A DNA stretch of 64,000 nt, from positions 936 to 64,935 of the forward strand of contig SVKZ01000003.1 of NCBI GenBank assembly GCA_015068165.1, in the 5' to 3' direction. This document shows, piece after piece, positions 1 through 64,000 of the stretch. The first letter of the stretch is position 1, and each line of letters starts with the position of its first letter. The notes under the pieces were generated by a model. That model was not told where the DNA came from, did no database searches, and was given only the letters and a program-made list of their open reading frames with translations. The position numbers and the translations under genes are program-made. This DNA comes from Oscillospiraceae bacterium. Its GTDB lineage: Bacteria > Bacillota > Clostridia > Oscillospirales > Oscillospiraceae.

Positions 1-9
1 GGCGTGCCA

Positions 10-33
10 GAAAAACCGACAAGTCGGTTTTTC
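10..33. terminator. Palindromic hairpin (GAAAAACCGAC-AA-GTCGGTTTTTC), likely bidirectional terminator or processing stem
   Basis: Perfect 11-bp inverted repeat with A/T tracts on both sides. Confidence 0.55.
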
Positions 34-34
34 A

Positions 35-206
35 ACGAAATAAATCCTAACGGATTTGTGAAATAACGCTACGCGTTGTGAAATAGCTTACGCTGTGAAA
101 TGCCTGCGGGCGTGAGTGGATTTATTTCATTTCACTTTCTGCGTTAGCAGAAAATTTCACTTCGTCGAAGACGAAATTTCGCCGTGAGCGAAGCGAATGA
201 TTTCAC
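35..206. repeat. Structured heptamer-hairpin element, copy A (GTGAAAT-type x4 / ATTTCAC-type x4)
   Basis: ACGAAAT 35-41; GTGAAAT 58-64, 78-84, 95-101; ATTTCAC 129-135, 154-160, 200-206; ATTTCGC 176-182; most heptamers are separated by short hairpins. Confidence 0.85.
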
Positions 207-222
207 TCTTATCTTAATATTT

Positions 223-299
223 GGTGGGTGTAGTTCAATTGGCAGAGCACCGGATTGTGGTTCCGGGCGTTGTGGGTTCGAGTCCCATTACCCACCCCA
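223..299 (+). tRNA. tRNA-His(GTG)
   Basis: Cloverleaf; anticodon arm CCGGA-TTGTGGT-TCCGG; T-loop TTCGAGT; His identity pair G-1(223):C73(296); encoded CCA 297-299. Confidence 0.97.
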
Positions 300-338
300 T
301 AAAAAGAAAGGATACCAATCGGTATCCTTTCTTTTTAT
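299..338. terminator. Bidirectional intrinsic terminator after tRNA-His
   Basis: 18-bp perfect stem ATAAAAAGAAAGGATACC / GGTATCCTTTCTTTTTAT with 4-nt loop. Confidence 0.85.
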
Positions 339-349
339 GTGTAGGAAGG

Positions 350-449
350 AATGGGACTCGAAGATCTAAAATGCAATATGCCGGTGGCATATTGCTGCCA
401 CCAGTGCAAACACCGGTGGCTACCTTGATTAATGAGTCCCATTACCCAC
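350..449. repeat. tRNA-His-associated hairpin cassette bounded by inverted (350-362) and direct (434-449) copies of the tRNA 3' part
   Basis: AATGGGACTCGAA is the reverse complement of tRNA 277-289; GAGTCCCATTACCCAC equals tRNA 280-295; two 10-bp internal hairpins (373-395, 397-420). Confidence 0.8.
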
Positions 450-472
450 TCGGCAAAGGAACGGGTGAGAGT

Positions 473-520
473 GTAGGGGCGTTCAAAGATCGCCCGCAGG
501 CGAACTCAGTTCGCCCCTAC
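473..520. repeat. GTAG-type REP-like doublet
   Basis: GTAGGGGCG...CGCCCCTAC ends with an internal GGCGAAC-TCA-GTTCGCC hairpin. Confidence 0.65.
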
Positions 521-566
521 GGGGTCTAACGATGGGGCGCAAAGCATTCCCACAGGGGAAGGTTTA

Positions 567-604
567 GGCGGTGGAGAAATCTCCACCGCCCGGTTTTTTA
601 TTTT
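567..604. terminator. Intrinsic terminator hairpin
   Basis: GGCGGTGGAG-AAAT-CTCCACCGCC followed by a T-rich tract on +. Confidence 0.7.
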
Positions 605-610
605 CTTGCG

Positions 611-3600
611 TTAGACCTTTTTCTTTCTGTCAATGAAGAACCAGATCACAAATGCAACACCGCCGCAGAGGGTTACACCGGAAACGATTGCCACAATAAT
701 CAGCACTGTCTGCAGTTCATCGGTCTTTGCTTCCAAAGCACGATCCTTTGCTTCCAGCTCTGCCTTAACTGCCTCCAGTTCATTCTGCACAGCTTTAATT
801 GTTGCCTCTAATGTATTATAGGCTTCCTCAATCTTGCTGTTAAGCTCTGCTTTGTTGGCTGCATCCGCCGCTTCCAGAGCAACCTTTGCGGCTTTCAGCG
901 CCTCATTTAAGTCTGCGATCTTCGCTTCCAAAGCGGCATCGCCAGACTTGATAGCCTTCTTCAGCTCGGCCTTCGTGTTATCCAGGTTCTTTTGGACAGC
1001 CTTGATTGCCGCATCGAGGGTGGCGTTGAGTGCATCGACTTTGGTCTCCAGTTCCGCCTTATTTTCTGCATCAGCTGTTTCCAGAGCCGCCTTTGCTGCC
1101 GCCAGGGCAGTGTTCAGCTCAGAAATCTTGCTTTCCAGGGCAGTGTCGCCGTCTGCAATGGCTTTATCAAGCTCTGCTTTGGCATCATCCAAATTCTTCT
1201 GCACAGTCTTAACTGCCGCGTCCAGAGTCTTGTAGTTTTCGCTGATCTTGGCAGTCAGCTCTGCCTTGTCTGCGGCATCTGCGCTTTCAAGGGCGGTCTT
1301 TGCTGCTGTCAGGGCGGTGTTTAGATCGGAAATTTTGCCTTCCAGAGCAGTATCGCCATCTGCAATCGCCTTTTCCAGCTCTGCCTTAGCGTCGTCCAAG
1401 TTCTTCTGCACAGCCTTAACTGCTGCATCCAAAACCTTGTCGGCATTTTCAAACTTCGCTACAAGCTCTGCGTTATTCTTGGCATCGGCTTTTTCCAAAA
1501 GTTCCTTTGTACTTGCCAGCTCCGACTGCAGGGCTGCAATCTTGTCTGCCAAATCCTTGTCGCCGGACTTGATTGCAGCATCCAATTCTGCCGTTGCCTT
1601 ATCCAGGTTGCCCTGCACCTGAGCGATCTTCTCGTCCAGCTTCTTTTCGGCGGCGGCAATCTTTGCTTCCAACGCCTTATCGCTGGAAACGGCGGCTGCC
1701 TTTGCCTCGTCAATGGCCTTGTCCAGTTTTTCGACTGCTTTCGCAAGCTCTTCGGCGTTCTCGGTATCTGCCTTATTGAGTTTTTCTACAGCCTCTTCCA
1801 GATTCTTCTTAATTTCAGCAATTTTGTCTTCGTTTGCCTTTACCCGGCTTTCCAGTTCGGAAATTGCATCGTTTAGTTCTGTCTTGGCTGCTTTAATTTC
1901 TGCTTCCAGTGCAAGCTTCAGCGCCGCATCAGCATCGGTAGCAAAATTCTGCGCGGTGGTCTGTGCAAGGGTAATTGCTGCTTCAAGATCGCTGATTGCC
2001 TTTTCAAGGGCGGTAATGTCCGCTTTCTTTGCAATGGCTGCGTTAAGCTCAGTCTTCGCCTGGGTCAATGCGTTGTCTGCCGCGTCAATCGCTTCCTGCT
2101 TTGCATTTGCAATCGCTGTTTCAAACTGCTGCTTTAATGCGGTGTCCTTTGTATCGGCATAAGCCTTTGCTGCTGCCTCGGCAGTCTCAATAGCGGTTTT
2201 CAGCTCCTGAACCTTTGCATTTAGAGTTGTGGTGTCTGCCTTCTTGTCAATGGCTGTCTGAAGCTCGGTCTTTGCGTCGTTTACAAGGGTTTCCGCCGCA
2301 GAAATCGCTTCGCTCTTTGCTGTGGCAATGGCACTTTCAAGCTGCCGTTTTAAGGTTGCATCTGCACCCTTAAAATCATCCTTTGCTTCCTCAAGGGCTG
2401 TAATCTTGCCCAAAAGCTCATTCAGCTTCTGATTGACCGTGTCGGTGTCCGCTTTCTTCGCAATCAGCTCTTTGATTTCATCCACTGCCGCATTTAACTC
2501 TGTCTTGGTGGCATAGATGCTGCCCAGTGCATCAACTTTCTGTTCCAAGGTCTCGATGCGACTGATAGCCGTCTGCAGCTCTGCATCGGTAGCATAGCCA
2601 TCTATCGCGCTCTCAAGTGTTGCGATCTCCCCTTGGATAATAGCGATCTCGTCGCTAAGTTCTTTATCGGTTGCGAAAGTTTCGTCCAGCTTACTTAGCT
2701 TTTCTTCCAGCATTGCAATCTTAGCTTCAAGCTCTGCGGTGTCCGCAGTAGGCACACCAACCGTCAGTGCCAGCTCGCCCTCGGCAGCGGTATAGTTGGT
2801 AGTTTCGGTGCTCTGGATTTTGACTTTGATGGTAGAGCCGATCGCCACACCGTTATCAATGGTGATGGTGTTGCCTGTAACAGAGTAACCTTCGCCATCC
2901 AAAACGGTAAAGATCGTGGGATTCAAGAAATTGTCAATGGCACTGGTAGTGGGGGTGATTTCCATCACATAGCCACCCATAACCTTGTCCAGCGGCGCAT
3001 CTGCGAAAATGATGGGGGTTGCTTTCTTAATTTCAAAAGTTGCCGTTCCCTCGAAGTTGCCGCTGATAACCACGGTTGCGGTGCCTGCGTTTATATTGTT
3101 GCTGTAAGTAACAGTGCCGCCGTATGCCGTAGCATCAAACGGAATACCGCCAAGGTCAATATATACTGTGGGCTTCTGTTCTGAGCCATTGTAAACGATC
3201 TCCTCGAGAACCGAGCCTACGCTGATCTGACCTGCCGAAAGCTGAATAGGATTGATCGTCATATCGTAAGTAAGCGTAACATCGTTATAGTCGGGAGATC
3301 CGCTGATCTGAACGCAAACCTCATACGCACCTGCATTGGTAGGTGCGCCCATAAGCTGATTGCTGTTCTCATAGTATTTTATGGTAACATATCCTTCGAG
3401 CTCATCGGGCAGATTGGTAATTGTTACACCCTGCACACTCATATTGTACTCGGTGCTAAGACCGCTTATCGTAAAATCCGCTTCCGTAAGGGTAATCTTT
3501 TGGAAGGCAAAGGTAGCCGCCACGGTAACAGCCTTTGCAGGCATTGTGAACTTATTATCTGCCACAGCAACGGGATTGCCGTCTGCATCGGTAACGGTGA

Positions 3601-5371
3601 GAGAAGTCAGTGCGTAATTCTCCGCGGGGGTAACGGTAAGGGTGATGACCTCACCTGCCACCGCGTCAATGTTGCTGGCAGATACAGAGCCTTGTGCTGT
3701 TGCCGTAGGTACAGTTACGGTATAAGTAACCTTATTGAAATATTTTGGTGTTGCAGCTGCGTCGTAGTACACGGTCTTGCCAGTCAGACTGGGGTAATCC
3801 TGATTGCCGATGGTCTGCTTCCAAGCGGTGAACGCGTTTGCATTGGTGGTTCCTTGTGTTGATAGATAATATGTTACCTCACCTGATTTCACCTGCTCGG
3901 TGGTAAATGCTTCTCCTTTATAGGTATATCCCTTGGTAGAATTATACACATCCGAATCATAGGCGCAATAATTGCACGTTGTATAGTCTCCGCCAATCGG
4001 ACCAAAACGCGTACTGGTAGAATTACTCAGGGTAACAGTTGCACTGCTAAAGCAGGAGTAACAGGTTGCGTTGTAACCTGCGATACCGCCCGCAGCAGTG
4101 GTCGAACCATTATAGGTTGCAACGATTGCCATCCCGTGGTTATAACAACCGATAACTTTGGTCTGGAAACCATTTCCAACAATACCGCCAACATTGTAAT
4201 GACCGGTCGCGCTACCCCCGATAACACCACAATTCTTGATCGTATTCATATTAGAGGTGTTGCCATAACTGTAACCAACCACGCCTGCTACCGGGGCACT
4301 CGTGCTGGTAATCGTACTGTTCTCCACGAAGCAGTTTGTAACAGCATTTGTACCATCAACATACTTAAGCTGACCCACAATACCGCCTACATTCTGCGCA
4401 CCAACGGAAATACTGGCATTTTTTACGGTACAATCAGAAACGGAAGCGTCCTCAGCATAGCCGACAATACCGCCATAATTGCTGGTTGCTGCATATGTAC
4501 CGGTAATACTGCACCCGGTAGCGTGGCAGTCAGTTACATTTGCGTTGACTACAGCGCCGACCACACTACCAACGCGCGTCGGAGAACTTGTATAGGATAT
4601 GGCAACATTGGTTGCTGTGCAATTTTTGATAGATGTACCATCCAGATATCCCGCTACCGCACCAACGCCGGGATTGATTGCGGAGATCGTGCCGCCAGTT
4701 ACATGGCAGTTTTCTACAGTGGTGCCGTTCGTCATATAACCGATAATGGCACTTACACCGTACCGCGTAGAACCAAATTTGGTCGATGCAATTGAGGGAT
4801 TCTTTACTGTGATATTCTTTACTGTGCCGCCGTTGCTGTAAGCCACAAGTCCCGCAACATATTGATAAGCGGCAGAAACGACGGGGGCATCCAGCGTCAG
4901 ATTCATTACCGTGCCGCTGAGATTGCCGAACAATCCTCTGTAGCCATTGTAGCCGTAAGCCTCGGCAGGCGTAGTAGAGCTTAAATTAGAAATCGTCATA
5001 CCGTTGCCATCCAGCACACCGGCAAAGTTATTTGCTTTTGCTGTTGCAGCCGTTTGATTTTTAGTGTGATAACCGCCGATAGGCGTCCAGTTATAGGTCG
5101 CACCGGCAAGGTCAAGATTCGCACCCAGCTTAAAATAGGTGTTTGTATAGGTCGTGCCGCCATTTACATCAGCGGCAAGCTTTGCAAGCTGTTCCGCAGT
5201 CATAATGACATAGGGGGTAGCCTCCGAGCCGGAGCCGCTTTCCCACGCCTGAGATGCCGCTGTGCCATCCCAAGTATCTGTTTCCGCAGCACTTGCTGTC
5301 ATCGCAAACGCCGGGAGCATTGCTAAGACCATCACGATAACGAATATGGTGGTTAAGAATCCTTTTTTCAT
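611..5371 (-). CDS. 1586-aa cell-surface fibrillar protein: signal peptide, GLUG-like beta-helical repeats, Ig/MBG-like modules, ~700-aa coiled-coil stalk, C-terminal TM anchor
   Basis: AAGGAGG RBS before ATG 5371; MKKGFLTT...ASA signal peptide; repeated VGGIVG/GAVAG + VxNC motifs; A/K/E/L-rich helical repeats; hydrophobic C-terminus followed by DRKKKV. Confidence 0.9.
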   Translation of the reverse strand: MKKGFLTTIFVIVMVLAMLPAFAMTASAAETDTWDGTAASQAWESGSGSEATPYVIMTAEQLAKLAADVNGGTTYTNTYFKLGANLDLAGATYNWTPIGGYHTKNQTAATAKANNFAGVLDGNGMTISNLSSTTPAEAYGYNGYRGLFGNLSGTVMNLTLDAPVVSAAYQYVAGLVAYSNGGTVKNITVKNPSIASTKFGSTRYGVSAIIGYMTNGTTVENCHVTGGTISAINPGVGAVAGYLDGTSIKNCTATNVAISYTSSPTRVGSVVGAVVNANVTDCHATGCSITGTYAATSNYGGIVGYAEDASVSDCTVKNASISVGAQNVGGIVGQLKYVDGTNAVTNCFVENSTITSTSAPVAGVVGYSYGNTSNMNTIKNCGVIGGSATGHYNVGGIVGNGFQTKVIGCYNHGMAIVATYNGSTTAAGGIAGYNATCYSCFSSATVTLSNSTSTRFGPIGGDYTTCNYCAYDSDVYNSTKGYTYKGEAFTTEQVKSGEVTYYLSTQGTTNANAFTAWKQTIGNQDYPSLTGKTVYYDAAATPKYFNKVTYTVTVPTATAQGSVSASNIDAVAGEVITLTVTPAENYALTSLTVTDADGNPVAVADNKFTMPAKAVTVAATFAFQKITLTEADFTISGLSTEYNMSVQGVTITNLPDELEGYVTIKYYENSNQLMGAPTNAGAYEVCVQISGSPDYNDVTLTYDMTINPIQLSAGQISVGSVLEEIVYNGSEQKPTVYIDLGGIPFDATAYGGTVTYSNNINAGTATVVISGNFEGTATFEIKKATPIIFADAPLDKVMGGYVMEITPTTSAIDNFLNPTIFTVLDGEGYSVTGNTITIDNGVAIGSTIKVKIQSTETTNYTAAEGELALTVGVPTADTAELEAKIAMLEEKLSKLDETFATDKELSDEIAIIQGEIATLESAIDGYATDAELQTAISRIETLEQKVDALGSIYATKTELNAAVDEIKELIAKKADTDTVNQKLNELLGKITALEEAKDDFKGADATLKRQLESAIATAKSEAISAAETLVNDAKTELQTAIDKKADTTTLNAKVQELKTAIETAEAAAKAYADTKDTALKQQFETAIANAKQEAIDAADNALTQAKTELNAAIAKKADITALEKAISDLEAAITLAQTTAQNFATDADAALKLALEAEIKAAKTELNDAISELESRVKANEDKIAEIKKNLEEAVEKLNKADTENAEELAKAVEKLDKAIDEAKAAAVSSDKALEAKIAAAEKKLDEKIAQVQGNLDKATAELDAAIKSGDKDLADKIAALQSELASTKELLEKADAKNNAELVAKFENADKVLDAAVKAVQKNLDDAKAELEKAIADGDTALEGKISDLNTALTAAKTALESADAADKAELTAKISENYKTLDAAVKTVQKNLDDAKAELDKAIADGDTALESKISELNTALAAAKAALETADAENKAELETKVDALNATLDAAIKAVQKNLDNTKAELKKAIKSGDAALEAKIADLNEALKAAKVALEAADAANKAELNSKIEEAYNTLEATIKAVQNELEAVKAELEAKDRALEAKTDELQTVLIIVAIVSGVTLCGGVAFVIWFFIDRKKKV

Positions 5372-5411
5372 TATGTATTTCCTCCTTATGGAAATGATTT
5401 GCAAATTAATA

Positions 5412-5445
5412 ATTGCGGTGTCTGCTCCATTGCGGTGTCTGCTCC
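5412..5445. repeat. Perfect 17-bp tandem duplication ATTGCGGTGTCTGCTCC x2
   Basis: Read directly at 5412-5428 and 5429-5445. Confidence 0.9.
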
Positions 5446-5472
5446 GCAGACGGATTTATACGTTCCGTTTGT

Positions 5473-5496
5473 GGAATGCATAAATGCATTCCCTAC
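5473..5496 (-). repeat. GTAG-type REP-like hairpin
   Basis: Minus strand GTAG-GGAATGCAT-TT-ATGCATTCC. Confidence 0.55.
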
Positions 5497-5511
5497 AATA
5501 CGTTATGCATT

Positions 5512-5868
5512 CTATGCTGGCTTTCGCCTTGCGGTGCAGGTGCAGATACCCAGCAATTCTTCACATTTTTGGTAGTGGGCGCAGTGGAAGCAGGTGCTGT
5601 CGTCGTCCTTTTCACCCTTAAAGTGTTTGCATATGTCTTGCATTGCCGTTGCGAAGGGGATGCCGTCATCCGTATAGACAGGACACGCTGCAAAGTTCGG
5701 ATAGATTTCCACTGGGTCATTATATTTACTGTAACGGTCTTTTTCTTCGTAGTACCCGTAGTAGAGAGGGAATTCCTTCCCGTGGGAGGTAAGCACTTTG
5801 TAGAGCTGCCCTTCCTTGGGAATGACCCGCTCTTCCAAAGCTGCCCCTAAATTTTCAAGACCAAGCAT
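5512..5868 (-). CDS. 118-aa cysteine-rich hypothetical protein (putative metal-binding)
   Basis: AAAGGAGG RBS before ATG 5868; 7 Cys including C-x2-C-x5-C-x6-C-x-C; no signal peptide. Confidence 0.8.
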   Translation of the reverse strand: MLGLENLGAALEERVIPKEGQLYKVLTSHGKEFPLYYGYYEEKDRYSKYNDPVEIYPNFAACPVYTDDGIPFATAMQDICKHFKGEKDDDSTCFHCAHYQKCEELLGICTCTARRKPA

Positions 5869-5996
5869 CGCCTTCCTCCTTTCCAAATTTTGCTAAAAGA
5901 AAATCTGCCATATTTGTTAAATAAAGTATAGCAGACTGTTTTTTGGCGCGGTACTACCTAAAAAGTATTATTTAGATATATAAAACGGTACCTGAG

Positions 5997-6025
5997 TATA
6001 TCTTTTTAGTGGGTAAAAAGATATA
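5997..6025. promoter_or_regulatory. Candidate operator: 12-bp inverted repeat TATATCTTTTTA-N5-TAAAAAGATATA
   Basis: Perfect IR upstream of an extended -10 (TGcTATACT, 5925-5933, minus strand). Confidence 0.45.
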
Positions 6026-6111
6026 TAAATTTTCGACTCGATAACAATTTTTGAAATAAAACAGAGTATTTACCATTAAAACACATTGTTTCCTTATCAG
6101 ATTGTCAATAA

Positions 6112-6160
6112 ATAATATTCGCCAAGACGAACGGTTATCGCTCGTCTTGGCGAATATTAT
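6112..6160 (-). terminator. Long hairpin downstream of the regulator gene (19-bp perfect stem)
   Basis: ATAATATTCGCCAAGACGA / TCGTCTTGGCGAATATTAT. Confidence 0.6.
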
Positions 6161-6176
6161 AAGATGGCTTTTTGTA

Positions 6177-7412
6177 TTACAAAATAGCGGCAAAATCCTC
6201 ACGGGTCAGACCGGACTTTTCACTTACGATACGGATCGCCTGCTTGACGATGGGAATGGATAGGTGGAGATTGTCGGCAATTTCCTGGTTGCTCATACCA
6301 AACGCCGCCAGCTTGGCAACCTCCCGCTCCTTTGCGGAAAGGGTGGTTAGGATCGTCTTTCCGCGAACTGCGCCGGAGAGCTTCGACCAGCCTTCGTTGT
6401 AGGTTTTGTAGAGCTTCTTTACCTCCTGCCAGGCATCCGGATCGATGGCGGACAGCTGCTTTTCCATTAAGCTGTCCAGCGCCCGGCAGTATTCTGCCAG
6501 TAAGCCGTAAAATTTATCGGGAAGGGCAAGGGCTAAGGCTCTGTCGATATGCCGAATGGCCTGCTCGTCGTTGCCGCAGTTGTGATAAACGGCGGCGCAG
6601 GTCAGACGCAGATAAATTTCCGACATAACGGTGTTTTTCTCATTTGCCCAGCAGATCATCGGCTCTAAAGTATAGGGAACGGAGGTCATAACATAAAGAC
6701 CCTCTGCGCCCGGCAATTTCAGCACACCCGTTGCCACGGAGTAGGCTACAGCGTACAGAAACTTTGCGTAATAGACCTTTGCCGCCGGGTAAGCGTCCTT
6801 GTGCAGCGGCTCAAAACAGCCGATTTGGAACCATTTTGGGAAGCTTTGGACATTATAAAGCATAATATCCACCGCGCTGATGGCAAGGAGCATCGTGTCC
6901 CGGTCGTCATCGGATTTGGCGGGGGCTTCGGCAATATGTATTTTGGCTCTTCGCCACATTAGGATGTCGCCCTTCCATATGGCGCACATAGCGAGCAGCA
7001 TACCCGCAGACAAAACCGCATAAAAGCCGGAGTGCTTGCCCAAAAGATAGTTGGCGCTCTCATAGACTTTATCAATATTGCCCCGGGAGTAGGCAACCTC
7101 CGCTTCAAAAAGTACCTGGGCCTCGTGGTTAAAAGCAAGGCTCTCGCCAACAGAGTCAGCAGTGCCGGGGGTGTGGTACAGGTCGGTCATATAAAGAAAT
7201 GGCGTCTTGCGGGGCAGGGGCATATCCTGATTGATAAGCGTACGGCCGGCTTTGGTTCTGCCATCCACCGGCTTTTGGGCGTTTTTGGGGATCATCCAGT
7301 CCCGTCCAAAGCGCACCGCACCCTCGATTTTTCCGCTGGAGCACAGAAGCTGTACACGGCGGATGCCCAGCCCCCATAGTTTTGCGATTTCCTCAATTTT
7401 TAGATATTCCAT
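6177..7412 (-). CDS. Transcriptional regulator: N-terminal excisionase/MerR-like HTH, helical (TPR/MalT-like) middle, C-terminal LuxR HTH
   Basis: N-term LKIEEIAKLWGLGIRRVQLLCSSGKIEGAVRFGRDWMIP; C-term LSAKEREVAKLAAFGMSNQEIADNLHLS; RBS AGGAAGG. Confidence 0.85.
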   Translation of the reverse strand: MEYLKIEEIAKLWGLGIRRVQLLCSSGKIEGAVRFGRDWMIPKNAQKPVDGRTKAGRTLINQDMPLPRKTPFLYMTDLYHTPGTADSVGESLAFNHEAQVLFEAEVAYSRGNIDKVYESANYLLGKHSGFYAVLSAGMLLAMCAIWKGDILMWRRAKIHIAEAPAKSDDDRDTMLLAISAVDIMLYNVQSFPKWFQIGCFEPLHKDAYPAAKVYYAKFLYAVAYSVATGVLKLPGAEGLYVMTSVPYTLEPMICWANEKNTVMSEIYLRLTCAAVYHNCGNDEQAIRHIDRALALALPDKFYGLLAEYCRALDSLMEKQLSAIDPDAWQEVKKLYKTYNEGWSKLSGAVRGKTILTTLSAKEREVAKLAAFGMSNQEIADNLHLSIPIVKQAIRIVSEKSGLTREDFAAIL

Positions 7413-7467
7413 ATGGCGCAATTCCTTCCTGAAAAGCTTCCCTGCATTGCTCGTCTTGACGAACTTT

Positions 7468-7495
7468 ATTATACAACTTTTTCCGCTTTTGTCAA
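7468..7495 (-). promoter_or_regulatory. SigA-type promoter of the dual-HTH regulator
   Basis: TTGACA-N16-TATAAT on minus strand. Confidence 0.65.
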
Positions 7496-7529
7496 TTTGC
7501 CCCTTTTTTCTTGGTTTGCGCTTGCGCAG

Positions 7530-7564
7530 GAAAAATCCCTCCGCGAATGCGGAGGGATCTTTTC
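7530..7564. terminator. Terminator of the NCS2 permease gene
   Basis: ATCCCTCCGC-GAAT-GCGGAGGGAT flanked by A/T tracts. Confidence 0.75.
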
Positions 7565-8929
7565 TTATAGGAAAATGTACTTTAGTGTAAACAGCAGTGC
7601 CAGGACATACATCAGCGGGGAAACCTTCTTTGCTTTTCCGGTAACGGCATTCAAAACCACATAAGAGATGATGCCTAAGCTGATACCCTCGGAAATGGAG
7701 TAAAACAGAGGCATTGCGATAATGGTAATGTATGCGGGAATGGCTTCGCCTAAGTTGTCGTCGTCAAAGCGGATCTCTGTAACGGAGCTGACCATCAAAA
7801 AGCCTACCATAATCAGGGCAGGGGCTGTTGCAAAAGAGGGGATGGCAGTAAATAACGGGGCAAACAGTGTACTCAGCAGGAAAAGTAAGCCTGCCGTCAG
7901 TGCGGTTAAGCCGGTACGGCCGCCGGAGCTGACGCCGGAGGCGGACTCCACGAAGGTAGTAACGGTGGAAGTACCCATCACAGCGCCGACAGTTGTGCCG
8001 ATGGCATCCGCCATCAGGGCGGGCTTGATTCCTGGGAGTCTTCCTTTTTCGTCCAGCATATTGGCTTTGGTAGCTACACCGATAAGCGTGCCGAGGGTAT
8101 CAAACAGATCCACAAACAGGAAAGCAAAAATCACAACGATAAAATCCAGGGGCTTTACCACAGAAAAATCTACTGTGAAGCACTGACCGAGGGTCTCGCC
8201 CAAGCTGGAGAAATCTGCGGAGAGGAACTGGGTGGGGATCAAGGAGTAAAAGCCCGCGTCAGGGGCAGGAACATACAACCCTGTCAGCTGGCAGATAATG
8301 CCAAGTACCCAGGTGGCGATAATGCCCACCAAAATAGAACCCCGGACATTTTTGATATGCAGAGCGGCAGTAATCAGCGTGCCGATCAGTGCCAGCAGTG
8401 CGCAGATGCCGTGGGTGGAGAAATTCTCAGTAAAGCTGGTGATGGTAACCAGGGTAGAAGCGTCTACCGCAAGACCGGCATTTTGCAGACCGATAAAGGC
8501 GATAAACAGGCCGATACCCACGGAAACACCCCTCTTTAATGTCAGGGGAATGGCGTTAAAAATCGCTTCCCGGACATTGGTCAGGGAGAGAACAATAAAA
8601 ATGATGCCCTCGGCAAATACCGCCAGCAGAGCAACCTGCCAGCTGTAACCAAAGCCCAGAACCACGGTGTAGGCCAGGTAGGCGTTCAATCCCATACCGG
8701 CTGACAGGACAAAGGGGAGATTTGCCATAAATGCCATACAGCAGGTGCCGATAAAAGAGGCGATGGCAGTGGCCAGCAAAACGGCGGAGGGGTTCATACC
8801 GGCATCGGAAAGAATGCTGGGGTTGACAGCCAAAATGTAGGCCATAGTCATAAAGGTAGTAATACCGGCCATCACTTCGGTTTTGACGGTTGTTTTGTTC
8901 TTGGAGAGCTTAAATATCTTTTCCAGCAT
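7565..8929 (-). CDS. NCS2 family nucleobase permease (AzgA/PbuG-like purine permease)
   Basis: TTFMTMAYILAVNP, GMGLNA and TFVESASGV..GGRTGLT motifs; about 12 hydrophobic segments. Confidence 0.92.
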   Translation of the reverse strand: MLEKIFKLSKNKTTVKTEVMAGITTFMTMAYILAVNPSILSDAGMNPSAVLLATAIASFIGTCCMAFMANLPFVLSAGMGLNAYLAYTVVLGFGYSWQVALLAVFAEGIIFIVLSLTNVREAIFNAIPLTLKRGVSVGIGLFIAFIGLQNAGLAVDASTLVTITSFTENFSTHGICALLALIGTLITAALHIKNVRGSILVGIIATWVLGIICQLTGLYVPAPDAGFYSLIPTQFLSADFSSLGETLGQCFTVDFSVVKPLDFIVVIFAFLFVDLFDTLGTLIGVATKANMLDEKGRLPGIKPALMADAIGTTVGAVMGTSTVTTFVESASGVSSGGRTGLTALTAGLLFLLSTLFAPLFTAIPSFATAPALIMVGFLMVSSVTEIRFDDDNLGEAIPAYITIIAMPLFYSISEGISLGIISYVVLNAVTGKAKKVSPLMYVLALLFTLKYIFL

Positions 8930-9092
8930 ATAATATCAACCTTTCTTTTTACATTTTATGTGCGGATACCATATAGGTATAATATCAAAGCTATGAAAAT
9001 AATGCAAGAGGTTTTGAAAAATGCTACCGAAGATTTTGCCTTGCGCCTTTATTTGAAGTCCGCTATAATAGGTAAAAAGGAGCGTGGTTTTG

Positions 9093-9909
9093 ATGCCAAT
9101 GACCCGTTTGTATGCGATGAACGGTAAAATTTGTACCTGTGGCCGGGAACATAGCTTTTCTGCGGAGGTACATTGCGGTGCAGGGGCAACGCAGAAGCTT
9201 CCGGACATTCTCCGGGAGAGAAATATTCAAAAGCCCTATATTTGACGGATTTGAACACCTATGACCCGGGATGGGCTGAAGGTTTCTATCAGTACCAAGG
9301 GTGCAGATGTAATCATTGGCGATACGGATATCCTGAAAAATGCGCCCTTGCGGCTGCTGCAGCCGCCCGGCTTCCGGGAATGAGCATTATATTTCCCACA
9401 TTGTGGATATGCGGGCGGTGGAATTTGGAACGGCAGAGGATTTGCACGGCATCCAGTGCGCCATCGGCACTTTGGAGACCTTGCGTTTGTACGAAAAACT
9501 GCAAAAAATCACCCCGGATCGGGAAAAGGCGCTAAGCTTTGTCAAAAGCTTTTCCTATGACGATTGGGTAGCACAATTACGGGCATTTTTGGGTCGCGGC
9601 GCGGAAAGTATGATTACCTTAGAAGAAAAAGAGGGAAAATACGACCCCATTGCCCACGAGGCACGATTGGAAATCGTGTGTGCCCAGTGGGAGAAAATTA
9701 TGGAGATTATCAAGCAGGAGCTGCCTGCTGCTTCGCAGGTAGAAAAGCTGTTGGATTTGATTGGTGCGCCGAAAACGTTGGATGAAATCGGTGTGGACGG
9801 AAAGCTGCTGCCGCAGATATTTAAGGCAACCAAAGATATCCGGGATAAGTATGTCCTCAGCAGATTTGCGTGGGATTTGGGTGTATTAGAGGAGCTTTTG
9901 GAAAAATAA
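9093..9909 (+). pseudogene. Decayed sn-glycerol-1-phosphate dehydrogenase (AraM/EgsA-like)
   Basis: Recognisable fragments in different frames: CTCGREH; (L)TDLNTY; DGLKVSI..IIGDTDILKNAPLRLLQ; SRPASGNEHYISH..LHGIQCAIG..IRDKY. One frameshift and two apparent internal deletions; TATAAT and RBS intact. Confidence 0.8.
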
Positions 9910-9927
9910 TTGGAAATTTATTCAATT

Positions 9928-9947
9928 TATGTGATATATATCACATA
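9928..9947. promoter_or_regulatory. CRP/FNR-family box upstream of trxA
   Basis: Perfect 20-bp palindrome TATGTGATATATATCACATA containing TGTGA-N6-TCACA; TACAAT -10 at 9967-9972. Confidence 0.65.
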
Positions 9948-10007
9948 CTAACCCGGTGTTTTTGGTTACAATAAGATCAGAAAAGAAAACACAAGGAGGA
10001 AAAACAT

Positions 10008-10316
10008 ATGTCAGCTATTCATATTACGAAGGAAAATTTTCAGGAATTGGTTGTAAATGCGGAAAAGAAGGTTCTGGTGGACTTTTGGGCGCCCTGGTGC
10101 GGTCCTTGCCGGATGGTGCTTCCTGTGGTGGAAGAGATCGCGGAGGAACGGGAAGATATTGTAGTGGGCAAGGTCAATGTAGACGAACAGCCGGAGCTGG
10201 CAAACCAGTTTGGGGTTATGACGATTCCCACATTGATTGTCTTTGAAAACGGGCAGGAAGCTGTTCGCTCCGTGGGGGCAAAAAACAAAAAAGCCATTTT
10301 AAGTATGATTGACTAA
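10008..10316 (+). CDS. trxA: Thioredoxin
   Basis: WCGPC active site; 102 aa; AAGGAGG RBS. Confidence 0.97.
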   Translation: MSAIHITKENFQELVVNAEKKVLVDFWAPWCGPCRMVLPVVEEIAEEREDIVVGKVNVDEQPELANQFGVMTIPTLIVFENGQEAVRSVGAKNKKAILSMID

Positions 10317-10322
10317 CAAAAA

Positions 10323-10364
10323 CACCTCCGGGATGGACGGTTTTCGCCCCGGAGGTGCTTTTTT
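10323..10364 (+). terminator. trxA terminator
   Basis: CACCTCCGGG / CCCGGAGGTG stem plus T-tract. Confidence 0.75.
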
Positions 10365-10374
10365 GAAATAATTC

Positions 10375-10403
10375 TTGACATTTTCTGTAATGCTCTGTAT
10401 AAT
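10375..10403 (+). promoter_or_regulatory. Consensus SigA promoter of rpsF-ssb-rpsR
   Basis: TTGACA-N17-TATAAT. Confidence 0.9.
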
Positions 10404-10426
10404 ACTTAGGCCTGTGTGTGCAGGCA

Positions 10427-10482
10427 TATCCTTGCTCCCGACGGCGTCGGGGGCCAAAAGTCCAAAAGGAGGTGCAAACAAA
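10427..10482 (+). promoter_or_regulatory. S6:S18 autoregulatory mRNA leader (putative)
   Basis: TCCTTG can pair with AAGGAGG of the SD; internal hairpin CCCGAC-GGC-GTCGGG; layout resembles Firmicute rpsF leaders. Confidence 0.6.
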
Positions 10483-10779
10483 ATGGCTAAGATCACCGGT
10501 AAGTATGAGGTGCTCTACATCATCGACCCTGCACAGGGCGAGGAGGGCATCGCTGCACTTGTGGAAAAGTTCAAGGCTATGGTGGAAGCGGAGGGTACCC
10601 TGTCCAATGTGGACGAGTGGGGCAAGCGTCGGCTGGCCTACCCCATCAACGACTTGACCGAGGGCTACTATGTTCTGATGAACTTTGAGTCCAATCCCGC
10701 ATTCCCCGCTGAGTTGGAGCGTGTGATGAAGATCACCGAAGGCGTCCTGCGTTGCCTGACCACTGTCGTGGCAGAGTAA
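10483..10779 (+). CDS. rpsF: 30S ribosomal protein S6
   Basis: YEVLYIIDP..WGKRRLAYPI..GYY motifs. Confidence 0.97.
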   Translation: MAKITGKYEVLYIIDPAQGEEGIAALVEKFKAMVEAEGTLSNVDEWGKRRLAYPINDLTEGYYVLMNFESNPAFPAELERVMKITEGVLRCLTTVVAE

Positions 10780-10793
10780 GGAGGAACCTTAGA

Positions 10794-11240
10794 ATGCTCA
10801 ACCACATCATCGTAATGGGTCGCCTGACCCGAGATCCCGAGCTGCGCCGAACCGGCAGCGGCGTCGCTGTGGCATCCTTCACCATCGCGGTGGACAGAGA
10901 TTTTTCTCCCAAGGATGGCGGCGAACGGGAAACGGATTTCATTGACTGCGTAGCCTGGCGGCAGACTGGAGAGTTTGTCTCCAAGTACTTCCAAAAGGGC
11001 CGTATGGCAGTGGTTTCCGGACGGCTGCAGATCCGCAGCTGGACAGACAAGGACGGCAATAAGCGCCGCACCGCCGAAGTCGTTGCAGACAACGTTTACT
11101 TTGGCGACAGCAAGCGGGACGACCAGGGCGCAAGCGCCTTTGGTGCAGCGCCTGCAGGCTTTGGCACTTACTCTGCACCCGCAACTCCTGCATCCGACTT
11201 TGCGATGCTGGAAGACGACGACGCACAGCTGCCCTTTTGA
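10794..11240 (+). CDS. ssb: Single-stranded DNA-binding protein
   Basis: GRLTRDPELR OB fold; acidic tail ending DDDAQLPF. Confidence 0.97.
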   Translation: MLNHIIVMGRLTRDPELRRTGSGVAVASFTIAVDRDFSPKDGGERETDFIDCVAWRQTGEFVSKYFQKGRMAVVSGRLQIRSWTDKDGNKRRTAEVVADNVYFGDSKRDDQGASAFGAAPAGFGTYSAPATPASDFAMLEDDDAQLPF

Positions 11241-11281
11241 TGATCGACTTTTTCACAATGCTTACAAGGAGGTAAAACCCA

Positions 11282-11518
11282 ATGGCTAACGAACAGCGTG
11301 TTCATCCTCGCAAGCGCCGCAAGGTGTGCGCTTTCTGCGTGGATAAGGCAACCGGTATTGACTACAAGGATACCGCAAAGCTCCGCCGTTACCTGTCCGA
11401 GCGTGGCAAGATTCTGCCCCGCCGTACCACCGGTACCTGCGCAGCGCACCAGCGCGACCTGACCACCGCTATCAAGCGCGCCCGTCAGATTGCTCTGCTG
11501 CCCTATGTTGCTGACTAA
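11282..11518 (+). CDS. rpsR: 30S ribosomal protein S18
   Basis: CAFC zinc motif; [13 protein letters not shown]; [13 protein letters not shown]. Confidence 0.97.
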
Positions 11519-11527
11519 TTAACAAAT

Positions 11528-11564
11528 AAAAACCGCCTTCGGAATTATCCGAAGGCGGTTTTTT
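11528..11564 (+). terminator. Terminator after rpsR
   Basis: AAAAACCGCCTTCGGA / TCCGAAGGCGGTTTTT. Confidence 0.85.
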
Positions 11565-11617
11565 CAGCGGAAATTAAGCTTTTCGTGAAAGAATACACAA
11601 AACGAAAGGAGGGTTTT

Positions 11618-12331
11618 ATGGAAAAAACTATTTTTTCATTCCGGCGCGTGGAAAAGAAATATCCCATCACCCTTTCCCAACAGGCGGCCCTGCTTTCCAT
11701 AATTGGTAAGTATTTGATTCCGGACAGCCACGGAAAAAGTACAATCTGCAGCCTATATCTGGATACGCCCTCCTGGCGGCTGATTCGGGAGAGTATAGAT
11801 GCGGTTTCCTATAAAGAAAAGCTCCGTATCCGCAGCTACGGTACCCCCGATTCGCAGACACCTGTATTTTTGGAAATTAAGAAGAAATATAAGGGCGTCG
11901 TGAGCAAACGAAGAATCAAGCTGCCCTTATGTCAGGTAATGGACTATGTTCAGGGCGGGGAAAAGCCCTGTACCGGGCAGATCGCCCAGGAAATTGACTA
12001 TGCTTTGCGGTTTTATAACTATCCGCAGCCGGCAATGCTCATCGCCTGCGAGCGGGAGGCATACTTTGGACGGCACGACCCCGATTTGCGAATTACATTT
12101 GATCGGGATGTCCGCTGCCGGCATACAGAGCTTCATATGGAAGCCGGCAGCCAGGGTAAAAGCTTACTACCGCCGGACAAGGTGCTGATGGAAATAAAAA
12201 CTGCCGGTGCAATGCCTCTTTGGCTGGCAGAAGCGCTGGATGAACTATCTATCTACCCGGGGCGGTTTTCCAAATACGCAGCTGCTTATCAAGAAATCAT
12301 TCGTAAACAAGGAGTGTACCACAATGCCTGA
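11618..12331 (+). CDS. VTC / polyphosphate polymerase domain (CYTH-like) protein
   Basis: RRVEKKY (ExK-like), SLYLDT, KLRIRSY, FLEIKKK, LRITFD, LMEIK, SKY motifs. Confidence 0.88.
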   Translation: MEKTIFSFRRVEKKYPITLSQQAALLSIIGKYLIPDSHGKSTICSLYLDTPSWRLIRESIDAVSYKEKLRIRSYGTPDSQTPVFLEIKKKYKGVVSKRRIKLPLCQVMDYVQGGEKPCTGQIAQEIDYALRFYNYPQPAMLIACEREAYFGRHDPDLRITFDRDVRCRHTELHMEAGSQGKSLLPPDKVLMEIKTAGAMPLWLAEALDELSIYPGRFSKYAAAYQEIIRKQGVYHNA

Positions 12332-12971
12332 ATTTTTAGCCAGCCTTACCTCTGCAAACTTCTTTCTTTGCCTGCTGACCGCATTTTTATGCGGTTGTGT
12401 GATTGCAATTGCGGCTTCTGTAAAGCAGAGCCCCACAGTGAGCTTTCTGTCTTCTTTGGTGCTGCTGCCGATGATCGTCTGCACCGTGATTTTGATGGTA
12501 AACGGCAATATTGGCACCGGAGTAGCGGTTATGGGTGCGTTTTCTTTGGTGCGTTTCCGGTCTGTGCCGGGAAAAGCCCGGGATATTGCGGTAATTTTTA
12601 TGGCAATGACGGCAGGCCTTGCCTGCGCTGCCGGGCAGTTGGGTGTTGCGGCGGTATTTACCCTTGCGGTCTGCGCTGTACTGGTGCTTTTGGCGCTTGT
12701 GCCTGTGAAGCGGGAGCTGGAAATGCGGATCACTGTGCCGGAGAGCTTACAGATAACAGATGCTTTCCGGGATATCTTTGAAGAATACACGAAAAACTGC
12801 CGCCTTGTGCATACAAAGACCACCAATATGGGAAGCCTCTATAAGCTGGAGTATCGGCTGGAAATGAAAAATAACGGCAAGCTCCAGGAATTTATCGACA
12901 AGCTGCGCGTTCGTAACGGCAATTTGGAAATTGCCATTGGAGAAGCAGCGGAGGGGAGCGATGTGCTTTGA
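12324..12971 (+). CDS. DUF4956 family membrane protein
   Basis: GTGVAVMGAFSLVRFRS motif; hydrophobic N-terminal part, ACT-like C-terminal part; overlaps VTC gene end. Confidence 0.88.
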   Translation: MPEFLASLTSANFFLCLLTAFLCGCVIAIAASVKQSPTVSFLSSLVLLPMIVCTVILMVNGNIGTGVAVMGAFSLVRFRSVPGKARDIAVIFMAMTAGLACAAGQLGVAAVFTLAVCAVLVLLALVPVKRELEMRITVPESLQITDAFRDIFEEYTKNCRLVHTKTTNMGSLYKLEYRLEMKNNGKLQEFIDKLRVRNGNLEIAIGEAAEGSDVL

Positions 12972-14689
12972 AAAAATGGCTTATACTGCTGCTTGTATTG
13001 GTGGTGCTGATTTCGGCAGTTGCTGTTTGTTTTAGCTCCTGCAACAAGGAGGGAGTAATTCAGAACAACGGGAAAACAGACAATGCTGACCAAGCAGATA
13101 CTTCGCAAATGGATTTTGGCTTTACTGACCGGGAGCTTTCCGGGTCGGCAGAGGGGGGAGAGATTTTAGCACCCGGTACGACAATTACAAAAGCGGGCAC
13201 TTACCGCATCAGCGGCAGCTTTCCGGAGTGCTTGGTGGTGGATGCAGGAGAAAACAAGGTGCAGATTATTTTGGAAAATGCTAATTTGTCCTGCGCCGAT
13301 GGCCCTGCGATCTATATAAAGGCTGCGGATAAAGTGTTTTTGACTTTGGTGGGAGAAAATACGGTTACCGATGGTGCCACCTATGCAGATACCTACACGG
13401 CAGACGGCGCTGACGGCGCGATTTTCAGCCGGGCGGATCTCGCCATTAACGGCACCGGCAGCTTAACAGTAAAGGGCATCTCCAAGCACGGCATTGTCAG
13501 CAAGGATGATTTGGTGATTGCAGGAGGAACGATAACCGTCGGCGCGGCAAATGTGGGCATTTCCGGTAAGGATTGTGTAAAAATTACCGCCTGTACCCTA
13601 AATATTACCGCAGGAACGGACGGTATTCGCTCCGACAACACAGAAGATACTGCCCGCGGCTATGTATACCTGAAGGACGGAACAATTAACATTCAATCCG
13701 GCACAGATGGCGTACAGGCATCTACGGTCATAAAATCCGAAAGCCCGGTTATGAATATTGAGGCTACAGGAAAGGGTTTCAAGGCAGAATCGGACATTTT
13801 GATCAGCGGAGGCAGTTATACCGCAAATTCTCAGGACGACTGTGTCCATTCCAATCATACGGTTATCATTAGCGACGGCGTACTAATGCTAAATAGCGGC
13901 GATGATGGCGTTCACGCAGACACAGATTTGGACATTTCCGGCGGCGAAATTGTTGTTACCAAGAGCTATGAGGGGCTGGAAGCCAGTAAAATCCTGATTT
14001 CCGGCGGAAAAATGGATGTTACCGCATCAGACGACGGCTTAAATGCCGCAGGCGGTAACGACGGATCTTCCTTAGGTGGCAGACCGGGCATGGGTATGTT
14101 TTCTTCTTCCACAGGAGAAATTCAAATCGGCGGCGGTTATGTTTTAATCAATGCTGCAGGCGACGGTATCGACTCCAATGGACCGATTCATATGTCCGGT
14201 GGCGTGGTTCTTGTCAGCGGCCCTACCAACGGAGGCAACGGCGCTTTTGACTGCGATGGCACAGCAACAGTTACCGGCGGTTATCTCATTGCGGTGGGCA
14301 GTGTGGATATGGCGCAAGGCTTTTCCTCTGCGGAAAACCAGGGAACAGCCCTTTGTTCCTTTAATTCTCTCCAGGGTGGCACTTCGTTTGCGGTTTGTGA
14401 TTCCCAGGGGAATGTGGTGATTTCTTTTACACCGGAAAAGACCTATGGCTCTGCCGCAATTACTGCGCCCGGCATCCAACTAAACGAGACCTATACGGTG
14501 GTCGTGGGAGGAACAGTGGAGGGCGCAGATGAAAACGGCTTTGCGTCCGACCGTACAGTTACCGGCGGTACGACTTTAGGCTCATTTACAATGAGTTCTT
14601 TAGTTATGGGAAGCGGCGGTGGCGCCCCTGGCGGCGGAGGTGGCTACCCCGGTGGCGGTGGTCCTGGTGGCGGCAGACCACCCAGATAA
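12968..14689 (+). CDS. Carbohydrate-binding domain lipoprotein (DUF4353 / Cthe_2159-like beta-helix)
   Basis: TTG start overlapping the upstream stop; lipobox-like FSSC; repeated DDGVHAD/DDGLNA/GDGIDSNG beta-helix motifs; Gly/Pro-rich tail. Confidence 0.85.
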   Translation: MKKWLILLLVLVVLISAVAVCFSSCNKEGVIQNNGKTDNADQADTSQMDFGFTDRELSGSAEGGEILAPGTTITKAGTYRISGSFPECLVVDAGENKVQIILENANLSCADGPAIYIKAADKVFLTLVGENTVTDGATYADTYTADGADGAIFSRADLAINGTGSLTVKGISKHGIVSKDDLVIAGGTITVGAANVGISGKDCVKITACTLNITAGTDGIRSDNTEDTARGYVYLKDGTINIQSGTDGVQASTVIKSESPVMNIEATGKGFKAESDILISGGSYTANSQDDCVHSNHTVIISDGVLMLNSGDDGVHADTDLDISGGEIVVTKSYEGLEASKILISGGKMDVTASDDGLNAAGGNDGSSLGGRPGMGMFSSSTGEIQIGGGYVLINAAGDGIDSNGPIHMSGGVVLVSGPTNGGNGAFDCDGTATVTGGYLIAVGSVDMAQGFSSAENQGTALCSFNSLQGGTSFAVCDSQGNVVISFTPEKTYGSAAITAPGIQLNETYTVVVGGTVEGADENGFASDRTVTGGTTLGSFTMSSLVMGSGGGAPGGGGGYPGGGGPGGGRPPR

Positions 14690-14727
14690 AAACAGAAGGC
14701 AGCATCCCGCAGGATGCTGCCTTTTTT
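14688..14727. terminator. Bidirectional terminator between convergent operons
   Basis: AAGGCAGCATCC-CGCA-GGATGCTGCCTT. Confidence 0.8.
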
Positions 14728-14729
14728 GC

Positions 14730-16628
14730 TTATTCCAACTCAAATGCGCCGGTGTAAAGCTGATAGTAAGTGCCCTTTTGGGCAATCAGTTCTTCGTGAG
14801 AACCGCGCTCGATAATGTGTCCGTGATCCAAAACCATAATACAGTCGGAGTTTTGAACGGTGCTGAGCCGGTGGGCAATGACAAAGGTAGTACGGCCGCG
14901 CATCAACGCATCCATACCCTTTTGCACCAGAGCTTCGGTGCGGGTATCAATGGAAGAAGTAGCTTCATCCAAAATCATAACCGGGGGATCAGCTACCGCT
15001 GCCCGGGCAATGGCGATGAGTTGCCGCTGACCCTGGGAAAGGCTTGCGCCGTTGCCGGTAAGCTGGGTATCGTAGCCTTCGGGAAGGCGGGTGATAAAAT
15101 CGTGGGCATTTGCCAGCTTTGCCGCCTGGATGCACTCTTCGTCGGTGGCATCCAGCTTGCCGTAACGGATGTTTTCCATTACCGTGCCAGTAAACAGGTT
15201 GGTTTCCTGCAATACCACGCCCAAGCTGCGCCGAAGATCGGCTTTTTTGATTTTGTTGATGTTAATACCGTCGTAGCGAACCTTGCCGTCGGCAATATCG
15301 TAGAAGCGGTTAATCAGGTTTGTGATGGTGGTCTTGCCTGCGCCGGTAGCGCCCACAAAGGCAATCTTCTGACCGGGGTGGGCATAGAGGGTTACATCGT
15401 AAAGCACCTGCTTTTCCGGTACATAGGAAAAGTCTACCATATCCATCACGATATCGCCCTTCAGCTCGGTGTAGGTGATGGTGCCGTCTGCCTGATGGGG
15501 ATGCTTCCAAGCCCAGCGGCCGGTGCGCTCAGCGGATTCCTCGATGGTGCCGTCCTCGCAAACCTTGGCGTTAACTAAGGTAACATAGCCGTTATCCGCT
15601 TCCGGCTCCTGATCCATCAGCTCAAAAATCCGTTCTGCGCCGGCAAGAGCCATAATGATGGCGTTAAACTGCTGGGAGATGTTGTTGATGGGCTGGTTAA
15701 AGTTTCTTGACAGGGTCATAAAGGCCATCAGCGAGCCGAGGCTGAGCAGACTGCCGCCGGAAGCGACTACAATAAACCCGCCCACGATTGCCAAAATGGA
15801 GTACTGCACATAGCCTAAGTTGTTATTAATGGGGCCCATCATATTGGTGAACTTACCGGCGGAAAAGGCATTTTCGCAAAGAATCCCGTTAAGCTCGTCA
15901 AATTCTTCTTTACACTTTTCTTCGTGGTTAAAAACCTTGACGATTTTTTGACCGGTAATCATTTCCTCAATATAGCCGTTCAGCTTACCCAAGGATTGCT
16001 GCTGACCGATAAAGAACTTTCCGGCTTTTCCTGCCAATATTTTGGTTACAAAGACAACACCTACAATAGTGATCATAGAGACAAGGGTAAGCAGCCAAGA
16101 GGTGGAAAGCATTGTGACAAACAGCACAATCAGGGTGATTACGGAAGATACCGCTTGCGGAATAGACTGGGAGATCATCTGCCGCAGGGTGTCCACATCG
16201 CTGGTGTACCGGCTCATAATGTTGCCGGCGGTGTTGGTATCAAAATACCGGATGGGAAGGGTTTGCATTTTGGCAAACATTTCGTTACGGATGGTTTTTT
16301 GGATGCCTTGGGTTACGCCGACCATCAGATAGCTCTGCAGAAAACTACCGATGAGTCCCGCTAAAAAGACAAGCATCAGTTTTACAAGAAAATTCCACAA
16401 GGGGGCAAAATCTGTAGACCCGGTGCTTACCATAGGCAGGATAAAATTGTCAACAAGCTTACCTAAGGCAGTGGAGCTGCGGGATTGAGTCAGCGCCACC
16501 GCTACAATACAAAGGCCAACCAAAAGCAGGGTGAACCAGTAGTATTTCAGGTAGCCTACAAGACGGAGAAATGTCTTTTTGGGGTCTTTTGCCTTGCGGC
16601 CGTCGCCGCGCATACGGGGTGGGGGCAT
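14730..16628 (-). CDS. ABC exporter TMD-NBD subunit (consensus-site subunit of a heterodimer)
   Basis: GATGAGKT Walker A; LSQGQ signature; ILDEATS Walker B; AHRLST. Confidence 0.95.
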   Translation of the reverse strand: MPPPRMRGDGRKAKDPKKTFLRLVGYLKYYWFTLLLVGLCIVAVALTQSRSSTALGKLVDNFILPMVSTGSTDFAPLWNFLVKLMLVFLAGLIGSFLQSYLMVGVTQGIQKTIRNEMFAKMQTLPIRYFDTNTAGNIMSRYTSDVDTLRQMISQSIPQAVSSVITLIVLFVTMLSTSWLLTLVSMITIVGVVFVTKILAGKAGKFFIGQQQSLGKLNGYIEEMITGQKIVKVFNHEEKCKEEFDELNGILCENAFSAGKFTNMMGPINNNLGYVQYSILAIVGGFIVVASGGSLLSLGSLMAFMTLSRNFNQPINNISQQFNAIIMALAGAERIFELMDQEPEADNGYVTLVNAKVCEDGTIEESAERTGRWAWKHPHQADGTITYTELKGDIVMDMVDFSYVPEKQVLYDVTLYAHPGQKIAFVGATGAGKTTITNLINRFYDIADGKVRYDGININKIKKADLRRSLGVVLQETNLFTGTVMENIRYGKLDATDEECIQAAKLANAHDFITRLPEGYDTQLTGNGASLSQGQRQLIAIARAAVADPPVMILDEATSSIDTRTEALVQKGMDALMRGRTTFVIAHRLSTVQNSDCIMVLDHGHIIERGSHEELIAQKGTYYQLYTGAFELE

Positions 16629-18373
16629 TATGCAAGACCTCCTTTTTGCTGAGAATAAAATACTTCCTGATAGATGGTGGAAGATTGTATCAGTTCCTCG
16701 TGGGTGCCAACGGCGCTGATCTGGCCGTTATTCAAAACAACGATCATATCCGCATCCTGCACAGAGGCGACACGTTGGGCAATGATGAGTTTGGTAGTGC
16801 CGGGAATCTCCTCCCGGAAGGCCTGCCGGATCAGCGCATCGGTGCGGGTATCCACGGCAGAGGTAGAGTCGTCCAAAATCAGAATTTTGGGCTTTTTCAG
16901 GAGCGCCCGGGCAATACAAAGCCGCTGTTTTTGGCCGCCGGAGACGTTTTTGCCGCCCTGTTCGATATAGGTATCATAGCCGTCGGGGAAAGACACGATA
17001 AAATCATGGGCGCAGGCCAAACGGCAAGCGTGTTCCATTTCCTCGTCGGTGGCATTGGGATTGCCCCAGCGGAGATTATCTTTGATTGTGCCGGAGAACA
17101 GCTCGTTCTTTTGTAGTACCATAGCAATGTTATCCCGGAGCACAGTCAAATCATATTCCCGAACATCTCTGCCGCCAACTTTCAGAGAACCCTCGGAAAC
17201 ATCATAAAGGCGGGGGAGCAGTTGCACAAAAGTAGACTTGCCAGAGCCTGTGCCACCTAAAATACCTACGGTAGCACCACTGGGGATGTGCAGATTGATC
17301 TCCTTGAGGGTGCGGTGTTGTGCGGTGGCGGAATAACGGAAAGATACATTTTCAAAATCAATAGAACCGTCAGGAATGGCCGTAACGGCATTTTCGGGAG
17401 ATACAAGATCCGGTTCTTCTGCCAGCAGTTCGCCACAGCGACGCAGGGGAGTGCGGCTCATGGTGATCATAACAAAGACCATACTGAGCATCATTAAGCC
17501 CCCGAGAATTTGGGTGGTATAAGTAAACATAGAGGATAGCTGACCGGTGGTCAGTCCCAGCAGAGGATCATTACCGGATGACACAACCATCTGTGCGCCA
17601 AACCAGGAAATGGCAAGCATACACACATAAACGCAGGACATCATAATGGGGCTGTTGAGGGCAAGAATTTTCTCGGCTTTAGAGAAATCTCTTGCCAGTT
17701 CCTCGGAAATGTCCAGGAATTTTTCGTTTTCTTTTCCTTCCCGGACAAAGCTTTTCACAACCCGCATACCGTGGACATTTTCCTGAACGACGGTGTTCAG
17801 CCTGTCAATTTTCTTAAAGCCCCGGTCAAAAATCTTAAATACCATTGGCGTTAGCAATACCAGCGCAAGAATTAAAACAGGCATTACAAACAGGTAGACC
17901 CGAGCCAGTTCCGGGCTGATCTGCCAGGCAGAGATCAGTGCCAGCACCAGCATCACAGGACACCGAATCGCCATACGGATCATCATTTGGAAGGTCATCT
18001 GCAAATTTGCCACATCGGATGTAAGCCGGGTAACAATAGAAGCGGAGGAGAACTTGTCGATATTACTAAAGCCAAACTTCTGCACTCGGTAAAACATATC
18101 GTGGCGCAGATTTTTCGCAAAACCGGTACTTGCCCGGGAGGCAAAAATGGCAGAAGCCACGCCGAACATCAGGGAAGCCAGGGCGCAAAGAACCAGTAGC
18201 ATAGATTTTGTGGCAATTACCTGCATGTCCTGCAGTTTTACGCCGTAGTCATACAAATCTGCCATTACCAGAGGGATGGTTACTTCCATTGCTACTTCGC
18301 CAATCATACATGCGGGGCTTAGTATAGCGGCCCATTTATATTCCCGGACACAGCGGAGAAGTCGTCTTATCAT
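16628..18373 (-). CDS. ABC exporter TMD-NBD subunit (degenerate-site subunit of a heterodimer)
   Basis: GGTGSGKS; VSGGQ; ILDDSTS (Asp for catalytic Glu); AQR (Gln for switch His). Confidence 0.95.
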   Translation of the reverse strand: MIRRLLRCVREYKWAAILSPACMIGEVAMEVTIPLVMADLYDYGVKLQDMQVIATKSMLLVLCALASLMFGVASAIFASRASTGFAKNLRHDMFYRVQKFGFSNIDKFSSASIVTRLTSDVANLQMTFQMMIRMAIRCPVMLVLALISAWQISPELARVYLFVMPVLILALVLLTPMVFKIFDRGFKKIDRLNTVVQENVHGMRVVKSFVREGKENEKFLDISEELARDFSKAEKILALNSPIMMSCVYVCMLAISWFGAQMVVSSGNDPLLGLTTGQLSSMFTYTTQILGGLMMLSMVFVMITMSRTPLRRCGELLAEEPDLVSPENAVTAIPDGSIDFENVSFRYSATAQHRTLKEINLHIPSGATVGILGGTGSGKSTFVQLLPRLYDVSEGSLKVGGRDVREYDLTVLRDNIAMVLQKNELFSGTIKDNLRWGNPNATDEEMEHACRLACAHDFIVSFPDGYDTYIEQGGKNVSGGQKQRLCIARALLKKPKILILDDSTSAVDTRTDALIRQAFREEIPGTTKLIIAQRVASVQDADMIVVLNNGQISAVGTHEELIQSSTIYQEVFYSQQKGGLA

Positions 18374-19353
18374 CGTGTTTGGTCGCCTCCTTCAGGCTTT
18401 TTTAGTGCATCATATACGCAGGCGTAGACCGTTTCTACCTGACCGCGGAACAGATAATATAGAATAAATTGCAATATGGCGGAGAAAAGAGTGAAAATCA
18501 TAAGCGCCCATTCTTCAGAGAAGGGGAGGGCAATGCCTGCGGCGGGGAAAAGCAAATCGGCGTAGGAAACGAATGTGGAGACAAAAAGCAAAAGATAATA
18601 CCACCAAAGATGCAGGTCTAATTTCAAAAGACTCATCCGATTGCCTTGCATTAAAAATGTACTTTCGTGCAAAGCTTGGAAAGCGCCGGGTTTTTCGCTA
18701 TCCAAAAGGGCGTAATCGCTCATCCGATAGCGGTAAAAAACAGGAATGGTAAATACTGCAGCGCCTAAAACACACAGACCGTAAAATAGACCAATATCCC
18801 AAAAGCTTAAACGGTCGAGTTGCACAGCCATGATTTCTTCTGCGGTGGCATTGGCAAAGGTAGGATCCTGCGTGATCTGTGTGATGGTGTTGACGAAACT
18901 GTTAGAAAGAGGAGTGGCGGTATAAATCAGAGAGCCCAGAAAAACACCGACAAACATAGCGGCCATATAGCGAAGAGTCCGCAGAAGCATCAGCCGCAAG
19001 GCTGCACCCCATCGGCGGAAGCCTTCTAAAAGATTTTTGGGCTGTGCAGACAGCCCGCGGCTGATCTGCATAGCATTATAAAGCAAACCAAGTTGCCAAA
19101 AAGGCAGAAAAACGCGAATCGTAAAGTTCAGAACCGTTTGAACGGTCTGCAATGTACTGCGGATACCAATATCGGAAAGACCGCCGGTATTTGCAAGCTG
19201 TCCTTCCAAAATTAAGTTGATTGCCGTAACCAAAATGGGAAGAACCAAAGCGGGCAAAGCATAGAGAAGCACTACCCGGCGATTCTGCCCGGCATCTTTT
19301 TCCCAAGCGGCGTTTGCTCTTTGGCAGACAGTGGCAGAAGACTCAAAATGCAT
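18370..19353 (-). CDS. DUF975-like integral membrane protein
   Basis: AAGGAG RBS before ATG 19353; several TM segments; YRYRMSDY..ALHESTFLMQGNRMSLLKLDL motif; ATGA overlap with the ABC gene. Confidence 0.7.
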   Translation of the reverse strand: MHFESSATVCQRANAAWEKDAGQNRRVVLLYALPALVLPILVTAINLILEGQLANTGGLSDIGIRSTLQTVQTVLNFTIRVFLPFWQLGLLYNAMQISRGLSAQPKNLLEGFRRWGAALRLMLLRTLRYMAAMFVGVFLGSLIYTATPLSNSFVNTITQITQDPTFANATAEEIMAVQLDRLSFWDIGLFYGLCVLGAAVFTIPVFYRYRMSDYALLDSEKPGAFQALHESTFLMQGNRMSLLKLDLHLWWYYLLLFVSTFVSYADLLFPAAGIALPFSEEWALMIFTLFSAILQFILYYLFRGQVETVYACVYDALKKPEGGDQTR

Positions 19354-19525
19354 AATAAACTCCTTAATAAAATATGCTAACTTATAGTGTACGGCAAAAC
19401 AGGGGAAATAGCAAATGAAATTTTTGTAAAAGTTAAGAAAAGCGGCTCCGTTTTTCGACTTGCCTTGACTTTTTTGCCCGGGACAGTATAATAAAAAAGT
19501 AAAAACCTGAAATGGAGAGTTTCTT

Positions 19526-20080
19526 ATGAAATACCGTATGACGATCGCAGGCCTCGAGAGAGATCTGCCTATCTGCAAAATCAGCGATAATTTGGCGATC
19601 GGCGCATTTGTTATCTTTGGTGATCAGGAGTTGACCGTGGCTTGCGCCCGGGAGCTTTTGAAGAAAGCGCCGGAGTATGATTATATGATTGCCCCTGAGG
19701 CTAAGGGTATTCCTTTGGTTCACGAAATGGCTCGCCAGTCCGGCGCAAAGCAGTATTTCCTGGCCCGGAAAGCCCCTAAGCTGTATATGCGGGATGTGTT
19801 CTCCGCAACTGTCCGTTCCATTACCACCGCCAAGGAGCAGACACTGTATTTAGATAAAGCCGATGCCGAGCAGATGAAGGGCAAGCGAATCCTGATTGTT
19901 GACGATGTAATCTCCTCTGGTGAGAGCCTTCACGCACTGGAAAACTTAGTGGAAAAGGCCGGCGGTCAGATTGTAGGCCGTATGGCAATTTTGGTAGAGG
20001 GCGAAGCCCAGTACCGTGCCGATCTGACTTATCTTGAAAAACTGCCCTTGTTCCATCCCGATGGAACGGTAATTGCCTGA
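19526..20080 (+). CDS. Type I phosphoribosyltransferase (adenine PRT-like)
   Basis: PEAKGI loop; ILIVDDVISSGES PRPP-binding motif; TTGACT-N16-TATAAT upstream. Confidence 0.85.
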   Translation: MKYRMTIAGLERDLPICKISDNLAIGAFVIFGDQELTVACARELLKKAPEYDYMIAPEAKGIPLVHEMARQSGAKQYFLARKAPKLYMRDVFSATVRSITTAKEQTLYLDKADAEQMKGKRILIVDDVISSGESLHALENLVEKAGGQIVGRMAILVEGEAQYRADLTYLEKLPLFHPDGTVIA

Positions 20081-20111
20081 TGGCATTTGGTACGCCAAAG
20101 GAGACAGGAAA

Positions 20112-21257
20112 ATGAACGAGAATTATGTGGCTCTGGACTTAGATGCCATCTGTCATAACTTGCAAACGGTAGCGGACTGTACAAAAGCATCGGTTTGCGG
20201 TGTAATTAAGGCCGATGCTTACGGGCACGGCGCAGTAACGGTGGCAAAAACGATTGCGCCGTACTGTCGCTTTTTCGGAGTTTCCTGTCTGGAGGAGGCG
20301 TTGGAGCTGCAAAAAGCAGGGCTTACGTTGCCAATTTTGATTCTCAGCCATACAGACCGGGCAGATTACCCGGTTTTGGTATCAAACGGAATCCGACCTG
20401 CTATTTTCTCCCTGGAGGACGGGGAAGCGTTGTCCCGTGAAGCCAAAAAACAAGGCGTAACAGTGCCCTTTCACTTCGTGGTAGATACGGGGATGCATCG
20501 CATTGGCTTTCCGGCAGAGGAAGGCTCTGTAGAGCTGTGCAAAAAAATCGCATCCCTTCCCAATCTGGAGGCAGAGGGCATTTTCAGCCATTTTGCTACA
20601 GCGGATGAACAGGATCTTTCTAAAACAGGACGTCAGCAGAAATTGTTTGACGAATTTTGTGAAAATCTGGAGAAGGAAGGTCTTCACGTAAAATATCGGC
20701 ACTTAAACAACTCTGCGGCGTCCGTTCGTCTTGCGGAACATTACGATATGGTCCGGGCAGGCATTATTATTTACGGACATACACCCAGCGAGGATATGGA
20801 CATCTCCCATTTGGATATTCGGCCGGCTCTGAGCTGGTATAGTAAAATATCCTATATTAAGCAGTTGGAAGCCGGATGTGAAATCAGCTACGGCGGTACT
20901 TTTGTAACCTCCAGGCCTACCCTTGTGGCAACCCTCCCTGTGGGTTACGGCCACGGCTATCCCCGCAGTTTGAGCAACCGCTATTATGTGCTGATTAAGG
21001 GTAAGCGTGCGCCGATCCTGGGTCGGGTTTGTATGGATCAGATGATGGTGGATGTAACAGATATCCCCGGTGTAACCCAGCAGGATATTGCCGTTCTTGT
21101 AGGCCACAGCGGCGAGGAGGAGATTACCGTAGAAGATATCTCCCGGGTCGCCGGAAGTTTTAATTATGAGTTTTTGTGCGGCATTGCCCGCCGGGTGCCA
21201 CGGTTATATTACCGAGACGGTAAGTTGGTGGAAAAGCGAAACTATTTATTGGATTAA
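20112..21257 (+). CDS. alr: Alanine racemase
   Basis: VIKADAYGHG PLP-lysine motif; DTGMHRIG; ISYG; ILGRVCMDQ. Confidence 0.96.
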   Translation: MNENYVALDLDAICHNLQTVADCTKASVCGVIKADAYGHGAVTVAKTIAPYCRFFGVSCLEEALELQKAGLTLPILILSHTDRADYPVLVSNGIRPAIFSLEDGEALSREAKKQGVTVPFHFVVDTGMHRIGFPAEEGSVELCKKIASLPNLEAEGIFSHFATADEQDLSKTGRQQKLFDEFCENLEKEGLHVKYRHLNNSAASVRLAEHYDMVRAGIIIYGHTPSEDMDISHLDIRPALSWYSKISYIKQLEAGCEISYGGTFVTSRPTLVATLPVGYGHGYPRSLSNRYYVLIKGKRAPILGRVCMDQMMVDVTDIPGVTQQDIAVLVGHSGEEEITVEDISRVAGSFNYEFLCGIARRVPRLYYRDGKLVEKRNYLLD

Positions 21258-21518
21258 TGAGGGAAACGCCCACCGTTTTAAGCGGTGGGCGTTTCCAAAA
21301 GGGAATAAAAGAAGAGAGATAGAAAAAAGAAAAGGTTATGTTTGCAGGAAGGATTGTCTCCTCCTGTGCCTACAGTATATCATAGTTTCCCCGGCGGTTG
21401 TTTAAGGAAATGAAAATAAAAAGAAATAAATTTATGAACAACTCTTTATTTTACGGAGATCCTCTTGATTAAAGTGGGAAAAATGTTATAATCAAAGAAA
21501 AAATGTGAGGAAGCAAAA

Positions 21519-22322
21519 ATGGGAAAGTTTTTTGAAGACTTATTAAAAGAATTAAGCCAATTTACATTAGGCAAGCTGCTCCCGGCGCTTATTTTGTTGG
21601 TGGCGGGTCTTGCAATGATTAAGATTATACTGCGGATTGTAAAGGCAATGCTGAAGAAAAGCAAATTAGACGCAGCGGCACATAGTTTAATCCGGTCGGT
21701 AGTAAAGGTTGTTCTGCTTATTCTACTGGGACTGATTGTGGCATCTAGTTTAGGCGTGGATGTAACCGGTATTGTGGCTTTGGCATCCGTTCTCACTTTG
21801 GCAATTTCTCTGTCTGTGCAGGACCTTTTAAGCAATGTGTTCGGCGGTTTTACCCTTTTGTATACCCGCCCCTTTGCCGCAGGCGATTTTGTAGAGATTG
21901 CCGGTCAGACCGGATCTATTATAGAAATCGGCCTTGCCTATACCAAGCTCAACACCGCAGATAATAAGCTGGTTTCTATCCCTAACAGCGCAGTTGTATC
22001 TGCAGAAATCGTCAACTATACTGCTAACGGCACCCGTCGGGCAGAACTGATGGTAACGGCGTCTTATGATGCCCCTGTAGAGGTTGTACTATCAGCCCTT
22101 CGGGAGGCGGCGGATTTGGAAACCGTGGAAAAGACGCCGGAAATCTTTGTGGCGGTCAACAGCTACGGCGACCACAGCATCCAGTATGTCCTGCGCTTCT
22201 GGAGCAAAAACGAAAATTATGGAGTCAATTATTTTGGCGTAAATAAGCGGATCAAGGAAATCTTCGATGCCCGTGGCATTCAAATGACTTATCCGCACCT
22301 GAATGTCCATCTGGACAAATAA
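21519..22322 (+). CDS. mscS: Small-conductance mechanosensitive channel (MscS family)
   Basis: Three N-terminal TM helices; RPFAAGDFVEI; IPNS; FDARGIQMTYPHLNVH. Confidence 0.9.
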   Translation: MGKFFEDLLKELSQFTLGKLLPALILLVAGLAMIKIILRIVKAMLKKSKLDAAAHSLIRSVVKVVLLILLGLIVASSLGVDVTGIVALASVLTLAISLSVQDLLSNVFGGFTLLYTRPFAAGDFVEIAGQTGSIIEIGLAYTKLNTADNKLVSIPNSAVVSAEIVNYTANGTRRAELMVTASYDAPVEVVLSALREAADLETVEKTPEIFVAVNSYGDHSIQYVLRFWSKNENYGVNYFGVNKRIKEIFDARGIQMTYPHLNVHLDK

Positions 22323-22331
22323 AATGTATAA

Positions 22332-22449
22332 TCGCAATTTGTTGGGATAAGCTATTACCGGACAAAACAGAAGCGGCAAAGCTATCACCGCGACGGCGGT
22401 ATATCTTTAGAAGCGGAAATTTGTCAAGTGTATCGCCGGCAAGATGCGA
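22332..22449 (+). ncRNA. Candidate rod-shaped structured RNA (6S-like)
   Basis: End-to-end pairing: TCGCAATTTGTTGGGATA with TATCGCCGGCAAGATGCGA; GACAAA/TTTGTC; terminal ACCGC-GACG-GCGGT; followed by hairpin 22451-22478. Confidence 0.4.
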
Positions 22450-22498
22450 AACAGGGGAAAACGAAAGCTTTCTCCTGTACATAGAAAGGAAGAACCCT

Positions 22499-23260
22499 AT
22501 GGCGAAAAGGTCAGACCCGATCGGCGTATTTGACTCCGGTGTAGGCGGAATCAGCGTTTTACGCGCCCTGGTACAAAAAATGCCCGGGGAGAATTATATC
22601 TATTTTGGAGACTCTGCCAACGCGCCCTACGGCACCCGCACGCCTCAGGAGGTAACAGACCTTGCCTGTGCAGTGGCGGAGAAGTTAGCCCAGCAGGGAG
22701 TAAAGGCGCTGGTAGTGGCTTGCAATACCAGTACTGCGGTGGCGATGGAAAAGCTGAAAGCTGAGCACCCGGATATAACGATTGTGGGCATTGAGCCATC
22801 TGTAGGCTTGGCGGCGGCTTCATACCCCACGGGAAGAATCGGTGTGCTGGCGACACCGACTACCATTGCCGGACGGCGGTTTATGTATCAGGCAGAGCCG
22901 TATCCCCAGGCGCGGATTGATTTGATTCCTGCGCCCAATCTTGTGGAGATTGTGGAAGCGGGCAAGTATGATACAGAGGAAGCCGATGCCTATTTGGGTA
23001 ACCTCCTTGCGCCTTATATCGGCAAGCTGGATGCCTTGGTGCTGGGCTGCACCCATTATCCCTTCGTGGAAAAAGCGCTCCGCCGGGTATTGGGCGACCG
23101 GGTGGCATTTTTTGACGGAAGCAGTTTGACTGCGGCGGAAACCTATGAAAAACTACGGTCTGCTGACCTGCTCAATGAAAACGGCGGCAATGTTCGGATC
23201 GAAAACAGCTCGGCAGATAAAAAGCTTTTGGAACTGTCTATGAAACTTTTAGAAGAGTAA
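22499..23260 (+). CDS. murI: Glutamate racemase
   Basis: IGVFDSGVGG, PYG, VACNTS, LGCTHYP motifs. Confidence 0.96.
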   Translation: MAKRSDPIGVFDSGVGGISVLRALVQKMPGENYIYFGDSANAPYGTRTPQEVTDLACAVAEKLAQQGVKALVVACNTSTAVAMEKLKAEHPDITIVGIEPSVGLAAASYPTGRIGVLATPTTIAGRRFMYQAEPYPQARIDLIPAPNLVEIVEAGKYDTEEADAYLGNLLAPYIGKLDALVLGCTHYPFVEKALRRVLGDRVAFFDGSSLTAAETYEKLRSADLLNENGGNVRIENSSADKKLLELSMKLLEE

Positions 23261-23305
23261 GAAAAGCCTCACCTATGGTGGGGCTTTTTACAAAGGAAGA
23301 TAAGT

Positions 23306-24217
23306 ATGATCGATTTTTTGCCCTTTGATATTGAAAAAAAGACGGATTACGACAAGTATCTTACTACCTGCGGCATTCGTGGCTGCGAATACAGTTTTGC
23401 CAATCTCTATTTGTGGGGTAGACAGAAAGCGGCTTTTTTAGAAGACCAGCTGGTATTTTTCTCGCAGTTTAACCGAAAAAGCGTCTACCTGTTTCCGGTA
23501 GGCCCGGGAGACCGGAAAACGGCCATTGATGCCATTATTGCCGATGCTGCCCAGCGGGGAATCCCTTGCAGACTTACGGGACTTTTGCCGGAAGATATAG
23601 AATTGGTGGAACGTCTGTATCCCGGTAGATTTCGCTTCCACAACGACCGGGACAGCTATGACTATGTTTATGATATTAACGGCCTGGCAGAGCTGCGGGG
23701 AAAGAAATATCAGAAAAAACGCAATCACTTAAACCGGTTTCTCACCCAGTACACCGATTGCCGGGCAGAGCCTGTTTCCGCAGACAATGAAACGGCGGTC
23801 CGGCAAATGATTGATAAATGGTATGCCCTCCGGGAGCAGGAAGACCCGTCTGCGGACTATCATATGGAAAAGGCGGCCATCTATAAGGCGTTGGACAACC
23901 GCCAAAAACTGCAAATGGAGGGCTTTTGCCTGTTTGTGGGCGGTGAGTGTGTGGCAATGAGTATGGCTTCTGCGCTTTCGGAGGCGGTATTTGATGTCCA
24001 TTTTGAAAAGGCACTGGAAAAAACCGAAGGGGCATATGTGGCAATCAATTACTTTTTCTCCCGGTATCTTAGAGAGAAATACGCCGCAGTAAAATACCTC
24101 AACCGTGAGGACGATATGGGCATTCCCGGATTGCGCCACGCAAAGCTCTCCTACCGCCCGGACTATATGGTGGAAAAAAGCTGGGCTTGTCTTTTGGAGG
24201 ACGAATATGACTATTGA
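23306..24217 (+). CDS. DUF2156 (standalone aminoacyl-transferase C-terminal-like, GNAT fold) protein
   Basis: EYSFANLYLW, DYVY, KKRNHLNRF, HFEKA, NREDDMGIPGLRHAKLSYRP motifs. Confidence 0.85.
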   Translation: MIDFLPFDIEKKTDYDKYLTTCGIRGCEYSFANLYLWGRQKAAFLEDQLVFFSQFNRKSVYLFPVGPGDRKTAIDAIIADAAQRGIPCRLTGLLPEDIELVERLYPGRFRFHNDRDSYDYVYDINGLAELRGKKYQKKRNHLNRFLTQYTDCRAEPVSADNETAVRQMIDKWYALREQEDPSADYHMEKAAIYKALDNRQKLQMEGFCLFVGGECVAMSMASALSEAVFDVHFEKALEKTEGAYVAINYFFSRYLREKYAAVKYLNREDDMGIPGLRHAKLSYRPDYMVEKSWACLLEDEYDY

Positions 24218-24947
24218 GAATCCAAAAATATCGGATATTCCTGTTTTGCGGCAGCTTTGGAAAGAGGCTTTTTCTGATACGGATGCTTTTTTGAATAGCT
24301 TTTTCTCTCTGGCTTTTTCACCGGAGAGAGCCTTAGTCATCCGTGAGGATGGAGATATTTTGGCGGCCCTTTACTATTTGGATTGCAGTTGGAATGAGAA
24401 AAAAGTTGCCTATATCTATGCTGTTGCGACGAAGAAAGCTCATCGGGGGAAGGGTTTATGCAAGGCGCTGATGACGGAGCTTCACAACCGGGCAAAAAGG
24501 ACAATCCTTGTGCCTGCCGATGAGAGCCTGCGTGCTTTTTACAGCCGTTTAGGGTATCGGGATTTTGGCGGAATGGAAGAAAACCTGTGTTATCCCGGCG
24601 GTACGGCAGTTATGGCAGAAAAACTGACAGCGGAAAGCTATGCCCAAAAGAGAAGAAAAATGATTCCTGCGGGCGGTGTGCTTCAGGAAGGGGTTTTCCT
24701 GCCTTTTCTGGAAGAAAATCTGGACTTTTACGGCGGAGAGGGCTGGCTCCTTGCAATCGTGAGGGAAAATGACAAAGCCTTTGCGCCCGAGTTTTTGGGA
24801 GATAAGACCTTGCTTCCCGGAATACTCAAGGAGTTGCAATATAAAGAAGCAAGGGTACGCTGCCCGGGAAAAACACCTTTTGCGATGTTTTGGAGTGCAG
24901 ATGGAGGGAATTCCCAGCCCGGATATTTTGCTTTTGCACTGGACTAA
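24207..24947 (+). CDS. GNAT family N-acetyltransferase
   Basis: YIYAVATKKAHRGKGLCKALM motif A; LVPA..FYSRLGY; overlaps the DUF2156 gene. Confidence 0.88.
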   Translation: MTIENPKISDIPVLRQLWKEAFSDTDAFLNSFFSLAFSPERALVIREDGDILAALYYLDCSWNEKKVAYIYAVATKKAHRGKGLCKALMTELHNRAKRTILVPADESLRAFYSRLGYRDFGGMEENLCYPGGTAVMAEKLTAESYAQKRRKMIPAGGVLQEGVFLPFLEENLDFYGGEGWLLAIVRENDKAFAPEFLGDKTLLPGILKELQYKEARVRCPGKTPFAMFWSADGGNSQPGYFAFALD

Positions 24948-25003
24948 GAGAAGAAAAGCGGATATAATGAATGGAAATTACCGATGTTTAGGAGAGACCT
25001 GAT

Positions 25004-26023
25004 TTGAATAATAAGCGTTCCTTAAACCGTTTTATAGGTGCTTTTTGGGCGGTTATCTGTGTTCTATTGCTGCTTGGATTGGGCTTGGCGATGAATGTAT
25101 TGCTTCTTCCGGAGGAAACCTTGCCGGGAGAGACTACGCTGCCTGCAACCGAACCTACAGACCTGCCTACAGACCCTACTGTTCCGGCACTATCCATTCC
25201 GGAGATAACGCTGACAGCCCGGCATAGCTTTGTCTACATACCGGAGACTGGCCAGTTTCTGATGCTCAAGGGCGAAGAGGACGATAAGATTTATCCTGCC
25301 AGCCTTACAAAGCTCTTTTCCACCTATGTGGCTCTTTTGCATATGGACCCGGCAGAAACGGTAACCGTGGGCAATGAGGTCAATACCGTTTCGGCGGATT
25401 CTTCTATTGCAGGATTGAGACCCGGAGACCGCCTGACGGTAAAACAGCTTGTGGAAGCGATGCTTTTGCCCAGCGGCAACGATGCGGCAGTGGTACTGGC
25501 GGTGGCGATGGGCAGAAAGCTGGAAAATAATCCGCAGATGTCTTATACAGCGGCAAAAGCCCGGTTTGTGGAGGAAATGAACCGCTGGGCGAGGACTTTG
25601 GGGCTGACCGGCACTCATTTTGAAAACCCAGACGGTTATCACAATGAGAATCACTATACGACTTGTCGGGATGTGCAAAAAATCGGACAGATGGCCCTTA
25701 CCAATAAGACCATTCGTCAGGCGATGGTTACCCAAAAGGTGGTTGTGGATCTGCAATACGATTATCCCGGTGGCTGGAAAAATACCAATCTTTTGATCCA
25801 ACCCTCCTCCGAGCACTATAATCCTGCAGCTATCGGTATGAAGACCGGCTATACCCGTGCGGCAGGCTACTGCCTGATGTCTGCATTCCGTTTGGAGGGG
25901 AAGACACTTATGGTAGGCGTTTTTGGCTGCCCGGAAAGCAATGACCGCTTCACGGATGCCAATGCAGTTTATGATGCTTATAGGAAAGGCACAGCAGAAG
26001 CAGGCGGATACTTTCTACAATAA
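25004..26023 (+). CDS. D-alanyl-D-alanine carboxypeptidase (peptidase S11), N-terminally anchored
   Basis: SxxK (ASLTK), SxN (SGN) and KTG motifs; N-terminal TM segment; TTG start. Confidence 0.92.
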   Translation: MNNKRSLNRFIGAFWAVICVLLLLGLGLAMNVLLLPEETLPGETTLPATEPTDLPTDPTVPALSIPEITLTARHSFVYIPETGQFLMLKGEEDDKIYPASLTKLFSTYVALLHMDPAETVTVGNEVNTVSADSSIAGLRPGDRLTVKQLVEAMLLPSGNDAAVVLAVAMGRKLENNPQMSYTAAKARFVEEMNRWARTLGLTGTHFENPDGYHNENHYTTCRDVQKIGQMALTNKTIRQAMVTQKVVVDLQYDYPGGWKNTNLLIQPSSEHYNPAAIGMKTGYTRAAGYCLMSAFRLEGKTLMVGVFGCPESNDRFTDANAVYDAYRKGTAEAGGYFLQ

Positions 26024-26053
26024 TTGGGGATTCAAAAAAGCTTTTTGGCAATA

Positions 26054-26427
26054 AAAAACTCCGAAAGGTTTAGCATTGTGTCTAAAAGGACACAATGTAT
26101 CGATATAAATCCCTGACGGGATTTTCGATATACACCTTCGGTGTTCGATATGTGCCGTGCACTCGATATGCCCTGTGGGGCGTGAAGGGATTTATATCAT
26201 ATCGAATTTACCGTAAGGTAAATATATCGATTTTTCCGCAAGGAAAAATATCGAATTGCGAAGCAATATATCGACAAAAAATTACTACCCGAAAAAGAGC
26301 GTTTATTTCTCTTCTTCGGGTAGTTTTGTCTTATACTGTCATAAGCAGGAAATTTATGTGCCAAATTCCAATTAAATTAAAGATAACTGTCCTTGGTGCC
26401 CCTGCTCTTTAACCTTTCGGAGTTTTT
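26054..26427. repeat. 374-bp region bounded by a perfect 17-bp inverted repeat (split terminator or MITE-like ends)
   Basis: AAAAACTCCGAAAGGTT 26054-26070 / AACCTTTCGGAGTTTTT 26411-26427. Confidence 0.7.
26100..26274. repeat. Structured heptamer-hairpin element, copy B (TCGATAT x4 / ATATCGA x4)
   Basis: TCGATAT 26100, 26125, 26145, 26163; ATATCGA 26199, 26224, 26248, 26268; hairpins between heptamers. Confidence 0.85.
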
Positions 26428-26439
26428 CTTATTCAAAAA

Positions 26440-27468
26440 TTACCGCTGGATACGGCCGGAGCCGTCGCCGCCTGCCAGCTTCTCTACCTCAGCGACGGTA
26501 ACCATATTGTAGTCGCCTTCAATGGAGTGCTTCAGCGCGGAAGCGGCTACAGCAAACTCAACAGCTGCCTGGGTGTCCTTGCCGCTTAGCAGGGAGTAAA
26601 TCAGGCCGCCGCCAAAGCTGTCGCCACCGCCAACACGGTCAATGATGTGCAGGTCATACTTCTTGGAGAAGCAGTATTCGTTCTTTGCCACATTGTAGAG
26701 CATTGCGCTCCAGCCGTTGTCAAATGCGGAATGGCTCTCCCGGAGGGTGATGGCAACCATCTCAAAGCCAAACTTGTCGGCTAACTGTTTGGCAACGGAC
26801 TTGTAGCCCTCGTGGTTCAGACTGCCACCGTAAATGTCGGTAGCTTCTGCTTCAATGCCGAATACATCCTTTGCATCTTCTTCGTTGGAGATGCAAACGT
26901 CCACATATTGGCACAGCTCGGTCATAGCTTCCCGGGCTTCTGCACGGGTCCAGAGCTTGCCGCGGTAGTTTAAGTCGCAGGAGATCTTAATGCCGCGAGC
27001 CTTCGCTGCTTTACAAGCCTGCTTGCAGATTTCTACCAGCTCACCGCCCAGCGCGGGGGTAATACCGGTGAAATGGAACCACTGGGCGCCCTCGAAAATG
27101 GCATCCCAATCAAAATCGGAAGCAGATGCCTTAGCAATTGCGGAGTTTGCCCGGTCGTAAATGCAGACGGAGCCACGCTGAGAAGCGCCCTTCTCGTTAA
27201 AGTAGATGCCTACACGGTCGCCGCCGCGGACGATTTTGGAGGTATCTACACCGTAACGGCGCAGGGAGTTGACAGCGGCCTGGCCAATGGCGTGGGTGGG
27301 GAGCTTGGTAACATAAGCGGCATCCATACCGTAGTTCGCCAGAGACACGGCAACATTTGCTTCACCGCCGCCGAAGGTGAACTCTACGTGGTCGCACTGA
27401 ACAAAGCGCTCGTAGTTGTAGGGTTGCAGACGGAGCATCAGCTCGCCGAAAGTAATAATTTTAGCCAT
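26440..27468 (-). CDS. kdgK: 2-keto-3-deoxygluconate kinase (PfkB family)
   Basis: FGELMLRL, GGGEANVA, DRVGGGDSF motifs. Confidence 0.93.
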   Translation of the reverse strand: MAKIITFGELMLRLQPYNYERFVQCDHVEFTFGGGEANVAVSLANYGMDAAYVTKLPTHAIGQAAVNSLRRYGVDTSKIVRGGDRVGIYFNEKGASQRGSVCIYDRANSAIAKASASDFDWDAIFEGAQWFHFTGITPALGGELVEICKQACKAAKARGIKISCDLNYRGKLWTRAEAREAMTELCQYVDVCISNEEDAKDVFGIEAEATDIYGGSLNHEGYKSVAKQLADKFGFEMVAITLRESHSAFDNGWSAMLYNVAKNEYCFSKKYDLHIIDRVGGGDSFGGGLIYSLLSGKDTQAAVEFAVAASALKHSIEGDYNMVTVAEVEKLAGGDGSGRIQR

Positions 27469-27480
27469 AATTATTCTCCT

Positions 27481-27769
27481 TAACCGAAGCCGAGGGGAAT
27501 CGAACACCGACAGCCCCACAGCAGTTCTTGTATTTGTATTTTTCCTTATCTTCCTTGCCTTGCATCAGTAAGGCTGCGTCATCTGCGCAAAAATCCAAAG
27601 CAAAACTCCTTGCTGTGGGGTGCTGCGCAGTTTTGAGCCAGCGACTTTTCGTCAAGACAAGTAAAATCACGAAGGGAATATCCGCCCGATATTTTCGAGG
27701 GATTTTCCGCAGTATTGGCGGAAAGCTGCAGCTCAAAACCTATCGGGGTCCGACTCCCGTCGGCTTAAA
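27481..27769. repeat. ~290-bp palindromic (REP/MITE-like) element between eda and kdgK with tRNA T-arm-like inverted ends
   Basis: Imperfect IR 27487-27509 / 27743-27766; two long internal hairpins (CCCCACAGCA/TGCTGTGGGG; GTTTTGAGC/GCTCAAAAC). Confidence 0.65.
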
Positions 27770-28396
27770 TCAACCGAAAGCTGCCTGACGGGCTTCGGCG
27801 CACAGGGCGGTAATCTTCTCAAAATTGCCTGCGGCAATGTCGGCTTTGGGGCAGACCCAGCTGCCGCCCACAGCGTGGATAAAGGGAGAGTCAATGTACT
27901 CCCGGATGTTGGCGGCATTTACACCGCCGGTGGGCAGGAACTTGATGCCTACAAAGGGAGCAGCCAGGTTCTTCATTGCATTCAGACCGCCGTAAACATT
28001 AGAAGGGAAGAACTTAATGACCTTCAGACCAAATTTCAGGGCTGCGGTAATCTCGGTGGGGGTTACGCAGCCGGGAGTAACGGGGATGTTGTTTTCCACG
28101 CACCAGCCAACTACTTCTGCGTCAAAGCCGGGGGATACGATGAACTTTGCACCCATTTCCACGGCCTTCTTGCACTGCTCCAGAGTCAGGATGGTGCCTG
28201 CGCCTACCAGCATATCGGGGCAGTTTTCACTGACAGCACGGATGGCATCGGGGGCAGCTGCTGTGCGGAAGGTGATCTCCATAACATCAATACCGCCGGC
28301 AAGCATTGCGTTAGCAGTAGCAACAGCGTCTTTAGCATCATCCAAAACAACAACGGGAACAATACCTACCCGGGCAAATCTTTCAAGAACAGTCAT
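27770..28396 (-). CDS. eda: KDPG/KHG aldolase
   Basis: MEITFRT, GAGT, FIVSPG, PGCVTPTEI, KFFP, PTGGV motifs. Confidence 0.95.
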   Translation of the reverse strand: MTVLERFARVGIVPVVVLDDAKDAVATANAMLAGGIDVMEITFRTAAAPDAIRAVSENCPDMLVGAGTILTLEQCKKAVEMGAKFIVSPGFDAEVVGWCVENNIPVTPGCVTPTEITAALKFGLKVIKFFPSNVYGGLNAMKNLAAPFVGIKFLPTGGVNAANIREYIDSPFIHAVGGSWVCPKADIAAGNFEKITALCAEARQAAFG

Positions 28397-28409
28397 TTTC
28401 GGTTCCTCC

Positions 28410-29255
28410 TTACACGCCGGAGTAAGCAGCAAAGCCACAGTCGATGGGCAGAACCACACCGGTGATAGCGGAAGCAGCCTTATCGTCAGTCAGGAAGAAC
28501 AAACCGCCCAGCAGCTCGGCGGAATCTACAAAACGACCCATAGGTGTGCCATTCAGAATCTTTGCGGAACGAGCGGTGGGAGTGCCGTCTTCGTTAAACA
28601 GCAGAGCACGGTTCTGATTGGAAACCAGGAAGCCGGGAGCAATGGCGTTGCAGCGAATGCCGGTGCCGGCAAAGTGGGTAGCCAGCCACTGGGTAAAGTT
28701 GGAAATACCGGCCTTGGCAGCGGAGTAAGCAGGAATCTTGGTCAGGGGAATATAAGCGTTCATAGAGGAAATATTCATAATGTTGCCGGACTTCCGTGCC
28801 ACCATATCCTTAGCAAAGGTCTGGGTGGGAAGCAATGTGCCCTGGAAGTTCAGCTTGAAAACAAAGTCAACGCCGTTGGGATCCAGGTCAAAGAAGGACT
28901 TGCCGCCCTCTTTTGCCTTGTGCTGATACTCGTTGTCGGTGGTAGCCCGGGGATTGTTGCCGCCTGCGCCGTTAACCAGAATATCGCAGGGACCCAGGTC
29001 GCGCAGAACTGCCTGGTGGACTTCCTCCAGAGCTTCGGGGTCAAGCACATTTGCTTTGTAGCCGATGCAGGTAAAGCCTTCAGCGGTCAGTTCAGCGGCC
29101 AGCTTCAGAACAGCCTCTTCATTCAGATCCAGAGCGGCGACCTTAGCGCCTGCCTGGGCGTAAGCGCGAGCCATATCGCCGCACAGGACACCGCCTGCAC
29201 CTGTAATAACAACTACCTTGCCGGAAAAATCAACATTCAGGGGAAGATTCATCAT
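28410..29255 (-). CDS. uxuB: D-mannonate oxidoreductase (SDR family)
   Basis: TGAGGVLC, NGAGGN, YSAAK, NAIAPGF motifs; operon context. Confidence 0.88.
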   Translation of the reverse strand: MMNLPLNVDFSGKVVVITGAGGVLCGDMARAYAQAGAKVAALDLNEEAVLKLAAELTAEGFTCIGYKANVLDPEALEEVHQAVLRDLGPCDILVNGAGGNNPRATTDNEYQHKAKEGGKSFFDLDPNGVDFVFKLNFQGTLLPTQTFAKDMVARKSGNIMNISSMNAYIPLTKIPAYSAAKAGISNFTQWLATHFAGTGIRCNAIAPGFLVSNQNRALLFNEDGTPTARSAKILNGTPMGRFVDSAELLGGLFFLTDDKAASAITGVVLPIDCGFAAYSGV

Positions 29256-29288
29256 AATTTATTACCTCCAAATTATTATTACCGTTTC

Positions 29289-30377
29289 TTATTTGCCGGA
29301 AAGTCTGTCCAGCATATCCCAAACGCCCAGCATATACATAATGCCCAGTGCGCGGTCATACAGACCATAGCCGGGACGGACATTGCCGGGGCCTTCGTTC
29401 CACAGATGTCTGCCGTGGTCGGGACGGATATAGCCTTCAAAACCGCAGTCGTGGTAAGCCTTCAAAATTTCCAGAATGCCGGTGTCGCCGTCGCAATCCC
29501 GATGGGAGGCCTCGGAGAAGTCGCCGTTTTCAAAGTGCTTGACGTTGCGGATGTGGGCAAAGGCAATGCGGTCGCAATGCTTGCGGACAATATCTGCCAC
29601 ATTGTTATTGGGATCCGCGCCCAAAGAACCGGAGCAAAGGGTCAGACAGTTGCAGGGATGGTCAACCATTTTCAGGAACCGGTCAATGTTCTCCTCGTTA
29701 ATCAGCAAACGGGGAAGACCGAAGATGTCCCATGGGGGATCGTCCATATGGATGGCCATTTTAATGCCGCATTCCTCGCAAGTGGGCATAATGGCCTCCA
29801 AAAAGTACTTGAGGTTTGCCCACAGTTTTTCGTGGTCTACGCCTTCGTAAGCCTTGAACAGCTCGTCCAGCTTGGCCATACGCTCAGGCTCCCAGCCGGG
29901 GAAAGACATATTGTACTTTTCAGTAAAGTCCAGTATGTACTTTGCCATTGCGTTATAGTCATCCTGGATCATATTTTTTTCGTAGAACAGGGCGGTAGAA
30001 CCGTCGCCTACTTCGTGGAAGAGATTACTACGGGTCCAGTCAAAGATGGGCATAAAGTTATAGCAGATAACTTTTACACCAAACTTACTGAGATTGCGGA
30101 TGCACTGCTTGTAATTTTCAATGTACTTGTCCCGGGAGGGCAGACCGATTTTAATATCGTCGTGAACATTTACGGATTCTACTACGTCGATATTGAAGCC
30201 GTACTTGTCGCACTGCGCTTTTACCTCGGCAATTTCGGATTCCTCCCAAATTTCGCCGGGCATTTTGTGGTGCAGAGCCCAGACAATGCTTGTTACACCG
30301 GGGATCTGTTTGATGTCAGAAAGCGTGATTTTGTCGTTGCCTTCGCCATACCAGCGAAAACCCATTTGCATAGCCAT
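29289..30377 (-). CDS. uxuA: Mannonate dehydratase
   Basis: FRWYG, VVESV, CYNFMP, AIHMDDPP, RPDHG motifs. Confidence 0.95.
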   Translation of the reverse strand: MAMQMGFRWYGEGNDKITLSDIKQIPGVTSIVWALHHKMPGEIWEESEIAEVKAQCDKYGFNIDVVESVNVHDDIKIGLPSRDKYIENYKQCIRNLSKFGVKVICYNFMPIFDWTRSNLFHEVGDGSTALFYEKNMIQDDYNAMAKYILDFTEKYNMSFPGWEPERMAKLDELFKAYEGVDHEKLWANLKYFLEAIMPTCEECGIKMAIHMDDPPWDIFGLPRLLINEENIDRFLKMVDHPCNCLTLCSGSLGADPNNNVADIVRKHCDRIAFAHIRNVKHFENGDFSEASHRDCDGDTGILEILKAYHDCGFEGYIRPDHGRHLWNEGPGNVRPGYGLYDRALGIMYMLGVWDMLDRLSGK

Positions 30378-30387
30378 AGAAATCTCC

Positions 30388-31782
30388 TTAAATTTCAAAA
30401 TATCTTTTTGCGTTATTTCCGCAAATATCTTCGATTAACGAGCCTAAATAGGCAATATCCCGGGGATATTCGCCCTTTTCTACCCAGTTGCCAAACAGGT
30501 TGCACAGTATCCGGCGGAAATATTCGTGGCGGGCGTAGCTGAGCAAGCTCCGGGAGTCGGTGAGCATACCCACAAAGTTACCCAAAGTACCAAGATTGGC
30601 AAGGCTGATCATCTGATTTTCCATGCCTGTCTTGTTGTCGTTAAACCACCAAGCGGAACCGTGCTGAATTTTGCCGGGGATCTCATCGCTCTGATAAGCG
30701 CCGATGAGGGTGTCCAGCCAAGCATCGTCTGCGGGATTCAGACTGTAAAGAATGGTTTTGGGGAGATTGCCCTCTTTTTCCAGAGCATCCATCACACTGT
30801 GAAGCGCATCACAGCTTTGGGTTACGGCAATGCAGTCAAAACCGCTGTCCGGGCCGAGAGTAGCAAATTTCTGGGAATTGGGGTTGCGTTTACAGCTAAA
30901 GTGGAGCTGCATCACCCAGCCCAGGCGTGCATACTGTCTGCCACAGTGAAGCAGCAGAGAGGTTTGGTAGCTGTCGGCTTCCTCTTTGCTCAGCTTTTCG
31001 CCAGCCAACGCTTTCTGGAAAATGCCTTCCAGCATAGCAGGAGAGGTGGTTCGGAAGGGGACATAATCAAGACCGTGGTCCGCGGCCCGGCATCCATTTT
31101 GATCGAAATATTCAATCCGAGAGGTCAGGGCGTCGGCCACATCTTGGAAGCTGTGGAGCTTCTTGCCTACGGTGTTGCCTAATTTTTCAACATAGGCGGC
31201 AAAGCCTATCTTGTGGGCGTTTAAGGCCGGGTCAGGACGGAAGCTGGGGAGGACTTTTGTTTCAAAACCGTCTTTTGCCAGCAGTTGATGATAGAAAAGA
31301 TCACTGCAGGGGTCGTCGGTGGTGCCAATCATCGCTACGTTGCTCTGACGGATCAGTCCCCGGGCAGAAAAGCTGTCTTCCTGAAGCTTTTTTTCTGCCA
31401 GCTCCCAAACCTGCTGGGCGGTCTCGCCGTTTAACACGCCATCGTAACCAAAGAAATTCTTCAGCTCCAGATGACACCAGTGGTACATAGGATTGCCGAT
31501 GCAACGGGGAAGCGCCTCGGCAAATTTCTGAAATTTCTCCCGATCGGTAGCGGCACCGGTAATGTAATACTCGCTGACACCGTTGCTGCGCATTATCCGC
31601 CATTTGTAGTGGTCGCCCCCAAGCCAAACCTGGGTAATGTTTGCAAATCGGCGATCTTCATAAATATCCTTGGGATCAATATGGCAGTGGTAATCGTGGA
31701 TAGGCATTTTCTTCGCATAGGTGTGGTACAGCATTTGCGCTGTCTCAGTTTGCAGAAGAAAATTCTCAGTCAAAAAGGACAT
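30388..31782 (-). CDS. uxaC: Glucuronate (uronate) isomerase
   Basis: DYHCH, GDHYKWR, TTDDP, WWFND, GMLTDSRS, RHEYFRR motifs. Confidence 0.96.
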   Translation of the reverse strand: MSFLTENFLLQTETAQMLYHTYAKKMPIHDYHCHIDPKDIYEDRRFANITQVWLGGDHYKWRIMRSNGVSEYYITGAATDREKFQKFAEALPRCIGNPMYHWCHLELKNFFGYDGVLNGETAQQVWELAEKKLQEDSFSARGLIRQSNVAMIGTTDDPCSDLFYHQLLAKDGFETKVLPSFRPDPALNAHKIGFAAYVEKLGNTVGKKLHSFQDVADALTSRIEYFDQNGCRAADHGLDYVPFRTTSPAMLEGIFQKALAGEKLSKEEADSYQTSLLLHCGRQYARLGWVMQLHFSCKRNPNSQKFATLGPDSGFDCIAVTQSCDALHSVMDALEKEGNLPKTILYSLNPADDAWLDTLIGAYQSDEIPGKIQHGSAWWFNDNKTGMENQMISLANLGTLGNFVGMLTDSRSLLSYARHEYFRRILCNLFGNWVEKGEYPRDIAYLGSLIEDICGNNAKRYFEI

Positions 31783-31853
31783 AGTCTACCCCTCCTTTTC
31801 AAGATGAATTTAGTATATCGCAAAATAAACGCAATAAAAATTGTAATTATTGT

Positions 31854-31882
31854 TTGACGCATTGTAAATCTTGCGATATAAT
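31854..31882 (+). promoter_or_regulatory. SigA promoter of the AraC regulator
   Basis: TTGACG-N17-TATAAT. Confidence 0.75.
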
Positions 31883-31906
31883 AGGGGAAGAAAGGCGGTG
31901 ATCCCG

Positions 31907-32773
31907 ATGGCAGGGAAAATTCAACAGTTTGACTACCGGCAAAGCATGAAAAATAAGCAGTTTGAGGTGTTCCATTACCGGGAACGCAGACCCGGCAGTC
32001 TGGAGGTTCACCACCACGATTTTTTTGAGGTTTACTTTCTCCTTAGCGGAGAAGTCAGCTTTCGTGTAGAGGGCCGGACCTATACATTGCTTCCGGGGGA
32101 TATACTGCTCATTAACCCTCAGGAGCTCCATCAGGCGCTGATCGACCGGGACACCATCTATGAACGGATGGTGCTTTGGATCGACCGTGGCTATCTTGCA
32201 GAGCTGTCTGCCAGGGGGATGGATTTGGGGGCTTGTTTTGACGACCGTTTGCCAACCCATACTAACCGACTTCACCCCGGAAAAACACAGCGGGCAGAGA
32301 TGCAAAGCCTGTTGGAAAAGTTAGCAAGTGAGTTTTATGGAGAGGATTGGGGGAACAATCAGTATGCCGAGGGCCTGCTGATACAGTTTTTGGTGGAGGT
32401 CAATCGCCTTGCCCTTGCGGAGCAAAAAAAGCAGAGCAAAGAGGAAGAAACGGATTTTGTTGACCGGGTACTTTCCTATATTGCAAGCCACTATACAGAG
32501 GAGATTAATCTGGAACAATTAGCCGGTATATTCTATGTAAGCAAATATCACCTTTCCCATGAGTTTAGTAAGCGGGTAGGTACGGGTATTTATCGGTATA
32601 TTATGTTCCGGCGGCTGATGCACGCCAGAGAGCTTTTGGAGAATGGCGTACCTCCGGGGGAAGTTTATCAGCAGTGCGGATTTGGCGATTACGCTAATTT
32701 TTATCGGTCTTTTAAGTCCTTCTACGGCGTCAGCCCACGGGAATATACCCAGGGGGAAAGAGAAGAGGTATAG
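31907..32773 (+). CDS. AraC family transcriptional regulator (cupin + dual HTH), divergent from the uxaC operon
   Basis: HHHDFFE..HQ cupin; LEQLAGIFYVSKYHLSHEF; CGFGDYANFYRSFKSFYGVSPREY. Confidence 0.93.
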   Translation: MAGKIQQFDYRQSMKNKQFEVFHYRERRPGSLEVHHHDFFEVYFLLSGEVSFRVEGRTYTLLPGDILLINPQELHQALIDRDTIYERMVLWIDRGYLAELSARGMDLGACFDDRLPTHTNRLHPGKTQRAEMQSLLEKLASEFYGEDWGNNQYAEGLLIQFLVEVNRLALAEQKKQSKEEETDFVDRVLSYIASHYTEEINLEQLAGIFYVSKYHLSHEFSKRVGTGIYRYIMFRRLMHARELLENGVPPGEVYQQCGFGDYANFYRSFKSFYGVSPREYTQGEREEV

Positions 32774-32840
32774 TTTTACCTTCTTTTGGATAGAAATAGA
32801 AAGCAGATACCATTTTTTGGAACGAAAGAGGGAAGTTAAT

Positions 32841-33398
32841 ATGAAAAAAGGAATCATTCTTGCCGTGGTTGCCGTGGCTGCTGTGGCGCTGACCGTGCTG
32901 GCTGTAAGTACTATGAAGCCAGCCGAACCTACCGAGCCGACCCAGCCCACGGGCGCATTGGTGCTGACACCGCAGGTGGAGGAAAATACCATCGGCGCAA
33001 AGCAGTGGGCGGAATTTCAGCAGGCGGTAACGGAAAATAACAACGCAACCCCTGAGGAGATTGCCACGAAGCTGGCAGAAAGTACGGCGGATCTGTTCTT
33101 TGGAACATCGTCCCCTTTGGAGGAAAATGCGGAGTTTTTTGCCGGATTTGACAATTACCGGATCACCGGTTATCGCTCCGGCGCGGTGTATATGCCAATG
33201 ATCGGGTCAATTCCTTTTGTGGGTTATGTTTTTGAACTGGAGGATGGCACGGACCCGGCGGCGTTTTTGAAAAGCCTGACGGATAACTGCAATCCCAAGT
33301 GGAATATCTGCGTAGAGGCAGATCAGGTGGTAGCCGGTGCCATCGGCAATCGTGCGTTTTTCCTGATGTGTCCTAAGAGTATGGACGAAAACTCGTAA
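32841..33398 (+). CDS. Exported/membrane-anchored hypothetical protein heading the MBOAT operon
   Basis: MKK + hydrophobic leader, PTEPT linker; RBS; co-oriented with the MBOAT gene. Confidence 0.75.
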   Translation: MKKGIILAVVAVAAVALTVLAVSTMKPAEPTEPTQPTGALVLTPQVEENTIGAKQWAEFQQAVTENNNATPEEIATKLAESTADLFFGTSSPLEENAEFFAGFDNYRITGYRSGAVYMPMIGSIPFVGYVFELEDGTDPAAFLKSLTDNCNPKWNICVEADQVVAGAIGNRAFFLMCPKSMDENS

Positions 33399-33416
33399 GC
33401 GGAAAGGAGGCAGAAA

Positions 33417-34820
33417 ATGCTTTTTTCCAGTATTCCGTTTTTATTTTATTTTCTGCCGTTGGTGCTGATTTGCTACTTTATCCTGCCTTTTCGGTTAAAA
33501 AACGGCGTTTTATTGCTCTTTAGCCTGGTTTTTTATTTTTACGGCGAACCGGTTTATACCCTGCTGATGCTGGGGTCGACCCTGTCTGCCTATATCCACG
33601 GACTGCTGATTGATAAGTACCGGGGGACGAAGCTACAGAAGGTGTTTTTATGGTCATCTGTAAGCATAAGCCTGTTGGCATTGGGCTTTTTTAAGTATGC
33701 GGACTTCTTTATCGGCAATATCAATGAGCTTACCGGGAGCAATATCCCCCTTTTGAAGCTGGCGCTGCCAATCGGCATCAGCTTCTATACATTCCAGACC
33801 CTTAGCTATACCATTGATGTGTACCGGGGGGATGCTACACCGCAAAGAAGTTATGTACGGCTGGCGACCTATGTAACGCTGTTTCCACAGCTGATTGCTG
33901 GCCCTATTGTGCGATATACCACAGTAGAGGAAGAATTGAGCAAACGGCAGCACAGCTTTGAAAACTTTGCGGAGGGAATCCGCAGATTTGCCGTTGGTTT
34001 AGGAAAAAAGGTGCTGTTGGCAGATGTGCTGGGGGCAATGGCGCAGGCGCTGCACGCATCTCCCGACCCTTCGGTTGCCGGGTTTTGGCTTTATGCGGCG
34101 GCAGCGTCGCTGCAGCTGTATTTTGACTTTTCCGGCTACAGCGATATGGCAATCGGCCTTGGCAGAATTTTCGGTTTTCACTTTTTGGAGAACTTCAATT
34201 ATCCCTTCATTTCCAAAAGTGTGGCGGAATTTTGGCGGCGGTGGCATATCTCCCTGGGCTCCTGGTTTCGGGATTATGTGTATATCCCCCTGGGTGGCAA
34301 CCGGGTCAGTACCGCAAAATGGCTGCGAAACATCCTGTTTGTGTGGTTTTTGACCGGTTTTTGGCACGGGGCAGACTGGACCTTTATTATTTGGGGACTT
34401 TATTTTGCGGCCTTTTTGGTGCTGGAAAAATTCTGGTATAACCGGGTGTTTATTCACCTGCCCAAGGTGTTTTCTCACCTGTATGTAACGCTGGTGATTT
34501 TGGTAAGCTTTGTGATTTTCAGCGCAAACGGCGTGGGCGGTATGATTGCTGACTTAAAAGGAATGTTCTTCCTGGACGGCTTGCCCCTTTGGACAGGCGC
34601 AACCGGCTATTACCTGCGAAGCTACAGCGCGCCCCTGATTTTCGGCCTTTTGGGGGCAACACCCCTTGTAAAAATGGCGGTGGAGCGTCTGCGGGAGATG
34701 GGAAAATGCGGCCTTGTGGTAGACCTTTTGGAGCCTGTGTTTTTGGTGGCGATTTTACTGATTGCAACGGCATATTTTGTGGATGGGTCGTTCAGCCCCT
34801 TCCTGTATTTTAGGTTTTAA
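33417..34820 (+). CDS. MBOAT family O-acyltransferase (AlgI/PatA/DltB-like)
   Basis: LPIGISFYTFQ, PQLIAGPIVRY, YFDFSGYSDMA, FWRRWHISL, GFWHGA motifs. Confidence 0.95.
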   Translation: MLFSSIPFLFYFLPLVLICYFILPFRLKNGVLLLFSLVFYFYGEPVYTLLMLGSTLSAYIHGLLIDKYRGTKLQKVFLWSSVSISLLALGFFKYADFFIGNINELTGSNIPLLKLALPIGISFYTFQTLSYTIDVYRGDATPQRSYVRLATYVTLFPQLIAGPIVRYTTVEEELSKRQHSFENFAEGIRRFAVGLGKKVLLADVLGAMAQALHASPDPSVAGFWLYAAAASLQLYFDFSGYSDMAIGLGRIFGFHFLENFNYPFISKSVAEFWRRWHISLGSWFRDYVYIPLGGNRVSTAKWLRNILFVWFLTGFWHGADWTFIIWGLYFAAFLVLEKFWYNRVFIHLPKVFSHLYVTLVILVSFVIFSANGVGGMIADLKGMFFLDGLPLWTGATGYYLRSYSAPLIFGLLGATPLVKMAVERLREMGKCGLVVDLLEPVFLVAILLIATAYFVDGSFSPFLYFRF

Positions 34821-34822
34821 GT

Positions 34823-35917
34823 ATGAAAAAAGAAACGAAAAGCTATATGATAACCCTTGCGTATGTCTGCTTTACGGCATTTTTTGCGGTGTTGTGCCTG
34901 TGCGCGGCTTTCTCGCCCCGGGAGTATTCCGATGCGGAGCGCCGCCCTCTGGCGCAGCTTCCGGAGAAAATCACCTGGGCAGGGATAACGGATGGGTCGG
35001 TTATCGAAAAATTAGAGGATTTTTCTGTGGATCAGTTTCCTTTGCGGGAGACCTTTCGGGGAATAAAGGCGGCTTTCCAATGGAAGCTGCTGGGGCTGAA
35101 AGAAAATAACGGACTTGCCCTGCAGGACGGATATTTTGCCAAAATCACCCCGGAATTTACAGAAGGGTTGGTGCAAGGGTCGCTGCAGCGCCTTGCCTAT
35201 GTCTATGAAAAATACGCACAAGGTAATAGCTGGGTCTGCATCGTGCCGGATAAAAACTACTATTTGGGCAGGGATTACGGCTATGTAATGCCGGATTACG
35301 AGGGCTTAACCGAAGATGTCAAGGCGGCGCTGCCTGGGGCGGCGTATGTGGATATTTTTGAGGATTTGACACTGGAGAGCTATTACCGCACCGATACCCA
35401 CTGGCGGCAGGAAGCCATTTTGGATGCGGCGGCGAAGCTGTGCAAGGCGATGAAAATCCCGGTGGGGGAAAACTATACCCAGCATACCTTGGAGGGTTTC
35501 AAGGGTGTTTATTACGGGCAAAGCGCCCTGTCGCCGGAGCCGGATACGCTTACCTATTTGTCCAACAGTATGCTGGTCAACTGTACGGTTTATGACTACG
35601 AAACCGGGCAGACTACCGGTATTTACGACAGGGAAAAGTTCCACGGCAAGGACGGCTACGATGTGTTTTTGGGAGGCACAAAGGCGCTGCTGCGGATAGA
35701 TAATCCCACGGCAGAAACAGACCGGGAGCTGGTAGTATTCCGGGATTCCTTTGGGTCCAGTATGGTGCCCCTGTTGGTACAGGGATATAAAACCGTTTAT
35801 GTAGTGGATATCCGCTATGTCCATCCCAATGCCATCGCCCATTATGTGGATACCCAAGGAAAGGACACGTTGTTTTTGTACAGCGCCCTGATCCTGAACC
35901 AAAAGGCATTTAAGTGA
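34823..35917 (+). CDS. DHHW-family (AlgJ/AlgX/PatB-like SGNH) protein
   Basis: N-terminal anchor; YYRTDTHW; FRDSF; directly downstream of MBOAT. Confidence 0.85.
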   Translation: MKKETKSYMITLAYVCFTAFFAVLCLCAAFSPREYSDAERRPLAQLPEKITWAGITDGSVIEKLEDFSVDQFPLRETFRGIKAAFQWKLLGLKENNGLALQDGYFAKITPEFTEGLVQGSLQRLAYVYEKYAQGNSWVCIVPDKNYYLGRDYGYVMPDYEGLTEDVKAALPGAAYVDIFEDLTLESYYRTDTHWRQEAILDAAAKLCKAMKIPVGENYTQHTLEGFKGVYYGQSALSPEPDTLTYLSNSMLVNCTVYDYETGQTTGIYDREKFHGKDGYDVFLGGTKALLRIDNPTAETDRELVVFRDSFGSSMVPLLVQGYKTVYVVDIRYVHPNAIAHYVDTQGKDTLFLYSALILNQKAFK

Positions 35918-35998
35918 TAAAAACCGCATCTTACGATGCGGTTTTTATTGTTTTTCCGGAGAGAATGTGGTAGGATAGAGAAAAAAGGAGGGTATGCT

Positions 35999-37006
35999 AT
36001 GGAATATCGTATTTTAGGAAAGACAGGCTTGCGGGTCTCCCGGATGGGCTTTGGTGGCTTGCCTATTCAAAGAGCAGACGACGAAACCTGCAAAGAAATT
36101 CTTACGCAGCTTTTGGATTTGGGTGTCAATTATATTGATACTGCCCGGGCATATACCGTAAGCGAGGAATATATCGGAAAATCCATTGCCGGTATGCGGG
36201 ACAAGTTTATCATTGCCACCAAGAGTATGGCCCGGGATAAGGAAGGTATGGCCCGGGATATTGAGATTTCTCTTAAAAATCTGCAGACCGACTATATTGA
36301 CATTTACCAGATCCACAACCCCAATGCAGAGGTCTATGAGGAGATCGTTGCCCCCGGCGGTGCACTGGAAGCACTGCTGGAAGCAAAGGCAGCGGGTAAA
36401 ATCGGACATATCGGCTTTACCAACCATTTGGCAGAAATGGTAGAGCGGGCACTGGAGGAAGATTGGGTGGAGACGGTGATGTTCCCCTACAACATCGTGG
36501 AGACCCAGGGTGAAAAGCTGATTGAAGCCTGCCGGGAGAAAAATGTGGGCTTTATTGCGATGAAGCCTTTGGCCGGCGGCGCGATTGAGGACGGAGATAT
36601 TGCCCTGCGGTTTATTGCCCAAAACAAAAATGTGGATTTGCTGATTCCCGGTATGGATTACCCCGAGCAGGTGCGGAAAAATTACGATGCCATTGTGGAT
36701 TCTGCGCCTCTGACGGAAGAGGAACAGGCAAAAATTGCGGCAATCCGCAAGGAGTTGGGAACAAATTTCTGCCGGAGATGCAATTATTGTGCGCCTTGCA
36801 CAGTGGGCATTAAAATTCCCACCATTTTTCTTTTTGATGCTTATCTGACCCGATATGGACTGCCGGATTGGGCAAAAAGCAGATATGCGGCGCTGGACAA
36901 GCACGCTTCCGATTGCATCGTCTGCGGCGCTTGCGAAAAGCGCTGCCCCTATCAGCTGCCTATTCGGGATATGCTGCTGAAGGTAGCGGAAAGGTTTGAA
37001 AAATAA
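35999..37006 (+). CDS. Aldo/keto reductase with C-terminal 4Fe-4S dicluster
   Basis: IDTARAY, DIYQIH, AMKPLAGG; CRRCNYCAPC and CIVCGACEKRCP. Confidence 0.92.
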   Translation: MEYRILGKTGLRVSRMGFGGLPIQRADDETCKEILTQLLDLGVNYIDTARAYTVSEEYIGKSIAGMRDKFIIATKSMARDKEGMARDIEISLKNLQTDYIDIYQIHNPNAEVYEEIVAPGGALEALLEAKAAGKIGHIGFTNHLAEMVERALEEDWVETVMFPYNIVETQGEKLIEACREKNVGFIAMKPLAGGAIEDGDIALRFIAQNKNVDLLIPGMDYPEQVRKNYDAIVDSAPLTEEEQAKIAAIRKELGTNFCRRCNYCAPCTVGIKIPTIFLFDAYLTRYGLPDWAKSRYAALDKHASDCIVCGACEKRCPYQLPIRDMLLKVAERFEK

Positions 37007-38349
37007 TGAAAATTCTGATACTTAACGGGAGCCCCAAGGGAAAATACAGCATTACGCTGCAAACAACCCGGTATTTGGAAAAGCTTTACCCCCAGCAAAG
37101 CTTTGAAGTGCTGAATGTGGGACAAAAGACAAAGAGCCTTGAAAAGGATTTTGGTCCTGCCCGGGAAGCGATCGAAAAAGCAGATGTATTGCTGTTTTCT
37201 TACCCGGTATATACCTTTATTGCCCCTTATCAGCTGCACAGGTTTATAGAATTGCTGAAAAGGGAAAATATGGATCTTAGCGGCAAGTTTGCCACCCAGA
37301 TTACCACCTCCAAGCATTTCTACGATGTAACTGCCCACCGCTATGTGCAGGATAACTGCGCCGATTTGGGACTGCGCTATATCCGCGGTTTATCGGCGGA
37401 TATGGACGATTTATTGACCGATAAAGGCCAAAAAGAAGCCCGGGATTTCTTCGATTTTCTCTGCTGGAGCGTGGAAAACGGGAAATTTGAAAATCCCTCT
37501 GCGACATTGGGAACATTTGCGAAAAAACCGGTATCTCCGGCAGAAAGCACCGGGGAGAAGACCGGCGATGTGGTGATTTTGGCAGATTTGGGAGAAAAAG
37601 ACACCCAGCTTGCGGCAATGATTGCCCGTTTTCAGGCGAAATTCCCGAAAAAAACACGCATTATTAACCTCCGGGAGTACCCCTTTAATGGCGGCTGCCT
37701 GGGGTGCTTCAGCTGTGCGGTTTCCGGCAAGTGCGTCCATAAGGATGGCTTTGACGAATACCTGCGCAAAGAAATTCAGACAGCGGAGTCCATCGTCTAT
37801 GCCTTTGCCATCCGGGATCACTCTATGGGCGCGCTGTTTAAGATGTATGATGACCGGAATTTCTGCAACGGACATAGAACGGTTACCATCGGTATGCCGG
37901 TGGGCTACTTGATTAGCGGTGATTTAAGCAAGGAGTTCAACTTGCAGACTATTATAGAAGCCCGGGCCCAGGTGGGAACCAATTTCCTTGCCGGTGTGGC
38001 TACCGATGAAACAGACCCCGACGGGGAAATTGACCGTTTGGCAGAAACCCTTACTTATGCGCTGGAACACAAATATGTACCGCCCCAGAATTTCTACGGC
38101 ATTGGCGGTATGAAGATTTTCCGGGACTTGATTTGGCTGATGCAGGGTATGATGCGGGCGGACCACAAGTTCTACAAAGCCCACGGGCAGTACGATTTCC
38201 CCCAGAAAAAGCGGGGTATGATGCTGAAAATGTACTTAGTGGGTTCCCTCCTTGCCAATGAGAAGATCAAGGCAAAAATGGGCAACAAGATGAACGAGGG
38301 TATGCTGATGCCCTACGAAAAGCTCTTTAAGGAAATGGATAAGAAATAA
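37006..38349 (+). CDS. NAD(P)H-dependent flavoprotein with two flavodoxin-like domains
   Basis: LNGSPKG N-terminal FMN loop; second domain with CLGCFSC..C iron-sulfur-flavoprotein-like motif; 1-nt overlap with the AKR gene. Confidence 0.8.
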   Translation: MKILILNGSPKGKYSITLQTTRYLEKLYPQQSFEVLNVGQKTKSLEKDFGPAREAIEKADVLLFSYPVYTFIAPYQLHRFIELLKRENMDLSGKFATQITTSKHFYDVTAHRYVQDNCADLGLRYIRGLSADMDDLLTDKGQKEARDFFDFLCWSVENGKFENPSATLGTFAKKPVSPAESTGEKTGDVVILADLGEKDTQLAAMIARFQAKFPKKTRIINLREYPFNGGCLGCFSCAVSGKCVHKDGFDEYLRKEIQTAESIVYAFAIRDHSMGALFKMYDDRNFCNGHRTVTIGMPVGYLISGDLSKEFNLQTIIEARAQVGTNFLAGVATDETDPDGEIDRLAETLTYALEHKYVPPQNFYGIGGMKIFRDLIWLMQGMMRADHKFYKAHGQYDFPQKKRGMMLKMYLVGSLLANEKIKAKMGNKMNEGMLMPYEKLFKEMDKK

Positions 38350-38397
38350 GAAACTCCCCTGACAAGACAATGTCAGGGGAGTTTTTGTTAGGAAACA

Positions 38398-38589
38398 TTA
38401 TTTTCGGTAAAGGGCTTCTTCATCTACAGGAATGCTGCCGTTAGCGGCTTCATATTCCTTAACGCAAATTTGCGCAAGGTATTCCAGCTGCGCATTCAAG
38501 GAACGCTTGTTGTCTTTGGCAACATATGTGATTTTGTAAAGAAGCTCCGGGTCAAAACGGATGCCGGTTTGAATTTTATTTGTTGCCAC
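38398..38589 (-). CDS. Arc/ribbon-helix-helix DNA-binding protein (63 aa)
   Basis: GTG start with GAGGTG RBS; QTGIRF strand + RSLNAQLEY helix. Confidence 0.8.
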   Translation of the reverse strand: MATNKIQTGIRFDPELLYKITYVAKDNKRSLNAQLEYLAQICVKEYEAANGSIPVDEEALYRK

Positions 38590-38702
38590 GATAACACCTC
38601 ACTAAAATAATGATAACAGTATAGCAATATTGACATTGAAATTATACAAACAAAGTGTTATCATATAGATAAACGTATTTAGATAGCAAGGAGGTGAAGA
38701 AA

Positions 38703-38843
38703 ATGGTGGATTTGATAGAAGAAATTGCAAAAACAGATGGGGCTGGACTTTTTCCAAATGTGTGCTATAATTTGGGGGACTTTTTTGAAAAGGGGAGTGC
38801 TCTATGGGAACGGTGTTTCTTAACACCCTCACTCCGATGCTAA
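38703..38843 (+). CDS. Possible 46-aa small ORF divergent from the RHH gene
   Basis: AAGGAGGTGA RBS at 38688-38697; TTGAAA-N17-TATCAT with TGn extension at 38636-38664; product not recognised. Confidence 0.3.
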   Translation: MVDLIEEIAKTDGAGLFPNVCYNLGDFFEKGSALWERCFLTPSLRC

Positions 38844-39748
38844 TGATGTTTACCTGTATGGTCATTGGCTTCGTGTTAAACAAGAAAAAAATATGCCCGG
38901 AAAATACGGCAACGGTGCTGTCTAAGTTAGAAACCAATGTGTTGCTTCCGGCGCTGACGATCTACACATTCAGTAAGTATTGCACAGTAGAGTCTTTGTC
39001 GCAACAGTATAGGCAGATTTTGTTCTGCGCGCTTATTTTGGCGGTTGCCATTGGCCTTGCGTTTGCGTTGGCACCGCTGTTTGCGAAGAAGGGCTATAAG
39101 CGGAATATCTATCACTACGCTTTGACCTTTGGTAATTTCGGTTTTATGGGAAATGCCATTGTGCCGGCAATTTTAGGAGAGGTAGCATTGTATGATTATA
39201 TGCTTTTTACCCTGCCTCTGAATATTGCGGCCTATACTTGGGGGATTGCAGGTTTGATACCCAAAAGTGAGGGAAAGCAAAATCCGCTAAAAAGCCTGCT
39301 GAATCCGCCGATGTTTGCTGTGGCGATCGGTATGGTGTTAGGACTGACCGGTGTGTATCGGTATCTCCCTGCTTTTGTAAACAACACGCTGTCCGGACTT
39401 GGTAACTGTATGGGTCCTGTGGCTATGGTTCTTACCGGCTTTTTGATTGGACAATACCCCATTAAAAAGCTTCTTACGGATAAAAAAGTGTATGTTGCTT
39501 CTGTTTTGAGGCTGTTTGTACTGCCGGCGCTGTTTGTTTTGATTTTGAAGCTTTTGGGCGCAGATAACAGGGCGATTTCTATGTGCCTGTTTGCCTTTGG
39601 TACACCGTTGGGATTAAATACTGTGGTATTCCCGGCGGCATATGGCGGAGATCCCTCAACAGGAGTATCTATGGCAACGATCTCGCATACAGCCTGTGTA
39701 ATTACCATTCCGGTTATGTACGCACTTTTAACGACTTTTGTTATATAA
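38804..39748 (+). CDS. AEC (auxin efflux carrier) family transporter
   Basis: About 10 TM segments; FGNFGFMG motif; TGGACT-N16-TATAAT upstream. Confidence 0.88.
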   Translation: MGTVFLNTLTPMLMMFTCMVIGFVLNKKKICPENTATVLSKLETNVLLPALTIYTFSKYCTVESLSQQYRQILFCALILAVAIGLAFALAPLFAKKGYKRNIYHYALTFGNFGFMGNAIVPAILGEVALYDYMLFTLPLNIAAYTWGIAGLIPKSEGKQNPLKSLLNPPMFAVAIGMVLGLTGVYRYLPAFVNNTLSGLGNCMGPVAMVLTGFLIGQYPIKKLLTDKKVYVASVLRLFVLPALFVLILKLLGADNRAISMCLFAFGTPLGLNTVVFPAAYGGDPSTGVSMATISHTACVITIPVMYALLTTFVI

Positions 39749-39787
39749 ACTAATACAGGGATGCCAGTCTTGGCATCCCTGTATTTT

Positions 39788-42571
39788 TTAGATATCTAAG
39801 TCCATTTTTGCAATTACGGCGGCGCAGCGGGGGCAAAGACCCTCGGCGTTTGCTTCCGTGGAGTGCATCCAGCAACGGGGGCACTTTTCGCCTTGTGCTT
39901 CGCTGACACCGATGGTGAGGGCGGGGAAGTTGACACCGGTGCCAACCTCAGCGCCTTCCTCAGCACTTGCCCAGTCGCAGGCAGAAACGATGCAGATTTC
40001 AGCAAGATTCAGACCTTCACAAGCGGCCTTGATGGCATCGTCGCCGGTTTCTAAGGTAACCCGGGCTTCCAGGGCTTTGCCGATCCGCTTTTCGGCTCTT
40101 GCCTTTTCCAGAACGCCGTTGACATCCTGGCGGAGCTTCATAACGGTTTCCCACTTTGCCATAGCGGCCTCGTCCAGGGCGTAAGAAGCAAAATCAGCAG
40201 GCATTTGGTTTAGCAGAACATTGCGGGCATCATCGCCATCCTTATGGGGCATTGCCTGCCAAATTTCGTCGCAGGTGTAAGCCAAAATGGGAGCGAACAG
40301 CTTGGCAAGGGCATCCACAATGAGGTAGAGGGCGGTCTGTGCGCTGCGGCGGCGCAGGCCGTCCTTTTCTTCACAGTACAGACGGTCCTTCAAAATATCC
40401 AAATAGAAGGAGGACAGCTCAACCACGCAGAAGTCGTTAATATCGTGGGTAATGGCGTGGAATTCGTAGCCGTCATATGCCTTACGGCAGTCCTTGACCA
40501 GAGCATCCAGCTTGGTCAGCGCCCACTTGTCCAGCTCTTCCATATCCGCGGGAGCTACCAGGTTATTGGGATCGAAGCCCTCCAGGTTGCCTAAGCAGTA
40601 CCGGGCGGTATTACGGAACTTCAGGTAGTTCTGGGCGATCTGCTTGAAGATCTCCTTGGAGCAGCGCACGTCTGCGTGGTAATCGGAGGAAGCCGCCCAC
40701 AAACGGACAATATCCGCACCGAAATCCTTGATAAGGTCAGCGGGGTCAACGCCGTTACCGAGAGATTTGTGCATTGCGCGACCCTGGCCGTCAACAACCC
40801 AGCCGTGGGTCAGAACCTGCTTGAAGGGAGCGCCCTGATCCAGCGCGCCAACGGAGGTGAGCAAGCTGGACTGGAACCAGCCACGGTACTGGTCTGCGCC
40901 CTCCAGATAGACATCGGCCGGCCACAGCTCGGGGGTGCGGTGCATCAGGGAAGAGAAGTGGGTAGAGCCGGAGTCAAACCAGCAGTCTAAGGTGTCGGTT
41001 TCCTTATCGAAATCCTTGCCGCCGCAGTGGGGGCAGGTGAAGCCCTCGGGAACAAGCTCCATAGCATCTTTCTCAAACCAAACATTGGAGCCATATTCGT
41101 CAAACAGTGCAGAAATTTTGGCAATGGAGTCGGGGGTGGAAACGGGCTTGCCGCAGTCCTTACAGTAGAACACAGGGATGGGCAAACCCCAGCGGCGCTG
41201 ACGGGAAATACACCAGTCGGCACGCTCCCGAATCATCGAAATCATACGGTCCTCGCCCCAGGCGGGATACCACTGGACATTTTCAATGGCCTTTACTGCC
41301 TGATCCTTGAAGGATTCCACAGAGCAGAACCACTGGGGGGTTGCCCGGAAGATAACGGGCTTCTTGCAGCGGTCGTGGTGGGGGTAGGAGTGGATAATCT
41401 CCTCGGAAGCGAACAGCGCACCGCTCTCCTTCATATCGGCAAGGATAATGGGGTTAGACTCCTCGGTCTTGAGGCCTGCGTACTTACCGGCATAATCGGT
41501 GTGGCGGCCGTAGTCGTCCACAGGAACAATCAGCTCCATACCGTAACGCATACAGGTTTGATAGTCGTCTGCACCGAAGCCGGGGGCAGTGTGAACACAG
41601 CCGGTACCGGAATCCATCGTAACATACTCGGCCCAAACAAGGCGGCTGGTCTTGGGGAGGAAAGGATGCTGTGCCAGCATATTTTCAAAGAATGCACCGG
41701 GATAGGTGGCGATGACCTCATAGTTTTCAAAGCCGCCCATCTTCATCGTCTTTTCTGTCAATGCTTCTGCCATAATGTAGGTTTCGCCGTTATCGGCTTT
41801 CACCAGCACATAGCTATCCCGGGGGTGGAGGCAGATTGCCATATTGCCGGGAAGCGTCCAGATGGTGGTGGTCCAAATGACAAAGTAGGCATTCTCCACA
41901 CCGGGGAGCTTGCCCAAATCGTCCTTCAGGGCAAACTTTACATATACAGAGGTACAGGGGTCATCCTTATACTCAATGTCCGCTTCGGCAACGGCTGTAG
42001 CGCAGAAGGGACACCAGGTAACGGGCTTGAGACCCTTGTAAATAAAGCCCTTGTCGAACATCCGGCCAAAGACCTTGACCTCCTGGGCTTCAAAATGCTT
42101 GTCCATCGTGCGGTAGGGGTTTTCCCAATCACCCACAACACCCAAACGCTTGAAGCCGCCCATCTGCTTCTGAATAAAGTCCTCGGCAAAGTCCTCACAG
42201 GCCTTGCGGAATTCAGGAACGGACATATCCTTGTTGAGCTTCTTCTTGGAGTTTTCGATGGCGCGCTCAATGGGAAGACCGTGGTTATCCCAGCCGGGGA
42301 CATAGGGGGTGTAGAAGCCCATCATTGCGTGGCTGCGGACAATAAAGTCCTTCAGGCACTTATTAAGGGCGTGGCCCATATGGATATAGCCGTTACTAAA
42401 GGGAGGGCCGTCGTGGAGAATGAAGGGGGGCAGATCCTTGTTTTTCTCTAACATTGCGTTATAAAGGTCGCTCTCCTCCCAGCGCTGGAGCATTGCAGGC
42501 TCTCTCTGGGGCAGACCCGCTTTCATAGGAAAGTCGGTTTTCGGGGTGATGATCGTGTTTTTGTATTCCAT
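39788..42571 (-). CDS. ileS: Isoleucine-tRNA ligase (type 1, C-terminal Zn finger)
   Basis: KTDFPMKA, HMGH, PGWDNHGLPIE, WCISRQRRWG, EGADQYRGWF, CPRCW. Confidence 0.97.
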   Translation of the reverse strand: MEYKNTIITPKTDFPMKAGLPQREPAMLQRWEESDLYNAMLEKNKDLPPFILHDGPPFSNGYIHMGHALNKCLKDFIVRSHAMMGFYTPYVPGWDNHGLPIERAIENSKKKLNKDMSVPEFRKACEDFAEDFIQKQMGGFKRLGVVGDWENPYRTMDKHFEAQEVKVFGRMFDKGFIYKGLKPVTWCPFCATAVAEADIEYKDDPCTSVYVKFALKDDLGKLPGVENAYFVIWTTTIWTLPGNMAICLHPRDSYVLVKADNGETYIMAEALTEKTMKMGGFENYEVIATYPGAFFENMLAQHPFLPKTSRLVWAEYVTMDSGTGCVHTAPGFGADDYQTCMRYGMELIVPVDDYGRHTDYAGKYAGLKTEESNPIILADMKESGALFASEEIIHSYPHHDRCKKPVIFRATPQWFCSVESFKDQAVKAIENVQWYPAWGEDRMISMIRERADWCISRQRRWGLPIPVFYCKDCGKPVSTPDSIAKISALFDEYGSNVWFEKDAMELVPEGFTCPHCGGKDFDKETDTLDCWFDSGSTHFSSLMHRTPELWPADVYLEGADQYRGWFQSSLLTSVGALDQGAPFKQVLTHGWVVDGQGRAMHKSLGNGVDPADLIKDFGADIVRLWAASSDYHADVRCSKEIFKQIAQNYLKFRNTARYCLGNLEGFDPNNLVAPADMEELDKWALTKLDALVKDCRKAYDGYEFHAITHDINDFCVVELSSFYLDILKDRLYCEEKDGLRRRSAQTALYLIVDALAKLFAPILAYTCDEIWQAMPHKDGDDARNVLLNQMPADFASYALDEAAMAKWETVMKLRQDVNGVLEKARAEKRIGKALEARVTLETGDDAIKAACEGLNLAEICIVSACDWASAEEGAEVGTGVNFPALTIGVSEAQGEKCPRCWMHSTEANAEGLCPRCAAVIAKMDLDI

Positions 42572-42594
42572 TGTATTAACCTCCATTATATATT

Positions 42595-42840
42595 CAAAAT
42601 AAAAATGCCTTTGTCTCCCAATAAGAGACAAAGGCATAATAACCTCTGCGGTACCACTCTTGTTCCGGTTTCCCGGCGCTCGTGTGCACTTTATCGGGTG
42701 CAACCGGCATAGCCTACTGTCTGAAGATTTCGGTATGCTGCTCAAAGGGGATATGTTCACCGAGCTGTTACTGCCTTGCACCAAACGGCAGTTCTCTGAA
42801 AACAGGGGAGCGGGAACACCTGTCCTTATCTACGCATTGC
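42595..42840 (-). promoter_or_regulatory. T-box riboswitch (Ile)
   Basis: T-box AGAGTGGTACCGC (42648-42660); ATC specifier at 42726-42728; terminator ATGCCTTTGTCTC/GAGACAAAGGCAT 42605-42637. Confidence 0.88.
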
Positions 42841-42843
42841 ATA

Positions 42844-43443
42844 TTATCGTTTTTTGCCTGTATCGTAATTTCTGCCAAACTGCAGATTGGCAAACATATC
42901 CGCACTGGGATCATTTTTCAGAGGCGGAATTGTTTTTTGGGGAGCGGGCTTTTCAGGTTCTGCCTTTTCGGGCGCGGGTGCTTCCGGGAGAGGATTTATG
43001 GGCTTATGGGTCTCCCGGATTTGGGCGAGAAGCTGTAAACAGCTCTCTAACTGACCGTACAGATCACCAATCTGCCGGGCGGCTACCTGACGGGCACTTT
43101 CAACCCGGGCTTCCTCCAAGGCAATTTTGGCATCTGCTTCAATGGCGGCGGCCTCTGCGTCCCGAATCATACCGGCGCACTGCACCTTGGTGTCGGCGAC
43201 CATCTGCTCGCAGGAGTTTTTGGTGTCGATCACTGCCTGTTTCATACTCTCTTCCGCGTTGCGGTACTCCTCTAACTTGGAAACGATTACCCGCATCTTG
43301 GTTTTTAGAGAGATGTTTTCGTTATAAAGGTTCTCATAGTCGGCGGTCAGCTGGCCGAAAACGCTATCCACGTCTTCCGTATTGTAGCCACCGCCGAATT
43401 TCTTGCCGAAATTGACAGCGGCAAGCTGTTCAGGTGTGTACAT
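42844..43443 (-). CDS. divIVA: DivIVA domain cell-division protein
   Basis: FGKKFGGGYNTEDVD N-terminal domain followed by coiled coil; position upstream of ileS. Confidence 0.85.
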   Translation of the reverse strand: MYTPEQLAAVNFGKKFGGGYNTEDVDSVFGQLTADYENLYNENISLKTKMRVIVSKLEEYRNAEESMKQAVIDTKNSCEQMVADTKVQCAGMIRDAEAAAIEADAKIALEEARVESARQVAARQIGDLYGQLESCLQLLAQIRETHKPINPLPEAPAPEKAEPEKPAPQKTIPPLKNDPSADMFANLQFGRNYDTGKKR

Positions 43444-43458
43444 AGGGTAACCTCTCTA

Positions 43459-43971
43459 TCAGGTGTAGTTCTCCAGATCTACATTCTCCAGATCGCCCAC
43501 AACATCCATATTGTGGGGGCAGAACAGGTAAGTAGCCTGAGCAATTTTCTTGACACTGCCGTCCAGCGCGTAAACACTGCCGGACAGGAAATCCACAACC
43601 CGGCGGGTCAGGGACTTGTCCACATTTTCCATATTGAGGATGATGGCTTTTCTTCTGCGAAGCTCATCGGCGGCCTTGGCGGCGTCATCGAAGGTCTTGG
43701 CATGGAAAAGAACAACTTCCTGTTTGCCGGAGCCCATACTCAGCACCTGACCGTTAAAACCGCGGCGGCTGTCGGGTTCGGAAGAAGCAGGGGTATAGGC
43801 AGGGGCGGCAGGCTCCTGACGGGTTTCAGCAAAGGGAGAGCTGCGGCGAGGGCGGGGTGCGGGGGCTTCCTGCTCTTCTTCGTAGTCGCCCATTTCTTCG
43901 TCGTATTCTTCGTCGTACTCTTCGTCGGAGTAGGGCTGGGTAAATTTCTTCACATTATCCCAAAAACTCAT
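43459..43971 (-). CDS. sepF: Cell division protein SepF
   Basis: IILNMENV..RRVVDFLSGSVYALDG..YLFCP. Confidence 0.93.
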   Translation of the reverse strand: MSFWDNVKKFTQPYSDEEYDEEYDEEMGDYEEEQEAPAPRPRRSSPFAETRQEPAAPAYTPASSEPDSRRGFNGQVLSMGSGKQEVVLFHAKTFDDAAKAADELRRRKAIILNMENVDKSLTRRVVDFLSGSVYALDGSVKKIAQATYLFCPHNMDVVGDLENVDLENYT

Positions 43972-43996
43972 ATGTCGCATCCTCCAAAATCTATTT

Positions 43997-44710
43997 CTAT
44001 CCTTGTGGTTGTTTTGCTGCGTAGTTTCTGGCACCAAAAATATCGGTACCGATGCGCACCATCGTACTGCCACAGGCGATAGCTTCCCGGTAATCGGCGC
44101 TCATACCCATAGACAGGACAGTACTGCATACATTATCGTATTTTTTTGCCGTTATGTCAACAGAAAGCTGATACATTTTTTGAAAAAATTTGTCATTATC
44201 CCCCGGATTTTGGCAAATTGGGGGGATTGCCATCAGTCCACGGATGAAAATTCCCGGAAAATGGGTTGCGGTATCAAGAATTGTAAAAAGTTCTTCCGGG
44301 GTGAAACCGGACTTGCTTTCTTCGTCTCCAATGTTAATCTCCAACAAAATATCTTGCTGGATACCTTGCCGGAGGGCTTCTTTGTTGACCGCCTCCAGGA
44401 GGTGCAGGGAGTCAATGCTGTGGATAAGAGAGACTTTACCCACTACCTGTTTTACTTTATTGGTCTGCAAGTGCCCGATAAAGTGAATATCTGCTCCTTC
44501 ATAGGCGTTTTCCGATAGCTTTTGCGTCAGCTCCTGCACCCGGTTTTCTCCGCAGCAGGTAACCCCGGCGGCAATGGCCTCCCGGATGGCAGGGGTGCCG
44601 TTCATTTTAGTTGCGGCGCAAAGGCGAATAGAGGCCGGGTCTCTGCCGGCGGCAATGGCGGCTTTGCGTATTTCTTCGCGGATACGAATAACATTTTCTG
44701 TAATGGACAT
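43997..44710 (-). CDS. yggS: PLP homeostasis protein (YggS family)
   Basis: AATK, GENRVQE, HFIGHLQTNK, GLMAIP, LSMGMSADY, GSTMVRIG. Confidence 0.95.
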   Translation of the reverse strand: MSITENVIRIREEIRKAAIAAGRDPASIRLCAATKMNGTPAIREAIAAGVTCCGENRVQELTQKLSENAYEGADIHFIGHLQTNKVKQVVGKVSLIHSIDSLHLLEAVNKEALRQGIQQDILLEINIGDEESKSGFTPEELFTILDTATHFPGIFIRGLMAIPPICQNPGDNDKFFQKMYQLSVDITAKKYDNVCSTVLSMGMSADYREAIACGSTMVRIGTDIFGARNYAAKQPQG

Positions 44711-44768
44711 AAGCGACCCTCTTTCTTATAAGAAACAGGCGGCGAAGCATTGCTCCGCCGCCTGTTTG

Positions 44769-44999
44769 CTATGCACTCAGTGCTGTGGCTTTCAGAGGCC
44801 GGATAGGGACAAGGGTGGAGATGGCGTGCTTGTAGATCATCTGCTGCTTGCCTTCACTGACCAGCACCACCACAAAGCTGTCGTAGCCGGTGATGATGCC
44901 CCGGAGCTGGAAGCCGTTCATTAGAAAGAGAGTTACTGGCACTTTTTCCCGGCGAACCTCACTTAAAACGGCATCCTGTAAATTGATTGCGTCAGACAT
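44769..44999 (-). CDS. hfq: RNA chaperone Hfq
   Basis: [24 protein letters not shown]. Confidence 0.96.
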
Positions 45000-45046
45000 A
45001 TGTATTCCTTCCTTCTTTCTTTGGGATACATCTATCTTAGCATTAT

Positions 45047-45982
45047 TTATTTGTCAAATTCCCGAAGATACTGTCGGGCGCGGGAAAGAATTTCCCCGGT
45101 GGTTTCTCCGGCTGTCCGCCGGAGCCAATGGATGTTTTCGTTCCGGCGGAACCAAGTAAGCTGGCGCTTAGCATAGTGCCGGGAGGCTTTTTTTACCTCT
45201 TCAGCGGCTTCTTCAACGGAGATTTCTCCGGAGAGAGCCTGCAAAAATTCTTTGTAGCCGATGGCCTGCATAGCGGTAGATTTTGCAGGGATACCTTGTG
45301 CTAAAAGGCTTTTAATCTCCTCTAATAGACCTATTTGAAGCATCAAATCCACCCGGCTGTCAATCCGGTCGTAAAGATCCTGACGGTTTTCGTCCTCTAA
45401 GGCAAACCAAACGGGGTTATAGCGGGGCGGGAGTTGCTTTGTTTTTTCATTATGGGCGGTGATGGTTTCGCCGGTCTCCAAGTAGACCTCCAGCGCACGG
45501 ATAATTCGCTTTCGGTCGCTGGGGTGCAGCCGTGCGGCAGAATCGGGGTCTACCGCCTGTAGTTTACATAAAACTGCTTCGATGCCTTCCCGTTCTGCCA
45601 AAGCTTCCAGTTTTTCCCGCCGTCCGGTAGAGGGGAAGGGGGCAAAAGCGTTGCCACGAATTAGGGCATCCATATAAAGACCTGTGCCGCCCACAATAAT
45701 GGCGGTTTTTCCCCGGGCAAGAATATTATCCACAATGGGAGAAGCCATATTGCAGTAGCGGCTGACGGAAAAATCCTCCGTAGGGTCAGCCACATCCAGC
45801 ATATAGTGGGGGATGCCCCGGCGTTCCTCTAAGGTAGGCTTGGCGGTGCCGATATCCATACCCCGATAGATCTGCATAGAGTCGCAGGAGACGATTTCAC
45901 CGCCTAATTCCTCGGCTAAAGCGATAGACAGGGCGGTTTTACCGGAAGCGGTGGGACCGGAAATGCAAATAATCTTGTCCAT
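45047..45982 (-). CDS. miaA: tRNA dimethylallyltransferase
   Basis: [40 protein letters not shown]. Confidence 0.97.
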
Positions 45983-45987
45983 AGGCG

Positions 45988-47892
45988 TCAGCTCCGCTTA
46001 AACTGCTTTTCCAGCTGCTTTTGAGAGAGGGAAATGCAGATGGGTCTGCCGTGGGGGCAATGCTTCAAATCTTCCCGGGACATTACCTCTTTCACAAGCA
46101 CCATCAGCTCTTCTTCGGAGGTTTGCCAACCGGCCTTGATGGCGGCTTTGCAGGCGACAGTGTGGAGAAGCTCGTCCCGGATGGTGTCCCCCTGCTCTAA
46201 ACGACCCTTTTGCAGATCGGATGCCAGGGTTTCCAAGGTGTCGGAAATTTGGGAAAGCTCTAAATCCATAGGAATTTGGCGGACAAGGAGTACATTATCA
46301 CCAAATTCTTCCAACTGGAAGCCGAGAGCTTCCAGCTGCGCCTTGTTTTCCAGCAAAAGCGCCACATTTTCCGGAGAAAGCCGGCAGGAAATGGGGGAAA
46401 TCAGAGTTTGGGAAGAGATCGCTTCCTGATTTTTCTTCAGTTTTTCAAAGAGAATCCGTTCGTGGGCGGCGTGTTTGTCAATAAAAAAGGCATCTTCGCC
46501 CTGCTGAACAAGGATATAGCAATTGTATAGCTCACCTACATATCGCCAGGGTTGCACTTCCGGCATTTGCAGTTCTGCTTGCTCCGGCGGCTCGGGAAGC
46601 ACAGGCGCTTCCGCTTTTTTGGGCAAGGCAGGTGTTACCGGAACGGGCTTTTGCAAGGGGGGCAATTGGAAACCGGGCGCCTGGGGTTTTTGCTGTAAGG
46701 AGGCGGTAGCCGTTCGCTCCACAGCGGCAGCGACGGCTGCGGCGGTCTGGGGAGAGGGACGGGGCGCTTCTTTTACAGCTGTGGTAAAGTTTTTATACTC
46801 CTGAGGGGTCATTGTTCGGAAAAAGCTTTCCTGCCGGGGCGCAGGTTTCGGCGTAGGCTGGGCAGGCTTTTCCGGGGCGGGGGTGAAACGAACCGCAGGC
46901 CTGTCTGTGGCTTTGTTTAGTGCCGCCAAAACGCCGTAATGGATGCAGTTGAAGGCGGCTTTTTCATTGAGGAATTTAATTTCCGTTTTTGCCGGGTGGA
47001 CATTCACGTCCACGGCATTCAACGGCAGTGTCAGGTGCAGCACACAGCCGGGGAATTTACCCTGCATCAGCTGATTGCGGTAGGCTTCCTCCAACGCGGC
47101 GGTTAGCTGCCGGGAACGGACAGGACGGTCGTTGACAAAAAAGGTTTGTAGCGCCCGGCTGGGGCGGGCGTCGGTGGGAAGGGTTACAAAGCCGGTAACC
47201 CGGTAGCCTTCCCATTGGCTGTCCACCGGAACCATCTGCCCGGCGGTTTTGCCGTAGATACAGTATAAAACATCCTGCAGTTTCCCTGTGCCGGGGGTAG
47301 AGAGAACCTCCTTATCATCCCGCAAAAGGCGGAAAGCAATCTCCGGGTGTGCCAGTGCCTGCAGCTGTACGGCGGCAGATACTTTGCTGCCTTCAACTGC
47401 GTCGGCGCGCATAAAGGCCATACGGGCGGGGGTGTTAAAGAACAGATCCCGGACAATAATGGTTGTGCCGTCCGGACAGCCGGCCTCGGTATCCTCCAAA
47501 ATCTCCCCAGCCTCCAAATGGAGGCTTGTACCGCTGATACTGTCCGATGTTTTGGTCAAAAGGTCAATACGGCTGACGGAGGCAATGGCGGCCAAAGCTT
47601 CCCCCCGGAAGCCCATGGTACCGATAGCGGCAAGATCGGCTTCTGTCCGCAATTTGGAGGTGGCGTGGCGCAAAAAGGCAACCCGGGCATCCTCGGCTTC
47701 CATACCGCAGCCGTTGTCCGTTACACGCAGGAAGGTCATTCCGCCGTTGCGGGCTTCCACGGTGATTTGGGTAGCACCGGCATCGACCGCGTTTTCTACA
47801 AGCTCTTTGACTACCGAGGCAGGGCGTTCTACCACTTCGCCGGCGGCAATCAGGTTGGCAATATGGGGAGAAAGTTTTTGGATTTTGGCCAT
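45988..47892 (-). CDS. mutL: DNA mismatch repair endonuclease MutL
   Basis: IAAGEVVERPASVVKELVEN, GFRGEAL, DKHAAHER, ACKAAIK, CPHGRP. Confidence 0.97.
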   Translation of the reverse strand: MAKIQKLSPHIANLIAAGEVVERPASVVKELVENAVDAGATQITVEARNGGMTFLRVTDNGCGMEAEDARVAFLRHATSKLRTEADLAAIGTMGFRGEALAAIASVSRIDLLTKTSDSISGTSLHLEAGEILEDTEAGCPDGTTIIVRDLFFNTPARMAFMRADAVEGSKVSAAVQLQALAHPEIAFRLLRDDKEVLSTPGTGKLQDVLYCIYGKTAGQMVPVDSQWEGYRVTGFVTLPTDARPSRALQTFFVNDRPVRSRQLTAALEEAYRNQLMQGKFPGCVLHLTLPLNAVDVNVHPAKTEIKFLNEKAAFNCIHYGVLAALNKATDRPAVRFTPAPEKPAQPTPKPAPRQESFFRTMTPQEYKNFTTAVKEAPRPSPQTAAAVAAAVERTATASLQQKPQAPGFQLPPLQKPVPVTPALPKKAEAPVLPEPPEQAELQMPEVQPWRYVGELYNCYILVQQGEDAFFIDKHAAHERILFEKLKKNQEAISSQTLISPISCRLSPENVALLLENKAQLEALGFQLEEFGDNVLLVRQIPMDLELSQISDTLETLASDLQKGRLEQGDTIRDELLHTVACKAAIKAGWQTSEEELMVLVKEVMSREDLKHCPHGRPICISLSQKQLEKQFKRS

Positions 47893-47896
47893 AATC

Positions 47897-48595
47897 TCAC
47901 CTCGCGGAGTACTGATAAATCATAGCAAGGACATTGACAAGGGTGTGAAACAAAATAGGGGCAAATATTGTGCCGGAGCGAACATAGGTAAAGCACAAAA
48001 CAATACCGGCCGGCAAATACTGCAAAAATGCCAAGGCAAAGTGCAGGGGAGAGTATTCTCCAATAAATCCAATCAGGTGGATCATAGAGAACAGGATAAT
48101 AGAGGTAAAACAGGCGATAACAGGCCGTTTTTCATAGATATAGTTAAACAGAACACCACGGAAAAGCAGCTCCTCGGACATCGGTACAAGCAGAACTGTG
48201 CCTACGGCAATCAGGGCAAACTGATTTTGCGACATTGCGCCGATATTCTCGTCGTTTAAGTTGAGAAATTCCGGGTCGATAAAGGCTACCAAGTAGCCGA
48301 TACCGGTGGAAATTACATAATACAGTCCATAACCGATGGCAAGGGAGGAAAAAATCTTGCCGGGTCTTTCCACAGCAATTTCCAGCTCTACCCAAAGAAA
48401 GTTCCGGAACAAAACCAGTACAGATATATAATTGATGAGGAAATAGGCAAAGTTCAGCTCCGCATCTGTAGGCGAGAGAGACAGAACTACGGTGCCAAGG
48501 CTCAGCAGTACCGGCAGCACAAGCTGCTGGAAGCAAATCAGCCCCAGTCCACGGCTAAATTCTGTTTTACTAAGGGGAACGGGAAGCTTTTTCAT
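47897..48595 (-). CDS. CPBP (CAAX-protease-like) intramembrane metalloprotease
   Basis: EELLFRG; FSMIH; HTLVN; multiple TM segments. Confidence 0.88.
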   Translation of the reverse strand: MKKLPVPLSKTEFSRGLGLICFQQLVLPVLLSLGTVVLSLSPTDAELNFAYFLINYISVLVLFRNFLWVELEIAVERPGKIFSSLAIGYGLYYVISTGIGYLVAFIDPEFLNLNDENIGAMSQNQFALIAVGTVLLVPMSEELLFRGVLFNYIYEKRPVIACFTSIILFSMIHLIGFIGEYSPLHFALAFLQYLPAGIVLCFTYVRSGTIFAPILFHTLVNVLAMIYQYSAR

Positions 48596-48596
48596 A

Positions 48597-51200
48597 TTAC
48601 TCCAACATTTTTTTAAGTTGATAAAGGGCGTTCATCGCCTCGATGGGGGTCAGCGTTTCCACACTCATTTCGGAAAGCGCATCACAGACCTGGCGGTAGC
48701 GGAGGTCTTCCATACCAACCTGCTCCTCTAAGGCGGGGGCAGTGGCTGCATACGCCGGCTTTTCGCCATTTTCCAATCCCTTAAGAATTTCCCGGGCGCG
48801 GCGTATCACACTGTCGGGCAGGCCTGCCAGCTTGGCAACCTCCACACCGAAGCTATCGTCGGTAGAGCCGGGGATGATTTTGCGAAGGAAAATCATCTGA
48901 TCGCCACGCTTTTTTACGGCGATGTTGTAATTTCTTACGTTAGGTAGTTCGTTTTCAATGACGGAAAGCTCGTGATAATGGGTGGCAAAGAGGGTTTTGG
49001 CGCAAAGCTGCCGGGGAGACGCGGCATATTCCAGCACGGCTCTTGCAATGGCCATACCGTCGTAAGTAGAGGTACCTCTTCCGATTTCGTCCAAAATGAG
49101 TAAGCTCCGGGAGGTAGCGTATTTCAAAATGGAGGCCACTTCTGCCATTTCCACCATAAAGGTAGACTGACCGGAGGCTAAATCGTCGCTGGCGCCGATT
49201 CGTGTGAAAATCCGGTCTACAATGCCGATCTTGGCACTGCGGGCAGGGACAAAAGAACCCATTTGCGCCATCAGCACGATCAGCGCCACTTGACGCATAT
49301 AGGTGGATTTACCTGCCATATTGGGGCCGGTAATAATAGATACCCGGTTGTCCTGCTCGCCCAAATGGGTATCGTTGGGGACAAACAGGGAGTCGGTGAG
49401 CATCCGTTCTACCACAGGATGGCGGCCGTCGGTGATGGAAATAATGCCGTTGTCAGAAATTTCCGGCCGGCAATAGCCGTTTTTCACGGCAACCAAAGCA
49501 AGAGAGCAGAGGGCATCCGCTTGGGCGACGGCTGTAGCAGTGATTTGAATACGACCGGCTTGCGCGGCAAGAAATTCCCGAAGCTCTACAAAAAGCTGGT
49601 ATTCCAGGGTAACAAGATAGTCTTTTGCAGACAGGACCTGCTGCTCCAGCTCCTTTAGTTCCTGGGTGATGTAGCGCTCGCAGTTAGTAAGGGTCTGCTT
49701 GCGAATGTAGTGTTCAGGGACTTGGTCGATAAAGGACTTGGAGACCTCAATATAATAGCCAAATACCCGGTTATAACCCACCTTTAAGGTGCGGATACCG
49801 GTTTTTTCTTTTTCCGAAAGCTCAATGGCGGCCATTGTGCTGGCACCGCCGTTTAAGATGTCTGTTAAACGGTCAACTTCCGGGTTTGCGCCGGGGCGGA
49901 TCAGCCCGCCCTCCCGAACGGTAAGGGGAGGCTCGTCCACAAGTGTGTTTTCAATCCGGGCGGCACAGTCCTGCAGAATGTCAATCTGCTGGCATAGCTG
50001 CTGTAAAAGGGGGGCTTGCATAGTAGAAAGGGTGGCGTGAATTTGGGGCAGAGCCCGCAAACCTCGTGCAAGACCCAACATATCCCGGGCATTTACAGAG
50101 CCGGTAACCACCCGGCTGGTAATACGCTCCAGATCGGAAATATCCCGGAGGGCTTCTGTCAGTTCGCCCCGTTGCCATACCCCATTCAAAAGCTCTTCTA
50201 CCGCATCCTGACGGTGCAAAATAGCGGTTTCATCCAAAAGGGGCTTTTCTATCCAACTGCGGAGCATCCGGCTACCCATAGCGGTACGGGTCTTGTCCAG
50301 CACCCACAGAAGGGTGCCTCTCTTTTCCTTGGAACGCATGGTTTCACACAGCTCCAAGTTTCGTCGGGCATCCATATCCAGCTCCATAAACTGACCGGTG
50401 GTATAGTACTGCAGATCCCGGATGTGCTCCAGAGGATTTTTCTGCACGAATTTCAAATGGCTCAGCAGTATTCCGGCGGCGGTAATGGCTTCCGGCATAC
50501 CGGCAAGTCCTAAAGAAGCCAGATCTTTCCCGAAATGTTGCGCCAAGATGTCGCTGGTCTCGCTCAAATTGGGAACGGTTTCGCCACCCTCATTCACACA
50601 GCAGGAAAGACGGCGGATCAGGGTGTCGCTGATTATGGGGTCAGTTGCGGCAGGTCCGCTACGGATGACTTCCGCAGGAGAAAATCTTCCCAATTCCGAG
50701 GAAGCTCCGGCGGCATCTGCGCAGACAGTTACAAAAAACGCACCGGTAGAAATATCACAAAAGGCAAGACCGTACCGCGTTTCAGAGCCGTACAGACAGC
50801 CCATATAGTTATTCCGGCTTTCATCCAGCATACAGCTTTCCGTAACCGTGCCGGGGGTGATGATGCGGCTGATGTCCCGTTCCACGATGCCTTTTGCCTG
50901 GGCAGGGTCTTCCATTTGCTCACAGATAGCGACTTTATACCCTTTGGCGACCAATCGGGCAATATAGGCATCTACAGAATGGTAGGGAACGCCGCACATA
51001 GGGGTCTGCTCTTCCTTGGGCTTACCTCTATCCCGGGTGGTCAGGGTCAGGTCCAGTTCTTTGGCGGCAAGACGGGCATCCTCGTCAAACATTTCATAAA
51101 AATCACCGAGACGGAAGAACAAAATACTGTCTTTGTTTTGTTCCTTAATCTGGTAATATTGGCGTTTCATGGGGGTCATTTCCGGATTTTTTGAGGACAT
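48597..51200 (-). CDS. mutS: DNA mismatch repair protein MutS
   Basis: TPMKRQY, FFRLGDFYEMF, GPNMAGKST, STFMVEM, DEIGRGT. Confidence 0.97.
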   Translation of the reverse strand: MSSKNPEMTPMKRQYYQIKEQNKDSILFFRLGDFYEMFDEDARLAAKELDLTLTTRDRGKPKEEQTPMCGVPYHSVDAYIARLVAKGYKVAICEQMEDPAQAKGIVERDISRIITPGTVTESCMLDESRNNYMGCLYGSETRYGLAFCDISTGAFFVTVCADAAGASSELGRFSPAEVIRSGPAATDPIISDTLIRRLSCCVNEGGETVPNLSETSDILAQHFGKDLASLGLAGMPEAITAAGILLSHLKFVQKNPLEHIRDLQYYTTGQFMELDMDARRNLELCETMRSKEKRGTLLWVLDKTRTAMGSRMLRSWIEKPLLDETAILHRQDAVEELLNGVWQRGELTEALRDISDLERITSRVVTGSVNARDMLGLARGLRALPQIHATLSTMQAPLLQQLCQQIDILQDCAARIENTLVDEPPLTVREGGLIRPGANPEVDRLTDILNGGASTMAAIELSEKEKTGIRTLKVGYNRVFGYYIEVSKSFIDQVPEHYIRKQTLTNCERYITQELKELEQQVLSAKDYLVTLEYQLFVELREFLAAQAGRIQITATAVAQADALCSLALVAVKNGYCRPEISDNGIISITDGRHPVVERMLTDSLFVPNDTHLGEQDNRVSIITGPNMAGKSTYMRQVALIVLMAQMGSFVPARSAKIGIVDRIFTRIGASDDLASGQSTFMVEMAEVASILKYATSRSLLILDEIGRGTSTYDGMAIARAVLEYAASPRQLCAKTLFATHYHELSVIENELPNVRNYNIAVKKRGDQMIFLRKIIPGSTDDSFGVEVAKLAGLPDSVIRRAREILKGLENGEKPAYAATAPALEEQVGMEDLRYRQVCDALSEMSVETLTPIEAMNALYQLKKMLE

Positions 51201-51202
51201 AA

Positions 51203-52615
51203 TCATCCACCCTTTTTCTGTATTCCTGTAAGGCTCCAAGTGCCGGAGTCAGTAACGGTCAGTTCTGTAAAACTGCCGATCAATGCGTCATCGCCGGTAA
51301 AACGGACAAGCCGTCCACCCTCAGTACGGGCGGTGAGCATATCTTTATCCCGTCCGTCAACCAAGCACCGGAAAGTCTTTCCTACATAAGCCCGGTGGAT
51401 TTCCTCGGAGATGGTATTTTGCAGGGCGCAAAGCTTGTCAAAACGGCGGTTTTTCTCCTCCCTTGGGGTGGGGTCCTCCATTTTTGCGGCAGGTGTGCCG
51501 ATTCGGGGGGAGAAAATAAAGGTAAACAGGGAATCGTAACGCACTTTTTCGATGAGAGATAAAGTCTCTTCAAATTCTTCTTCTGTCTCCCCGGGGAAGC
51601 CTACGATCACATCGGAGGTCAGCACCAAATCAGGCATTACGGATTTGGCGTATTCTACCAGAGAGAGGTATTTTTCCCGGTCATAGTGGCGGTTCATCGC
51701 TTTTAATACCCGGGAAGAGCCAGACTGGAAGGGGAGATGGAGCTGTTTTGCGATTTTAGGCTCAGTAGCCATGGTGTCAAACAGTTTTTTGCCTGCATCC
51801 CGGGGATGGCTGGTCATAAAACGGATGAGAAAATCCCCGGGTATGGCGGCAATCTGCTGCAAAAGATCAGAAAAATCAATTTCTATATCCAAATCCTTGC
51901 CGAAGGAATTGACATTTTGACCCAGCAGGGTAATTTCCCGTGCGCCACCGGCAATGACTTCCCGGCACTCGGCTAAAATATCCTCCGGGCGTCGGCTCCT
52001 TTCGCGACCCCGGACATAGGGAACGATACAATAGGTGCAGAAATTATTACACCCGTACATAATGGAAACCCAGGCCTTTAACTGGCTATCCCGCATTTGG
52101 GGGATACCCTCAGCAATAGAACCGGCCTCATCCTGGGTAAAATAGGTCCGTTTTCCGGTGGTTAGCACCTGATGCAGTAGCTCCGGGAAACGCCACAGGT
52201 GGTGGGTGGAAAAAACACCGTCCACATGGGGATAACTATTTTTAATCCGCAGGGCGACGGCTTCCTCGCCTGCCATACAGCCGCAGAGGAAAATTTTCTG
52301 TCTGGGGTGGCGACGTTTGGTGTGGCTCAGAGCACCCAAATTGCCGAAAACCCGCTGTTCGGCGTGTTCCCGGATGGCGCAGGTATTCATAATGACGACA
52401 TCTGCACCCTCTGCAGATCCCACAATGGCGTAGCCGCATTCTGCCAGCATACCCCGAAGCTTTTCCGAATCAGCTTCATTTTGCTGACAGCCGTAAGTTT
52501 CCACATAGGCTGTGGGAGCGACACCTTCGGAGCGCCAAAGGGCCTGTATTTTCTGACAGAAATCCATCTGCTTGGAAAGCTGTTCTTTTGAAATTACGGT
52601 AGTCTTTCCATCCAT
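51203..52615 (-). CDS. miaB: tRNA-2-methylthio-N6-dimethylallyladenosine synthase
   Basis: TYGCQQNEADS, NTCAIRE, GCM; CNNFCTYC radical SAM motif; LLGQNVNS. Confidence 0.96.
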   Translation of the reverse strand: MDGKTTVISKEQLSKQMDFCQKIQALWRSEGVAPTAYVETYGCQQNEADSEKLRGMLAECGYAIVGSAEGADVVIMNTCAIREHAEQRVFGNLGALSHTKRRHPRQKIFLCGCMAGEEAVALRIKNSYPHVDGVFSTHHLWRFPELLHQVLTTGKRTYFTQDEAGSIAEGIPQMRDSQLKAWVSIMYGCNNFCTYCIVPYVRGRERSRRPEDILAECREVIAGGAREITLLGQNVNSFGKDLDIEIDFSDLLQQIAAIPGDFLIRFMTSHPRDAGKKLFDTMATEPKIAKQLHLPFQSGSSRVLKAMNRHYDREKYLSLVEYAKSVMPDLVLTSDVIVGFPGETEEEFEETLSLIEKVRYDSLFTFIFSPRIGTPAAKMEDPTPREEKNRRFDKLCALQNTISEEIHRAYVGKTFRCLVDGRDKDMLTARTEGGRLVRFTGDDALIGSFTELTVTDSGTWSLTGIQKKGG

Positions 52616-52801
52616 AAGCGGGTCTCCTTTGCCGATACTACTCTAATGACACAGTATAACATTTTTTTGTGGTTTTTGCAAGGCTTTCCCGGTACAGTAA
52701 TGAAAATGTAAACAATTTGGAAATCCCTTGCAATTCGCGGGGAGAAATGGTAAACTGAAAAAGACTACTGGCTATCCTGTGGATGGCGGAAAGAGGATGC
52801 T

Positions 52802-54157
52802 ATGGATTGTAAATTTTGCGGAAAAGAAATTCCGGAGGATGCAAAAACTTGCCCGGAATGCGGTGCGGAATTTGAGCCAATAACGGCAGTACAAGAGATC
52901 GAAAATGATTCGATTGCGCCTATTGAGGAAATACCTGCCGTACAGAAAAAGAAAAAACCGGGATTGCCGGTATGGGCAATCGTTTGTATTGCTGTTCTTA
53001 CTACGGCGGTTGTAACGTTAGGTGTTCTTTGGGGGATAACAGAGCTTCAAAAGGCAACAGAGGAAAACCCTTTTACCATTTATACTGCCACGGATAAAGA
53101 GGTTGTTGCGGCGCGGGACCGCGTGGTTGCTACCGTGGGGGATAAACAGCTGACGATTGCTCAGCTACAGGTGTACTATTGGATTACCGTTTATTCCTTC
53201 ATGGATGAAAACAGTTACTACCTCTCCTTTCTTGGTTTTGATTATACCAAGGATTTAGCTACCCAAGAATGTTATTTTGAAAAAGGTATTTCCTGGCAGG
53301 AGTATCTTTTGAAAACAACATTGTCAACTTGGCACCAATATATGATGCTGAATATAGAGGCAGAGGAACAGGATTTTAAGCTTAACGAGGATGAACAGAA
53401 GTATCTGGATAATTTCAGAAAAACAATGGATGAGCAGGTTAAACAATATGGCTATGCGGATGCTGAGGAAATGATCCAGAAGGAACTGGGCGTTGGCGCT
53501 ACCTTTGATGCCTACGAAGCATACAACAAAGAGACCTTTGTGGGGATGGGTTATTACAATCAGTTTGCAGAAAGCCTGAAAATTACGGAGGAGGATATTG
53601 TCAAGTATTACGAAGACAATCAGACCACATTCGACGAAAATAAGATTAAAAAGGATGACACAGACTTTGCTTGGGTAGGTGTACGGCACATTCTTCTTAT
53701 ACCGGAGGCCACAAAGGACGAAAACGGCAAGGCTGTGTATACTGAAGCGGCTTGGGAAGCCTGCCGTAAGGAAGCACAGGCACTTCTGGATAGCTTCCTT
53801 TCCGGAAAAGAGGTAACGGAAGAGGTATTTGCGGAGCTGGCAAAGGAGCATACCGAAGATCCCGGCTCTAAGGACAACGGCGGCCTTTACGAGCAGTTCT
53901 TCCGGAACGAAATGGTGAAGGAATTTGAGGACTGGAGCTTTGACGCTACACGCAAGTACGGCGATACCGGCCTTGTAAAGACATCCTATGGCTATCATAT
54001 TATGTATTTTATCGAAGGCGAAGCCCAGTGGCATTACTATGCCGATGCCCAGCTTCGTTCGGATGCCTGTCAGAAGTTATTAGACGATCTAAAGGCAAAA
54101 TATCCTCTGGACGCAGATTACAATAAGATTCTGTTAGGCCATGTGGCATTGGGTTGA
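52802..54157 (+). CDS. Membrane-anchored parvulin-type PPIase (PrsA-like) with N-terminal zinc ribbon
   Basis: CKFC..CPEC; single TM helix; VRHILL, EDPGSKDNGG, MVKEFEDW, YGYHIM. Confidence 0.88.
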   Translation: MDCKFCGKEIPEDAKTCPECGAEFEPITAVQEIENDSIAPIEEIPAVQKKKKPGLPVWAIVCIAVLTTAVVTLGVLWGITELQKATEENPFTIYTATDKEVVAARDRVVATVGDKQLTIAQLQVYYWITVYSFMDENSYYLSFLGFDYTKDLATQECYFEKGISWQEYLLKTTLSTWHQYMMLNIEAEEQDFKLNEDEQKYLDNFRKTMDEQVKQYGYADAEEMIQKELGVGATFDAYEAYNKETFVGMGYYNQFAESLKITEEDIVKYYEDNQTTFDENKIKKDDTDFAWVGVRHILLIPEATKDENGKAVYTEAAWEACRKEAQALLDSFLSGKEVTEEVFAELAKEHTEDPGSKDNGGLYEQFFRNEMVKEFEDWSFDATRKYGDTGLVKTSYGYHIMYFIEGEAQWHYYADAQLRSDACQKLLDDLKAKYPLDADYNKILLGHVALG

Positions 54158-54179
54158 GAAAAAACCGTAAAGCGTTTAA

Positions 54180-54219
54180 GCGGGGCTTACTAAGACAGTA
54201 CTGTCTTAGTAAGCCCCGC
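54180..54219. repeat. Perfect loop-less 40-bp palindrome between convergent genes
   Basis: GCGGGGCTTACTAAGACAGT|ACTGTCTTAGTAAGCCCCGC. Confidence 0.9.
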
Positions 54220-54237
54220 CTTTGCTTTGCGGGCTTT

Positions 54238-54597
54238 TTACATAAATAGGTAAAAGGCAAGGGTAAGGAGCGCTGTGCCTTTTTCTTCTTCGCTGTCCCC
54301 CGCCATTAAAAGAAGCAACAGGATAATCAGCAAATCCCCTGTATCGAAATTTTGGGGCAAAAGGTGCCGCAAAAAGCTGGTGATTCCGCTCTGATATGGC
54401 GCAGAACAAAGGGTGGGAGGCGCCGGTGGAGGACATGGTGGCGTTTCCGGCGGCGGACAAGGGGGTATTTCCGGCTGGGGCGGATAATAGGACTGCGGCA
54501 TCTGAGGACGGGGTGGCGGCTGCGGTGGCGGGGAGCGGTCGGGCATTTTATCCCGGCGGTATGAACCGTCGGATTGGGGGGTATAACGGTTATACAT
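54238..54597 (-). CDS. Pro-rich hypothetical protein with hydrophobic C-terminus
   Basis: AGGTGA RBS; MYNRY start; GDLLIILLLLLMAGD motif. Confidence 0.7.
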   Translation of the reverse strand: MYNRYTPQSDGSYRRDKMPDRSPPPQPPPRPQMPQSYYPPQPEIPPCPPPETPPCPPPAPPTLCSAPYQSGITSFLRHLLPQNFDTGDLLIILLLLLMAGDSEEEKGTALLTLAFYLFM

Positions 54598-54602
54598 CTC
54601 AA

Positions 54603-54941
54603 TCACCTGCCTTGCCCGAGATTGCCTAAGAGTCCTGTGGCCATCCGAGCCATTTTTGCTGCCTGCATCGCTTTTTCCAGCTTGGTAATCCGGTGGGCAT
54701 TTATGTAAGGGCTTAAAGCGCTTAAAAGATGCTGCTGGTTTTTGTCCACACCGCCCTGGGTCATAAGCCCGGAGAGCTTTTGCAGCATTGCCGGGTCAAT
54801 GGAAGGCAGTGCCGGCGCTGGCGGTGTCGGGGCAGGCGGCGCTTCCTGGGGCGGCGTGAAATTTTGCGCCATCGCCATAATTTGCTGCATCATCTGGGGG
54901 TTTGACAGCACAGCGTTTAGCTGTTCTTCCAGTCCTGCCAT
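54603..54941 (-). CDS. Hypothetical protein (Q/M/P-rich)
   Basis: Tightly packed operon; LLSALSPY..KLEKAMQAAKMA. Confidence 0.7.
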   Translation of the reverse strand: MAGLEEQLNAVLSNPQMMQQIMAMAQNFTPPQEAPPAPTPPAPALPSIDPAMLQKLSGLMTQGGVDKNQQHLLSALSPYINAHRITKLEKAMQAAKMARMATGLLGNLGQGR

Positions 54942-54942
54942 A

Positions 54943-55167
54943 TTATTTCTCCAATTCCTTCAGCAGTGCCTGCGCCTGCGGAGAGGCCATCAAATCCCGA
55001 AGCTGCTGGGCTGCGTTTTCATAGTTGCCTTGCTGGGCTTGCCGGATTGCGTTGTCCAGAACTTGCTGGTCTGCTTGCTGTAAAAGTGCCGCAAGCTGCT
55101 TTCCTGCCGGAGAATTGGCGAGGCGCATAGCTTCCTTCATAGAAAAATCCTGAGATTTTTTCTCCAT
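54943..55167 (-). CDS. Small helical hypothetical protein (74 aa)
   Basis: AGGAGG RBS before ATG 55167; 1-nt spacing to the next gene. Confidence 0.7.
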   Translation of the reverse strand: MEKKSQDFSMKEAMRLANSPAGKQLAALLQQADQQVLDNAIRQAQQGNYENAAQQLRDLMASPQAQALLKELEK

Positions 55168-55247
55168 TTTATTGCCTCCTGTCAAAATGCCTGCTATAAT
55201 AGTCCTTATGGTATTACTATATGCAAAGCAGAAGGAGTTGGTGCAGG

Positions 55248-55745
55248 GTGCGAATTTTGGTGTTTTCCGATTCCCACGCCGGCCTTAGCTTTATGCGTCG
55301 GTGTGTGGAAAAAATGAAACCTGATACCATTATCCACTTAGGGGATTATTTTGATGACGCGCGGACTCTCTCTGAGGTGTATCCCTATATTCCAATCCAC
55401 GCCGTTCCCGGAAATTGCGACAAATACCGGCTGCTGCAGCCTGTGCCGGAAGTGTTTTGCTATGATATATGCGGGGTAAAGCTCTTTATGACCCACGGAC
55501 ACCGGCATAACGCGAAAATTACAACGGGATTGCTGATTGCAGATGCCGTGAGAAACGATGCAGCAGCAGTTTTGTACGGACATACCCATATTGCCGATTG
55601 CCGGCAGCTCCCGGATGGAATGTGGGTGCTCAATCCCGGCGCTTGCGGCTCTTTTGGCGGCAGCGCAGGCATTATTGAAACGGAGCAGGGGGAAATTCGG
55701 ACCTGTTATTTGATAAACGCTATGAATTTGGAGGAAACAGTATGA
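55248..55745 (+). CDS. YfcE/YsnB-family metallophosphoesterase
   Basis: SDSH, HLGD, GNCD, THGH, GHTH, NPG motifs; GTG start. Confidence 0.92.
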   Translation: MRILVFSDSHAGLSFMRRCVEKMKPDTIIHLGDYFDDARTLSEVYPYIPIHAVPGNCDKYRLLQPVPEVFCYDICGVKLFMTHGHRHNAKITTGLLIADAVRNDAAAVLYGHTHIADCRQLPDGMWVLNPGACGSFGGSAGIIETEQGEIRTCYLINAMNLEETV

Positions 55746-56518
55746 TTCTGACAGTAGATATCGGCAATTCCAATATTGTCATCGGCGGCGTTCGGGAGGA
55801 TGCGGTTTTGTTTGAGGCAAGACTGCGTACAGATGCGACCAAAACCTCCGATGAATACTGCCTGGATTTGAAAAGCCTGATGGATGTTTATCAAGTGGAT
55901 GTGGCAGAAGTAGAGGGGGCAATTATTGCATCTGTGGTGCCTCAGGTTCTGAACTCGCTCCAAACCGCCATCAAAAAACTGACGGGAAAAACCGCCTTTG
56001 TAGTAGGCCCCGGGCTGAAAACGGGCTTAAATATCCTTTTGGAAAACCCCGGACAGACCGGTGCAGACTTGGTGGTAGGCGCAGTGGCGGCTTTGCGGGA
56101 GCATAAGCCGCCAATGACCATTATTGATATGGGTACAGCCACAACCATCTCTGTAATTGATAAAAACGGCGCTTATATCGGCGGCGCAATCATCCCGGGT
56201 GTAAAAATTTCTATGGATGCCCTGACAGACCGGACGGCGCTGCTCCCCGGTCTGCAGCTGGATCAGCCGAAGAAGGCCATTGGCCGCAATACGGTGGACG
56301 CTATGCGCTCCGGCATTATGATGGGCGCAGCCTGTATGCTGGACGGAATGATCGAACGGATGGAAGAGGAGCTGGGCTATCAAACGACGGTGATTGCTAC
56401 CGGCGGTATTGCCAAATTCATTGTTCCCCTTTGCCAACGGGAGATGATCTACGACAAGGATCTGCTGGTTAAAGGCCTTGTAACCCTGTACAAGGAAAAC
56501 ATTAAAAGAAAAGGGTAA
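55742..56518 (+). CDS. coaX: Type III pantothenate kinase
   Basis: VDIGNSN, ASVVP, GADLV, IDMGTATT, GGAIIPG, IATGG. Confidence 0.95.
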   Translation: MILTVDIGNSNIVIGGVREDAVLFEARLRTDATKTSDEYCLDLKSLMDVYQVDVAEVEGAIIASVVPQVLNSLQTAIKKLTGKTAFVVGPGLKTGLNILLENPGQTGADLVVGAVAALREHKPPMTIIDMGTATTISVIDKNGAYIGGAIIPGVKISMDALTDRTALLPGLQLDQPKKAIGRNTVDAMRSGIMMGAACMLDGMIERMEEELGYQTTVIATGGIAKFIVPLCQREMIYDKDLLVKGLVTLYKENIKRKG

Positions 56519-56666
56519 GAAAGACGGCGCAGGCAGAAACACCGGCGCAAATGGCAATAATCAGCAGATGATCAATTAGCTTGTGCAAAACCTCGCGGCG
56601 GGTGGCTGCGTTGGGGCGGGCAACAACGGCCCGGTCCAGATAACGGCAAATAGCGGCAGTAAACAT
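56502..56666 (-). CDS. 54-aa small membrane protein (below the ORF-track cutoff)
   Basis: AAGGAGG RBS at 56676-56682; MFTAAICRYLDRAVVARPNAATRREVLHKLIDHLLIIAICAGVSACAVFLTLFF. Confidence 0.6.
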   Translation of the reverse strand: MFTAAICRYLDRAVVARPNAATRREVLHKLIDHLLIIAICAGVSACAVFLTLFF

Positions 56667-56800
56667 AGAAAATACCTCCTTGGTTTTGTTTGCATCTGTA
56701 ATATATAAACAAAAAGGTACAATAAAACGGACGGTTACACTACTTGCATAGAGAAAAGAAATGTGCTATGATACAGGCACATTGAAAGGGCGGCGAGCTT

Positions 56801-57181
56801 ATGAAAAAGATAAAAAACCCGATTCCGGAAGAGTATTTGGATATTCTGAAGAAGATATGGTCCTATGTAAAGATAGGTGGTCAGTGGATCTATAAGCTTC
56901 GCAGTGTGGTTTTGGCGATTCCTGTGGTAATTGCGGCAATTTCCCTGGCAATAGACAATGCTGCCCGCCTGCCAGTGTTTGTAGGCATCAATTTGCAGGC
57001 AAACGGTGAGTACGCAATGATGATCGAGCGAAATGTGGCGGTTATGGTGCCGCTGCTGATTACCGTTGGGAGCCTACTGATGATGTTCCTTTCCCGAAAG
57101 GTGCTGTATCCCTGGCTTGTAAGCGTATTTTCTTTAGTGATTCCGGTATTGCTTTGGATTACCAATATTTTCCCCGGATAA
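56801..57181 (+). CDS. Hypothetical membrane protein (126 aa, ~3 TM)
   Basis: Open frame with three hydrophobic segments. Confidence 0.7.
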   Translation: MKKIKNPIPEEYLDILKKIWSYVKIGGQWIYKLRSVVLAIPVVIAAISLAIDNAARLPVFVGINLQANGEYAMMIERNVAVMVPLLITVGSLLMMFLSRKVLYPWLVSVFSLVIPVLLWITNIFPG

Positions 57182-57201
57182 GATTTGTATCGCAGGTGAA
57201 A

Positions 57202-57242
57202 GGCGGGGCTTTATAAGACAGTATGCCTTATGATACCCCGCC
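57202..57242. repeat. Degenerate copy of the 54180-54219 palindrome, probable terminator
   Basis: Shares GCGGGGCTT, TAAGACAGTA and CCCCGCC blocks. Confidence 0.65.
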
Positions 57243-57265
57243 CGATACCTGCGGCGTTTTTACCC

Positions 57266-57294
57266 TTGACAAACCTGTACTGCCGTGCTAAAAT
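57266..57294 (+). promoter_or_regulatory. SigA promoter of tRNA-Ser
   Basis: TTGACA-N17-TAAAAT with TGn extension. Confidence 0.85.
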
Positions 57295-57321
57295 AGCGGA
57301 GCAACTGCATATCTTTTATTC

Positions 57322-57414
57322 GGAGTGATACCCAAGAGGCCGAAGGGGCTCCCCTGCTAAGGGAGTAGGCGGTCTTAAAGCCGCGCGAGGGTTCAAATCC
57401 CTCTCACTCCGCCA
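57322..57414 (+). tRNA. tRNA-Ser(GCT)
   Basis: Acceptor GGAGTGA/TCACTCC; anticodon arm CTCCC-CTGCTAA-GGGAG; long variable arm; T-arm GAGGG-TTCAAAT-CCCTC; encoded CCA. Confidence 0.97.
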
Positions 57415-57589
57415 AATAGCCGATTTTGCCAAGTTTTTGGTGGAATTGGCTATTTTTTATGCGAAATTGTTTCTTTTTTCTCTATTCCTTAGTTGGCGAA
57501 AAATCGTGCAAATACGGCGAAATATTACGCAATCTTTTTCTATTGCGTATTCTATTGCGTATGGAACTAATTATGAGGAGGAGAATTTT

Positions 57590-57943
57590 ATGGAAGCGTT
57601 TCACGAAAAAGATGTACAAAAAAGAGTGTCCAGCACACTGCGAAAACTGGGATTTCCGGTATATCGGAATGGGTTTCGATGTCTACGATATGCAATCCCC
57701 AGATTTTCCCAAGATCCAAACCAAAGCATAACAAAGGAACTGTATCCCTATGTTGCAGAACGGCTCCAGTTTACAGGGTGGATGGCTGTGGAGAAAGCGG
57801 TACGCGAAGCAATCTCTGCGGCGTGGAAAAATCGAGACCCGAAGAAATGGGAAGAGCTGTTCCCGGGATGCGAAAAAGCTCCGTCAAACAAACAGCTTAT
57901 TGCTACGCTTGCAGAATTGCTATGCGAACGAATTGAATCGTAA
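57590..57943 (+). CDS. Spo0A C-terminal (effector)-domain-only protein
   Basis: LRKLGFP..GFRCLRYAI..SITKELYPYVA..AVEKAVREAISAAW..PSNKQLIATLA matches the Spo0A DNA-binding domain; no receiver domain. Confidence 0.85.
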   Translation: MEAFHEKDVQKRVSSTLRKLGFPVYRNGFRCLRYAIPRFSQDPNQSITKELYPYVAERLQFTGWMAVEKAVREAISAAWKNRDPKKWEELFPGCEKAPSNKQLIATLAELLCERIES

Positions 57944-57975
57944 AAATTAGGGGGAGGCGTATTGCCTCCCCATTT

Positions 57976-59079
57976 TTATTTTGGTTTTGATAACTTGTTT
58001 ATAGCCTCAAGCATTGGTTCTATCGACACGTGGATATATTGCTCGGTGGTAGAAAATCTGCTGTGTCGCATAATCTTCTGCAAAACGCTTGCCGGTATGT
58101 TTTCTGTGGCTAAGGTGCTTGCAGTGGTATGCCTGCAGCTATAGGGCGGCAGGCGTTTACAGCCAGCTCTTTCAAGAGCCTCGTAGTACTTGTCGTAGAA
58201 AGCGTCCCTGCCGATTTGGATTAACTTATCTCCCGGGGTGTGCTCGCACAGGTCCGCCAGTACAGGCAGGATGATATCTGCCAGAACGATGGGCGTCTGC
58301 TTGCGCTCCTTGGTCTTTTTGCCGGCACCCCATATCTGCTTGCCGTCCCAATCAATTTGGCTCTTGCGGGCGTCCAGCAACTCACCGGGCATCATTCCCG
58401 TGTGGATCATAAGAAGTATGTAACCTGTCCACCAGTTTCCAGCTAAATAATCATCCCAAAGCTTGGAAATGTCGTCCGGACTGAAAGCTTCCCGTTCTTT
58501 TGCATTTAACGGTGGCAGCTCGATGTATTCGGCAAGGTTGAGCGGGACAAACTGATCCGGCAATGCCAACTGGTATAGTTTGGATAGAAGATCTTTAATG
58601 TCCCTGGCGGGATAAAATGTTTTTGCGTGGCGATCCACAATGCCCTGAAGGTCTGATACGGTCAGGAGATCAATGCGGACAAATGCTTCTTTCTCAATTT
58701 TGCGCCAGACAATGGCATATTTCTCCTTCCGGGAAGCAGAGAGCTTATCATACTGCCGGGAATCGGCGTACCGTTCCCAAAGCTCATATAATGTGGGCGC
58801 TTTGCGTGGCCGCTCATTTTTGAGGGTAGGGATGTACTCAATGGCTTCTTTTTTTGTCTTAAAGCCTCTTTTGGTAACCCGGATCGGTACGGCCCTGCCA
58901 TCTACGACTTTGTAACCGAGGACGACGGCAGCTTCCCACGTCCGACCTCTCTTGTAAACAGAGCCGGTACCATTGCCCCGGCGGGTGCCATTGCGGGTGA
59001 TAGACTGCTTTCTTCCGCAAAACGGGCAAAAAATTGCGCCTTCCGGCAGCTCTGCGGCACATTTTATACAATTAGACAT
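57976..59079 (-). CDS. Tyrosine recombinase/integrase with N-terminal zinc ribbon
   Basis: CIKC..CPFC; NGTGSVYKR arm-binding domain; TGMMPGEL, YSCRHT, MRHS..TTEQY; AAGGAGG RBS. Confidence 0.92.
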   Translation of the reverse strand: MSNCIKCAAELPEGAIFCPFCGRKQSITRNGTRRGNGTGSVYKRGRTWEAAVVLGYKVVDGRAVPIRVTKRGFKTKKEAIEYIPTLKNERPRKAPTLYELWERYADSRQYDKLSASRKEKYAIVWRKIEKEAFVRIDLLTVSDLQGIVDRHAKTFYPARDIKDLLSKLYQLALPDQFVPLNLAEYIELPPLNAKEREAFSPDDISKLWDDYLAGNWWTGYILLMIHTGMMPGELLDARKSQIDWDGKQIWGAGKKTKERKQTPIVLADIILPVLADLCEHTPGDKLIQIGRDAFYDKYYEALERAGCKRLPPYSCRHTTASTLATENIPASVLQKIMRHSRFSTTEQYIHVSIEPMLEAINKLSKPK

Positions 59080-59232
59080 AATACCCTCCTTGATTTTTTG
59101 GGAGGGGTATGTTACCATATTATGGCAGAATACCCCTATACTTTGACTGGTGTAACGGGATTTGCGTTGTCCCATAGCGTTGGCGCGCTGGGGACGCTTA
59201 CCGCTTCGGTGTTGGCGCACCGGGGCGGTTTT

Positions 59233-60318
59233 TTATATTTCTTTACCCTTTTCGGCGGCAAGCAGTTTAAGGGTTTGATAGTTTTTTGTGTTTTGGGTTC
59301 TCATGCGCCGGAAACTGGTGATATTTTTAGGTGCTTTAGCGGGGAAATTGTTTTGCAGCCATATTAAGGTGTGATCGTCAAGGTGTTTTTGATATTCGAT
59401 TTCAATTATATGATCTTCGTAGTGCTGTTGTTGTTCTTTCCGCTTGGCTTCTCTTTGCCGTACTTCTTCAACGGCTTTTTTGCAGTCTTTGGTTCGATCA
59501 TCTGCAAAAGGTCTATTACTAAAGGAAACGATATTGCGCTTATAAAAGATATTTTTTATGGGGTGATGAGCCAATGTTATTTTCATACTATTACTTGACA
59601 TATTGTCAATGTATGCGAAAAAACGATGTGTACAACCAGGATGAACGCAACCATATTTTGAGATTTCATAAGGGAGGGGAGGATACTTCTTGCTTTTACC
59701 AGAAATGGAATAAACCCTTCCTTGATATTTGGCACATTCGGAGCAGGCAAATTCTTCCGTGGTCATTATTAAATAATCAGTACCAAGCGTGTGGGCATTT
59801 CTTATTTCTTTGTGCAGGGCGTTTATGGATTCATCACATTCTGCCTTGCCGTAATAGGCATCAATTTCTTTTTTGGTGTTTTTGGCATCTTCGAGGCGTC
59901 CAGATCGTGCGAGCAGACGAACAAGATAGTATGCTTCTGTTCGCCTGTGTGTTGGGTACTTCAATCGCATAAGATCATTCGATTTTTGCTGACACGCTAT
60001 TGCCAAATCGTACTTTTGTTCACTGGCATATTGTTGTGCTTTACTATGAAGATAATAATATACCTCTCCAGTAGGGCCTGACATAATAGAATTTGCGGGG
60101 ACAGGGGCTCTTGGCAGGTCGGCTCTGACAGGAATTGAGTTGATTTGCTCTATAGTATCTGTGCTGTAATTTCTACTTAGCCAAGCTATTTCAAAGTTTC
60201 GGAACTGCCTATAAAGTTCTGGCGGAATGTCAGAGCCAGATGCGTTTAGAGCTGAGATTCTGGATAGTAAAATTCTTTCCGCATAAGTCAGATTATCAAT
60301 GTTGTTACATTTTTCCAT
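59233..60318 (-). CDS. 361-aa lysogeny-module hypothetical protein with MuF/minor-capsid-like Cys-His motif
   Basis: GGAGG RBS; CSECAKYQGRVYS..YPPL..HPGCTH; AT-richer than the flanking genes. Confidence 0.75.
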   Translation of the reverse strand: MEKCNNIDNLTYAERILLSRISALNASGSDIPPELYRQFRNFEIAWLSRNYSTDTIEQINSIPVRADLPRAPVPANSIMSGPTGEVYYYLHSKAQQYASEQKYDLAIACQQKSNDLMRLKYPTHRRTEAYYLVRLLARSGRLEDAKNTKKEIDAYYGKAECDESINALHKEIRNAHTLGTDYLIMTTEEFACSECAKYQGRVYSISGKSKKYPPLPYEISKYGCVHPGCTHRFFAYIDNMSSNSMKITLAHHPIKNIFYKRNIVSFSNRPFADDRTKDCKKAVEEVRQREAKRKEQQQHYEDHIIEIEYQKHLDDHTLIWLQNNFPAKAPKNITSFRRMRTQNTKNYQTLKLLAAEKGKEI

Positions 60319-60338
60319 GATGGTGCCTCCCGGAGCAT

Positions 60339-60992
60339 TTATCTTAATGTGCTTGTAAAGGCAACGGCTTTGCCCAGAATACGAATATTGTTCATTTCTT
60401 CGCCCCAATAGACCATAGGGCGGTACTGGGGGTTTTCCGGCTCCAGGGAGATATGATCTTCAAAGAGCTGCACGCGCTTTAGGGTGGCTTCGCCGTCGAT
60501 CAGGACGGCGGCAATCTCTCCGCTGTCCACGGTATCTTGCTGGCGGATGTAAACAATATCGCCATCGAAGATCCGGGCATTGATCATACTGTCGCCCTTG
60601 CAGGTTAGGGCAAAGTCGGCGTTTATATATTTAGGCATATCCACATATTCCTCTATGTGCTCCTCCGCCAGGATGGGCGCACCGCAGGCGATCAATCCAA
60701 GCAGCGGGATTTGCCGCGTTTCCGGTAGTGGGATAATCCCAAGGTTATCTACAAAAAAATCAACAGGCATATCGTCAATGGTGTTGAGCAACTCCATAGT
60801 TGTGAGCCTCATTCCTTCCGCCAGCTTTTTCAACTGTGGAAGGGTCGGCGTAACAGGCTTTCCTGTGTTTGGGTTAATTCCTTTTTCCAATATGGAGATA
60901 TACCCGTTTGAGAGACCGCACAGATCGGCAAATTGACGTTGAGACAATGCGTGTGCCTCTCTGTATTCACGAATAAGAACACCTAATTCCAA
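60339..60992 (-). CDS. CI-like prophage repressor (XRE HTH + S24 autopeptidase)
   Basis: LSQRQFADLCGLSNGYISILEKG; IACG cleavage loop; GDSM Ser and TLKR Lys; TTG start with AAGGAGG. Confidence 0.93.
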   Translation of the reverse strand: MELGVLIREYREAHALSQRQFADLCGLSNGYISILEKGINPNTGKPVTPTLPQLKKLAEGMRLTTMELLNTIDDMPVDFFVDNLGIIPLPETRQIPLLGLIACGAPILAEEHIEEYVDMPKYINADFALTCKGDSMINARIFDGDIVYIRQQDTVDSGEIAAVLIDGEATLKRVQLFEDHISLEPENPQYRPMVYWGEEMNNIRILGKAVAFTSTLR

Positions 60993-61011
60993 AACCTCGT
61001 CCTCCTTGTTT

Positions 61012-61140
61012 TGTTTAATGTATTGTACAAAATAGGGAGGCTTTTGTCAAGCAAAATGTGAAATTTATTAAACATAAGCAAAAAAAGATATTGACAAGCT
61101 GTTTAATTCGTTATACAATGAGTGTGCAATCGGTTTAACA
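61012..61140. promoter_or_regulatory. Lysis-lysogeny switch: two back-to-back TTGACA-N17-TACAAT promoters and four 18-bp operators
   Basis: Leftward promoter 61050-61022; rightward promoter 61091-61119; operators TGTnnAAT-N2-RTTnnACA at 61012, 61057, 61100, 61123. Confidence 0.85.
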
Positions 61141-61185
61141 TTTACCATAAGCAAAACAAAATCAAAACGGGAGGAGGTTAAGGTT

Positions 61186-61380
61186 TTGGGTTACAGAATT
61201 AAGGAAGCGCGAGAAGAAAAAAAGATGACACAGGAAGAACTCGCCGAAAAAAGCGGTGTAAGCCGCGGAACAATTTCAGCCCTTGAAAGCGGAGTTGAAC
61301 GCACGACCACCACAAAGACGTTACTAAAAATAGCGTCGGCGCTGGATCTAACAGTAGACCAGCTTTTTTTGTCCCCTTAA
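61186..61380 (+). CDS. Cro-like XRE HTH protein
   Basis: RIKEAREEKKMTQEELAEKSGVSRGTISALESG; divergent from CI. Confidence 0.92.
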   Translation: MGYRIKEAREEKKMTQEELAEKSGVSRGTISALESGVERTTTTKTLLKIASALDLTVDQLFLSP

Positions 61381-61398
61381 TGTTAAATTGATTAAACG
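61381..61398. promoter_or_regulatory. Fifth operator directly after the cro stop codon
   Basis: TGTTAAAT-TG-ATTAAACG. Confidence 0.7.
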
Positions 61399-61456
61399 GA
61401 CCTTCGGGGTAATTTTAGCAGAAGGGAGAGCAAATGACAAGAGAAAGGAGAACATT

Positions 61457-61663
61457 ATGCTAACCATTGAAGAATTATGCGCATCTGAAAAGGCGTTTTT
61501 TACGCCCGGGGATGTAAGCGGGGTTTTGGGGTCTAATCCCCAAACCATCCGGGTAACGGCACGCCAGCGACCCGATTTGATAGGGTATGAATTTACCTTC
61601 GTTGGTAACCGAATGAAGATCCCTAAGCTGCCTTTTTTAAGGTTCCTTGGGGTGATCGTTTAG
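61457..61663 (+). CDS. Excisionase-like small DNA-binding protein
   Basis: AAGGAG RBS; FTPGDVSGVLGSNPQTIR..MKIPK winged-helix pattern. Confidence 0.7.
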   Translation: MLTIEELCASEKAFFTPGDVSGVLGSNPQTIRVTARQRPDLIGYEFTFVGNRMKIPKLPFLRFLGVIV

Positions 61664-61674
61664 GAGGTGGGGTG

Positions 61675-61914
61675 ATGTCATTAGAAGACCTTTTGGTAAT
61701 CACAATTGGCATCTTTTTGGTTATCGCCTATCTGGTAATGAAGTGGTGTGAGAGGAATACATACGTATTGGGCGTTGGCTGGGCGATTAAACGCAAAGTA
61801 TACCTATGGCACCAAAACAAAAAGAAAAGCCGCCTCCGGTGTGCGAGACCGGAAGACGGCAAGTGCAAATCTATGCAGTGCTATCGTAGCACAGAAATGG
61901 AGAAAAATCAATGA
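61675..61914 (+). CDS. Small phage protein with N-terminal hydrophobic segment
   Basis: AGGAGG RBS; ATGA overlap with the next gene. Confidence 0.6.
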   Translation: MSLEDLLVITIGIFLVIAYLVMKWCERNTYVLGVGWAIKRKVYLWHQNKKKSRLRCARPEDGKCKSMQCYRSTEMEKNQ

Positions 61915-63851
61915 CTGAGATTAAATTAATTAGCCTATGTTTGGAAAATTTCAAATGCCATCGGCATCTGCGGCTGGACTTTAACGGAAGAAATACAGAA
62001 ATTTCAGGAGATAACGCAAGCGGAAAGACATCTGTATTTGATGCCTTTATGTGGGTGCTATTTTCTAAGAGCTCTACCGGTATCGGAGATAAAAATTTTG
62101 AGGTAAAACCGCTTGACAAGGACGGCAATGTAATTGACCACGATGCTTTGACTTCGGTAGAAGTGGTACTGGAGATAAACGGCGAAAAACTGACACTACT
62201 TCGTACATACCGTGAGAAGTGGGAGACCCGCAGAGGATCGAGCGAGACAGTATTCACAGGGAATACCAGTGAATATTACATTGACGGAGTTCCGGTAAAG
62301 CACAACGCTTTCCAGGATAAAGTCAATGAGCTGGTGAGTGAAGATACCTTCCGTATGCTGACAAACACCACACATTTTGCCTGGGATATTCCTTGGCAGG
62401 AGCGCCGGGCGGTGCTGTTTAAGGTTGCCGGTGTGATGGATGATGCACAGATCCTGGCGACCTGCGAGGGCTTTGCTCCATTGGTAGAGAGTATGGGCAA
62501 GCTCAGTTTGGAGGATTACAAGAAGAAGCTACTGACGGAAAAGAAGAAGTTTGTGGGCGCTAAAACAGAGATTCCTGCCCGGATCAGCGAATGTCAGAAG
62601 ACCATCAAGGACATCCAGGACCTTGACTTTGCCGGTGCTCAGGCGGAAGTGGAAGTTCTGAATGCCAAGAAGGAAGCTATTTCTGCGCAGATCGTGGCAC
62701 TTGAACATAGCAGTGAGGCTGATAAAAAGGCTTTGGAGATCCGGGAAGCGGAACTGGAGCTTTCTACACTGGAAAGCGAAAACCGGGCATACAGGACAAG
62801 CCAGAGCAGCGGCCTCTTAAATGTCCAGAATCTAAAAATGGATCTGAGCGACCTGCGGAAGCGGCTGGACAGAAAGCAGCACGAGCTTGCCAACGAGCAA
62901 GCATACATTGATGGTCTTAATAAGAGCATTACCCAGTACCGGGATCGATGGATCAGCGTCAACGGCGAGACCTTCATCGGCGGCAACTGCCCCACCTGCG
63001 GTCAAAATCTTCCGTCCGTACAGCTTCAAACAGCTAAAGCCCAATTTGAGAATGACAAGCAGAAGCGGCTTGCTGACATTCTACAGACCGCCAATTCCTA
63101 CAAGGAATCCAAAGCCCAGGCAGAGGAACGGCTTGCCGGGCATCAGGAGGAAATTGGGCAGCTTGAAGCAGGTATCCGGCAGAAGGAGCAGGATATCGCA
63201 GCTGCGGAGGCTTCTTTGGTAGAAATTGTGGATATGGCAGACTATGCCCAGCGCAAGAGCGACATTCAGGCTCGCATTGATAAGTTAAACGATGAACTTT
63301 ATGAAATTAATCATAGTGTTTCTGGCCTGAAAATGCGGTTGCGGCAGGAAATGTCCGAGATTAACGGGCAGATCGGTGTGAAGATGGGCATTATCAGTAC
63401 GCAGAATATGCTGGAATACTCCCGGAAGCGGATTGAGGAGCTGCGTGAGGATGCCAAAAATAGTGCGGAATGCCTGGAAGCCATTGAGAAAATGTTGTTC
63501 CTGATGGACGAATACAGCCGCTATAAGACCCGATTTGTGGAGGACAGTATCAACGGCCTGTTCCGTATTGCCCGGTTCCGTCTGTTCCGTGAGCAGGCCA
63601 ACGGTGGTGTTGAGGATCGGTGTGATGTTGCATATGACGGCGTTGTATATGAAAACTTAAACAACGGTATGAAGATTAACCTGGGCATCGACATTATCAA
63701 CACCCTGTCGCAAGCCTACGGTGTGAGAGTGCCGCTGTTTGTGGATAATGCGGAGAGCGTTACTCAGTTGGAGAAATGCGGAAGTCAGATCATCCGGCTG
63801 GTAGTGTGTGAAAAGGACAAGGGGCTGAGAGTGAGCTATGAAAATTCGTAA
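61911..63851 (+). CDS. Phage Rad50/SbcC-like (SMC-type) ATPase
   Basis: GDNASGKTS Walker A; coiled coil with central CPTCG hook; LNNG signature-like; LFVDNAES Walker B. Confidence 0.88.
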   Translation: MTEIKLISLCLENFKCHRHLRLDFNGRNTEISGDNASGKTSVFDAFMWVLFSKSSTGIGDKNFEVKPLDKDGNVIDHDALTSVEVVLEINGEKLTLLRTYREKWETRRGSSETVFTGNTSEYYIDGVPVKHNAFQDKVNELVSEDTFRMLTNTTHFAWDIPWQERRAVLFKVAGVMDDAQILATCEGFAPLVESMGKLSLEDYKKKLLTEKKKFVGAKTEIPARISECQKTIKDIQDLDFAGAQAEVEVLNAKKEAISAQIVALEHSSEADKKALEIREAELELSTLESENRAYRTSQSSGLLNVQNLKMDLSDLRKRLDRKQHELANEQAYIDGLNKSITQYRDRWISVNGETFIGGNCPTCGQNLPSVQLQTAKAQFENDKQKRLADILQTANSYKESKAQAEERLAGHQEEIGQLEAGIRQKEQDIAAAEASLVEIVDMADYAQRKSDIQARIDKLNDELYEINHSVSGLKMRLRQEMSEINGQIGVKMGIISTQNMLEYSRKRIEELREDAKNSAECLEAIEKMLFLMDEYSRYKTRFVEDSINGLFRIARFRLFREQANGGVEDRCDVAYDGVVYENLNNGMKINLGIDIINTLSQAYGVRVPLFVDNAESVTQLEKCGSQIIRLVVCEKDKGLRVSYENS

Positions 63852-64000
63852 CAATGTAAAGCCTACTTTGCCACCGATCCCCGGCGGCACCTATTTGGCA
63901 ATTTGTGTATATTCCATCGGTATTGGCGAGCAGTTATGTGAATATGAAGGGAAATCCAAGAATTACTACAACCAGGTAATGCTCGGTTTTGAAATCTGCG
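63838..64000 (+). CDS. Phage replication/recombination protein (5' partial)
   Basis: MKIRNNVKPTLPPIPGGTYLAICVYSIGIGEQ resembles NGO0469-type phage proteins; truncated by the window end. Confidence 0.55.
   Translation, partial: MKIRNNVKPTLPPIPGGTYLAICVYSIGIGEQLCEYEGKSKNYYNQVMLGFEIC

Follow-up and report, generated by a model that had tools for sequence, protein, structure and literature searches.

Two heptamer/hairpin arrays in an Oscillospiraceae genome as probable orphan members of the Gut-1 family

Described systems and the Gut-1 motif

Ring proteins such as TRAP (GAG/UAG repeats), Hfq and HutP read tandem short words on single strands, and intervening sequences (IVSs) bearing open reading frames (ORFs) occur in the 23S rRNA of Leptospira, Coxiella and Xanthomonas. 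The PF05635 protein, which we take to be a 23S-rRNA-IVS/Avd-like pentameric four-helix bundle, belongs to a large family for which we know of no assigned function outside diversity-generating retroelements (DGRs). To our knowledge, heptamer/hairpin arrays have not been described for 23S rRNA IVSs.

Rfam has listed Gut-1 (RF01706) since 2010 as an orphan "sRNA", recorded from gut metagenomes alone. The motif was first reported by Weinberg et al. 2010 (Genome Biol 11:R31, PMC2864571) from 43 sequences of human gut metagenomes, with the sole comment that it occurs nowhere else. The Stockholm file of that study already includes GUGAUAU members, and the unmodelled flanks of its alignment contain an inverted 3' half, the context of tRNA, terminator and element, and an outer inverted repeat (PMC2864571). 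In the literature searched, Gut-1 is mentioned by Weinberg 2010 and by one structure-prediction benchmark, no later paper treats the motif, and no link between Gut-1 and PF05635 was found. A paper on TAACTGA heptamer repeats (PMC4679880) was set aside, as it deals with other repeats and does not mention the PF05635 family.

The window, a stretch of 64,000 nt of DNA from an Oscillospiraceae bacterium, holds two arrays of 7-nt words and mini-hairpins, copies A and B. The initial annotation could match them to no named REP or ncRNA family. This does not hold for copy A, of which positions 33-106 on the plus strand score 70.4 bits against the Rfam Gut-1 model (gathering score 50 bits). As the same annotation had stated that a match to a described Rfam family removes the novelty, its novelty is much reduced. 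The published Gut-1 motif comes from uncultured gut bacteria and has GUGAAAU/GUGAUAU linkers between its three mini-hairpins. In copy A the 5' half agrees with this, with covarying stems in its three hairpins and a conserved linker of the UGAAAU/UGAUAU type between and beside them. The 3' half of copy A and its tRNA plus terminator context likewise have counterparts in the flanks of the original alignment. The model also matches copy A at positions 119-184 of the minus strand (37.5 bits), and the element is therefore a pair of Gut-1 half-motifs that face inward. Copy B shares this architecture, aligns hairpin by hairpin and keeps every Gut-1 hairpin, but scores 21.7 bits, below the threshold, because its linkers read UCGAUAU; it is a sub-threshold variant. 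We consider it fairly probable that copies A and B are gene-less (orphan) members of the already catalogued Gut-1-type heptamer/hairpin array.

The family is already known, and its larger architecture and protein link are absent from the literature searched. Whereas Rfam models 77 nt on one strand only and lists the entry as "Gene; sRNA" without a function, the unit described here is multi-copy and dyad-symmetric, spans about 170-200 nt and has a long-range helix, P1. The elements also differ from the entry in their lineage-specific words, their insertion polymorphism and their linkage to PF05635 genes. The catalogued motif is half of this larger, mobile, dyad element, whose repeated word is lineage-specific and tracks the clades of the PF05635 protein. 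The upstream terminator, the dyad symmetry and the almost purely Watson-Crick stems lean against Gut-1 as an expressed sRNA gene.

The comparison with other systems is more distant. As in 23S rRNA IVSs, a PF05635 gene is tied to an element that can lie in the hairpin loop of a stable-RNA-type structure: copy B and the copy C53 are inserted in terminator loops and bounded by the host stem. In contrast, the elements of the family lie outside rRNA and most of them follow tRNA terminators instead of interrupting a helix; copy A likewise follows a hairpin, and neither copy A nor copy B contains an ORF. With REP/BIME and REPIN-RAYT repeats the family shares short, multi-copy, intergenic palindromic units, often in inverted pairs and usually behind genes or terminators, with a patchy copy number. 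It differs from REPIN-RAYT in that no RAYT/Y1 transposase is linked and in its unit, where one repeated word connects a series of different hairpins and no single palindrome is conserved. Integron attC sites are similarly cassette-associated imperfect palindromes, in which structure is conserved over sequence. Identical copies of the elements can flank small gene cassettes, and their common start, TTTCAAC, fits six of the seven positions of the inverse core RYYYAAC. However, no GTTRRRY core follows the last word, the elements are far more elaborate (7-8 hairpins, 8-9 words), and their sites are the feet of tRNA genes and terminators. The resemblance to TRAP, Hfq and HutP is one of analogy: identical short words are regularly spaced and their count would approximate the number of subunits, with 4-5 words per half-array or tandem set against a candidate pentameric reader. 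Here, however, the words have 7 nt, hairpins take the place of short linkers, and the PF05635 fold is unrelated. With regard to MITEs, which have terminal inverted repeats and a target-site duplication, the ends of the elements are inverted (CA+word ... word+TG), and at the two junctions compared with empty sites, those of copy B and C52, no target-site duplication is visible.

Layout of the arrays and constraint on words and hairpins

The words and pairs of both copies were re-read, and the elements exist as reported in the initial annotation, with the order and spacing of words equal in copy A and copy B (Table 1). In copy A all inter-word spacers are mini-hairpins, each of them short and flush with both flanking words. 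The exclusion of a CRISPR, in which direct repeats of about 24-48 nt alternate with unique spacers of about 25-40 nt, is likewise confirmed: the repeat has 7 nt, the "spacers" are self-complementary hairpins of 10-18 nt, and the orientation flips at the centre. Compared with dinucleotide shuffles, the folds of copies A and B reach z = -4.8 and z = -5.3, with 0 of 200 shuffles as good. A stem nearly identical to that of the 5' hairpin of copy A precedes the C11 array copy.

Table 1. Positions of the features of copies A and B in the window
Feature	Position	Strand	Remarks
Copy A, 5' terminator-like hairpin	10..33	+	AAAAACCGA-CAAG-TCGGTTTTT; after tRNA-Arg(tct) CCA+G, before CAAC
Copy A, forward half = Rfam Gut-1 RF01706	33..106	+	Words F0-F3 (ACGAAAT 35-41; GTGAAAT 58-64, 78-84, 95-101), hairpins hp0-hp2; hp3 at 102-111; model positions 1-77
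Copy A, P1 5' strand (F0 + arm a)	37..47	+	GAAATAAATCC; arm a also makes local hairpin hp0 with 52-57
Copy A, P1 3' strand (a'2 + truncated reverse word R0)	118..128	+	GGATTTATTTC; exact complement of 37-47
Copy A, reverse half	129..206	+	Words R1-R4 (ATTTCAC 129-135, 154-160, 200-206; ATTTCGC 176-182) and three hairpins; Gut-1 match on minus strand
tRNA-His(gtg), downstream of copy A	224..299	+	Same tRNA-Gly/Arg/His operon
Copy B, host bidirectional terminator, left arm with A-run	26054..26070	+	17-nt inverted repeat, split by insert
Copy B, 5' hairpin	26075..26096	+	ATTGTGTC-TAAAAG-GACACAAT; directly upstream of F0
Copy B, forward half	26100..26198	+	TCGATAT x4 (at 26100, 26125, 26145, 26163), hp0-hp3; P1 strands GATATAAATCCC (26102-26113) and GGGATTTATATC (26187-26198), complementary
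Copy B, reverse half	26199..26274	+	ATATCGA x4 (at 26199, 26224, 26248, 26268), three hairpins between
Terminator-like hairpin and T-run within copy B insert	26285..26327	+	Perfect stem CTACCCGAA.AAGAG / CTCTT.TTCGGGTAG
Extra sequence of about 83 nt within copy B insert	26328..26410	+	Repeated in other genomes; 86-90% identical stretches in genome G015
Copy B, split host terminator, right arm with T-run	26411..26427	+	Partner of left arm 26054..26070

A comparison of 73 oriented elements from many genomes, by script-based segmentation and by counting structure pairs on a MAFFT alignment, offers a greater level of detail about what is constrained. Selection on the hairpins at the level of structure, as had been suggested from the two copies, is borne out: of 398 spacers, 91% form a hairpin with 3 bp or more and 78% one with 4 bp or more (12% of shuffled spacers reach the latter), 350 of the 398 are flush with both words, and 139 distinct stem sequences occur. 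The words behave differently. In the 49 elements of the GTGAAAT type, 316 of 342 units (92%) read exactly GTGAAAT, while hairpin 1 (hp1) has 37 different sequences in the same elements. The words are therefore constrained as sequence and the hairpins only as structure.

The long-range helix P1, formed by F0 and arm a with a'2 and R0, is maintained throughout the family. Its cells are paired in 99.0% of cases, with double-sided changes in 9 of 11 pairs, a covariation that 0 of 500 shuffles reach, and slid controls pair in only 34-55%. Hairpin hp0, which uses the same "a" strand, is paired in 95.8% of cases, with double changes in 6 of 6 pairs. P1 and hp0 are mutually exclusive, yet both pairings are maintained. 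Stems are almost entirely Watson-Crick (1748 of 1787 pairs, with 17 G.T and 9 A.C). The loops are mirrored between the halves: GAA, GCA, GCAA, GTAA and GTCA in the 3' half are the reverse complements of TTC, TGC, TTGC, TTAC and TGAC in the 5' half, pointing to a dyad DNA element and not to one RNA fold.

The change of words between the two copies had been described as a set of coordinated substitutions that keep complementarity within a multi-branch fold. One part of this description stands, in that the word is uniform inside an element and differs between elements (GTGAAAT type in copy A, TCGATAT in copy B). The other part, compensatory pairing in one fold, is not supported, in view of the dyad half-motifs, the mirrored loops and the exactness of the words. 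The dyad, in which two half-arrays face inward with a Gut-1 half-motif on each strand, puts the word on both strands and so accounts for the complementarity of forward and reverse words. With hairpins as spacers and a lineage-specific word on both strands, the swap is therefore best read as the divergence of two sub-families of one recognition word, and not as covariation of eight helices.

Distribution, insertion sites and linkage to PF05635 genes

The further copies that the initial annotation proposed to look for, in this genome and in related Clostridia, are numerous. A word scan and the Rfam model give at least 13 arrays in this 1.39-Mb assembly, which is 92.5% complete (C1, C11, C12, C21, C24 with two, C35, C38, C41, C47, C52, C53 and C54), and 17 Gut-1 half-matches. 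Six words are used, namely GTGAAAT, TCGATAT, ATGAAAT, GTGATGT, ATGATAT and GTGAAGT, all of the form xxGAWRT. Gut-1 is carried by 22 of the 41 relatives used for comparison, which are MAGs, with 0-60 half-matches per genome and large differences within a genus. Many of the matches in relatives lie at contig ends. A class-wide sample has Gut-1 in 72 of 399 genomes and 41 of 217 genera, and 0 of 14 control genomes carry it. In a pattern scan of a genome collection, which also returned many chance matches outside Clostridia, real arrays are present at 33 of 120 loci among the matches listed. The named records with real arrays are MAGs of gut and rumen Clostridia (Ruminococcaceae, Oscillospiraceae, Acutalibacteraceae and Christensenellaceae). 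The matches listed also include a copy in a MAG labelled "Bacteroidaceae" and an unusual array in a MAG of Akkermansia. The family is a dispersed, insertion-polymorphic repeat of gut Clostridia, polar yet dyad-symmetric.

The polarity is seen in the genomic context. Usually the array sits at the 3' foot of a terminator-like hairpin, mostly after a tRNA gene, and sometimes in the terminator loop. Nearly all copies that were read, C47 being an exception, have a hairpin just before F0, frequently in the form CCA-G-A(5-6)-GCAC...GTGC-T(5-6)-CAAC. Among 71 oriented elements, a co-oriented tRNA ends 25-69 nt upstream of F0 in 37, and a convergent tRNA at the R end is present in none. Seven copies of this genome follow tRNA genes. 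Copy A sits in an operon composed of a promoter, tRNA-Gly, tRNA-Arg, hairpin plus array, and tRNA-His; no other tRNA-His was detected in the assembly. A search of positions 1-640 of the window gave no sigma-70-like promoter, and hence none before tRNA-His; copy A is therefore probably transcribed by read-through. Copy B is followed by a terminator-like hairpin and then by a convergent sugar-kinase (kdgK-type) gene.

Alleles without the array, which had been proposed as a check, were found for both copies and also for C53 and C47. At the site of copy B, the nearest relative, of the same genus (G001), keeps an intact bidirectional terminator, AAAAAACTCCGAAAGG-ACGA-ACCTTTCGGAGTTTTTT, between a D-Ala-D-Ala carboxypeptidase (dac-type) gene and the kdgK-type gene. 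The insert of 340 nt in the loop of this terminator comprises the 5' hairpin, the array, the terminator-like hairpin and 83 nt of another repeat. For copy A, congeners have short gaps between tRNA-Arg and tRNA-His (18 nt in G004, 36 nt in G009 and 5 nt in G026), which lack the 5' hairpin as well. The same spacer holds a short array of adjacent heptamers in G012 and a different repeat in G016 and G003. The C53 array splits a terminator that is intact in G012, and the C47 array is missing from G001. The C52 array directly follows a terminator with a homologue in G003, where the array is absent. The origin of the 5' hairpin varies: at C52 it is the host's own terminator, and at copy A it came with the array.

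In its complete form, Gut-1 lies directly upstream of the promoter of a small PF05635 gene. Across the 41 genomes, 19 have both Gut-1 and PF05635, 3 have Gut-1 only, 2 have PF05635 only and 17 have neither (Fisher p = 1e-6). At least ten PF05635 genes lie directly downstream of a Gut-1 match in the same orientation, and an ORF for a four-helix bundle follows the arrays in L016, L069 and L124. The cassette protein matches PF05635 and is homologous to PDB 2RLD (E = 1e-23, 5 chains). The interval from the last reverse word to the gene contains a sigma-70-like promoter, and in two of three loci the last word shares nucleotides with the -35 element of this promoter, TTCACA.

Viewed from the gene, a 7-nt-periodic array is directly upstream of 44 of 46 PF05635 genes, the other two loci being cut off by contig ends. 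There are three main kinds of array, namely heptamer plus hairpin dyads, adjacent heptamers that make a long hairpin, and 4-5 direct tandem heptamers before the ribosome-binding site, the last being placed in some relatives in intercistronic mRNA. Two further arrays are of a forward-only heptamer plus hairpin kind. The words at these loci are very diverse (GTGAAAT, GTGAAGT, ATGATGT, GTTATAT, ATGAATT, TATGTAA, CTTACCT, ACTATTC, TTGAGAA and others), many with a TGA core. In a maximum-likelihood tree of 43 PF05635 proteins each word family forms its own well-supported clade, an agreement that is equally expected from co-inheritance of linked DNA.

In this genome the only PF05635 gene, at C1:6272-6589, is 5'-truncated (start lost). 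It lies beside a TCGATAT array, and its protein is 74% identical to a TCGATAT-linked protein of G013. Copy A is followed by tRNA-His and copy B by its terminator-like hairpin, instead of a PF05635 promoter and start. Because the single truncated gene is found at the C1 copy only, copies A and B are orphans. They were also considered as sites of PF05635 pseudogenes, a possibility that was dropped as tblastn found no PF05635 remnant near either copy, including the 83-nt extra sequence. The gene is not needed in the same genome for an array to persist, or indeed to multiply: G008 has no PF05635 match at all, yet its 3' UTRs contain 60 forward-only arrays, each placed after the stop codon and ahead of the terminator.

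There is no transposase beside the element, as already reported. A co-occurring HUH/RAYT enzyme was also sought, and none is linked: over the 41 genomes the Y1_Tnp domain (PF01797) does not co-occur with Gut-1 (Fisher p = 0.76). It is absent from this genome and from G000, G007, G015, G027 and G036, each of which has 12-39 half-matches, and a partner of the RAYT or IS200 type was rejected.

Possible modes of action

The pattern of constraint suggests a division of labour, in which the mini-hairpins would serve as sequence-free structural spacers and the 7-nt word as the sequence-specific part. Each element lineage has its own word, on the theme xTGAxxx / xxGAWRT. The simplest account of the uniform words in an array would be a homo-oligomeric reader whose subunits, being alike, all recognise the same word; the PF05635 pentamer is the obvious and most likely candidate. 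Hairpins and the alternative P1 helix could then bring consecutive words next to one another, in single-stranded or extruded form. The earlier suggestion of a programmable protein-binding scaffold fits the link of the arrays to PF05635 genes. Copies A and B have presumably lost the gene or never had it, and are probably inert relics here. Against this explanation, the genome has six word families yet no intact PF05635 gene. Arrays persist, and in G008 multiply, without the gene; therefore a part of the biology is missing, either another route of mobility or a role at the RNA level. Action at the RNA level would be compatible with the lower sense-strand folding energies, the polarity that follows upstream transcription and the tandem arrays in intercistronic mRNA.

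A more far-reaching form of this reading, possible though doubtful, takes Gut-1 arrays and PF05635 pentamers as an undescribed two-part system. Each clade would read its own 7-nt word, shown as single-stranded segments between extruded hairpins, for example around a multiloop closed by P1. Each word and its protein would make an orthogonal pair, with the task of controlling, or else mobilising, small cassettes whose targets are terminator hairpins and tRNA 3' ends; orphan arrays such as A and B would be the footprints of these pairs.

That the array is instead a structured ncRNA, as in the Rfam listing and in the main idea of the initial annotation, we regard as unlikely. Transcription of the array would run on the same strand as that of the preceding tRNA or gene, the forward words would pair with the reverse ones in a nested ladder of four-way junctions or alternate with P1 as a switch, and the swap of words would be true covariation. 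Several features agree with this: the strong fold z-scores, the covariation of both P1 and hp0, which as exclusive pairings resemble a switch, a lower MFE of the sense strand in 36 of 49 elements, and the strict polarity with upstream transcription. The probable read-through of copy A within its tRNA operon, the forward-only arrays of G008 and the tandem heptamers ahead of PF05635 ribosome-binding sites point in the same direction. However, pairing needs only complementarity within each pair and not eight identical words, yet the words are largely exact; loop types are mirrored between the halves, one covariance model matches both strands, and only about 1% of the pairs in stems are G.T, without a significant bias between the strands. 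Moreover, most copies lie behind a terminator-like hairpin, complete cassettes have the array upstream of the promoter, and high copy number with a patchy distribution is typical of repeats. Such Watson-Crick-only stems would suit DNA hairpins and thus a folded ssDNA recombination site of the attC, REPIN or 23S IVS kind, a reading that we hold to be rather improbable. The dyad array would then act in cis as the place where an enzyme, of the host or another, inserts small cassettes with PF05635, GNAT or LRR genes beside terminator hairpins and tRNA 3' ends. PF05635 would be cargo or accessory, and the words would differ by cassette lineage. Empty sites exist, with insertion in the terminator loop or at the terminator foot, and identical copies of hairpin plus array flank segments of 2.7 kb and 0.7 kb beside tRNAs (L200, L232). 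Tandem arrays are present at L016 and L096. A site downstream of a methyltransferase gene holds cassettes with different words in G000 and G012, and in both the right arm of the 5' hairpin is complementary to the end of the coding sequence. PF05635 genes are, as the name of the Pfam family indicates, known from rRNA intervening sequences inserted in hairpin loops. Against a recombination site stand the lack of any linked recombinase, with Y1/HUH enzymes showing no co-occurrence, and the lack of a visible target-site duplication at C52 or copy B; such a site would by itself also leave the sequence identity of all words in an array unexplained. Chance low-complexity palindromes or an assembly artefact have next to no probability. 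Only the many copies at contig ends in MAGs speak for them, and they are refuted by hundreds of copies with conserved architecture in independent assemblies, by a covariation that shuffles do not reach, by the excess of hairpins over shuffled spacers and by the independent discovery of the motif in 2010.

With the PF05635 protein as the reader of the words, Gut-1 and PF05635, two unexplained objects, become one hypothesis, which concerns the binding of cognate against swapped words and the control of the promoter. If the reader model is true, the family would offer a collection of orthogonal modules, made by nature, for the recognition of short words. Should the model fail, the arrays remain widespread repeats associated with terminators and tRNA genes, which break MAG assemblies and are mis-annotated as an sRNA gene. 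In this window, copies A and B are ordinary orphan members of the Gut-1-type family.

Three further discriminators between RNA and DNA action, or between folds, were considered and discarded. RNA-specific UUCG or GNRA tetraloops do not serve as evidence of RNA, as the counts show mostly 3-nt TTC/GAA loops, and the loops of the 3' half are just the reverse complements of those in the 5' half. The asymmetry of G.U pairs as a strand test gives 17 G.T against 9 A.C, too few to be significant; the spectrum of word variants gives no clean test either, since F0 (ACGAAAT) deviates systematically and the R0 calls are noisy. Nested against parallel pairing of forward and reverse words does not discriminate, as word variation within an element is too rare. 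The sub-family of L063 and L154 fits the parallel order of forward and reverse words better.

Variants of the array in relatives

At the site of copy A, the spacer between tRNA-Arg and tRNA-His, the relative G012 (locus L059) carries 88 nt. The heptamers AAGTAAT AAGTAAT AGTGAAG AGTGAAA are here opposed to TTCACTA TTCACTC TTACCTC TTACTTC, and the set is a version of the array without hairpins. A further form is found in the relative G008 (loci L098-L101), where about 60 forward-only arrays, built of RTGAAATC words and 4-5 hairpins and devoid of the reverse half, are placed between stop codons and terminators; searching the G008 genome for PF05635 gave no matches. Two arrays lie in MAGs labelled outside Clostridia (L168 and L169); candidate explanations are contamination in binning, horizontal transfer and a distant relative.

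Coordinates and contents of the arrays, repeats and other features discussed
Feature	Location	Details
Hairpin-free array	G012:C13 (L059), tRNA-Arg/tRNA-His spacer	one hairpin, then adjacent heptamers
PF05635 cassettes	G000 C1:6090-6600; G012:C30 (L308)	3' of same methyltransferase gene
Near-identical copies of terminator hairpin plus array	L200:100-3220; L232:4200-5300	Clostridia MAGs, genome collection
tRNA-Trp 3' end repeat	G000 C38:32169-32244 and C38:about 41090-41116	
Typical array, tRNA adjoining	L168 1550-1751	ATGAAAT/ATTTCAC; contig labelled Bacteroidaceae (uncultured MAG)
GC-rich array	L169 5742-5934	(C)GATATAACC words and hairpins; Akkermansia MAG
Second repeat family	window 350-449	GGGACTCGAAGAT.TAAAATGCAATATGCCGGTGGCATATTGCTGCCACCAGTGCAAACAC...
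Second repeat family, example sites behind tRNA terminators	G000 C8:9626-9788; C39:4203-4445	
T-box leader (RF00230)	window 42621-42841 (-)	95.1 bits, slightly over gathering score 93

Cassettes and island-like layouts

Cassettes consisting of an array and a downstream PF05635 gene follow the same methyltransferase gene in two species, but their words differ: TCGATAT in the genome that contains the window (G000), ATGAATT in G012. In either species the methyltransferase coding sequence ends in ~13-15 nt whose reverse complement forms the right arm of the hairpin directly upstream of the first word; behind this gene in four cassette-free congeners, such a hairpin is absent.

In L200 and L232, the near-identical copies bracket segments of 2.7 kb and of 0.7 kb, the latter with a leucine-rich-repeat ORF, and a tRNA adjoins. 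This layout resembles a cassette array. On contig C38 of G000, a second copy of the tRNA-Trp 3' end lies ~9 kb downstream of the gene, with a terminator and a GTGATGT array directly behind it; the region has the appearance of an island that integrated into tRNA-Trp.

Other repeats and features of the window

The second repeat family, which matched no Rfam family at gathering score, also lies 3' of at least 12 other tRNA terminators in G000. In the relatives G016 and G003 it occupies the tRNA-Arg/tRNA-His spacer, where the end of the copy is a duplicated tRNA-Arg 3' end. The window additionally holds a T-box leader on the reverse strand. The copy B insert has a tail (window 26328-26410) that is itself a repeat, with 86-90% identical stretches occurring twice in the relative G015, away from any array examined.

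Follow-up and report, generated by a model that had tools for sequence, protein, structure and literature searches.

The stretch of DNA analysed here (64,000 nt, hereafter the window) lies on contig C24 of a 1.39 Mb genome in 64 contigs, which belongs to the genus Faecousia (Oscillospiraceae) and comes from gut metagenomes. Close to its start a tRNA-His gene is followed by a terminator (T1), a compact module of repeated and palindromic sequence and a second terminator (T2), so that the trailer reads tRNA-T1-module-T2 (Table 1). The module begins 51 nt past tRNA-His with an inverted arm (I-arm) and ends with a direct arm (D-arm); no open reading frames were found in or adjoining it. A REP-like palindrome is situated 24 nt beyond the D-arm.

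Table 1. Features of the tRNA-His trailer and its cassette, in window coordinates.
Feature	Position	Strand	Details
tRNA-His(GUG), encoded CCA	224..299	+	ARAGORN; Rfam tRNA 56 bits; target gene
Terminator T1, perfect 19-bp stem (298-316/321-339)	298..339	.	A-run before, T-run after; bidirectional
Linker GTGTAGGAAG	340..349	+	Sequence versus relatives
Inverted arm (I-arm) AATGGGACTCGAA	350..362	+	Perfect reverse complement of 277-289, tRNA-His positions 54-66
Left motif GAT.TAAAAT(GCA), conserved, runs into hairpin 1	363..372	+	Alignments
Hairpin 1, perfect 10 bp (373-382/386-395), conserved apex CCGGTGG	373..395	+	
Hairpin 2, GCCACCAGTG / CAAA / CACCGGTGGC, 10 bp (397-406/411-420)	397..420	+	
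Right junction TACCTTGATTAAT, short form	421..433	+	
Direct arm (D-arm) GAGTCCCATTACCCAC	434..449	+	Perfect copy of 280-295, tRNA-His positions 57-72
Terminator T2, GGCGGTGGAGAAATCTCCACCGCC then T-run	567..600	+	Closes the tRNA trailer; context, outside the cassette

The original prediction, made from the letters of this DNA, had described 350-362 as a reverse complement of 277-289 and 434-449 as a direct copy of 280-295. Both matches are exact, and everything else that it stated on the sequence itself was correct, including the 10-bp pairing of the two copies with each other (350-359 with 434-443) around two 10-bp hairpins, of which hairpin 2 has one A.C mismatch (403:414; T occupies the second position in other copies). 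Both arms are templated on tRNA-His positions 54-76 (window 277-299). The I-arm corresponds to the T-loop and the 3' strand of the T-stem and stops exactly at the complement of T54 (...TCGAA), as it does in all copies, and the D-arm sequence has no further occurrence in the 64-kb window with 2 mismatches allowed; two matches were seen in 0 of 100 shuffles. Folded as a single strand, 345-455 gives z-scores against shuffles of -5.9 on the plus strand and -7.5 on the minus strand, and an alternative fold, in which the I-arm pairs across T1 with the tRNA's own 3' part (275-365), gives -11.7. T1, standing between tRNA-His and the I-arm, differs in sequence from the terminator behind tRNA-His in relatives (L013, L020, L023) and is part of the inserted unit discussed below. 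The linker appears to be a decayed complement of the acceptor 3' strand, the same stretch in relatives being an intact complement up to CCA (e.g., TGGGGTGGATAATGGGACTCGAA in L035 and L038). At the right junction, most copies have a third hairpin, which ends in ...AAAATGCAAA immediately 5' of the D-arm.

The module is one of many. BLAST with its 71-nt core returned copies on ten other contigs of the genome, nearly all directly behind tRNA genes. An inverted copy of the gene's own sequence, at least 10 nt long and located at +35 to +90, follows 16 of the 39 tRNA genes (~40%), and an own direct copy further downstream follows 19 of the 39, against 0 and 2 respectively in reversed-sequence controls. 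The layout is constant: the tRNA runs to CCA and is followed by T1 (A-run, stem, T-run), a linker of a few nucleotides, the I-arm, GAT.TAAAATGCA, hairpin 1 with its apex CCGGTGG, hairpin 2 and, at the right end, either ACCTTGATTAAT or the third hairpin, after which comes the D-arm. Throughout the family the I-arm ends in ...TCGAA or ...TTGAA, the complement of T54, and the D-arm begins at T55, C56 or G57. A covariance model, whose shortened calibration leaves its E-values rough, placed the core in 99 of 121 genomes of the genus at 0 to 21 copies each, with at least 23 tRNA species and tmRNA as hosts. Among 130 copies, taken from 80 fetched loci and the genome itself, 103 have a same-strand tRNA upstream, with the gap from tRNA end to core peaking at 43-58 nt, and the remainder lie mostly behind tmRNA 3' ends, displaced tRNA 3' fragments or contig ends.

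That the ends are templated from the neighbouring tRNA, a central claim of the original prediction, is borne out by this larger set. Over 65 tRNA-adjacent copies at 23 tRNA species, the longest exact match of the I-arm averages 11.2 nt to the cognate tRNA versus 6.2 nt to non-cognate tRNAs, and that of the D-arm 15.8 versus 5.8 nt. Many I-arms match just ~10-13 nt of T-loop and T-stem. Even within tRNA-His the arms track the gene's variants across species (e.g., ...ATTACCCAC, ...ATCACCCAC, ...ATTATCCAC). The comparison therefore came out as the prediction anticipated, with ends that follow the cognate tRNA and a core common to different tRNAs and genomes; the arms are not identical whatever the tRNA, and the core recurs many times elsewhere. 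The stem formed by I-arm and D-arm measures 6-21 bp (median ~9-10; 68 copies), and its mismatches, which are few in number, comprise 5 G:T and 3 A:C. Fold z-scores range from -5.9 to -13.9. A further class of inverted fragments, type C, copies tRNA positions 39-58.

Several familiar kinds of element were weighed and not adopted. A MITE, which would have fixed inverted termini, is disfavoured by termini that vary with the tRNA, and a retroviral-type primer-binding site by arms that mostly fall short of the CCA end or, in type C, copy positions 39-58. IS91/Helitron-like insertion after GTTC was put aside for lack of such an enzyme and because the CTTGAT motif is confined to the short variant, and class C group II introns because no intron is present.

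The sequence downstream of the D-arm bears on how these modules came to lie where they do. Of the 65 copies, 33 have a full-length D-arm running to CCA (at least 19 of 21 nt). Behind 17 of these 33 there is, within 60 nt, a perfect hairpin (at least 7 bp, with A/T tracts), which differs from T1 in 16 of the 17. At L013 the terminator past the D-arm is the one that stands directly behind tRNA-His in three other species (L020, L023, L024). Two operons have the same organization, one on contig C35 of this genome, where Thr is followed by module, D-arm, native spacer and Tyr, and one at L147, where Arg is followed by module with D-arm, native spacer and His. Since the gene's own terminator or the next tRNA of the operon follows it, the D-arm represents the 3' end that the gene had originally, still in its native surroundings, and hence a block consisting of positions ~56-76, T1, linker, I-arm and hairpins was inserted at T-loop positions 54-56. 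By comparison with relatives, the D-arm of the window is likewise the displaced original 3' end of tRNA-His, and we read its sharp stop after position 72 as a later truncation. Because the D-arm is the displaced original end in native context, the suggestion of a tiny tRNA-targeting insertion element fits.

Whole units occur in tandem behind Val on C39 (157 bp) and behind Ser on C44 (~169 bp), although all genomes used are metagenome-assembled, so that tandem arrays may be mis-assembled, and C44 contains an N gap. D-arm decay grows with distance from the gene on C8, C12, C15 and C35, and tandem units together with distal decay fit repeated insertion beside the gene. One unit, on C11, carries a cargo ORF of 218 aa, which has a promoter of its own and is lodged between the tRNA-end copy on one side and terminator plus I-arm on the other; a search against Pfam gave no significant match to this ORF. 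Turnover is evident when the tRNA-His trailer is compared between species, with type A in ~5, type B in ~10, heptamer-hairpin arrays in ~6 and nothing in ~7. Type B is related to type A, its I-arms extending up to the full complement of positions 54-76 and its hairpin 1 being a full bidirectional terminator. Across tRNAs and genomes the cassettes are mosaic: the terminator-plus-linker module, the alleles of the hairpins and the third hairpin combine independently of one another, and complete units, T1 and linker included, reappear at different tRNAs. One genome has a near-same cassette at Arg(ACG) and Arg(CCG), each with its own D-arm (L177, L196). No identical copies were found at different tRNAs, and hence no sign of a recent jump between them. 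An empty/filled ortholog of the window's own locus was not found either because synteny is not conserved, the downstream fibre gene being present in one relative only and not beside tRNA-His.

We put at about even the chance that the window module is a copy of a family of gene-less, non-autonomous insertion cassettes that act at the DNA level and settle in the 3' portion of tRNA and tmRNA genes. The cassettes are strongly folded and take up ~100-150 bases, the units as a whole 100-250 bp. The inserted unit begins at the T-loop with a working copy of positions ~56-76, its own bidirectional terminator and a short linker; next come positions 54-66(-76) in inverted copy and then two or three perfect hairpins with the conserved apex CCGGTGG. 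The former 3' end of the gene is displaced downstream as the D-arm. The cassettes would spread as DNA, with recombination or copy-choice acting at the conserved T-loop, and two routes can be envisioned. By the first, the gene would recombine, possibly site-specifically, with an excised unit that carries its own copy of the tRNA end. If circular or single-stranded, such a unit would hold one I-arm and one D-arm, and the duplex lying between T1 and the hairpins would mimic the double-stranded target; the role of the I-arm would then be to pair with the tRNA-end copy and so fold the excised or single-stranded cassette into a rod. By the second, a nascent strand would exit the recipient gene after CCA and the A-run, copy T1, I-arm and hairpins from a donor trailer and re-enter at the conserved T-loop, where the recipient's own end would be re-copied to give a D-arm that is recipient-specific at once. 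The I-arm would be matched later by quasi-palindrome template switching, which would explain why many I-arms match just the conserved 10-13 nt, and copy-choice of this sort would require no dedicated enzyme. With either route, selection or quasi-palindrome correction may keep the I-arm matched to its tRNA.

No recombinase or transposase was found in or adjoining the cassette. The genome encodes five tyrosine recombinases, of which two are Xer-like and three belong to islands or a prophage, and it has no Y1/RAYT transposase (PF01797). Cassettes of the heptamer (Gut-1) type on C11 and C35 share the right-hand hairpin and the D-arm and lack the I-arm, from which it follows that the I-arm is not needed for making the direct repeat. 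A bolder version of the insertion reading, which we think quite improbable, would have a gene-free insertion system for the T-loops of tRNA and tmRNA genes, in which the cassette folds into a rod, the duplex of I-arm and tRNA end is both target mimic and specificity determinant, a change of arms retargets the unit and host housekeeping enzymes exchange the strands, with the tRNA-linked repeats of E. coli as worn members.

The hairpins themselves bear on whether the module works as DNA or as RNA. Hairpin 1 is 99% paired in 87 distinct copies, with one G:U in ~860 cells; 9 of its 10 pairs show double (compensatory) substitutions and none a single-sided change. Over hairpins 1-3 there are 4 G:T in 1,884 pairs, whereas T1 at the same loci has 21 in 1,157 (Fisher p = 3e-6). 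Since the hairpins are almost purely Watson-Crick and the adjacent terminators are not, a DNA-level structure is suggested, and the stems appear to be kept as perfect DNA palindromes. It should be considered that strong selection on RNA stability, or a young age of the copies, could imitate wobble-free stems. Hairpin 1 with the following ATTTTA is terminator-like on the minus strand, and the module would, judging from its sequence, be shielded from transcription on both sides, given the bidirectional T1 at its left.

These observations have to be set against the idea that the module is a functional RNA of the tRNA-linked-repeat (RtT) type, made by read-through of T1, in which the terminal stem of I-arm and D-arm mimics a tRNA end, so that 3'-processing enzymes (RNase E, RNase Z or exonucleases) release or stabilise a small RNA, or in which the I-arm modulates the maturation of its own tRNA. 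We consider this rather unlikely, while recognizing that a number of features speak for it. The order tRNA-T1-module-T2 matches that of 5S-T1-RrB-T2 in E. coli rrnB, where RrB arises from read-through, is processed beside the repeated 3' end and binds Hfq and CsrA (PMC8144298). The RtT repeats of E. coli, which are transcribed, have the same inverted and direct arms; folds of either strand of the module are far more stable than those of shuffles; the apex CCGGNGG is conserved over core types and genera; and the module in the Thr-Tyr operon, which has no T1, must be co-transcribed. Set against these are the near absence of wobble pairs in the three hairpins and their presence in the true terminators alongside, as well as the position of the module behind a strong bidirectional T1 and with a hairpin 1 that is terminator-like on the minus strand, because of which most transcription would be blocked from both sides. 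Turnover is also fast, the same tRNA having or lacking a module depending on species and genomes holding anything from 0 to 21 copies. Lastly, the module matches no Rfam family, RtT included: a search of the window and 20 module loci against Rfam returned tRNA and Gut-1 only, with no RtT, ribozyme or tRNA-like family. The second suggestion of the original prediction, a tRNA mimic, consequently finds no support, as there is no tRNA-like fold and no Rfam family match and the hairpins appear DNA-constrained.

The E. coli tRNA-linked repeats (TLRs) are the precedent for this layout, one that the original prediction did not name. There are 22 copies at ten loci, and their last 18-19 bp repeat the 3' end of the upstream tRNA or 5S gene (PMC8144298). 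According to that paper, TLRs, which include RtT/rttR of tyrT-tyrV (Rfam RF00391), were described first by Egan & Landy in 1978 and catalogued by Rudd in 1999. They have "no known function" save for three copies in rRNA operons, which derive from T1 read-through and bind Hfq and CsrA (PMC8144298). That the E. coli counterparts are transcribed and processed, and that three of them act as sRNAs, speaks against our DNA-level reading (PMC8144298). In the K-12 tyrT-tyrV locus we found that each 178-bp RtT unit has an I-arm, GGGGAAGGAT, which is the reverse complement of tRNA-Tyr 68-77 and lies 60 nt past the tRNA end, then a structured core and then a D-arm, AATCCTTCCCCCACCACCA. Cassettes and TLRs alike follow a tRNA (or 5S) gene immediately and in its orientation, end in a repeat of the upstream gene's 3' end (here 16 nt in the window, and no fewer than 19 of 21 nt for 33 of the 65 copies) and may be tandem (RtT, 178 bp x 3.14). 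The likeness is one of layout alone, without sequence or covariance-model similarity; RF00391 gave no match at E <= 10 in window positions 1-700 and none at E <= 0.01 in the 20 module loci. The RtT junction lies at T-loop positions 58/59 whereas that of the Faecousia cassettes lies at 54-56, RtT has no terminator between tRNA end and I-arm and is transcribed, and the published definition of TLRs does not include an I-arm. The Faecousia family is also far larger (as many as ~20 copies per genome, at 23 tRNA species plus tmRNA) and varies between species. A mobilome-sequencing preprint reported raised tyrT-rttR coverage, which its authors ascribed to RNA/DNA heteroduplexes and not to circles. 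Our literature search found TLR papers for E. coli only and no description of such modules in Clostridia. We see in the cassette a variant of this known kind of tRNA-linked repeat, in which an inverted copy of the target is a regular component.

Integrative elements that cross over in the T-loop of tRNA/tmRNA genes, together with their gene-less derivatives (CIMEs, accretion arrays), are the second point of comparison. Williams (NAR, 2002) reportedly distinguished sublocation classes of tRNA/tmRNA integration, and CIMEs are said to have been treated by Pavlovic et al. in 2004. Such elements resemble the cassettes in inserting between a tRNA and a direct repeat that starts in the T-loop, in supplying a replacement 3' end, in displacing the old end with its terminator, in forming arrays whose outer repeats are older and more decayed, and in using tmRNA as a target. 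They differ in that the cassettes, at 100-250 bp, have no integrase or genes (apart from the one 218-aa cargo ORF), and in that a single core is used at no fewer than 23 tRNA targets in one genus. To our knowledge att sites contain no inverted copy of the target, unlike the cassette, where such a copy is a constant part. An autonomous relative with the same att ends was not found; the five tyrosine recombinases of the genome lie elsewhere, and its tRNA-Trp island has no core. Phage and plasmid collections contained no BLAST match to 345-455. A pattern scan of IMG/VR gave a single hit, which falls in the host flank on a prophage contig rather than in a viral attP.

It could still be asked whether any dedicated element is needed. 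The D-arms might be att scars of passing integrase islands or phages, the inverted copies might come from outward growth of the terminator palindrome through fold-back or template-switch errors, and the hairpins might be an unrelated REP-like repeat that favours terminator regions. The T-loops of tRNA and tmRNA genes are after all classical integrase crossover sites, and this genome does have a classical 8.8-kb island with a 26-nt repeat at tRNA-Trp; yet that island is the very one that has no core, and integrase remnants were not found beside the modules. Outward growth would agree with the fact that tRNA 3' end, T1 and I-arm make up one long palindrome, with perfect 39-bp arms in L038, and with stems that change by double substitutions only, which would suit quasi-palindrome correction. 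On the other hand, the I-arm ends at T54 regardless of the terminator, and inverted fragments of type C (tRNA 39-58) do not adjoin the palindrome. The same trailers are crowded with other small palindromic repeats, but the parts of the module are found together, with order and spacing fixed, at more than 100 loci and 23 tRNA species, and whole units with T1 and linker recur at different tRNAs. We regard this explanation as improbable.

Folded recombination sites provide a third comparison. Integron attC sites and the attP(+) of CTX phage are imperfect palindromes whose paired arms rebuild a double-stranded target site. The cassettes share with them the pairing arms, a variable sequence with conserved structure, cassette-like arrays beside a fixed site and unpaired bases (A.A/A.A) beside the junction. 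They have, by contrast, no GTTRRRY/RYYYAAC core, and their arms copy the tRNA and not a common site. No IntI-type integrase was identified in the genome; two Xer-like genes exist, but no dif-like sequence is present. The Watson-Crick-only stems are what, by themselves, point to a possible involvement of single-stranded DNA. REP/BIME sequences, RAYT-mobilised REPINs and the PATEs of IS200/IS605 are likewise short, gene-less, hairpin-forming, multi-copy and intergenic, often near terminators; they differ from the cassettes, whose termini follow the neighbouring tRNA and whose association with tRNA/tmRNA 3' ends is strict, in a genome that has no Y1/RAYT.

Arms that copy their target also raise the thought of a self-guided and reprogrammable insertion element, in which the I-arm is a nucleic-acid guide that pairs with the target tRNA gene (or the tRNA) across the insertion point while the hairpin core recruits a host enzyme or is itself catalytic. 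The I-arm does cover the junction positions 54-56 and track the target, the core is conserved while the arms vary, and the element is widespread and encodes no protein. We hold this to be very unlikely, however, considering that cassettes without an I-arm have the same right end and D-arm, that many I-arms match only the ~10-13 nt of T-loop and T-stem, and that catalysis or a partner protein is a prediction only.

TLRs have been known in E. coli for more than 45 years with no accepted origin and, for most of them, no assigned function. The Faecousia family offers the same layout, in uncultured gut Clostridia, in hundreds of copies, with many tRNA targets, tmRNA, arrays, a cargo unit and gain and loss at the species level, which gives it a comparative power beyond that of the 22 E. 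coli copies. If movement by folded DNA or in a guide-like manner is true, it would be a new way to target insertion to essential genes harmlessly, and if the cassettes act as RNAs they would represent a widespread class of tRNA-coupled small RNAs. Genome annotation is affected either way, since the cassettes create pseudo-att sites and cause "island" boundaries to be drawn falsely. The Gut-1 "sRNA" motif found alongside seems to be part of this tRNA-trailer landscape too.

The arrangement extends across the order. A terminator followed by an inverted T-arm, searched with the strict pattern GTTCGAATCC-N50-80-GGATTCGAA, was found in 96 of 401 genomes and 49 of 178 genera, with 0 for the backwards control. 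Convergent tRNA pairs are disfavoured as the source of this pattern by the presence of a single tRNA and a module at 12 of 12 inspected loci, each of which consists of that tRNA, a terminator, an I-arm, a hairpin core with apex CCGGNGG and a D-arm. Several of the order-wide loci are tandem, and their core families differ.

Behind the tRNA-Leu(TAG) gene on contig C11 of the same genome lies a cassette that carries cargo. The array opens with a Gut-1-type unit and a first direct copy of the tRNA's 3′ end. A terminator, a promoter and an open reading frame of 218 aa come next, followed by a terminator, the inverted arm (reverse complement of the tRNA T-loop and T-stem), a hairpin core of the kind found in the window (type A) and a second direct copy. 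Against Pfam the 218-aa reading frame gave sub-threshold matches only (DUF6438, GRDB). A classical island adjoins tRNA-Trp in this genome; 26 nt of the tRNA 3′ end, repeated in direct orientation, mark its limits. It encodes a 400-aa tyrosine integrase on the tRNA side and, internally, a short tyrosine recombinase of 212 aa; the hairpin core is absent from the island.

Features discussed here (C, contigs of the same genome; L, loci from other genomes)
Feature	Location	Strand	Remark
Island at tRNA-Trp	C38:32245-41100		classical; 8.8 kb
Cassette array behind tRNA-Leu(TAG)	C11:3700-5040	-	
tRNA-Arg(TCT) 3′ end	window 9		
Gut-1 RNA (RF01706) half	window 33-106	+	Rfam, 70.4 bits
Gut-1 RNA (RF01706) half	window 119-184	-	Rfam, 37.5 bits
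REP-like palindrome	window 473-520		GTAGGGGCG...CGCCC-GC(A/G)G-GCG...CGCCCCTAC
Terminator T2	window 567-600	+	strong
Fibre gene	window 611-5404	-	1,597 aa
Structured insert	C12:12160-12270; C15:5145-5255; C3, C25, C56, C64; L013		~110 nt
Type C inverted fragments	C55, C64, C53		tRNA-Pro (CGG, GGG); tRNA-Thr (GGT); tRNA-Leu (CAG)
E. coli K-12 tyrT-tyrV	NC_000913 1285800-1287800 (L213)		

The spacer between tRNA-Arg(TCT) and tRNA-His in the window is occupied by two mutually inverted Gut-1 halves, which are hairpins with GTGAAAT heptamers between them. Gut-1-type arrays with other heptamers follow the C11 tRNA-Leu and the C35 tRNA-Tyr, and at their right end stand the cassette's right-hand hairpin, ...AAAATGCAAA and the tRNA end copied in direct orientation; the inverted arm is absent from both. 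Gut-1-like matches also lie behind modules of other genera (L207, L208). Instead of being a free-standing sRNA, Gut-1 may belong among the cassettes of tRNA trailers.

Other elements crowd these trailers. The REP-like palindrome has seven copies in the genome, three of them in tRNA trailers adjoining modules (C15, C44 and the window), and its Rfam match, to sRNA-Xcc1, is weak (24 bits, E = 0.09). A structured insert (GGGAGCGATGCGACCGC...GAGCGAGTGGCCGCGGTCG...GGTACCGCAACAG), present at six loci in this genome, sits within hairpin 2 of some cassettes and is also found elsewhere; an Rfam search with it returned no match.

Inverted fragments of another kind, called type C, occupy the same site as the inverted arm, 3′ of the terminator. 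In reverse complement they cover tRNA positions ~39-58, a segment spanning the anticodon stem's 3′ strand through to the T-loop. Their two borders fall at the two crossover sites of classical integrases. Were inverted copies to arise by outward growth of the terminator palindrome, these fragments would be left unexplained.

In E. coli, every RtT unit (tRNA-linked repeat) of tyrT-tyrV repeats 10 nt of the tRNA-Tyr T-stem and acceptor in inverted orientation, and a diverged copy is also present in the tyrT-tyrV spacer; the accessible part of the published description of these repeats makes no mention of an inverted tRNA copy. The arrangement of tRNA, first terminator, module and T2 in the window, where T2 separates the tRNA trailer from the convergent fibre gene, resembles T1-RrB-T2 of E. 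coli rrnB.

Follow-up and report, generated by a model that had tools for sequence, protein, structure and literature searches.

The window analysed here, a 64,000-nt stretch of DNA from an Oscillospiraceae bacterium (GCA_015068165.1, contig SVKZ01000003.1, positions 936-64,935), raises the question of how a gene for a giant surface protein is controlled. Giant adhesins decide the attachment of gut anaerobes to mucus, fibre, host cells and each other, and to our knowledge almost nothing is known about their control in uncultured Oscillospiraceae and relatives. As an earlier note on this DNA had described, three co-oriented genes lie together, all on the minus strand (as do the other features given below): a regulator of 411 aa (7412-6177), a Cys-rich protein of 118 aa (5868-5512) and a surface fibre of 1586 aa (5371-611). 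We found that they form a recurring and previously undescribed three-part cassette of uncultured gut Clostridia, made up of a dual-HTH regulator, a small four-Cys protein and a huge surface protein; a full-text literature search found nothing relevant. We give an even chance to the reading that the three genes make up a self-contained unit for expressing a large adhesin, in which the regulator activates an operon of the Cys4-protein and adhesin genes and the Cys4 protein in turn modulates the regulator.

As the earlier note had supposed for uncultured Clostridia, similar neighbourhoods recur: metagenome-assembled genomes from animal guts yielded 80 related loci, 77 of them testable for regulator adjacency. 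In 74 of these 77 the regulator immediately precedes the small gene, and in a smaller locus set the two genes adjoined in 20 of 21. An arrangement present in 74 of 77 testable loci of independent genomes is therefore no chance neighbourhood. The remaining three (L064, L107, L103) have a small gene without an adjacent regulator, still beside a large surface gene. The expected surface-protein partner was likewise borne out: the downstream ORF has a median length of 2025 aa, 46 of 47 complete ones begin with a signal-peptide-like N-terminus and 33 of 47 reach at least 1000 aa, and the gaps between small gene and downstream ORF are of operon type. The condition that the earlier note had set for refuting its proposal, small-gene homologues that fail to co-occur or have no tie to surface-protein genes, thus did not hold. 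The small gene itself is optional. More distant full-length relatives of the regulator (L055-L061) and one close relative (G279) are encoded directly upstream of signal-peptide proteins of 684-1858 aa with no small gene between, and the link between regulator and surface gene thus extends beyond loci with all three genes.

Among 185,579 species genomes we counted 310 cassette loci, all within one order of Clostridia. Such a restricted range is what would be seen if the three genes were mere neighbours, with the regulator controlling something else and the gene order an inherited synteny of a narrow clade. This explanation is already disfavoured, and we hold it to be highly improbable: the trio stays together while the flanking genes change from locus to locus, and its spread is patchy: in a sample of 301 genomes, 15 from 10 families of the order were positive, and the 18 further members of the window's own family were all negative. 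Moreover, the cargo is swapped between loci and the regulator, the small gene and the cis elements persist. Since the cargo is exchangeable, the regulator, small protein and promoter look like a portable expression module. Such a module is relevant to how surface variation evolves, and it could be put to use as a genetic part in anaerobic Firmicutes. In the window's own genome a single small gene, and no second copy of the cassette, was found; the sole other partial match to the regulator there, an HTH_17-Fic protein at locus L047 on contig C28, was set aside as unrelated to the cassette.

The regulator had been described as carrying DNA-binding domains at both ends of a helical core, and Pfam, AlphaFold2 and homologue comparison agree with that description. 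Residues 6-47 match HTH_17 (PF12728) at 24.8 bits, below the Pfam cut-off of 27; the same N-terminus matches a PHROG excisionase family (E 7.8e-7), and many homologues carry a precomputed PF12728 match. At the other end, residues 360-388 match GerE (PF00196) at 27.6 bits, above the cut-off of 23.5, which places the protein in the LuxR/GerE (NarL/FixJ-type) HTH family, and the family profile matches the DNA-binding domains of VraR, NarL and GerE (E 4e-5 to 2e-3). Between the two HTHs Pfam returned weak TPR matches only (TPR_MalT 13.8 bits, cut-off 45), and neither a receiver nor a P-loop/NTPase domain was detected in Pfam and NCBIfam searches, as had also been claimed. The AlphaFold2 model (pLDDT 88) comprises an N-terminal winged HTH, probably of the HTH_17/excisionase type, a conserved linker (MPLPRKTPFLYMTDLY), an all-helical TPR-like repeat at about residues 85-350 and the C-terminal LuxR/GerE HTH; the modelled repeat is of a kind that binds peptides or proteins. 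The family numbers more than 2000 homologue clusters, all called 'hypothetical protein' where named.

Several known classes share parts of this architecture. With the MalT/LAL LuxR activators the regulator has in common a C-terminal GerE HTH, whose best matches of known structure are the DNA-binding domains of VraR and NarL, and a TPR-like repeat preceding it. Unlike them, it has neither a STAND/P-loop NTPase nor a receiver domain, is only 411 aa long, and carries an added N-terminal HTH_17-like winged helix, and therefore two putative DNA-binding modules; we rejected membership of the MalT/LAL (STAND) group on the missing NTPase domain, the length and the TPR_MalT score. Assignment to the NarL-type response regulators was dropped as well, there being no Response_reg match and a winged HTH as the modelled N-terminus. 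The RRNPP proteins (Rap, NprR, PlcR, Rgg, PrgX) also place an N-terminal HTH before a TPR-type superhelix that binds a small partner, and phage and Bacillus Rap were among the best structural neighbours in Foldseek, at non-significant values (TM 0.37-0.40, E ~0.15-0.2). In contrast to that group, the regulator's HTH is excisionase/MerR-like and not XRE-like, an extra LuxR HTH is present, and the adjacent small gene encodes a folded cytoplasmic Cys4 protein without a signal peptide in place of a secreted pro-peptide. We did not place the regulator in RRNPP, given the HTH type, the Rap similarity below significance and the small partner without a signal peptide.

The regulator's own TTGACA/TATAAT promoter, another feature noted earlier, was recovered in a promoter scan as a consensus sigma-A promoter at 7495-7468 (TTGACA 7495-7490, a 16-nt spacer in the scan, TATAAT 7473-7468); its 12/12 matches make it the best in the 7.2 kb scanned, and many homologous regulators have a comparable upstream promoter, TTGACA-N17-TGTATAAT. 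Motif comparison identified one degenerate copy (TTCGTCAAGACGAG, 7463-7450) of a palindrome, TTCGY-N4-RCGAA. Related loci carry 2-4 copies in the regulator's 5' leader; counted over 74 loci, the motif has a density of 6.1 per kb within the 180-nt leaders as against 0.05 per kb elsewhere in those loci. Two mutually complementary copies of the same motif build the 20-bp hairpin that a hairpin scan found after the regulator's stop codon (6158-6114). The strong hairpin that had been claimed here is thus real, but it is not a conserved part of the cassette: none of 15 related loci has it, and the intergenic region measures 311 nt in the window compared to 106-220 nt in those loci. Specific to the window, it is probably an additional terminator or a motif insertion. 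Comparison of loci further revealed a distal inverted repeat, ATATATC-N17-GATATAC (6026-5996), which occurs with an identical 17-nt spacer and varying inner sequence in the close regulator relatives L014, L052, L007 and L032.

What would the regulator act on? Before the small gene lies an extended -10, TGCTATACT (5933-5925), which has no -35 match, and a scan for a full sigma-70 promoter at this site found none. The element is conserved across loci, with TATACT, TATAAT or TATGCT as the hexamer in 65 of 75 upstream regions and TGC before it in 67 of 75. By comparing upstream regions, we identified a candidate regulator binding site, the 4-1-4 palindrome GGTAGTACC (5958-5950), located about 19-20 nt upstream of the -10 (roughly -40 to -32). 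Its offset is fixed: of the 75 distinct regions compared, 36 have the box start at precisely 28 nt ahead of the hexamer. Where the regulator shares at least 55% identity with that of the window, the box is present in 34-37 of 37 loci; it occurs in 0 of the 27 loci with less similar regulators. The latter carry other boxes at the same position, and the box sequence tracks the regulator clade. In the distant relatives L056-L061 a GGGTGAT-type box is followed after about 20 nt by TGTTATAAT. A conserved extended -10 without a -35, together with a box at a fixed offset that tracks the regulator clade, fits the activator-dependent type of promoter that the earlier note had proposed, and from these sequence features we infer that the regulator may activate it. 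The match between box and clade, like that between the two genes, could reflect shared descent of the cassette rather than contact.

The extended -10 is also part of a second structure. Using a covariance model (R1) and a covariation test, we found that it forms the 5' arm of a conserved hairpin, with the 3' arm at 5912-5902 and a T-run at 5903-5895, about 34 nt before the small-gene start codon; the dual element as a whole spans 5937-5892. Model R1 gave one match per locus, always at the same position, across 1.37 Mb, and the hairpin stands 20-35 nt before the small-gene start codon in about 88 of 95 loci. In the alignment 91% of cells are paired and 9 of 15 pairs show compensatory changes; none of 500 shuffles reached the observed values, and slid controls were 29-48% paired. 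Judged by its sequence, a stem of 12-15 bp followed by TTTTCTTTT, the element qualifies as a putative intrinsic (Rho-independent) terminator. Its loop varies from 3 to about 60 nt across loci, as would suit a folded RNA better than a site bound by a protein, and the hairpin palindrome was dropped as an operator candidate on this ground. A promoter kept within a terminator by compensatory mutations is an unusual and testable gene-control architecture.

These observations could also be explained by leader attenuation with operon-specific antitermination. Transcription would then start upstream of the hairpin, either because polymerase reads on out of the regulator gene or at a weak promoter near TTGTAC/GGTAATAC; the hairpin and U-run would be a leader terminator, polymerase still carrying sigma could pause at the -10-like TATACT soon after the start, and the Cys4 protein, alone or with the regulator, would make polymerase termination-resistant, letting a gene of 5-8 kb be transcribed to its end as a functional analogue of lambda Q, RfaH/LoaP or the Bacteroides UpxY. 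A hairpin and T-run kept by compensatory changes, the loop range that suits RNA, the near-constant position before the start codon and the exceptional length of the cargo genes all agree with this scheme. So does the place of the small protein as first gene of a long operon; UpxY is likewise the first gene of a long operon in Bacteroides capsule loci. We nevertheless consider attenuation unlikely, if worth serious attention. The small protein shows no similarity to NusG/KOW, Q or RNA-binding folds in Pfam, PHROGs and Foldseek, and was rejected as a homologue of known antitermination factors (lambda Q, NusG/RfaH/LoaP/UpxY) after Pfam and PHROG searches, and Foldseek searches of PDB and BFVD, gave no match. 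Upstream of the hairpin the loci share no good sigma-A promoter; the candidate TTGTAC-18-TAATAC was judged poor because its -10 lacks the final T. Finally, distant cassettes without the hairpin and small gene still keep the layout of box and extended -10, and the small gene lies downstream of the very terminator it would have to overcome.

The second component of the cassette is the small protein. The gene has a GGAGG ribosome-binding site and encodes a cytoplasmic product with 7 Cys and no signal peptide. Alignment of homologues showed C80, C93, C96 and C109 to be invariant in 90 of 90 sequences, a CxxC among them, with C111 present in 80 and C102 in 42 of the 90; the motifs YYGYYE and EIYPDF are conserved and the C-terminal tail is basic. 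AlphaFold2 predicts a mostly beta fold (pLDDT 88). The protein belongs to no Pfam, NCBIfam or PHROG family, its sole Pfam match being zf-CCCH_8 at 19 bits against a cut-off of 34.6, and its homologues have no precomputed Pfam domain. Its profile found no match among PDB sequences, and Foldseek no structural match with E <1 in PDB or BFVD. The known Clostridial families Cys_rich_VLP and Cys_rich_KTR were excluded, as neither Pfam profile matches. The zinc-binding anti-sigma factors (ZAS, H-x3-C-x2-C) were excluded too: no His stands four residues before C93 (...DDDSTCFHC...) and zf-HC2/RsrA does not match.

Among the known systems closest to it are the WhiB-like (Wbl) proteins, Fe-S proteins that bind sigma-A region 4 in Actinobacteria. 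Like them, the small protein is cytoplasmic, has four invariant Cys including a CxxC and a basic C-terminal tail, and is genetically tied, in one sub-family fused, to sigma-4/LuxR-type HTH proteins. It differs in its Clostridia lineage, in a predicted mostly beta fold as opposed to the helical Wbl fold, and in Cys spacing, where the third Cys of C-x2-C-x5-C would be the poorly conserved C102. We rejected its assignment to this family: its pattern is C-x12-C-x2-C-x5-C compared to C-x(14-22)-C-x2-C-x5-C, the x5 Cys is not conserved, and there is no Whib Pfam match. A second genomic context (L145) translationally couples the small domain, by a 17-nt overlap, to a 208-aa Sigma70_r4-like protein. 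In P0287 the small domain is fused to a Sigma70_r4-like protein, 45% identical to the 208-aa one, and this fusion partner has no detectable homology to the window's regulator. In P0227 the LuxR end of a regulator is joined to the small domain, and in L120 the small gene is in frame with the giant ORF; both may be sequencing or gene-calling artefacts. The coupling in L145 and the joined proteins P0287 and P0227 favour a role of the small protein as a partner of HTH proteins.

The giant protein combines, by ORF features and Pfam, a signal peptide, GLUG beta-helix repeats, Flg_new_2 and Ig-like segments, a stalk of about 700 aa of repetitive coiled coil, and a C-terminal TM anchor with a basic tail. 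Across loci the cargo falls into mutually unrelated types (VWA-FctA sortase substrates, GLUG fibres, Flg_new_2/Cthe_2159, and proteins without a Pfam domain), and much of it is of the VWA-FctA-DUF11 type with PQTGD sorting signals. A stand-alone activator directly upstream of a gene for a sortase-anchored isopeptide-domain adhesin is also the arrangement of the Gram-positive pilus and adhesin regulators RofA/Nra, EbpR and Mga/AtxA. The cassette differs from these in that its regulator is unrelated and has no Mga/PRD domains, and in adding a small Cys4 component and a promoter-overlapping hairpin.

If the small protein served the cargo and not the regulator, it might be a cytoplasmic chaperone, targeting or maturation factor, made from one mRNA together with the giant pre-protein and keeping the latter export-competent. 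The tight or overlapping coupling of the two genes is in keeping with such a role (gaps in related loci are mostly -7 to +83 nt, with ATGA overlaps among the junctions), as are the loci in which a small gene sits beside a large surface gene without an adjacent regulator and the in-frame arrangement in L120. We think this role distinctly unlikely, however. The cargo proteins are mutually unrelated, which makes a sequence-specific chaperone unlikely, and conservation is far higher in the small protein than in the cargo; in addition, the partner of the small protein in L145 is an HTH protein, with no gene for a large secreted protein beside it, and many cassettes export similar cargo without any small protein.

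The analysis establishes the gene order, linkage, domain content, conserved cis elements and hairpin covariation; we infer which component would bind which, which way regulation would run, that a metal would be held and that the regulator and small protein would interact. In the activated-cassette reading, a strong constitutive-type promoter of its own would drive the regulator, which would bind the GGTA-N-TACC box, with its centre at about -36 relative to the promoter that follows, and thereby recruit RNA polymerase to an extended -10 that has no -35. One transcript would span the small Cys4 gene and the giant surface-protein gene. The small protein would hold a metal centre (Zn or Fe-S) on its four invariant Cys and act back on the regulator as co-activator or anti-activator, probably via the LuxR (sigma-4-like) HTH or the TPR-like domain, and the outcome would be a feedback loop, or a loop sensitive to metal or redox state. 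The conserved hairpin and T-run over the -10 would stop transcription arriving from the regulator gene, and we propose that the operon therefore fires from the activated promoter only. The same logic operates in TraR-TraM of Agrobacterium Ti plasmids, where a LuxR-type activator switches on the gene of its small anti-activator; here too a small protein of ~11-13 kDa would belong to the regulon of a LuxR-type activator, with possible feedback. Unlike the Cys4 protein, TraM is helical and without a metal site, and the two share no sequence or fold similarity.

Several observations speak against this scheme. The hairpin cannot pair in an RNA that starts at the embedded -10, and its conservation needs the added assumption of read-in transcription. 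In the window, a further hairpin already stands behind the regulator gene. The cassettes of some lineages are without the small gene, three of the 77 loci have a small gene with no regulator beside it, and the fusion partner in P0287 is not a recognisable homologue of this regulator.

A bolder extension, which we regard as speculative and improbable, is that the Cys4 protein founds a new class of Firmicutes metal/redox-sensing cofactors that dock on LuxR/sigma-4-type HTHs, a WhiB counterpart with a new fold, and that with the dual-HTH regulator it runs a switch in which one DNA segment is both terminator hairpin and promoter -10. If true, adhesin expression would be decided by read-in termination versus activated initiation, or by antitermination. 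The cassette supplies a defined regulator family, a candidate operator and promoter, and a putative metal-binding small protein without a known fold, all of which can be tested in surrogate hosts.

A last observation concerns the junction between the small and giant genes, which at 140 nt is unusually long in the window. It contains, as read from the sequence, a perfect tandem duplication of a 17-nt unit, GGAGCAGACACCGCAAT, in two copies (5445-5412).

The regulator (7412-6177, minus strand, 411 aa), the small gene (5868-5512, minus strand, 118 aa) and the giant gene (5371-611, minus strand, 1586 aa) were examined for linkage in other genomes. A scan of one genome per species (185,579 species) returned 310 small-gene loci, and the best 80 of these all come from metagenome-assembled genomes of animal guts (ruminants and deer among the hosts), whose labels are Oscillospiraceae, Faecousia, Acutalibacteraceae, Christensenellaceae or just Clostridia. 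A regulator homologue was found directly upstream of, and on the same strand as, the small gene in 74 of the 77 loci with enough upstream sequence. Downstream, the 47 complete ORFs had a median length of 2025 aa; 33 were at least 1000 aa long and 46 had a signal-peptide-like N-terminus. The distance from the small-gene stop to the next start was mostly -7 to +83 nt in the 80 loci. A first set of loci, very distant pairs among them, had shown the same. Within the window's order, the small gene is patchy (15 of 301 genomes, from 10 families), and the 18 other genomes from the window's own family in the same sample all lack it.

The surface protein itself is not constant. In the window it consists of a signal peptide, GLUG repeats, a Flg_new_2 domain, a repetitive coiled coil of ~700 aa and a C-terminal transmembrane anchor. 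Across loci, the cargo does not form one family: VWA-DUF7601-FctA-DUF11 adhesins that carry PQTGD-type sorting signals are numerous, and others are GLUG fibres like the window's, Flg_new_2/Cthe_2159 proteins or proteins without a Pfam domain. The trio stays together while the flanking genes vary between loci. Taken together with the non-uniform cargo, this shows that the conserved unit comprises regulator, small protein and control region, and that the surface protein is exchangeable. At the C-termini of the VWA-FctA-DUF11 cargo proteins (loci L080, L094, L096, L099, L111, L125 and others), PQTGD or PKTGD is followed by a hydrophobic stretch and then a basic tail, making these ends predicted sortase signals of the (S/P)PxTG rather than the LPxTG type.

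The conserved elements of the control region were found by aligning the spacers between regulator and small gene. The first is a hairpin containing the -10, with the consensus ATCTGCTATACTGTT-loop-AACAGTATGGCAGAT followed by TTTTCTTTTT and with TGCTATACT in its 5' arm, which ends 20-35 nt before the small-gene start codon in about 88 of 95 loci. A covariance model built on 14 copies and searched against 1.37 Mb gave one match per locus, always in the same place (5937-5892, minus strand, in the window), the sole extras being weaker reverse-strand matches on the same palindromes. Among 56 distinct copies, 91% of cells were paired and both sides had changed in 9 of 15 pairs (52 cells), values reached by 0 of 500 shuffles; slid controls were 29-48% paired. 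Even the hexamer takes part, as its change to TATAAT or TATGCT is matched by a change in the 3' arm (pairs 11 and 12). The loop varies from 3 to ~60 nt, which fits a nucleic-acid hairpin better than a dimeric protein operator.

The second element is a box at a fixed offset from this promoter. In 36 of 75 distinct regions GGTAATAC starts exactly at -28 from the hexamer, and the window's copy, GGTAGTACC (5958-5950, minus strand), is the candidate regulator site. Loci with a regulator of at least 55% identity to the window's have the box in 34 of 37 cases, and the variant GGATATAC occurs in 3 more; among loci with less similar regulators the box is found in 0 of 27, and the same position holds TTTTTCTATGCAA or GGGGCGTTCACAA. 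Distant cassettes without the small gene (L056-L061) have a GGGTGAT-type box, ~20 nt and then TGTTATAAT, with no -35. Close relatives also share a distal repeat, ATATATC-N17-GATATAT, at 6026-5996 in the window. Because the whole regulator family shows a fixed-offset, clade-specific box together with an extended -10 that lacks a -35, the best reading of the small-gene promoter is that it is activator-dependent, as the earlier note had proposed.

The unusual part of the cassette is that this putative promoter lies inside a predicted terminator hairpin. An RNA starting at the embedded -10 would be without the 5' arm, so the hairpin needs further explanation. In the simplest view, it would stop transcription arriving from the regulator gene and thereby insulate the operon. 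In the main rival reading, the hairpin would act as an attenuator in the leader, and the small protein would be an antiterminator specific to this operon with its very long gene. The proposed logic of the cassette is similar to that of the stand-alone adhesin regulators of Gram-positive cocci and of activator/anti-activator pairs such as TraR-TraM. A full-text literature search found no published description of the cassette, several parts of which are directly testable.

The candidate activator was as the earlier note had described it: a dual-HTH protein with a perfect TTGACA/TATAAT promoter (7495-7468, minus strand) and a downstream hairpin. Pfam placed a GerE/LuxR HTH at residues 360-388 (27.6 bits, above the cut-off) and an excisionase-type HTH_17 at residues 6-47 (24.8 bits, just below the cut-off of 27), with weak TPR matches only in between; domain-profile searches, Pfam included, found no receiver or P-loop domain. 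In an AlphaFold2 model from 54 homologues (pLDDT 88), a poorly ordered linker connects a winged HTH (1-45) to an all-helical repeat (~85-350), which is followed by the C-terminal HTH. The model had no significant Foldseek neighbour, the best being TPR proteins such as APC subunits and Rap phosphatases (E at least 0.025), and the PDB matches of the family profile were confined to the VraR, NarL and GerE DNA-binding domains. By its C-terminus the regulator belongs to the LuxR/GerE HTH family. Assignment to the MalT/LAL type fails for want of an NTPase, to the response regulators for want of a receiver, and to the RRNPP type since the HTH differs and there is no secreted peptide. The family exceeds 2000 clusters, in which any name given is 'hypothetical protein'. 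The sole other partial match in the window's own genome is a 352-aa protein (contig C28, L047:1381-2439) with an N-terminal HTH_17 of the regulator's kind and a Fic-like C-terminal part (motif FPFEDYNGRVGR).

The small gene has a strong ribosome-binding site, and its product has seven Cys and no export signal; the earlier description of a Cys-rich protein and a giant surface fibre co-oriented with the regulator was correct. A word-based search gave 67 clusters of homologues without a Pfam domain or informative name, and searching 1.84 billion representatives exhaustively with a profile gave 209. C80, C93, C96 and C109 are present in 90 of 90 aligned sequences, the most distant included (C111 in 80, C102 in 42), and four invariant cysteines are the signature of a predicted four-cysteine metal site. 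Their arrangement fits neither the WhiB nor the ZAS motif. The AlphaFold2 model is confident (pLDDT 88) and mostly beta, with no structural neighbour in the PDB or BFVD, and the protein belongs to no described family.

The domain also occurs in a second context. At L145:7391-8669, a 222-aa protein joins it to a C-terminal extension of ~110 aa, and its gene overlaps by 17 nt the gene for a 208-aa protein that matches Sigma70_r4 faintly. An HTH_3 repressor-like gene, a methyltransferase, AAA ATPases and an S24 peptidase nearby give this region the look of a mobile element or prophage. The extension, which has no Pfam match, defines a sub-family (the L145 protein, P0287, P0276, P0258, P0265 and P0199), in which P0287 unites both L145 parts in one 424-aa protein, its N-terminal half 45% identical to the 208-aa protein. 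In P0227, which may be a read-through artefact, the LuxR end of a cassette regulator is joined to the small domain. That the domain is twice tied to a LuxR/sigma-4-type HTH protein favours a role in transcription over one in export. A chaperone role is less likely, given the heterogeneity of the cargo and given that in the second context the domain is paired with an HTH protein and no large secreted protein adjoins it. Separately, at L120:3558-10478 the domain and the giant ORF share one 2306-aa reading frame, owing to a genuine fusion, the loss of a stop codon or an error of assembly.

Full-length or two-ended regulator matches were also found in many genomes of the order sample without the small gene, and ten such loci were examined. 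A signal-peptide protein directly follows the regulator in 8 of the 10, complete at 716-1858 aa in five (L055, L056, L058, L060 and L061). This order is also that of G279, with a closely related regulator (E 1e-133). The link between regulator and surface gene is thus a more general rule than the trio, and the small gene is an accessory of one large sub-clade and a few distant members. At L048:9001-13706, the gene that comes after a close regulator homologue (88% identical) encodes a 1115-aa Flg_new_2/LRR_5 surface protein and is convergent with it; no small gene separates the two, suggesting a rearranged cassette.

The regulator leader has a motif of its own. In related loci (L065-L143), TTCGY-N4-RCGAA occurs in 2-4 copies between the -10 and the start codon, at 6.1 per kb in leaders versus 0.05 per kb elsewhere (~120-fold), and is also seen in the form of ...GGCG-N5-CGAACAATA direct repeats. 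The motif may serve as an operator for autoregulation or form a small RNA hairpin. The window's leader has one degenerate copy (7463-7450, minus strand). The 20-bp hairpin after the regulator gene (6158-6114, minus strand) is made of two complementary copies and, being absent from 15 of 15 related spacers, lies outside the conserved design.

The 140-nt spacer between small and giant gene, much shorter in related loci, contains the 17-nt unit GGAGCAGACACCGCAAT twice in perfect tandem (5412-5445). A perfect 9-bp palindrome, GGAATGCAT-TT-ATGCATTCC (5473-5492), lies 20 nt past the small gene's stop codon with no T-run after it and may be an RNA stability or processing hairpin within the operon. 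Past the giant gene's stop codon by 20 nt is a 10-bp G+C-rich hairpin (567-590); with a T-run on the plus strand only, it looks more like a terminator for the tRNA-His side than for the giant gene. Just upstream of tRNA-His (161-192) are two more TTCGY-N-RCGAA palindromes, TTCGTCGAAGACGAA and TTCGCCGTGAGCGAA; the whole window has 5 matches to this pattern against 1.2 expected.

Follow-up and report, generated by a model that had tools for sequence, protein, structure and literature searches.

Introduction

The Gut-1 RNA motif (Rfam RF01706) was described as a non-coding RNA candidate that is found in human gut sequences only and whose function is not known (Weinberg et al. 2010, PMC2864571). 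Like the arrays considered here, it alternates a conserved 7-nt word with small hairpins, but the Rfam model corresponds to one half of an element whereas the unit reported below consists of two inverted halves, its word is GUGAAAU as opposed to the TCGATAT of the copy under study, and its description includes neither mobility nor terminator targeting nor a carrier composed of an end hairpin, a terminator and a tail. No description of Gut-1 as mobile DNA was found in the literature searched.

A second system with tandem heptamers is the intervening sequence (IVS) of the Coxiella 23S rRNA, which combines these with a PF05635-type ORF and a 28-bp terminal stem and is lodged in the loop of helix 45 (PMC4990558). 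It resembles the present cassette in occupying a conserved hairpin loop, in its tandem heptamers, in its strong self-pairing and in an association with PF05635 (PMC4990558). It differs in its location in rRNA helix 45, in carrying an ORF, in the contiguity of its heptamers and in a stem which belongs to the insert and not to the host.

Concerning mobile elements that recognise palindromes, the interior of extragenic palindromes is the specific insertion site of IS1397 and ISKpn1 (IS3 family) and of other REP-targeting insertion sequences (Tobes & Pareja 2006, PMC1525189), and IS1630 (IS30 family) of Mycoplasma fermentans, as far as the account given in a later paper extends, targets variable inverted repeats and duplicates the whole 16-26-bp repeat at both of its ends (Calcutt et al. 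1999, cited in PMC3317919). The REP-targeting elements possess their own transposase and address a single family of REP sequences, whereas the present cassette is gene-less, its targets are alike in shape and in a TT dinucleotide but not in sequence, and its junction repeat is of 2 bp and of fixed polarity. In contrast to IS1630, it splits the hairpin with one arm on each side and only 2 bp are repeated, while no rve domain is present in the host genome (G000).

Two further groups of elements are relevant to the mode of integration. Tn4451 (TnpX), Tn5397 (TndX) and the IS607 family display the 2-bp crossover dinucleotide at both junctions, a non-palindromic dinucleotide sets the polarity, and the two element ends, once joined, make up an imperfect palindrome; in Tn4451 and Tn5397 the flanking dinucleotide is GA and the recombinase is encoded by the element itself. 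The present cassette differs from these large-serine-recombinase elements and from IS607 in that no recombinase is linked to it and its targets are hairpins of any sequence. Group IIC introns target a terminator stem-loop that is recognised as such rather than by sequence. Their position beside a terminator is shared by copy A and its kin among the arrays described here, whereas copy B is located inside the loop, not behind the hairpin, and contains no reverse transcriptase gene. What appears distinctive of the present unit is the combination of a gene-less element bearing a Gut-1-like array and a spare terminator with insertion that appears confined to terminator loops and with a TT junction of fixed polarity.

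The current study concerns copy B of this heptamer element (element B) in a 64,000-nucleotide window of DNA from an Oscillospiraceae bacterium (assembly GCA_015068165.1, contig SVKZ01000003.1, positions 936 to 64,935), and follows up a sequence-only reading of that window.

The dac-kdgK junction

The dac (+ strand, ending at 26023) and kdgK (- strand, ending at 26440) genes are convergent and, as the sequence-only reading had stated, a search of their intergenic interval revealed no compact terminator belonging to either gene. The inverted repeat that had been reported there, perfect over 17 bp and accompanied by A- and T-runs, brackets the interval instead (AAAAACTCCGAAAGGTT at 26054-26070 and AACCTTTCGGAGTTTTT at 26411-26427, with 340 nt between) and is extendable to 29 nt at 83% complementarity. 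The stem proper stops at GG (26067-68) and CC (26413-14), the innermost TT/AA of the 17 bp being loop and junction bases (Table 1). A chance origin of these arms is excluded; abutting perfect inverted repeats of at least 9 bp were encountered in 1 of 300,000 random 320-390-bp 'inserts' from the host genome.

Table 1. Features of the dac-kdgK locus and of copy A, in window positions
Feature	Position	Strand	Basis
Copy A: intact terminator hairpin (10-33) followed by canonical double Gut-1 array (33-205), word GTGAAAT	10..205	+	Rfam Gut-1
dac-like gene (D-alanyl-D-alanine carboxypeptidase), upstream host gene	25004..26023	+	Pfam Peptidase_S11, E 1.2e-35; in ORF list
Left arm of the split host bidirectional terminator (A-run and CTCCGAAAGG)	26054..26068		Perfect complement of 26413-26427; same stem compact in G001 and L206
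Left junction dinucleotide TT (putative 2-bp duplication or crossover)	26069..26070		TT again at 26408-26409; same pattern in 16/16 insertions
Inserted non-coding cassette, 337 bp (element B and carrier)	26071..26407	+	Absent from two empty sites; homologous units in other terminators
Left-end hairpin CATTGTGTC-TAAAAG-GACACAATG, 9 bp; left subterminal inverted repeat made up of its 5' arm and loop	26074..26097	+	Inverted repeat; homologous hairpin opens every unit; end alignment
Gut-1-like double array	26098..26276	+	4x TCGATAT with mini-hairpins, central segment, 4x ATATCGA with mini-hairpins
Cassette's own bidirectional intrinsic terminator	26284..26331		16-bp stem, 9-nt loop, T-run on each strand
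Tail, 76 nt, with right subterminal inverted repeat (AACTGTCCTTGG...CTGCTC)	26332..26407	+	Homologous in G015, G116 and G088 units; end alignment
Right junction dinucleotide TT	26408..26409		Junction comparison
Remainder of the original loop, TAA	26410..26412		Rebuilt loop TTTAA of 5 nt, as in both empty sites
Right arm of the split host terminator (CCTTTCGGAG and T-run)	26413..26427		Complement of left arm; compact stem in G001 and L206
kdgK-like PfkB kinase, convergent host gene	26440..27519	-	Pfam PfkB, E 5.4e-39

The KdgK protein places the host among Faecousia-like Oscillospiraceae. Empty sites were identified in two relatives, namely one congener (G001, kdgK 89% identical) and one metagenome contig (L206, kdgK 90.6% identical). 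G001 contains the compact hairpin AAAAAACTCCGAAAGG-ACGAA-CCTTTCGGAGTTTTTT between dac and kdgK (given also as AATAAAAAACTCCGAAAGG-ACGAA-CCTTTCGGAGTTTTTTGATT), while L206 has the same stem with the loop CTTGA in the orientation of the window. The loop is of 5 nt in both and in the rebuilt window loop TTTAA, and the compact hairpins fold at about -22 kcal/mol, compared to -22.1 kcal/mol for the rebuilt window hairpin. Since these relatives possess the same stem as a compact hairpin at the dac-kdgK junction, the 340 bp represent an insertion into the terminator loop, and 26054-26070 and 26411-26427 each correspond to one half of the bidirectional terminator that dac and kdgK have in common.

These two relatives without element B thus retain the stem as a compact hairpin, and the flanks of other copies likewise display an association with hairpins. 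Both results agree with the proposal of the sequence-only reading that the element enters or adjoins terminator hairpins, for which there are now two relatives with the compact form, fifteen further split terminators, and a location at the foot of a hairpin for most other arrays. Its second proposal, that the 17-bp repeats are the ends of a MITE, is rejected on two counts. The arms belong to the host and change from one insertion to the next, even where two copies within a single genome are 98% identical, and the ends of the element itself are other sequences, namely imperfect subterminal repeats.

The compact terminators found behind kdgK in further relatives are unrelated to this one; the CTCCGAAAGG stem was present in 0/80 kdgK loci on genome contigs, and all 20 loci inspected had other sequence downstream of kdgK. 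The same stem (CTCCGAAAGG/CCTTTCGGAG), with other loops, terminates an unrelated gene in two metagenome contigs (L204 and L205).

The inserted cassette

The window contains twelve TCGATAT sites, eight of which are clustered at 26100-26274 as four forward followed by four reverse copies, and the central segment of the array (26186-26198) is complementary to the first word and hairpin arm. UUCG and GNRA loops occur on the + strand of the array, whose fold has a z-score of -10.4 relative to shuffled sequence; with the arms paired, the stretch 26046-26436 folds at -141.8 kcal/mol (z-score -11.6). Both of the additional inner hairpins that the sequence-only reading had listed were found, at 26074-26097 and 26284-26324, the latter being the stem of the internal terminator (ACTACCCGAAAAAGAG/CTCTTCTTCGGGTAGT), which is 86-90% identical in units of other genomes. 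A 105-aa ORF running through the cassette matched no Pfam family.

Copy B exhibits the Gut-1 architecture of a repeated 7-nt word between at least three short hairpins (4x TCGATAT) and aligns over the full Rfam model (1-77), but scores only 21.7 bits, below the 50-bit gathering cut-off, because its word differs. The Gut-1 model gave no match on the sister units themselves (seven loci). Group II intron RNA was matched neither at gathering level across the window nor at E values of up to 10 in 25950-26500. Comparison with IS200/IS605-derived elements (PATE) and REP-RAYT systems was likewise negative, as PF01797 is absent from G000 and G015, the ends are inverted and the right end lacks a hairpin.

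Homologous units in other terminators

Units were sought in the genus genomes by BLAST with the insert and with its terminator and tail, and then by a pattern search with the left-end hairpin; all genomes compared are draft MAGs. Homologous units were located in 15 other terminators, each with different arms, giving 16 insertions with the window copy included and both flanks readable. All 16 are bracketed by the halves of a different hairpin, with arms of 7-17 bp, A's before and T's after. Across Faecousia-like Oscillospiraceae, no fewer than 16 distinct terminator loops have thus been entered by the cassette family. One of these, C35a (C35:17835-18150), is a second unit in the host genome.

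The inserts measure 148-372 bp (n = 16), of which 14 are full-length at 316-372 bp; L039 is a 5'-truncated copy while L034 and L049 are internally deleted. Small size, the absence of coding capacity and the presence of several dispersed copies are MITE-like traits of the cassette. Two copies in one genome (L040 and L048, G068) are 98% identical with flanks at random level, and other same-genome copies are 91% (G077) and 87-88% (G231) identical, within an overall 81-91%, with flanks no better than random. Such identity (98-87%) between same-genome copies with unrelated flanks implies that the unit moved recently. The left-end pattern of subfamily 1 occurs in only 9 of 401 genus genomes, at one to three places each, all of them short units or remnants and none a longer or autonomous version, and the phage and plasmid collections contained no match to the unit.

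Positions orthologous to the insertions are occupied by compact terminators in relatives. The exact empty site was not found for the C35 insertion, where G001 has a compact terminator with a different stem, or for the G231:C79 insertion, where relatives carry unrelated compact terminators. In G023, the orthologous position of the C35 insertion coincides precisely with contig ends (the start of C49 and the end of C117), as would be the case if a repeat there had failed to assemble. Separately, the tail of the unit (TTTTGTCTTATACCGTAACAAGCAGG...) occurs alone in L042 (G070:C60:1541-1586), directly behind an unrelated ordinary terminator and with neither left-end hairpin nor array; it represents a remnant, or else a module in its own right.

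Junctions and ends of the units

The survey of copies for target duplications found an identical dinucleotide on both sides in 16/16 insertions, with TT in 15, AT in one and AA in none when the unit is read in the left-to-right direction of its ends (binomial p = 6e-5), the limits of the element beside T-runs being partly set by eye and a 1- or 3-bp duplication being possible at single sites. The AT/AT case is L038, whose 91%-identical sister copy has TT/TT. The aligned ends are GCCCAAGTG...CTGCTCA in subfamily 1, CGGCAC...GTTGGCC or GTCAGCA in subfamily 2, and TAGC...CTGCTC or CCCTA in B and C35a. A model with a 3-bp duplication (TTC or ATT) was also considered and fails at several sites.

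When the unit and one of the two dinucleotide copies are removed, the loops that result are plausible ones (TTTC, GTTT, TTT, TTTTG, AATA and others); the T's cannot all belong to the element, because many of the rebuilt loops would then shrink to 0-2 nt. Across the 16 insertions the rebuilt loops hold 46 T versus 12 A, whereas T and A are balanced in 601 terminator-like loops of the host genome, 36% of which contain TT. The T-rich rebuilt loops, set against this balanced control, and the fact that AA was never seen indicate that the polarity of integration is fixed relative to the T-rich loop strand.

The subterminal inverted repeats are imperfect, in register and equidistant from the two junctions, and in five of six units their score was reached by 0-20 of 2000 shuffles; that of copy B is weak, its score being reached by 323 of 2000. 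In subfamily 1 the inverted repetition does not extend to the terminal 5 nt of the element. Given that the repeats are equidistant from the junctions, a circularised unit would possess an imperfect palindrome centred on TT.

Termination and expression of the host genes

The internal terminator can fold on either strand (-19.8 kcal/mol for the + and -29.3 kcal/mol for the - strand) and would therefore be able to take over from the split terminator in the case of both genes; every unit of the family supplies a bidirectional terminator of its own. On the + strand this terminator has a conserved A/C mismatch, which becomes a G-U pair on the - strand, in the window (26284-26324) and in sister units, and the retention of the mismatch suggests selection on the antisense transcript. 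No sigma-70-like promoter was predicted inside the region. In 10 of the 16 units, a preceding ORF of more than 100 aa in the same direction ends within 45 nt, so that transcription would as a rule include the array as a 3' UTR.

At the dac-kdgK locus the left arm would be unable to close a hairpin, and transcription of dac would enter the array and stop at the terminator of the cassette, so that the Gut-1-like array would form a 3' UTR and both host genes would still be terminated. Such insertions may be tolerated precisely because the termination of both host genes would be preserved.

Proposed mode of integration

The reading we favour, and which we rate somewhat above an even chance, is that element B is a 337-bp non-autonomous mobile cassette which was integrated at a loop TT by a polar reaction with a 2-bp overlap and an enzyme acting in trans, and that dac now reads into the array and stops at the cassette terminator. 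Integration would have occurred at TT in the loop of the bidirectional dac/kdgK terminator through a strand- or polarity-specific reaction with a 2-bp overlap in T-rich loops. This could be a site-specific, serine-recombinase-like crossover that pairs TT at the joint of the element ends with TT in the middle of a palindromic target, or else a staggered cut of 2 bp to equivalent effect, and the enzyme supplied in trans would be seated on the in-register subterminal inverted repeats.

Two traits of serine recombinases were found, namely the same 2-bp dinucleotide at both junctions and fixed polarity (TT/TT in 15, AT/AT in one, AA in none). Speaking against such a crossover, the arms of the targets have no sequence in common, which is unusual for a site-specific recombinase, and the AT junction misfits a strict TT crossover. 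A profile search of the 92.5%-complete host assembly found no match to rve, Y1_Tnp or Resolvase. A serine recombinase (PF00239) is absent from G000 and G077, and present but unlinked to the unit in G015, G068 and G231, while the IS and recombinase loci of G015, G068, G077 and G231 comprise ordinary genes with ends that do not match the unit.

Among the alternatives, the best supported is an ordinary MITE, that is, a deletion derivative of a DDE insertion sequence which is moved by the IS transposase through a 2-bp staggered cut, its location in loops reflecting either tolerance or a preference for bent, cruciform-prone DNA. The unit is indeed small and non-coding, has imperfect terminal inverted repeats and a 2-bp duplication and occurs in several copies per genome, and rve-type transposases are present in four of the five genomes with units. 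However, a symmetric DDE reaction should yield AA as often as TT (0 versus 15 observed), tolerance alone is insufficient to explain why all 16 insertions with readable flanks are in terminator loops, no inverted repeat is conserved at the tips of the unit, and no IS locus among the rve and Y1 loci of the unit-bearing genomes matches the unit's ends. We consequently regard this explanation as unlikely, if still one to be reckoned with.

Fixed strand polarity and T-rich loops would equally be expected of a single-strand insertion, in which an IS200/IS605-like (HUH/Y1) or similar enzyme places the top strand 3' of TT in an extruded hairpin loop, the right TT then being part of the element with no duplication involved. 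The hairpin at the left end fits such a reaction, as does the presence of Y1 transposases in G068, G077 and G231, which hold the youngest copies, and their absence from G015 and G000, which hold older ones. Yet the right dinucleotide of L038 changes along with the left (AT/AT against TT/TT in its 91%-identical sister), the ends are inverted rather than direct hairpin repeats with no hairpin at the right end, and the Y1 loci and the unit have no ends in common. It is because of this co-variation in L038 and the inverted repeats at the ends that a crossover of the serine-recombinase type is favoured over single-strand insertion, which we consider distinctly improbable.

Possible relationship to PF05635 cassettes and rRNA intervening sequences

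PF05635 genes were found in 101 of 151 genus genomes. The best-scoring PF05635 (23S_rRNA_IVP) genes are preceded by four to five contiguous heptamers and followed by their inverse, for example AATTGAC x4 (L052, L055, L067, L075 and L081), and such cassettes are situated between operon genes (ruvC/ruvA, ruvA/ruvB and lepA/hemN) with no split hairpins. The sole PF05635 gene of the host genome (C1:6272-6562) lies behind an array of TCGATAT, the word common to B and C35a. Copy B has no PF05635 ORF between its inverted arrays, and the ends of the unit were present in 0 of 30 PF05635 loci, the array match at C1 being the only link.

These observations raise the prospect that the cassette, although it has no gene, is related to the PF05635 cassettes and the 23S rRNA intervening sequences and is moved by the same mechanism as these. 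In its favour are the shared TCGATAT word at C1, the tandem heptamers that flank PF05635 genes of the genus in inverted orientation on the far side, and the Coxiella IVS, which unites a PF05635-type ORF, tandem heptamers, a 28-bp stem and a helix 45 loop (PMC4990558). Against it, homology among the insertions extends beyond the array to the left-end hairpin, terminator and tail, the gene-bearing cassettes examined are between operon genes with no split hairpins, and none of the 30 PF05635 loci has the ends of the unit. PF05635 is not known to have a catalytic activity, and we judge this mode of mobility to be very improbable. The parallel between PF05635, heptamers and intervening sequences is a lead and not an established relationship. 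A broader and decidedly speculative extension is that Gut-1 arrays, PF05635 (Avd-like / 23S-IVS protein) cassettes and 23S intervening sequences might constitute one selfish superfamily that enters the loops of stable hairpins in a polarity-specific manner, with a pentameric PF05635 ring reading the heptamers.

Two further PF05635 loci are recorded here. The C1 gene (G000:C1:6100-6600; L051 1330-1830) has no ATG, GTG or TTG near the expected start, its frame running out of the second TCGATAT half, and may be broken or fused. In L071 (G067:C8), downstream of the PF05635 gene, the last roughly 40 PF05635 codons with a heptamer run occur three times in tandem beside a tRNA gene.

That the locus is not an insertion at all, the 17-bp arms serving instead to close and terminate a long structured RNA gene, or as terminal repeats of the element itself, is a negligible prospect, for although the whole of 26046-26436 folds with the arms paired, two relatives have the compact same-stem hairpin without the 340 bp, the arms are different at every copy, and the internal terminator would halt transcription ahead of the right arm.

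If the mobile cassette integrated at TT is the correct reading, at least part of Gut-1, an orphan 'RNA motif' since 2010, would travel as mobile DNA which targets the structure of terminator loops and replaces the function that it disrupts. A 'missing' or 'giant-loop' terminator between genes of gut Clostridia may then be a filled site, and such an insertion would add a highly structured 3' UTR to a host gene. The rule of TT on both sides and never AA offers a sharp signature of a recombination activity and, together with the parallel between PF05635 and heptamers, may provide a handle on how rRNA intervening sequences entered hairpin loops.

Copy A and other arrays of the host genome

Copy A gives two Rfam Gut-1 matches, of 70.4 bits at 33-106 (+) and 37.5 bits at 119-184 (-). 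The terminator-like palindrome that it had been said to abut was confirmed as the hairpin GAAAAACCGACAAGTCGGTTTTTC at 10-33, with the array following directly. About 15 arrays are present in the 1.39-Mb host assembly, with lineage-specific words (GTGAAAT, GTGATGT, GTGAAGT, ATGAAAT, TCGATAT and others). Seven of them (A, C11, C12, C35b, C38, C41 and C54) have AAC as their first letters and start right at the base of a tRNA gene's terminator, C52 is located behind the terminator of a protein gene, C21 and C53 are behind plain hairpins and C47 has no hairpin, while B and C35a are in split terminators. The sense strand folds better in 10 of 13 arrays, which is too weak to decide the strand of the array.

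At one position, behind the same upstream gene, a GCGATAT/TCGATAT array is found in L016 (G012:C113) and a GTGATGT array in the host genome (G000:C47:31284-31461), either through replacement of the array or through a concerted change of the word. Two of the arrays behind tRNA terminators (G000 C11:4610-5010 and C38:41290-41340) are followed by a partial second tRNA 3' end (e.g. TCAAGTCCTGTCGCCCTTACCA), which resembles the scar of an integration into a tRNA gene.
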